From: Lophium mytilinum
Lineage: Eukaryota
Length of the DNA: 20,000 nt
Direction: 5' to 3'
Assembly (NCBI GenBank): GCA_010093605.1
Contig: MU004192.1
Coordinates: forward strand, 1,809,035 to 1,829,034
The translations under genes were made by a program, and so were the position numbers. Below are positions 1-20,000 of the stretch, piece by piece (positions within the stretch are counted from its first letter, which is position 1; each line of letters begins with the position of its first letter). Under the pieces are notes generated by a model, which saw nothing but the letters and a program-made list of their open reading frames with translations, was not told the DNA's origin and searched no databases.

Positions 1-421
1 AGCGCACGCTCACTACGGAGCCGTCGGCGCGCACGGCTTTCTCGTAGATGTTCAAGAAAGCTTGGATGCTATAGTCGCCTGGTTCCACGTCGTCAATGCT
101 AACGTTCCGCCAGCCAAAGACGCCGTAGTCCGTGGTGTCGTTGCTTCCTCCAGACAAGATGACGGGATGCTTGGTGCTGAGACCGAAGACGTTCTTGCCG
201 AAGAAGTAGTTGGGCGAAGATGTCACGTCGGTGTCGTCCAGTGGATTAGTCCCCGCAGGCGCAAAGAGCAATTGCACATGGCCATCGGTAGCGCTCTTGA
301 GAATGCCGTCTGCGACCGAGATGTGGACCTCGAGCTTGGGCTTGTGCTCCTTCTCGGTGGTCGGATGCGCAACAGCTGCGACGACGAGGAGCGCGGCAGA
401 GAGAGTGTTTGTCCAATGCAT
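1..421 (-). CDS. Secreted protein, N-terminal 140 aa (runs off the window); resembles a fungal secreted putative esterase (alpha/beta-hydrolase) family
   Basis: ATG at 421 and open frame to the window edge: MHWTNTLSAALLVVAAVAHPTTEKEHKPKLEVHISVADGILKSATDGHVQLLFAPAGTNPLDDTDVTSSPNYFFGKNVFG...GVFGWRNVSIDDVEPGDYSIQAFLNIYEKAVRADGSVVSVR. Clear signal peptide (AVA|HP). The family call is from recollection of similar proteins and the catalytic domain is not in the window. Confidence 0.85.
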   Translation of the reverse strand, partial: MHWTNTLSAALLVVAAVAHPTTEKEHKPKLEVHISVADGILKSATDGHVQLLFAPAGTNPLDDTDVTSSPNYFFGKNVFGLSTKHPVILSGGSNDTTDYGVFGWRNVSIDDVEPGDYSIQAFLNIYEKAVRADGSVVSVR

Positions 422-747
422 ACCTAGGTATTGACCTTCGCTCTCTGCAGGCGTCAATGGGTTTCGGCCTCAACCGGGTACCTGGGCCCAGGATCAACTT
501 ATACACGATTCCATGATGGGCCCCAGGTGGTATTCCAGGTACCATCGACGCACGCCCAGGCGCCATCAATGCTAGGGAAGGTGTCCGCGACGGAAACTAG
601 GCGTCTCTAGGTTAGCTAAGGTACAAAGTACGAGCCGCGTAGCTGCTTTAGGCAGGCGATAAGGTTTCCAAGACCGTTATCATCGCAAAGCCTCTCGCCG
701 TCGCGAATAATAATCACCGATATTCTGCCCCGCCCTGCTGCTTAATA

Positions 748-778
748 CAAAGGGCGCCGCCAGGTGCAGAATCACCTT
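748..778 (+). repeat. Left TIR of Tc1/mariner element
   Basis: CAAAGGGCGCCGCCAGGTGCAGAATCACCTT, preceded by TA. Confidence 0.9.
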
Positions 779-887
779 CCAATAGCTGTAAGGGCCGTGC
801 ACGGCAGAATCTCTACCAATTGGAGCCACCCCTGTTCACCGCCCTCCCCTTATTTTAAAGCGTGCAGATATAAATATTTACTCTTTT

Positions 888-2324
888 ATACCTTTCTACT
901 ACGCCGGCGGGCGCTCTAAGGGGGCTAATAATACCCCCTTAGCTATAAAAGCTACTATTATTACTATATACCTTTTCTTTTAATATATATTTATTTAAAT
1001 TAAGTCTAAAACTAGTATAAATAACTTTATAGCTAAGAGAATCTATACTAAAGTAAAAGAGAATACTAGAAATAAGAATTTCTATAATATACTTTAATCC
1101 CTTTTACCTAAATCTAACTAGCTAGATAGGTAGCTAAAGATTAAAAATAGAAGCGCTCTATTTTATAAGATTTAGTGTAATATTCTTTAATTTAAGAACT
1201 ATAAATTCTATAAGGCTATAGCTTTTATACTCTATACTACTAGTATAAAGATATACTAGGCTACTATTAAGAATATAGCTTATAAGTATTAAAATCCCCT
1301 CTACTTTAAGCCTATTATTTAAGAAGTTAGGCTCTATAAACTAGTACTTAATAATATCTAAAAAGAGGTTAGAAAGCTTTATACTTTCTAGCTAAAGAAT
1401 ACTATTTACTAAACTAAAGAAAAGGTTATCTTTATCTATTCTAATAAATTACTAAAGTAATTTAGTCCTAGCTATTAAAAGAAAGGTAAAGCTAAGGTCT
1501 TAAGGCTATTAGAAGTAAATATAAATAAGTATACTATATCTAAGCTAGTAGCTAAGTTTAACCTATTATTTTAGGGCGCTATATACTTAGATAATTATAT
1601 TCTAAGGCCCTATATTATATAGAAGCTAAAGTTTTAAGAGTAAAAGAATACTATTAAGAAGAAGCTTATTTAAGATAATAAAAATATAAAGAAAAAGGCT
1701 AAAAGATACTAAAGAAATACTAAAATTTAGGGGATAATAGAGAATAACTATATAAAGAAGGTAAATAATAAAATTAGAGAGAATAATAAGCGCCTTAAAT
1801 AATAAGAAATTTAAAAGAAATAGTAGTAGCTATATAGACTAGATTAAAAGTATAAATATAAGATATTTACTTAAGAAAAAGATAAAGAAATAGATACTAT
1901 CTAGTATACTAATAATATCTTAAAGCCTCTTCTTTACTTCTACTATAAAGTAGTAAAGAAGGTAAATTCTAATAAAGAGGTTTAGTTAATTAAGAATAAT
2001 ATACTACTCTACTACTCTATCTAAAGAAGGCTTTCTTATCTCTAGAAAGAAATTAGCATTCTCTTTATAAATTACCTCTTAAATTTACTAGATTTATACC
2101 TAATTAAGAGGTACTTTAGCTAGCTAAATTATAAGGTTAACTACTATAAGATAAATAGCGCTTCTAGAGAGGCTAAGAACTAAGTAAAGAAGTAGTTAAT
2201 AGAGATATAGTAAGAAAATAAAGATTTAGATAAATATATTTTTAAAAGAGTCTATAATAATACCTTTAAAAATCTAGTAATACTATATAAAAATTATAAT
2301 AGAAATAATAACTTTATAGAATAA
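888..2324 (+). pseudogene. Tc1-type DDE transposase, RIP-mutated (DD36E spacing after de-RIP)
   Basis: One frame with many TAA/TAG codons. De-RIP reading gives an N-terminal (M)P..HAGGRxKGA.., first Asp in VIFI(C)S(D)(E) at 1443, second Asp in V(W)LI(E)(D)N at 1995, N(SP)DL(HP)I(E) with Glu at 2106, and C-terminal (G)NNNF..stop at 2322-2324. Confidence 0.88.
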
Positions 2325-2424
2325 TAGTATACTTTATTTTATAGATTATTAATAGAAATTAAATAAGTTATAGTAATTTAAATTTAAATATAGTACTTTG
2401 GTGTTCTAACCCCTGCGCTTACGT

Positions 2425-2455
2425 AAGGTAATTATGCACCTGGCCGCGCCCTTTA
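2425..2455 (-). repeat. Right TIR of Tc1/mariner element
   Basis: Reverse complement is TAAAGGGCGCGGCCAGGTGCATAATTACCTT, followed by TA on the + strand. Confidence 0.9.
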
Positions 2456-3068
2456 TAGGTCCGTTGAGTCCTATTGCAATACCCCATCAACGTTATTAAC
2501 TAGAGGTATCGTGCGTGTGCAATATTTAGCGGCGAGCTTGTGAGACTTAGGAAGGGATATGCAAGGTTTATCTGAATGTCAAGCGTGCAAGCAAGCAACG
2601 CATCGCAGAATCCCGAAAGTAGATTAGGAGGATAACGGCTATTAGGGATATAGCCACGACGGTTTAGAGGACGTTCCCGGAGAAATGAAAATATCTAAAG
2701 TTTATAAGGGAGAAGGGAACACGGTGATAACGGGCCGGAGGATGTTCGGAAGTATCTCAAGAGCGTAAGGGAGAGGGGAAGTAGGCGTCGGCCAGTTTCT
2801 CGAAGACCTCGAGGTGGAGGGCTGGAGCCGATCTAACCTTGTGGGCTGATAATCCGGAGTCGGCGAGGGCTAGGAGCTTGTTAACTTCGTTGTCGTTGGG
2901 GATCACCCGGAGGTGGATTTTCCTTGACGATGGAGACGGCGCTAATTGTCACGAACTCTTTGATAGCAGCGGCGAAAAAAGAAGAGGTAGACGACGAACC
3001 CGCACATCACGAAGTCATGTTTGCAGTCAAGAGGTTTCAGGATTAAATGCATTAGATTTATGTCTTAT

Positions 3069-3235
3069 CCCACTGGCAACAGTAGGCAGCATCCCGTCGA
3101 CAACGGCAGGCAAGGGTCCCATCGACGACGGAAGATGGCAAATATCCCATCATCAATGACAGGCAAAGCCCTATTGGCAATAATAGGTAGATATCCCATC
3201 GGCAACGACAGGCCGATCCCACCAACCATGGTAGG
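3069..3235 (-). repeat. Hairpin array A: 7 units, ~24-nt period, 3' of the coiled-coil gene
   Basis: Units start at 3069, 3093, 3118, 3146, 3170, 3195, 3218. Plus-strand consensus ATCCCATCG-GCAA-CGACAGGCAGA; minus (sense) strand CCUGUCG-UUGC-CGAUGGG. Begins 19 nt after the stop at 3255. Confidence 0.93.
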
Positions 3236-3254
3236 CAGATTTCAGCTCCGCCAA

Positions 3255-4031
3255 TCACTCCTCTACTGGCTCATCCTCAAACTCCGCACCAGGGTCCCAA
3301 AAACTGAGATCTTCCTGGAGCCATTCCGGGTCGTCATCTTTCACCGGGTCCATGGCCATTGTTTTCCGAATGAGCGCAGTTTCCCCACCCAGGAGCTCGA
3401 TGGTTCGGACAAGATCCTCAATTTCCTGGTTTTGTGTTTGAACCATCTTCTCCCTGCGCCTCAGCTCTAGCCCTGCCTCCCGCCCAACCTCATGCCACCG
3501 TTTCAGGCTCTCGAGCCTAGCGGCGGCCCGGTTCCTTGCCTGATCCCGCTGGTGTCGTAGGCGGCGGATGACCTCCGAAGCTTGGGCGCCCTCAGCCTGG
3601 GTATCGAACGTCTCGTCCTCTGTAAGCGCTTGAAGCTGTCCTGGAACGGTGTTAGCAGTTTTGCGAGAGAAGGGAGGAGATGAATTACCCTTATGATATT
3701 CACGCTCCCGCTCGAGATCATCAATCCTGGAGTCCTTCGCTTCTGTCACAGCTTTGACGCGCGCATCAGATATCATCTGCGACAGCTTGTCGTTCGCTGC
3801 TCCTATTCGACTACTCGTCGAATCAGAAGAATCTATCTTCTCTCTTAAGCCCTCCAAAAGCACTAACTGGCGCTCGGCTTCATCCTCTAGCAGCCGGATC
3901 TTCTGTTCCGCGCTGAACTTCTCCTCGGCTCGGAGACTGACCATACTGTAGTCATCGAAAACATTCCTAATCGACCTGACATTTTCATCGACGGCGCGAG
4001 GTCGGGATCCCTTGGCGTTGCGATTCGACAT
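3255..4031 (-). CDS. Hypothetical coiled-coil protein (~258 aa) with acidic C-terminus
   Basis: Part of ORF 3255..4157. ATG at 4031 lies in a GCCACCATG context (MSNRNAKGSRPRAVDENV...). E/K/R/L heptad-like stretches; ends ...WLQEDLSFWDPGAEFEDEPVEE. Confidence 0.75.
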   Translation of the reverse strand: MSNRNAKGSRPRAVDENVRSIRNVFDDYSMVSLRAEEKFSAEQKIRLLEDEAERQLVLLEGLREKIDSSDSTSSRIGAANDKLSQMISDARVKAVTEAKDSRIDDLEREREYHKGNSSPPFSRKTANTVPGQLQALTEDETFDTQAEGAQASEVIRRLRHQRDQARNRAAARLESLKRWHEVGREAGLELRRREKMVQTQNQEIEDLVRTIELLGGETALIRKTMAMDPVKDDDPEWLQEDLSFWDPGAEFEDEPVEE

Positions 4032-4164
4032 GGTGGCGTTTTTGCGATGTTGGTACATGTTTTCAACCTCCCAATTCAAGTATTCGTAGCGACAATGCCA
4101 AGCCGGAAAGTTGATTCGCCGTGCCGAACCGAGCCGACCATAATGGAAGTGCATCACATGGGTG

Positions 4165-5155
4165 ATGGAGAAGGGGCAGCGGGTACCGCCTAGCTACAAC
4201 AAGATATGTCTACGGTGTTGGCATAGGAAGAGGAACCATGGGCCTTGGGAGAAGTGCCAGGAGGAGTGCGCCATGTGTCGCATTATGGACACTGCGGGAC
4301 GGCGTTGCCCAGAGTCGACGAAGTCGGAGAGCGGGTGGAAGAAGAGGACGGCGCCACCGGAATACTTCGTGAGTTTTGGAACCCTTCAACGACGCTTGAA
4401 TCTCTAACTCAAGCATAGGATCGGACCGTGCCGCAAGTGCCTCAAGGGATGTACGCCTTTGGAGCGCCACAGGGAGCACCACAGCCGTCCGGCTCCACGC
4501 CGGAGCAGGTGATGGCTCTCTTGGAGCGGTTCGGTCAGCAGGGCCAAGAGCCTGTCTTCGGACCGTAGGGCTAAGGAGCCTCCCCGGCTGTCGCGCAGTC
4601 CGCGCAGCCGCTACAGGCAGCCCAAGTCTCGCGAGCCTCGCAAGGACAGCCGCCGCCGGTGGATAGGGAGGAGATGGAGAGGCTGAACGAGAGGGCGGAG
4701 GACTCGCTCGCGGAGGCGCGGAAAGAGCATGAGGCGAGAGAGGCGGAGCAGGAGGCGGAGCGCGAGCCAGCGCTCGCTCGTGCCTTGAACCAGAGTGGGA
4801 TCGAAGGCTTCGCGATCGCCGCCAAGAAGATGGAGAACGCACTCCGGGTACAGGAGTGGCAGGACCAGCCACGACGCCAGTAGCCACCTCGTGTGGATGC
4901 CGAGGAGCGGAGGAAACGGGAGGATGATATGAAAGCCGAGCTCGGGGAGCTTCACAAGCGGGCTGCGGAGAGGACGACGGCGAAAGAGGAGGCGGAATAT
5001 GCGAAGGAGGAGCAGGAGAGAGTGGAGGCGGAGAGGAAGAAGGAAGAAGAGGAGAAGAAGGCGGGGAGGAGACCATGGCGGAAGAGAGGAAGCGGCATGA
5101 TGCCAGGCGGATGGCCGAACATGAGAGGAGATTGGAAGAGAGGGATGGGGTGTGA
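4165..5155 (+). pseudogene. Two-exon gene with Cys/His zinc-knuckle-like N-terminus, Q/P-rich linker and E/R/K coiled coil; disrupted
   Basis: Exon 1 4165-4368 (CLRCWHRKRNHGPWEKCQEECAMC...GRRCP). Intron 4369-4418 (GTGAGT, CTAAC at 4404, TAG) joins in phase 0 to the frame of ORFs 4659 and 4893. In-frame TAG 4566, TAA 4572 and TAG 4881 fall in Gln-rich context (CAG/CAA>TAG/TAA, RIP type). Apparent frameshift near 5060, with the E/R-rich tail ending at TGA 5153-5155. Confidence 0.75.
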
Positions 5156-5167
5156 GTGCGTGTTTCG

Positions 5168-5280
5168 CCTGTCGTTGCCGATGGGACTATCTCTGTCATG
5201 GCTGATGGATTTTCTGCCTGCTGTTGCCAGTGGGATCTGCCTGTTATTGCCATTGGGATATGCCTGTCGTTACCGATGGG
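5168..5280 (+). repeat. Hairpin array B: 5 units, 3' of the zinc-knuckle-like gene, inverted relative to array A
   Basis: CCTGTCG-TTGC-CGATGGG (5168), TCTGTCA-TGGC-TGATGGA (5192), CCTGCTG-TTGC-CAGTGGG (5217), CCTGTTA-TTGC-CATTGGG (5240), CCTGTCG-TTAC-CGATGGG (5263). Starts 12 nt after the inferred stop. Confidence 0.93.
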
Positions 5281-6549
5281 AAATAGTTAGTTCTAGGGCG
5301 CACTCCAATGTGAGCTTGTGAAATGGGTATGAAGCATTACATCGTGAAATTAGAACCATTGCGCTCCTCTCCGCCTCGCATTCATGTAGACCATCCCGAT
5401 TGTTCATACCATCATATTTCGCGTCTGATCGTCCGCTTGTGGGCCTTCCTGCCTGTGCAGGGTTGTGTCTTATACGTCTCTTGAATAGGGCAGGTGGTCA
5501 AATTTTGTCAAGACTGCACAGTCAAAGACCAGCCCCGACTCCATTTTTTCATCCCCTCTCCAGAGATTCCGTCAAAATCAAAAGACGCATAGAAGGGAAT
5601 GAATTGGAGTATAAAAGAGTACATAATCTAGCCTACATGTTCATGGGCTTACCTATACCTCGAGTCTCCGCACAGAGTAGTGGAGGCACATTCCGTATAT
5701 GATTGTCCAATACCCACCGCATTCGCCTCGCCCAACCCCGAAAAGCACACATCCTTCTCAGGCTAAGTAACCACGGCGATGCACATCGCCAGCAGGCGTC
5801 GCCATAGAGTATACCCCTCCGCGTGAGGAGGGTCGGCATATGAAGGTTCCACGTTGAAATGGTGGTCGAGACAGCGTGTGGCGATTTGCAGATGAGTAGG
5901 GCGCGACGGTCGGAGGACTATAAAGGCAAGAGGCTGGGCGCCTCAGTAGTCGTAATTCTATAGCGAAGAGAGTATCAGCCGAGCGTTTGCATTGATGGAG
6001 TGGTGAATATTGATGGCATGAGGTGAAAATCTCGGCGGGCGGGGATCAGGGGGATCGGCCGTGCTTGGCATGATGACTGTCCTCAGTCAACGACATTCCA
6101 AGGTTAGAGCGATCTCTCTTCTCTAGAATATGGTACGTCCAATTTTGAGCACTCGCATGGCTCACATTGTGCCCAGAATTTAGCGACAATCTGGGCCACC
6201 CTAGACAGTGCCGTTCGAACGTTCATTTGCTCTACAAGATCCTCGGATTTGAAAGGTCGAAGCTTACAGTCTGATTCAGACTGCAGATTCCAGCGTGCTA
6301 GACGACGCTCAAATCTGCAAGCCGCACTGTGCACGTTAAGCCTAGACTTTAAAGGCATTACCGAGGGCATTCAGACGGTTGCGCCCGAGGTTCATGTGCT
6401 GTGCTTCGCAGCTCCTATTCGAAAGGTCAGCTTGAAATAGTTGGAACCCGCGCTTATATCGACTCAAGTAGTCGATGGTGCTTCATGGGCGCAATGTGCA
6501 AAGCAGGTACGCAAATGTGGTCGAATGATTGAAGATCTACAAAGCTAAC

Positions 6550-6666
6550 CCCAGACGCCGACCCAGGCAAAGCCCCACGCGCAGGCGTAGGCAGAGGTTC
6601 CATACGCAAGTATAGGCAGAAGTCCCATACGCAAGTATAGGCAGAAGTCCCATACGCAAGTATAGG
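6550..6666 (-). repeat. Hairpin array C: 5 units, three nearly identical 25-mers, 3' of the spliced Cys-cluster gene
   Basis: Plus strand: CCCAGAC-GCCG-ACCCAGG (6550), CCCACGC-GCAG-GCGTAGG (6574), then (T/C)CCATAC-GCAA-GTATAGG at 6599, 6624 and 6649. Sense strand CCUAUAC-UUGC-GUAUGGG. Starts 42 nt after the stop at 6709. Confidence 0.92.
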
Positions 6667-6708
6667 CAGTAGAATATCCAAAAAACGCTCCTCGGCGAAC
6701 TCATTCCA

Positions 6709-7644
6709 TCAAAGGGGAACCCAATAACCACGATTCCTCCACGGAAGCTCAGGATCCCCGCCGGGAAGAACGAGCAAATATTCCCCTTCCTCCTTTTCTG
6801 TCCCATCTTGCTCCCTCTCCGCTTCTATCACGACGCATGGTCGGGTTTTGCAAGCGACGCATGCTCGTTTTCGCTCCAAGCCCTCGGTCCACACCACAGG
6901 CGCCCTCCTGAGCGAAAGACTACCAAGGCACCGGCCTCTCTTCTCCTCCGATATCAGCCATGGAGGCGTCCTGTCAGCTTTGAACTGGAGGTTTATGGCG
7001 TTGTTTAGCCAATCCTTATCCTTTTCGTCCAGTGCGCTGATATCCCTCTCCTTGCCTTCTCGCACAAGCAACCTCCTCGGAAGCTTATCAAAGACCTTTT
7101 GGTCAATCCTACGACCTGGAATGGCAACCTTGAGGGGCGGAGTGGTTCCGCTCGGCGTCTCCAGAGTGGGCGCGTCTGGCTGCGGGGATAGGCGTCCTGG
7201 ACTGCTACAAAGACCTGAGTTAGCAACGCCAAACAGGATTAAGTGGCAGACCTACCTCGTCCTTGTCCTTCTCCTACTGCGCTTTGCTGGACGCCCCTCC
7301 GCGCCCTCCTCGGTCTCACTGTCATCATCTTCCAACAATTGCCCCATTGTTGGGCGAGGCGAGCTCGTACTTGCAGCCCCGAACGGTCTCTGCCCCACAA
7401 ACGTACTGCCCCTGCGAGATCGCTCGCTAGTACCCTGTCCGCCTCGGACAGTCCTGTTGTGCAGTAAGCTCGAACCAGGGAGTGGGGCGCTCGAACGCTG
7501 CTCTGCGTTATGAGCCAGCTCCATAACTTGCCTGAGATGACTCGACGCTATCATGCGTGCCACTCGAGGGTGACATGCGGTCCTCATCCCCGCCAGCACG
7601 AAGCGGCGCACTCGGTCCTTGTCCTCATCAGCCGTCGGCTCCAT
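6709..7644 (-). CDS. Hypothetical two-exon protein (~294 aa) with basic NLS-like patch and C-terminal Cys cluster
   Basis: ATG at 7644 (MEPTADEDKDRVRR...). Exon 1 7644-7256; intron 7255-7205 (GTAGGT, GCTAAC, TAG; 51 nt); exon 2 7204-6709 joins in frame to ORF 6709..7071. Motifs RPAKRSRRRTR and GRCLG...ACVACKTRPCVV...LPWRNRGYWVPL. Confidence 0.8.
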
Positions 7645-9183
7645 GCTGATGTGTTGGTTGGTTGGCGTTGAACGAGCCACGCCCAGAATACGCAGAGAAG
7701 TAAAATGTGAGTTTAATCACGTGTTCAGGCTTGGCGCCGCACGGGACGTTATCGACTCAATTTCGCAACGCCTTCCCTTCCTTATCCACGGCCATCATGT
7801 GGTCCCAAATTACAAGGATAGAGATGTCATCCTTGCCGCCGCAGCGGGAAAGAGGGGTAATTAGACCTAGAGTTAGAAGGATCAGGGCATAGTTAGCTGT
7901 GCGGAACAGCCTTAAGACTAGAAACTAATTACTAATCCTAATAAAGATAATCTTCTATATATAGCTAGGCAGGTAGCTTATATACTAGGCCTAATTTAGA
8001 GTAGATTAAATAACCCTAATAGATCTATAGAGGCTAGAATATAAGTCTAGTTACTATAGTGCGTACTATTATTATAGAAGCTTTATAAGGGTTATTCTAC
8101 TATATTTCCGCAGTAATAATTATAGCTTACTAGTAATTATAATTATCTACTACTACTATATAGACCCTAAGAGGCTATTCTAATATACTATAGATAAAAT
8201 AAGTTCTAGTTCCCCGCTAGTACTAAATTCTAAATAGTATAGATATGCAACTCTTACGCCCTTTAAGTAGCCTGCTAATATAAGTAGTAGTTAATCTATT
8301 TAAATTAATCTTAGTTTAATAATTAAATTTTTTATTTTAGTTATAATTAAAGCCTTTCCTTAGTATATTTTCTAGCTAGATTCTATTAGTATTATTAATA
8401 ATATAGAGTAGGGCTTTAAAAGTATTAATAGATAGTAAAGATTTATAGTACTATAAAGGTTTAGTTTTTTCTAGTCTATATAAGATTCTACTCTAGAAGC
8501 TATTCTAGGTCCTTCTCTTCTAACGTGCGGTAATATTTAATCTGCGTATTAAAGAATAAATAAGTAAACTTACTTATACTTAATAATAGTTTATTAGTAT
8601 ATATAATTATAGAAGCTTTATATTTCTTAACTAACTCTAAATCTTCTAACTAGATGCGTCTTAATAGTATACTTTTAATAACCTAAATAGCCTAACTCTA
8701 TATTACTATAACGCCTAGGCTCTTAGTATTCTATATCTATATTTTTATTATAGAAGAATTTATTAGGTATATTCTAATAGTTCTAAGTAAAGAGGTTGTA
8801 ATAATATATTATAAAAGGAAATAATAATAGCTGCAGTCTAAGAAGAGAAGATATAGTAAGATAATAGAATACTAGATAGAAATATAGATTAAGCTAGTTA
8901 TAGACTAAGAGTAATAACCTTATTAAGACTTCTAAAGTAATAATCTATAAGTTATATTTACCTATTAAGTAGTAATTTAGTACTGCTAATTAAACCGCCG
9001 GCCTTCTTACTTATACTAAGGCGCGGTTACTCTAATAAAGAAATTATATAGCTATTTTAGAAAATATAGCTTAACTATAAAATTAAAGAATAGGTAAGAA
9101 CTAAGATATAAATTATAATATTTATAGAGGAAACTTGCACTAGAAGAAAACTATTAAGGAAATATATAAATTTAAGGTAAGAT

Positions 9184-9370
9184 CCCGCTAACTATAGTAG
9201 GCAGGTCCTATTAGTAATAATAGATAGATATTCTATTAGTAATAATAGAGAGATTTCTATTAGTAATAATAGGCAAATTCTATTAGTAATAATAGGTAGA
9301 ATCCCGTCGGTAATAATAGGTAGAATTCTATTAGTAATAATAGGTAAAAAATCCTATTAATAAGAATAGG
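9184..9370 (-). repeat. Hairpin array D: 8 units, RIP-mutated copy of the array A/B consensus
   Basis: ATTCTATTAGTAATAATAGGTAGA-type units derive from ATCCCATCGGCAACGACAGGCAGA by C>T/G>A changes only. Less mutated remnants CCCGCTA-ACTA-TAGTAGG (9184) and CCCGTCG-GTAA-TAATAGG (9303). Starts 10 nt after the inferred stop at 9381. Confidence 0.9.
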
Positions 9371-9380
9371 CAAATATAGC

Positions 9381-10970
9381 TTACTAGGGGCCCGTTTTTA
9401 GACGCCGCCTTACTCTAGCTATCTAGAGCTCTAACTTGCTAGGGCTAATATCTATAGCCTCTAAAGATTAAATAAGATAATTTAATATAGTAAAACGGGC
9501 TAAGAACTTACTTTAGACCTCCCTCTATAAGTTCTTAATCTCCTTCTAACGCTAGACTACCTAAGCTTCTAGCTTAGCATAGCGCTTTATAATACGTAAG
9601 CCCTCCGCATTAAGATTTACTTTAAAAGGCGTAAACTTTAACATCTACTTATAGAACTTAGCCTATTAGAACTTATTAATACTATTAATACTATTATTAT
9701 TTAGCCCGGCAGGATAATAATAAAAGCTACTACCTCTACTAATATTAGTATTAGTAAGCCTAGTAAATAAAATCTCTCTAAATATAGATTACTTCCTAGA
9801 TACTATAAGAAAAATTAAAAAGTTTCTTATATAATACTTATTCTTAAAAAGGTAAATATATACTACCTCTATAAGATATATAAGGTAATTTAAGCTAGAA
9901 TGCGCATTATACTACTACTTGCGCTTTATTATATTCTTAGCGTACCTAATATACTATAGTAGTAGAAATAGAGGACTCTCTATATCCTCTATAAGACTCT
10001 ATATCTTTATTCTTACCTTAAGATTATTATAAAATCTAACTAAGATATTCTAGCGCAATAAATTCCCTTAATTAGTATTACAACTAAAATAATAATATTT
10101 CCTAGACTATATCTTAGCCTTTATTATTTCTAAGCTAATAGCATTATTAATTTAATAGGCGGTAATCTAATTAAATAAGCTATTTCTAAGATAGCTTCTT
10201 AATAAAGCTATTACGCGCATAAGCTTATCTAGTATAGGCAAGTTACTGCTAGCATCTACTAAAATCTAATTATAAATTACTAGTTACTAACTAGACCGGC
10301 TATAGAGTAGATTAATAGACTAAACTATATTCTCTTTACTAGAGAAATATATATAGGTAAGGTTGCCGCCTATAATTTTCTAGAGAACTAATAGATATAC
10401 TACTATAAGAATCTACTAGGTAGCCTGCATCTAGAGCTTTATATTAATAAGCTATATAAATGTGTTCTAGTACTCTTTAAGCTTTTCTTTCTTAAAAACC
10501 TCTCTAAGTAACCCCTCTAGGCCCCCGCCTACTAAAGCTATTAAGTATTTATTTTAAATAGATTAAATAGTAAAGGCCTTATAATTATACTCTTCTTAGG
10601 TCTATAGAAGAGCTTTAAGCTTACCTATATTCTATAAGTCTTCTAGAATATTAAACTTACCTCTATTCTTAAGGTAATCTTCTTTATCTTTACTCTTAAA
10701 GAAATTATCTTATATTAGCTAGGCTATCTTCTTATAGCTTACTAACTTAGGCGCCCTTAGGCGCTAATAAATATTCTTAAATATCTTATCTAACCCTACT
10801 GCGTTACTAGATGTCTCTTTCTTAGCCTTCTAGGTCTTCTTAGAGTTACTAGATATCTTATCTTTACTCTCTATAACCTCTAGAATCTCTATCCCTTCCT
10901 TACTTTAAGAAATTTTATCCTTCTTATCTTTACTATCTAAAGCAATTTAACGTTATTTACCGCAATTTAT
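9381..10970 (-). pseudogene. RIP-killed ~530-codon gene with GIY-YIG-like nuclease motifs and C-terminal coiled coil
   Basis: All segments read by eye share one frame. Literal VIYN*ILVD ... YIRYAKNIIKRK**YNAHSSLNYL ... REILFTRL ... YYPAGLNN de-RIPs to VIY..ILVD / YIGYAKN..KRKQQH / GEILFTRL / HYPAGLN (YI[G]Y at 9942-9953, YPAGLN at 9699-9716). Charged N-terminus; probable start ATA(<ATG) at 10970. Confidence 0.7.
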
Positions 10971-13085
10971 AGCGCCGCGTTAATTTACAGTATTAAGAGT
11001 AAGAAAATAAAATAAAATACGGGCGGCGATAGAATAGGTGCTAGTTACTATAGTTACCGCAGTTGCTAAGGCGCTAAATTAATCTACGCATTACAATCTT
11101 CCTATAAAGTACTAACTATATTTATCTTAAGATAGTATATTACTGCCCTAACTATAATAACAACAGTAGCTAGTAATAATATTATTACTAGTGTTATTAG
11201 GTAATAGTAGTAAACAACGGTAGTAAATAACAGTAGTAATAAAAAGGGTTAGTTTCTAAAAGTTCTCTATATAATTTAGTATTACTAGCGTATATTTTAT
11301 ATAGGGACGCTAATTTAATAAGGGTTAGGCTATTTAAATATTAAATATATATATTTATTTTTATATATACTAATAATACTTAAAATATTTTAAGTAGTAC
11401 TAGTATATACTATAATAGCGCTAGGCTAATACTAGATATACTAAGTAGATATAGTCTATTTAGATTTATATAGAAGCTAAGCTATACTACTTAATAATAA
11501 TTATATATTAAACCCCTTTAAAAAAATAGTTTAATACTTTACCTAATAAAATAGATAAATATAGTAAGTTATAGTAGTTATAGTATATAGAAGTACTATT
11601 TTATAATAAAGCATCTATATTATTACTACTAGTACTATTTTAACTATTAGATACCTAATATTTAACTTAGTTTCTTAATATAGCATATACTAGATTACTT
11701 AAAAATTAAAAGTAATAACTATTACTAAAAATAATTAAGCAATTTTAAAGGCATATTAACGGGCATAAAAGCGCGGTTATAGTAAAATTTTTTTTATAAG
11801 ATTTAGTAAATATTTTACTAAGCTACTTAAAGTAGCTTTAGTAAGCTTATTTTATATAGTAGGGACGTTAAATTAGAGCTTATTTTAGTGCTAAAACCTT
11901 ATTTTAACGCCGCAATTTCTAATTAAAAGCAAAATAATAGCTAAACTAAAGCGTTTTAAATTATTTTTAATTCCTAATATAGTAGAATTTGGCATAGAAT
12001 AGAGAAAAAATATAAAAAATATAATATTACTAAAATAATATATATATATATATAGATACCTTAGAAAGTATTAAATATAGCTAATAGTAGATACTATAGT
12101 AATTACCCCTTATACTAGTATTTTAAATTACTACTATATATAATATATTATATCTAGATTATCTCTAGAATATATCTAGAATATATTAAGTATCTATAGT
12201 AAGTATATAATATTTATAATAAATATCTATTCTATAAGATTATATATAGGTAATAGTACCTTACTAGTATATTTTAGATATAATTACTAGTATAGTATAT
12301 ATATAGTATTAAACTAGATATAAGAGATCTTAGAAAGCTAATATAATATATACTTTAATACTAAGGCTTACTACTCTTTAAAGGTAATAATAAAAATAAC
12401 CCTTTTAAATTTCTATTCTAGCTTAGTAATATATATTTCTACTCTATATAGCTTTATTATAAAGCTATTTAAGTTATATAAGATTCTATAAGAGAAATTC
12501 TATTAAAGTTCTATAATACCTACTTTTATACTTAGGCCTATTACTACCTAAAATAAGAAATTAGAATTAACCCTTAAAAATTTATCTATCCGCCTAAGAC
12601 TAAAACCTTTAACTACTAATACTAAAAAATACTAGATGCCTAAACTTTAGAAGGGTAGAATTAGTAGAAACTTTTATATACTATAAAGACTTTAACTTAA
12701 GTTATTCTTAGTAGTATCTTAAAACCTAGATAACTATATAACTAAAAATAATAATCTAGTACTTTTAAGTTTCTATATTATTAACTAGACCCTATCTAGA
12801 TAGCTAAGGGCGTTTTAAAAGGTATCTATTAGTAGTTATAAAGAAGTATAAACCCATAATTTTTTTTTAATTTTATAGCTATACTATTAACTCCTTACTC
12901 CTTTTATAAATAACTAGCAAGCTAAATTACACTTAAACTAAGAATTCAGAATAGTTAAGCAAGTTAAGCGAGTTAAGTTTAGCCCAATTAATACCCCCCC
13001 TAATATCTTTATCTACCCATATATAGTTTCTATAGTAAAATATTAACTTTTAAAGCTTTCTAGTAAATATAAGTAATAGATATTA

Positions 13086-13565
13086 ACTTACGGGTCTTAA
13101 AACCAGTTAGAAGGGCTAGCATCTTTAGTAGAATAGAGAGTAGAAGAGTTAGAAGGGAAAAAAGAGCTAGAATAGCTATTTTTAATAGAAGCCTTCTCCT
13201 TTTCCTTAAGAGAAGTAAGGGGTTTTTCAGCAGCAGTAGCAGCAGTTAGAAGCTCTAATTAAAGTATAAATTAGCCTAATATAAAAGGTAAAAAAGGGTT
13301 AAAAGATAAGTACTTACTTACTTCTAAATTGCGAATTTCTCTAGTATAGCATTTACCTAGAATTTGCAATTAAACTTTTAAATTTATAGAAATCCTTTTT
13401 AGCGTCTCAACCCTTCTAAAAAAAAAGATTAGTATACTAGAGAGTATATAAAAGGGTTTATATTAAAGGGAAAGTTAAAAAAGTTAATAAAAAATAGTAA
13501 ACTTACTTCTTTAACTTACACTCTCTAGGTTTAGTTTTGCTCCCCTTAGGTCTTCCACCCTTTAT
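13086..13565 (-). pseudogene. Relic of a small multi-intron gene beginning with an AT-hook-like motif
   Basis: KGGRPKGSKTKPRECKLK from 13565. GTAAGT donors at 13506, 13321 and 13091, the first two with CTAAT-type branch sites and TAG acceptors. Exon 1 splices in frame to RVETLKRISINLKV*LQILGKCYTREIRNLE. Confidence 0.4.
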
Positions 13566-15557
13566 AGTAGATTTCTACACTCTAAAAGCGCGAGAAATTA
13601 TTAAAATAATTACTTAAGGTAAAAGAGCTCTCATCTTTTATTATTAGAAGAAAGAGAAGAGAGTTAGATAAAGAAATAAAGAGTTATCTTAGGGTTCTTT
13701 TATATCTAATAATTCTACTAAGATAGAAAGCTCCAATCGGCAATAAAATTAGTGTTAGGCGTTAGCTAAGAGTAAGTCTAAAGCTTAGAAATATAGATTA
13801 ATAATAGAGTAGATCTAGATACCTTAAAATTATAAATATTTAATAATCTATAAAGCTAACCCCCACTTCTAGAAAATCTAGCTCTTAAGCTAAGAAAGTT
13901 AAAACTTATCTACTACCTATTTAAGTATAAAGTGCGGATAAATTGGCATATAGTATAGAAACTCTTACTTAGTACTAATTAGGTATAGCTATTACTAGAA
14001 AGAGTAGATTTAGTAAGAAATTCTAGAGTAAAGCTATTAAGATAAGAATTACACTAGAATAATACTCTAAACTAGCGCATTTTTCACGCCTTATAAAATT
14101 AGCATCTATTCTAAGCCTAAAAAGGTAATATAGGTATTTTATATAGAGTAGATTATAAGTAGTCTTAAAGTATAACCCTTATATTTATAGCACCTTTAAA
14201 TCTCTAGAAAAGTAAAATTACAGTAGATAATAGCTATTTTTTATTAATACTATTAGCTATATCTAACTCTATTAACTAAAAGACTTATATATATATAGAC
14301 CTATAATAGCTTTATATATTATATAAGTAGTAAGAGTTTATATCTAATAAGTAGGCTAATATAAATTTAATAAAAAAAAGATACTTACTTACTAAACCTA
14401 AGTACCCTAGCTATTATAGTAACTAACTAATACTAGTTATTATTAATAAAAAAGTATATAGATACTCTAGTATACTATATATATACTTTATAGCTATAGG
14501 CCTACTCTATAGACTAAGTAAATATTAATAGCTAAAGTAAACTAAATATACTTTAGAGAGAAACTCTAAGCTAAAAAATAGATATAAGGTATATATAATA
14601 GATATACTATAGTTAGACTCTATAATAGCTCTATATAAGTATAGAAATACCTAATTACCTAAAAGAGATATAAAAGGTAGTATATAGAAATAAAAGATAT
14701 ATTTAAGTACTTTATTTTATAAAGTAATAAAAAGTTATATAGAGAATTAGTATAAGTCTAAAAGAAATATCTAATAGCTTATATATATATAGTTAATAGG
14801 TTTTATACTCTAAACTCTATAATACTTAGTAGTTATATTCTTAAAGATTTTAGTAGTAGTATATCTTATATATTTCTACTTAATATTAATACTTAATACT
14901 AGTAATATTATAATAGGCCTCTAAGCTAGTTTAAGAGTAGTAATAAGCTAAATATAGTATATAAGCTTTTATAAAGGTTAATAATATAAGTAATATCTAA
15001 TATACTTTCTATCTATCTTAGTATAGCTAAGACTCTATCTTAAAGAAATTATTATCTTCTTTAATAAACTTAGCTATAGCTTATACTTAGAGTTTCTAGA
15101 TACTCTAAGATATAGTATATAAATATATAGCTTAGTATAGAGTAGATAATTAGTAGTAGATACTTTAGTATATAAGAGTTATAGTAGATAGCTATCTAAC
15201 TATATAAAATAATAATTATTAATAAATACTATAGTAATTATTACTTAGTCTAATATATAGTATATTTTAGTATTTAGAGTTACTATATATAGTACTACTT
15301 AGTATATACTATATATTTATTAAAGAGTTCTATTCTAGTAATAATTAGATAGGGGTAATCTACCCCCACCAGATTAACTTAGTAGTACCCTATTAACCTA
15401 GCTATATAATATTAATATAGCTTTATCTTAACCTTATTTATATCTAAACTAGCTATTCTATTATATTCTAGAATCTAAACTATACTATTTAAGCTATAAA
15501 GATATATACTCTAATAGATAAACTATAATTAAACCTAAAGTAAACTAACTATTATTA

Positions 15558-16372
15558 NNNNNNNNNNNNNNNNNNNNNNNNNNNNNNNNNNNNNNNNNNN
15601 NNNNNNNNNNNNNNNNNNNNNNNNNNNNNNNNNNNNNNNNNNNNNNNNNNNNNNNNNNNNNNNNNNNNNNNNNNNNNNNNNNNNNNNNNNNNNNNNNNNN
15701 NNNNNNNNNNNNNNNNNNNNNNNNNNNNNNNNNNNNNNNNNNNNNNNNNNNNNNNNNNNNNNNNNNNNNNNNNNNNNNNNNNNNNNNNNNNNNNNNNNNN
15801 NNNNNNNNNNNNNNNNNNNNNNNNNNNNNNNNNNNNNNNNNNNNNNNNNNNNNNNNNNNNNNNNNNNNNNNNNNNNNNNNNNNNNNNNNNNNNNNNNNNN
15901 NNNNNNNNNNNNNNNNNNNNNNNNNNNNNNNNNNNNNNNNNNNNNNNNNNNNNNNNNNNNNNNNNNNNNNNNNNNNNNNNNNNNNNNNNNNNNNNNNNNN
16001 NNNNNNNNNNNNNNNNNNNNNNNNNNNNNNNNNNNNNNNNNNNNNNNNNNNNNNNNNNNNNNNNNNNNNNNNNNNNNNNNNNNNNNNNNNNNNNNNNNNN
16101 NNNNNNNNNNNNNNNNNNNNNNNNNNNNNNNNNNNNNNNNNNNNNNNNNNNNNNNNNNNNNNNNNNNNNNNNNNNNNNNNNNNNNNNNNNNNNNNNNNNN
16201 NNNNNNNNNNNNNNNNNNNNNNNNNNNNNNNNNNNNNNNNNNNNNNNNNNNNNNNNNNNNNNNNNNNNNNNNNNNNNNNNNNNNNNNNNNNNNNNNNNNN
16301 NNNNNNNNNNNNNNNNNNNNNNNNNNNNNNNNNNNNNNNNNNNNNNNNNNNNNNNNNNNNNNNNNNNNNNNN
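15558..16372. other. Assembly gap (815 N)
   Basis: Run of N; true distance and contiguity across it are uncertain. Confidence 1.
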
Positions 16373-16444
16373 TTTTCTAAGTTTAGAATTAAGTACTTAG
16401 TTTAGAAGTTATTAATCTAAATAGAATAGAGTTTAATACTCTAA

Positions 16445-16703
16445 TATAATAGCTAAGTAGATTAAAAACCTAATAGCTAGATATAGGGGGCCGATATAAT
16501 ACAAGTAATAAGGTATATTAACTATTACGAAAATCTAAGCTAAGGAGGAGAGAGAGAGCTAGAAGCTTTTAAGAGGTTGTAGTTCAACGCCGGCGCATAG
16601 GCCGCGGCCTAGCGCCTTAGGCTAGCGTCTTACTTAGGTCACGTAAGGGGCTATATATAACCTTAGCACGTAATTACTATAATTCTAGGTTTATACTATA
16701 ATA
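16445..16703 (-). repeat. Probable 3' LTR of the Gypsy element (~260 bp; far end uncertain)
   Basis: Follows polypurine tract AAAGGGGGGGGTAG (16717-16704). Starts TATTATA (RIP form of TG...) and plausibly ends GCTATTATA (RIP form of ...CA) at 16445. Confidence 0.6.
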
Positions 16704-19700
16704 CTACCCCCCCCTTTAAAAGCTGAAGTTCTATAAGGCTTATAACGTATTATAGCTCCTTTATTCTTTCTATCCTGTTTCTATTAAGCTACTTGTGCAG
16801 CCTTACTATATATATACTTGCTATTATCTATAGTCTTACTATATCTATTATTTCTATTATCTCTATTATTTCTATTATTTCCGTTATTTTTATCCTTATA
16901 TTTGTCCTTATATTTATTCTTAAGCGCTGCAAGCGGGCCGTATAAATTAACCTAAGGCCTGTTATTAGCTTCTACCTATTAGAGTCCTACTTTAGGTTGC
17001 CTATATAGAATAGCCTTCTTGCGAGATAACTTAGCTACCTAATAAGGTTGCTATTTATACTTACTTAGGCTAGTACTAAGGATATTCTATAGGCCTACTA
17101 TTGCTATAGTAGTGCTTATACTTTTACCTATTATTTTTACAACCTTCTATTTAGACGTGCTAAATGTTAGATAAGGTTCTACTTTAAGACTATATTTTAT
17201 GTAGTATTCTATAAGAAGTTTATTACACCCGTTAGCGTTCTAATAGGGCTCCTATTTAGGCTAAGTATTATTATATCTAGTCTAGGCTATTTTATAGACT
17301 AAGTAAGGCTTCTTACCTATATATAGATCTAGTCGGCGGCCGTTAAACCGGGAGTTAAGGACTTTATTAATATAGAACTAACCTGCAAAGCTATCTTCTT
17401 CTATCTTAAGCGCAGGCAGGGGTTCTAGACGTTATTCTAGAAGGGGCGTCTTATTAATTTAATAAAGTAGCTAGAGGTAGAATACTAGAAAGATTCCCTT
17501 TATAGACTTAGGGAGTTCTAGCTTATAGGCTATATTATTAATAACTTATATTACACGGAAGAGACTAAGGTTCTTATAGTTAAGGGACTTGCTTAGTTAT
17601 ATAGTATAAATATTCTTAGTGTTTAGTATAACTATATTATTAACTTTAAACTTAGGGGCGGGCAGCCAATTTTAATTAGCTAGCTCCTTTATCTTAGACT
17701 AATTCTAATAGAGTTCTTCTTTAAGGAACTCTTATAGATTATAAATGCGCGTAATAAGTTTCTTAGCTATATTAACTCCTTAGCGCTTAGGGCCTAGAAT
17801 AATAACGCCTTAAGATAATAGCTTTAAGCCGCTGCAGGGTATATAGCCCTTAGTAGCTTTAAATAGTAACACGCTAGTGGACTAATTAATGTCGGCGTTA
17901 GCCTTAAATTCGGCGAATACAATTAGATTTACCTAGTTGTTCTGCAGGTAGTAGATATACGCGCGCAGGTACTACTTTAAGCCTGCGTTAATAATTTTAG
18001 TTTATCTATCTATCTCTAGATAGGCTGTAGTAGATAGCTTTAGGTATATTTCTATACATTTATAGAGGTGCTTCTAAAAGAAGAATATAAACTACGCGCT
18101 ACGGTTAGATATAATACAGTCTAGATAGCCTTCCTTGCGCTAGATCTAGTTAATAAAGGCTTGCGTAATGTTCTCTAGCTCTATAGAGTCTAGGGGAATA
18201 AACTTACGCTTTTTAGATAGTTAGTTAATAACTACTATAACATGTTAGTATGTACGGCCCTTAATAGTATAAGGGGGCAGCTTAGTAATAAAGTTAATAG
18301 AGATGTCCGTCTAGTATTAATTTAGAATAGGTAGTAGCTTAAGTAAGCTATATTTACTATTCTTATAGACCTTAGTATATCTATATATTAGGTAGGCGTT
18401 AATATATATAGTAATAGAGTTTATAATACCTAGCTAGTAGTACTAGAAGAAGAGGTAATAGTAGAGGGAGTTTCTTCTAGTATAGCCTTCTAGAAGAGAG
18501 TTATAGGCTTTCTTAATTAATTGCGTACGGAGCTTTGCGTTATATAGAATATATAGGCGGCTGTTAATAAATAGCCTATTTTTATAGATTTTATAATTGC
18601 TAAGCTTAATTTTAATACCTTATTTCTAAATAAGTTTAAGCAGGATGCGTTATTTACTAGTTTCCTTAGCGTGCATAATACGCTGGAGGATGTTATTCTC
18701 TGCGTAGGCTTAATTAATCTACTAGATAGTAGTGTTATTAGTATAGTTCCCTAGCAAGTTCTTATCTAACTTATTACTAGGTTTAGATACTTCCGGCGCT
18801 CCTTTACTAGGTAGATTGTTAGTGGCCGTAGGCGTGGGCGTAGGCTAAGGTGTAGTAGGCGTAATAATATTAGGGGTAGCGTTCTATAGATCTTTATCTA
18901 ACTTACTATAATTAGCTGCGACCTTAGTTAAGTATTTCTTTATTTCTCTTATTCTATTAGCTGCTAGAATAATATATAGAATATCTATAGGGTATTACTC
19001 TACAACTTTATATATTAGCTTAGTAAGCTGGATAATAGATACTTCCTATTTATTAAGAAGCATGCTGGCGAGCTGCAGGGCTTAGTATATTTCTTCTAGC
19101 AGGTTCCTCTTCTTTAATACTATCTATATTTAATGCATAGTTCTAGGGTTATTTAAATTATCTAGAATATTGCTAGGCCTATAAGTAAGGCTATTAGGCT
19201 TAGTTAACTACTTGCCTAGTCGCTAGTTTAGGACGAAGTTAAATTAAGAAAGATATTTAGCCTAATAGGCTTATTAGCAATTTAACTATTTAGAAGATAT
19301 AAAGTATTCTAGGTTCTTATAGTCTATTTATATAAGCATAGGGTTAATAACGCCAGCGAGTTTAGGGCGCCATTCTTTAAAGGCGCGGATAATAGCAAGC
19401 AACTCTTTATTATATATCTCGTAGTTACATTCCGCTAGAGTTATCTTCTTAAATAGGAAGGCGATAGGGTAGAGAATTCTATCCGGGCCTTATTAAGAGA
19501 GAATTGCGGCTATAATATAATCTAAGGTGTTAGTCTCTAGTATATAGTCTAGATCTAGATTAAAGTAGGCTAGAACTAGTGCGGATAGAAATAAGGCTTT
19601 AAGCTTCTTAAAGGCTTATGCTGCTAGACTATTAGTAAGTAAGAGAAAGTTACCTTATTCTATTATTTTCTTAGTAAGCTTAGTTAGTAGGGCGGCGATC

Positions 19701-19905
19701 TGTAAATAACTAGCAATAAATCGCTAATAGAAATTGCAAAAGCTAAGAAATAATTAAATATTCTTAACGTTACGGGGCAGCTTCTAGTCTTAGATGGCGC
19801 TAACCTTAGTTAGGTCCATTTTTATACTATTAGGCGTAATAATAAGTCTAAGATACTTTACGCGTTTAACTAAGAAATAATACTTATTAATGTTAAGAAA
19901 GAGTC
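16445..19905 (-). mobile_element. Ty3/Gypsy (chromovirus) LTR retrotransposon, 3' half only, RIP-inactivated
   Basis: Minus-strand domain order: RT C-terminus (KRVKYLRLII...LFLSFCNFY.RFI, ~19700-19900), RNase H ([24 protein letters not shown], ~19360-19440), integrase (TDISINFITKLPP ~18300; ST.AY(P)E.D(GQ)T(E)..NAGLK(Q)YLRAY ~18000; G-P-F/Y region ~17560), chromodomain (YKIA(W)T(G)Y...(W)EP ~17250-17300), then PPT and LTR. Confidence 0.93.
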
Positions 19906-20000
19906 AGGGTTAGGGTTAGGGTTAGGGTTAGGGTTAGGGTTAGGGTTAGGGTTAGGGTTAGGGTTAGGGTTAGGGTTAGGGTTAGGGTTAGGGTTAGGGT
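19906..20000 (+). repeat. Telomeric repeat (TTAGGG)n, right chromosome end
   Basis: AGGG followed by 15 perfect TTAGGG units to the window end, with the G-rich strand running 5'->3' toward the end. Confidence 0.98.

Follow-up and report, generated by a model that had tools for sequence, protein, structure and literature searches.

Tandem arrays of a strand-specific hairpin behind unrelated subtelomeric genes of Lophium mytilinum: a candidate 3'UTR element

Why should unrelated neighbouring genes be followed by the same small hairpin, repeated head to tail? The locus that raises this question lies near one chromosome end of Lophium mytilinum, and the window (the whole stretch of 20,000 nucleotides that was analysed) contains a telomere repeat detected by TRF. 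About 25 hairpin units of 23–27 nt each are gathered there in four short tandem arrays, confined to 6.3 kb of the subtelomere. The original prediction gave the arrays 7+5+5+8 units, and on direct reading both these counts and the array positions were borne out, with 16 clean units and one degenerate unit in arrays 1–3 and eight units in array 4 that are degraded by repeat-induced point mutation (RIP; Table 1).

Table 1. Positions of the arrays, adjoining genes and associated features within the window.
Feature	Position	Strand	Description
Array 1	3069..3235	-	7 units, six clean: 3069, 3093, 3146, 3170, 3195, 3218
Array 1 degenerate unit	3118-3138	-	Sequence reading
Gene 1	3255..4154	-	Coiled-coil protein, annotated product 242 aa
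Gene 2 remnant	4420..5155	+	Codon signature in one frame to ~5075, then in another to stop 5153-5155
Array 2	5168..5280	+	5 units: 5168, 5192, 5217, 5240, 5263
Antisense intron at array 2	5264..5652	-	GTAAGC, CTAAC 5290-5286, CAG; acceptor in outermost unit
Antisense intron at array 3	6507..6566	+	GTACGC, CTAAC 6545-6549, CAG; acceptor in outermost unit
Array 3	6550..6666	-	5 units: 6550, 6574, 6599, 6624, 6649
Gene 3	6709..7644	-	Annotated hypothetical protein, 294 aa, Lophium only; P0003 at 99% identity
RIP-mutated AT-rich block	7900..15557	.	Contains array 4 and "gene 4"
Array 4	9184..9362	-	8 units carrying RIP-type transitions
"Gene 4"	9371-11100		Unrecognisable, inside RIP block

Each unit forms a 7-bp/4-nt hairpin of the pattern CCU-R-NNN-YKGH-N'N'N'-U-GGG-A. 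The base of the stem is constant (C-G, C-G, U.G, R-U), the 3' GGGA is followed by a short pyrimidine-rich linker, positions C5, T6 and G20 do not vary, and the loop G has a conservation of at least 90%. The loop is mostly UUGC, as had been proposed (9/16 units); the others read UGGU, UUGA, UUGU, UGGC, UUAC, CUGC or CGGC, and 15 of the 16 carry G at loop position 3. Constancy at these positions, which lie outside the variable part of the stem, suggests recognition that is sequence-specific. The motif CCTNNNNTTGCNNNNGGG, allowing at most one mismatch, has 14 matches against 0.40 expected, every one of them within an array, and none of 200 shuffles reached that number. A covariance model was run on this window and on 77 unrelated public loci, and the latter gave no relative. 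Its 21 matches in the window with E<0.05 are all in arrays and all in the predicted orientation; those in array 1 have E from 1.5e-7 to 0.015, and five array 4 units outside the training set are matched on the minus strand only (E 2.7e-4 to 2.8e-3).

The units have the plain form of a minisatellite (a head-to-tail unit of 10–100 nt). TRF reports periods of 23–25 at arrays 2–4, with period 25, 3.3 copies and 96% matches at array 3; array 1 was missed by TRF, yet it is periodic on inspection. The minisatellite label fits this form without explaining the covariation described below. A protein-coding repeat was rejected, because the spacings (23, 25, 24 and 24 in array 1; 24, 25, 23 and 23 in array 2; 25, 25, 25 and 24 in array 3) are not steady multiples of 3 and there is no codon signature, codon-position GC at 5168-5280 being patternless (0.53/0.51/0.55).

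The hairpin belongs to one strand. Pairing on the sense strand reaches 95.2% of 105 cells, compared with 76.8 +/- 2.4% in shuffles (0/500 as high), 35.2–48.6% in slid-partner controls and 76.2% on the opposite strand, and 12/16 units are fully paired in the sense direction as against 1/16 in antisense. The minimum free energies of arrays 1–3 are -66.7, -41.3 and -44.6 in sense and -44.5, -22.8 and -29.7 in antisense, with modest z-scores against dinucleotide shuffles (-1.7 to -2.8). The U.G at pair 3 is kept in 14 of 15 distinct units, which argues against arm-to-arm copying of a DNA palindrome, since such copying would erase it. The pairing controls and the strand comparison thus support two elements of the original prediction, namely that the fold is strand-specific and that structure rather than inner-stem sequence is kept.

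Its third element, covariation of the inner stem, stands in part. Pairing does survive two-sided changes, which occur at 4/7 pairs in 21 cells; it is kept across at least six different inner stems, with three inner pairs varying freely, and at the outermost pair unit 5192 has a compensatory U-A in place of the C-G of the homologous unit 3146. However, because the units are related by duplication, the independent compensatory events number roughly 6–8 rather than 21, and within arrays 1 and 2 every covarying change is a transition, either C-G to U-A or G-C to A-U. This is the direction in which RIP mutates, and RIP-like mutation of both strands can mimic such covariation.

We then compared the arrays with the genes beside them, which had been described as four dissimilar genes. 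The adjoining proteins are indeed unrelated (best pairwise E-value 0.067) and two are annotated, but a third gene is an apparent pseudogene and the fourth is destroyed. The gene 1 open reading frame minus 16 aa is P0001; its 48-nt intron (3640-3687) is seen as an RNA joint 3639>3688 with CT..AC ends, and its relatives are found in two species only, the sole other relative coming from Mytilinidion resinicola at 39% identity. The annotation of gene 3 removes an intron of ~52 nt, and with it a TAG at 7252-7254; RNA contig 18 spans 6640-8033 without a joint. For the annotated proteins of these two genes, the predicted stop-to-array spacing is correct, at 19 nt for gene 1 and 42 nt for gene 3, with both arrays in sense orientation. 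Gene 2 is transcribed and looks like an unannotated pseudogene: its frame is interrupted by a TAG at 4881-4883 and shifts near 5075, and two protein searches gave no match; the stop proposed for it, 12 nt before array 2, fits the local codon signature and is qualified by these same defects. At this one locus, no more than three arrays allow their orientation to be compared with that of a gene, so chance could still account for the agreement (by rough estimate 0.25 per array and ~0.016 for three).

Array 4 has had a different history. It lies in a block with GC of 0.19–0.29, TA/AT of 1.67–1.76 and (CA+TG)/(AC+GT) of 0.16–0.22, in which there is no open reading frame of at least 70 aa and no RNA cover at 8140-11000; the RIP indices of the array itself are 1.32 and 0.23. 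Seven of its units were recovered by a purine/pyrimidine pattern scan and the eighth is at 9345-9362; CCTATTATTACTAATAGA is one example of a degraded unit, and the unit at 9303 is half mutated. "Gene 4" is destroyed by RIP: one frame contains 69 stops, none of the six frames matches a Pfam family, and the earlier placement of array 4 at 10 nt after its stop is therefore meaningless.

RNA contigs from an independent library, which carry no strand information, place arrays 1–3 in spliced RNA. Array 1 belongs to the gene 1 transcript, in line with the 3'UTR placement first considered: contig 13 (3085-4793), the spliced contig of gene 1, holds 6/7 of its units. Contigs 14 and 15 cover array 2, contigs 13 and 14 cover gene 2, and RNA continues past arrays 2 and 3. 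Two joints run the other way. At array 3 the joint is 6503>6564 (cut +3; GT..AG; depth 159.6), and at array 2 it is 5262>5652 (cut +1; CT..AC; depth 57.2; shorter side 27 letters). Both acceptors fall at the same within-unit position, and these canonical opposite-strand introns ending in arrays 2 and 3 indicate that both arrays are also transcribed antisense.

Given the fold, strand bias, presence in RNA and position behind two annotated genes observed here, the reading that we tentatively prefer, while giving it somewhat less than even weight, is that the arrays are a 3'UTR hairpin platform for a candidate RNA-binding protein and form a module that is copied from the end of one gene to that of another. 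They would then constitute a tandem RNA hairpin family in the 3'UTRs of species-restricted subtelomeric genes of L. mytilinum, in which 5–8 units may offer multivalent docking to one hairpin-specific protein. The bound protein would set mRNA stability, translation or location, and duplication or recombination would carry the array to further gene ends. This reading draws on pairing maintained through stem changes (including the compensatory change between units 3146 and 5192), the better sense fold in both pairing and free energy, the conserved U.G, the constant loop and flank positions, the arrays in spliced RNA and their sense position just past the stops of genes 1 and 3. It draws also on the site comparison, where the array is the sole sequence common to all four sites, and on the order of the units in array 2, which is colinear with array 1 units 3–7. 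Against it stand the single locus, the RNA running past arrays 2 and 3, the modest z-scores, the transition-only covariation, the shared ancestry of the units with few independent events and the lack of relatives in the searches made; the antisense introns and the fact that only two of the genes are annotated count against an uncomplicated 3'UTR role. The analysis identified no candidate for the binding protein.

An unlikely but substantial alternative is that the arrays are a selfish structured repeat: a small non-autonomous module, mobile or prone to recombination, resembling REP/BIME and spreading through a single-stranded DNA or RNA intermediate. Its copying machinery would need the hairpin, and gene ends would simply be tolerated insertion places. 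Such a repeat fits the observations that nothing but the arrays is shared by the four sites, that arrays 1 and 2 are colinear yet mutually inverted behind unrelated genes, and that all four arrays crowd into the same 6.3 kb with none in the remaining 13.7 kb of the window. It also fits the location of array 4 in RIP-mutated DNA, which is usually repeated DNA, and the recent expansion of array 3, where units 6624 and 6649 are identical and 6599 is two bases off them. On the other hand, a scan of 11 open reading frames and 6 read-through frames of the window revealed no family of nucleases (HUH nucleases included), transposases or recombinases, and DNA contigs cross arrays 1 and 2 unbroken at single-copy depth, from which it follows that this set of neighbouring units occurs at no second locus. 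Conservation of the U.G is more typical of an RNA than of a DNA hairpin, although T.G is tolerated in DNA. TIR DNA transposons and MITEs carry terminal inverted repeats that are best conserved at the tips, together with target-site duplications. Neither feature was apparent by eye at the array edges in the printed flanks, and arrays 1 and 2, which are inverted around 1.9 kb, differ in their outermost units (ACUG vs GUCG).

Rather less probable is a 3'-end signal, in which the hairpins would assist transcription termination, guide cleavage or hold back 3'-to-5' exonucleases. Functional parallels would be the giant-virus hairpin rule or the inverted repeats at the 3' ends of bacterial and organelle mRNAs. 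In its favour, the RNA contig of gene 1 ends inside the last array 1 unit, with no RNA left of 3085; RNA depth drops across array 3 from 159.6 (5652-6629) to 28.2 (6640-8033); and the arrays occupy nearly all of the space expected of a short fungal 3'UTR. However, contig ends and mean depths are weak evidence, since contigs break at repeats, and RNA depth is maintained across array 2, at 122.7 and then at 80.4 together with 57.2 from the spliced form. The RNA contig data report no poly(A) loose ends at the arrays, 7-bp stems are weak blocks, and a purely structural block needs no constant loop or flank bases.

We consider it improbable that the arrays are a neutral palindromic minisatellite spread by subtelomeric duplication, with position and orientation coincidental and with pairing the product of common descent and of transitions hitting both arms. 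The units are clearly related by tandem duplication, the covariation of arrays 1 and 2 could arise in this way, heavy RIP in array 4 leaves a 6-bp A-T hairpin without selection, and there are at most three tests of orientation. What this account fits poorly is array 3. Its inner stems (AUAC, ACGC and GGGU) differ from the stems in arrays 1 and 2 through double changes of the transversion type, found only between array 3 units and the rest, at three pairs (AU and GC at pair 9-16, CG at 10-15 and GC at 8-17), all of which still pair. Moreover, only 4/33 inner-pair cells of arrays 1 and 2 are unpaired by manual count (three C.A or A.C and one T.T), where independent mutation of the arms would give far more, and the outer motif and loop G remain constant while the inner stems diverge.

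Finally, action on the opposite strand, with the arrays capturing convergent transcripts in the role of 3' splice sites or terminal exons, is very improbable: antisense units do end in YAG|G behind a pyrimidine-rich stretch with a CTAAC branch site abutting arrays 2 and 3, both antisense introns (2/2) are canonical (GTACGC..CTAAC..CAG and GTAAGC..CTAAC..CAG) and have their acceptors at one shared position in the first unit encountered, and depth drops after ~60 nt of array 3, but the antisense strand pairs worse, which leaves the hairpin without a role, arrays 1 and 4 have no adjoining CTAAC, one joint rests on a 27-letter side, and cryptic acceptors are expected in any CAG-rich repeat.

The original prediction recognised no described fungal element of this form, and the searches agree. 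Rfam gave no match at the curated gathering score (whole window, both strands), no relative was found in three public DNA collections, a search that took in no fungal genome, no array turned up when 185,579 prokaryote species, represented by one genome apiece, were scanned for the pattern, and a literature search returned nothing like these arrays for fungal nuclear genes. The introner-like elements of Dothideomycetes are, as far as the cited account describes them, repeated elements that are themselves spliceosomal introns removed from mRNA (PMC4457414). On that description they were rejected: arrays 1–3 are retained in RNA contigs, and only the outermost units of arrays 2 and 3 are intronic, on the other strand.

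These are natural head-to-tail arrays of one small hairpin of the protein-binding type, common to unrelated neighbouring mRNAs, and they resemble the artificial MS2 or PP7 tags used for RNA tracking. If a binding protein exists, it would represent a new post-transcriptional control of species-restricted subtelomeric genes in Dothideomycetes, and the arrays would be a ready-made orthogonal RNA tag. Movement of the module would show a structured regulatory element spreading among eukaryotic gene ends. Should neither binding nor movement hold, the locus would be a neat example of duplication and RIP-type transitions imitating covariation.

Several known systems share features with the arrays. The GC-rich palindromic clusters and double-hairpin elements of fungal mitochondria are 18-nt-class palindromes that start with CC and end with GG; found on either side of genes, they are regarded as mobile and have a possible part in RNA processing. 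The arrays differ in sequence and in their nuclear setting (telomere repeat, spliceosomal introns and RIP). In Mimiviridae, a hairpin rule governs mRNA 3' ends, with one long hairpin per gene and no conserved loop. Both are defined by structure rather than sequence and lie just behind unrelated genes, whereas here 7-bp hairpins, their loop and flanks conserved, are arrayed behind nuclear genes with spliceosomal introns. The Smaug/Vts1 recognition element, a hairpin-binding system known in fungi with the loop CNGG(N), has in common with the units a short stem of any sequence and a small loop with a key G at position 3, and was rejected because CNGG occurs in 0/16 loops.

Closer in layout are the hairpin clusters of animal 3'UTRs. 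Transferrin-receptor mRNA carries five iron-responsive elements in its 3'UTR, each with a CAGUGN hexaloop and a bulged C five pairs below, and the Roquin CDE/ADE stem-loop clusters, for example in the Ox40 3'UTR, have a pyrimidine-purine-pyrimidine triloop. Like the arrays, these comprise several small hairpins with constant loop and closing features and a covarying stem interior, the many units allowing multivalent binding. The animal hairpins are few and irregularly spaced, whereas the fungal units run strictly head to tail with a YKGH tetraloop and a conserved U.G. The iron-responsive element itself was rejected, all 16 loops being 4 nt long, with none reading CAGUGN and no bulge.

The bacterial REP/BIME elements consist of 20–40 nt units, usually in alternating orientation, and are associated with a Y1 HUH transposase (RAYT). 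They share with the arrays clustered imperfect palindromes outside genes and behind gene ends, folds specific to one strand, transcription into mRNA 3' ends and, probably, mobility. The arrays do present palindromic units near gene 3' ends with a one-strand fold, but they are direct repeats in a fungal nucleus with no cognate enzyme in the window, so the likeness to REP/RAYT is one of analogy rather than membership. A bolder version of this comparison, to which we assign little probability, would make the arrays a eukaryotic nuclear counterpart of REP/BIME or integron attC: a strand-specific, structure-defined module marking the 3' ends of species-restricted subtelomeric genes, copied between gene ends by a dedicated single-strand-specific enzyme and read in mRNA by a hairpin-binding protein. 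If so, one element would both move and regulate.

The four tandem arrays of a 7-bp/4-nt hairpin lie where the original prediction had placed them, as direct reading of the sequence bears out. In the 16 clean units of arrays 1–3 the sense strand, that is, the array strand matching the upstream gene, reads (C)UG-CCU-R-NNN-loop-N'N'N'-U-GGG-A followed by a linker of 5–7 nt, and the units are spaced by 23–27 nt, a spacing that is no multiple of 3. Array 4 holds 8 units, which are eroded by C-to-T and G-to-A changes. With at most one mismatch allowed the motif matches the window 14 times (0.40 expected), always inside the arrays, and in a purine/pyrimidine scan tolerant of repeat-induced point mutation (RIP) tandem runs of units are confined to the four arrays, other matches being isolated. 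The 16 units served to build a covariance model, which returned 32 matches (E ≤10) when applied to the window with filters disabled. All 21 matches with E<0.05 lie inside arrays and on the expected strand, the next having E 0.42, and they include five RIP-worn array 4 units that had no part in model building. An extra hairpin with the same stem and loop lengths, CCGAGGA-GCGU-UUUUUGG, is found fully paired at 6678–6695 (minus strand), past the stop of gene 3 and ahead of array 3; the model does not match it at E up to 10, and it could be chance or a degenerate initial unit.

Coordinates of the arrays, neighbouring genes, RNA joints and other features (window positions)
Feature	Position	Strand	Remarks
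Gene start	2-421	-	Hydrophobic N-terminus, GC3 0.74, strong codon signature; continues beyond window
Array 1	3069-3235	-	
Degenerate unit	3118-3138		In array 1
Gene 1	3255-4154	-	ORF minus 16 aa equals 242-aa hypothetical protein of Lophium mytilinum
RNA joint	3639>3688	-	Intron of gene 1
Pro/Ser-rich ORF, 347 aa	4210-5253	-	Begins 10 nt past the array 2 antisense splice acceptor
Array 2	5168-5280	+	
RNA joint	5262>5652	-	Intron 5264-5652; shorter side only 27 letters
RNA joint	6503>6564, cut moved by 3	+	Intron 6507-6566
Array 3	6550-6666	-	
Gene 3	6709-7644	-	Annotated 294-aa hypothetical protein, only in Lophium
Array 4	9184-9362	-	
Assembly gap, 815 N	15558-16372		Inside RIP block

Both the covarying stem and the strand specificity proposed for these units withstood quantification. 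In the sense alignment, standard pairs make up 95.2% of the 105 cells, a level reached by none of 500 shuffle controls (76.8 ± 2.4%), and controls with slid partners pair at 35.2–48.6%. Changes on both sides occur at four of the seven pairs (21 cells); since the units descend from one another, these amount to about 6–8 independent compensatory events. The reverse-complement alignment pairs at 76.2%, the loss arising at pair 3, where U.G turns to C.A (14 of 15 distinct rows), and at pair 4, where G.U turns to A.C (8 rows), and the number of fully paired units falls from 12/16 (sense) to 1/16 (antisense). Computed RNA folding energies for arrays 1, 2 and 3 are -66.7, -41.3 and -44.6 kcal/mol for the sense strand and -44.5, -22.8 and -29.7 kcal/mol for the antisense strand. 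Against dinucleotide shuffles the fold z-scores are modest (-2.8, -2.3 and -1.7, respectively), and are to be read bearing in mind that similar units can cross-pair and that strand composition differs.

Whole-array alignment places units 3–7 of array 1 colinear with units 1–5 of array 2. The two arrays have in common a GUCA unit (named, like others, for its inner stem letters), in which the array 2 copy has U-A for the outermost C-G, and an 18-nt GUCG-type hairpin that is identical at 3195 and 5168 with differing linkers. On these grounds arrays 1 and 2 descend from one ancestral array, a copy of which was placed, inverted, behind an unrelated gene. Array 3 is built of unit types of its own, and its expansion to three like units, two identical and the third differing at two bases (96% matches in TRF), is recent. 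DNA contigs of single-copy depth cross both array 1 and array 2 without a break, so no other locus has the same neighbouring units; diverged arrays at other loci are possible. Even with transitions ignored, the four sites are alike only in their arrays. The flank of array 4 was considered as a RIP copy of genes 1–3 and rejected, the purine/pyrimidine 26-mers matching from array to array only.

The original prediction had assigned the arrays to four dissimilar genes. The three readable products are indeed unrelated, a comparison that also rejects genes 1–3 as paralogues; gene 1 is real and gene 3 is annotated, but gene 2 is doubtful and 'gene 4', the sequence directly 5' of array 4, is wholly unreadable, with nothing found by Pfam when it was read with X at stops. 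Gene 1 is a genuine gene: it agrees with the annotated protein, and its 48-nt intron (3640–3687) is exactly what an RNA joint removes. A search of 5.8 billion proteins gave it a single further relative, 170 aa long and from Mytilinidion resinicola (39% identity), and ESM Atlas gave nothing beyond coiled-coil look-alikes. For gene 3, a lead to DUF3716 from ESM Atlas (0.81) was dropped for want of Pfam support. Its annotation excises a small intron (7203–7255, minus strand, donor G|GTAGGT) containing an in-frame TAG; the RNA contig over the gene has no joint there, so the assembled form seems to be the unspliced RNA, in which translation would stop after 130 aa. Gene 2 (plus strand) displays a high-low-high GC codon pattern in one frame at about 4420–5075 and in another from 5076 to the stop at 5153–5155, the shift falling within an (AGG)n-like stretch (about 5005–5075), and carries an in-frame TAG at 4881–4883. 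Neither the TAG nor the frame change is an assembly error, since RNA contigs and DNA agree in sequence there. No protein relatives were found for gene 2, whether by word-indexed search (79–254 aa) or among 1.84 billion representatives searched exhaustively. It has the look of a pseudogene that is still transcribed, and the predicted stop 12 nt before array 2 fits as its original stop. The in-frame stops in genes 2 and 3 are both TAG. The 347-aa ORF opposite gene 2 is unlikely to be the true gene of array 2; codon-position GC values of 0.69/0.69/0.48 make it a mirror image of the coding pattern in the plus frame, and it is probably non-coding. Among 11 ORFs no Pfam family scored above threshold.

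Genes 1–3 and the first three arrays occupy an island at about 2500–7900 with a GC content of about 52–61%, flanked on both sides by AT-rich blocks with RIP-type dinucleotide indices (TA/AT 1.67–1.81; (CA+TG)/(AC+GT) 0.12–0.37). The window closes with 15.8 perfect copies of AGGGTT (19906–20000), a TTAGGG-type telomere repeat, and therefore reaches the chromosome end, from which the arrays lie 10–17 kb away. A little to the left of array 1, the 32 nt at 2867–2898 match other long contigs of the same genome with 2 differences, such contigs occurring in the two DNA runs and the RNA-type run alike; this stretch is a short dispersed repeat. The N-terminus encoded by the gene start at the left end of the window (2–421) looks like a signal peptide, and no Pfam family was found for it.

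Transcription was assessed with one public run of another study, presumed to be RNA, the contigs of which, unstranded, were placed on 2400–11000. This run holds spliced RNA, as there are three spliced joints and the RIP blocks are uncovered: contigs span 3085–8033 without a hole and leave 2400–2973 and 8140–11000 bare, though the DNA runs cover both. The contig with the gene 1 intron (3085–4793) takes in six of array 1's seven units and breaks off within the final one, a weak hint that the transcript ends there, and arrays 2 and 3 are likewise present in RNA contigs. Two further introns run antisense to arrays 3 and 2, and both are canonical (6507–6566, GTACGC..CTAAC(6545–6549)..CAG; 5264–5652, GTAAGC..CTAAC(5290–5286)..CAG). 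The CTAAC branch-site motif (sense GTTAG) stands at the far end of arrays 2 and 3, 1–6 nt from the last hairpin; none adjoins arrays 1 and 4, and the motif may be part of the element or chance. Because these introns reach the arrays, the 1.27 kb between convergent arrays 2 and 3 (5281–6549; RNA depth 80–160) must be transcribed on both strands, outward into the arrays. This interval has no convincing ORF, codon signature or Pfam family, and may give rise to two overlapping transcripts, either non-coding or read-through. Mean contig depth is 159.6 over 5652–6629 and 28.2 over 6640–8033, means that cannot place an end.

The window has no Rfam match. JGI metagenome contigs, viral contigs and prokaryote genomes (185,579 species, one genome each) were scanned for a two-unit pattern, which yielded 47, 2 and 28 loci, respectively. 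The 47 metagenome loci were rejected as simple repeats, of 12 nt or of coding type, that have no hairpin complementarity (47/47 by script counts, 15 by inspection), and the covariance model found among all 77 loci two single matches (E ~0.004) and no array. Absence from such collections, which are without fungal genomes, says little about fungi. We found no description of such an element in the literature; excerpts of the Cenococcum genome paper (PMC5023957) do not mention repeats of this kind, and those of PMC4457414 do not describe such an element.

We tentatively favour, at somewhat short of an even chance, a multivalent hairpin platform in 3'UTRs. The tandem hairpins would act as an RNA element, docking a putative RNA-binding protein at many units, and the array would spread as a module from gene end to gene end. 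An RNA element is consistent with the wobble pairs being strand-specific, with a loop G and flanks that are constant and an inner stem that is free to vary, with the repetition of units and with the inclusion of array 1 in the gene 1 transcript; the conserved U.G argues against a mechanism merely keeping DNA palindromes perfect. That the arrays are a selfish, REP-like structured repeat is possible though doubtful, and that they are a 3'-end or stability signal is rather unlikely; both are compatible with an RNA platform. A neutral palindromic minisatellite is unlikely, because array 3 differs from other units by transversion-type double changes at three pairs with pairing kept, because only four of 33 inner-pair cells in arrays 1 and 2 are unpaired (three C.A or A.C, one T.T; manual count), and because the outer CCU/GGG, loop G and flanks are constant despite diverged inner stems; these observations stand against the facts that every double change within arrays 1 and 2 is of transition type, also the RIP direction, and that heavy RIP in array 4 still leaves an A-T hairpin. 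An antisense-strand role as splice acceptor, in line with both antisense introns stopping at the same place, behind the AG of whichever unit they reach first, is very improbable.

Among known systems, the loops of the array units do not match the definition of either the Smaug/Vts1 recognition element (SRE) or the iron-responsive element (IRE), the arrays are unlike introner-like elements in that they are not excised, the RNA retaining them, and their tips appear unlike transposon ends. The arrays are a member of none of these, nor of the IRE and Roquin CDE clusters or the bacterial palindromic repeats REP/BIME. In form and position they appear similar to REP/BIME, from which they differ in host and unit arrangement; by analogy, they would work most like the protein-binding hairpin clusters (IRE, Roquin CDE) of animal 3'UTRs.
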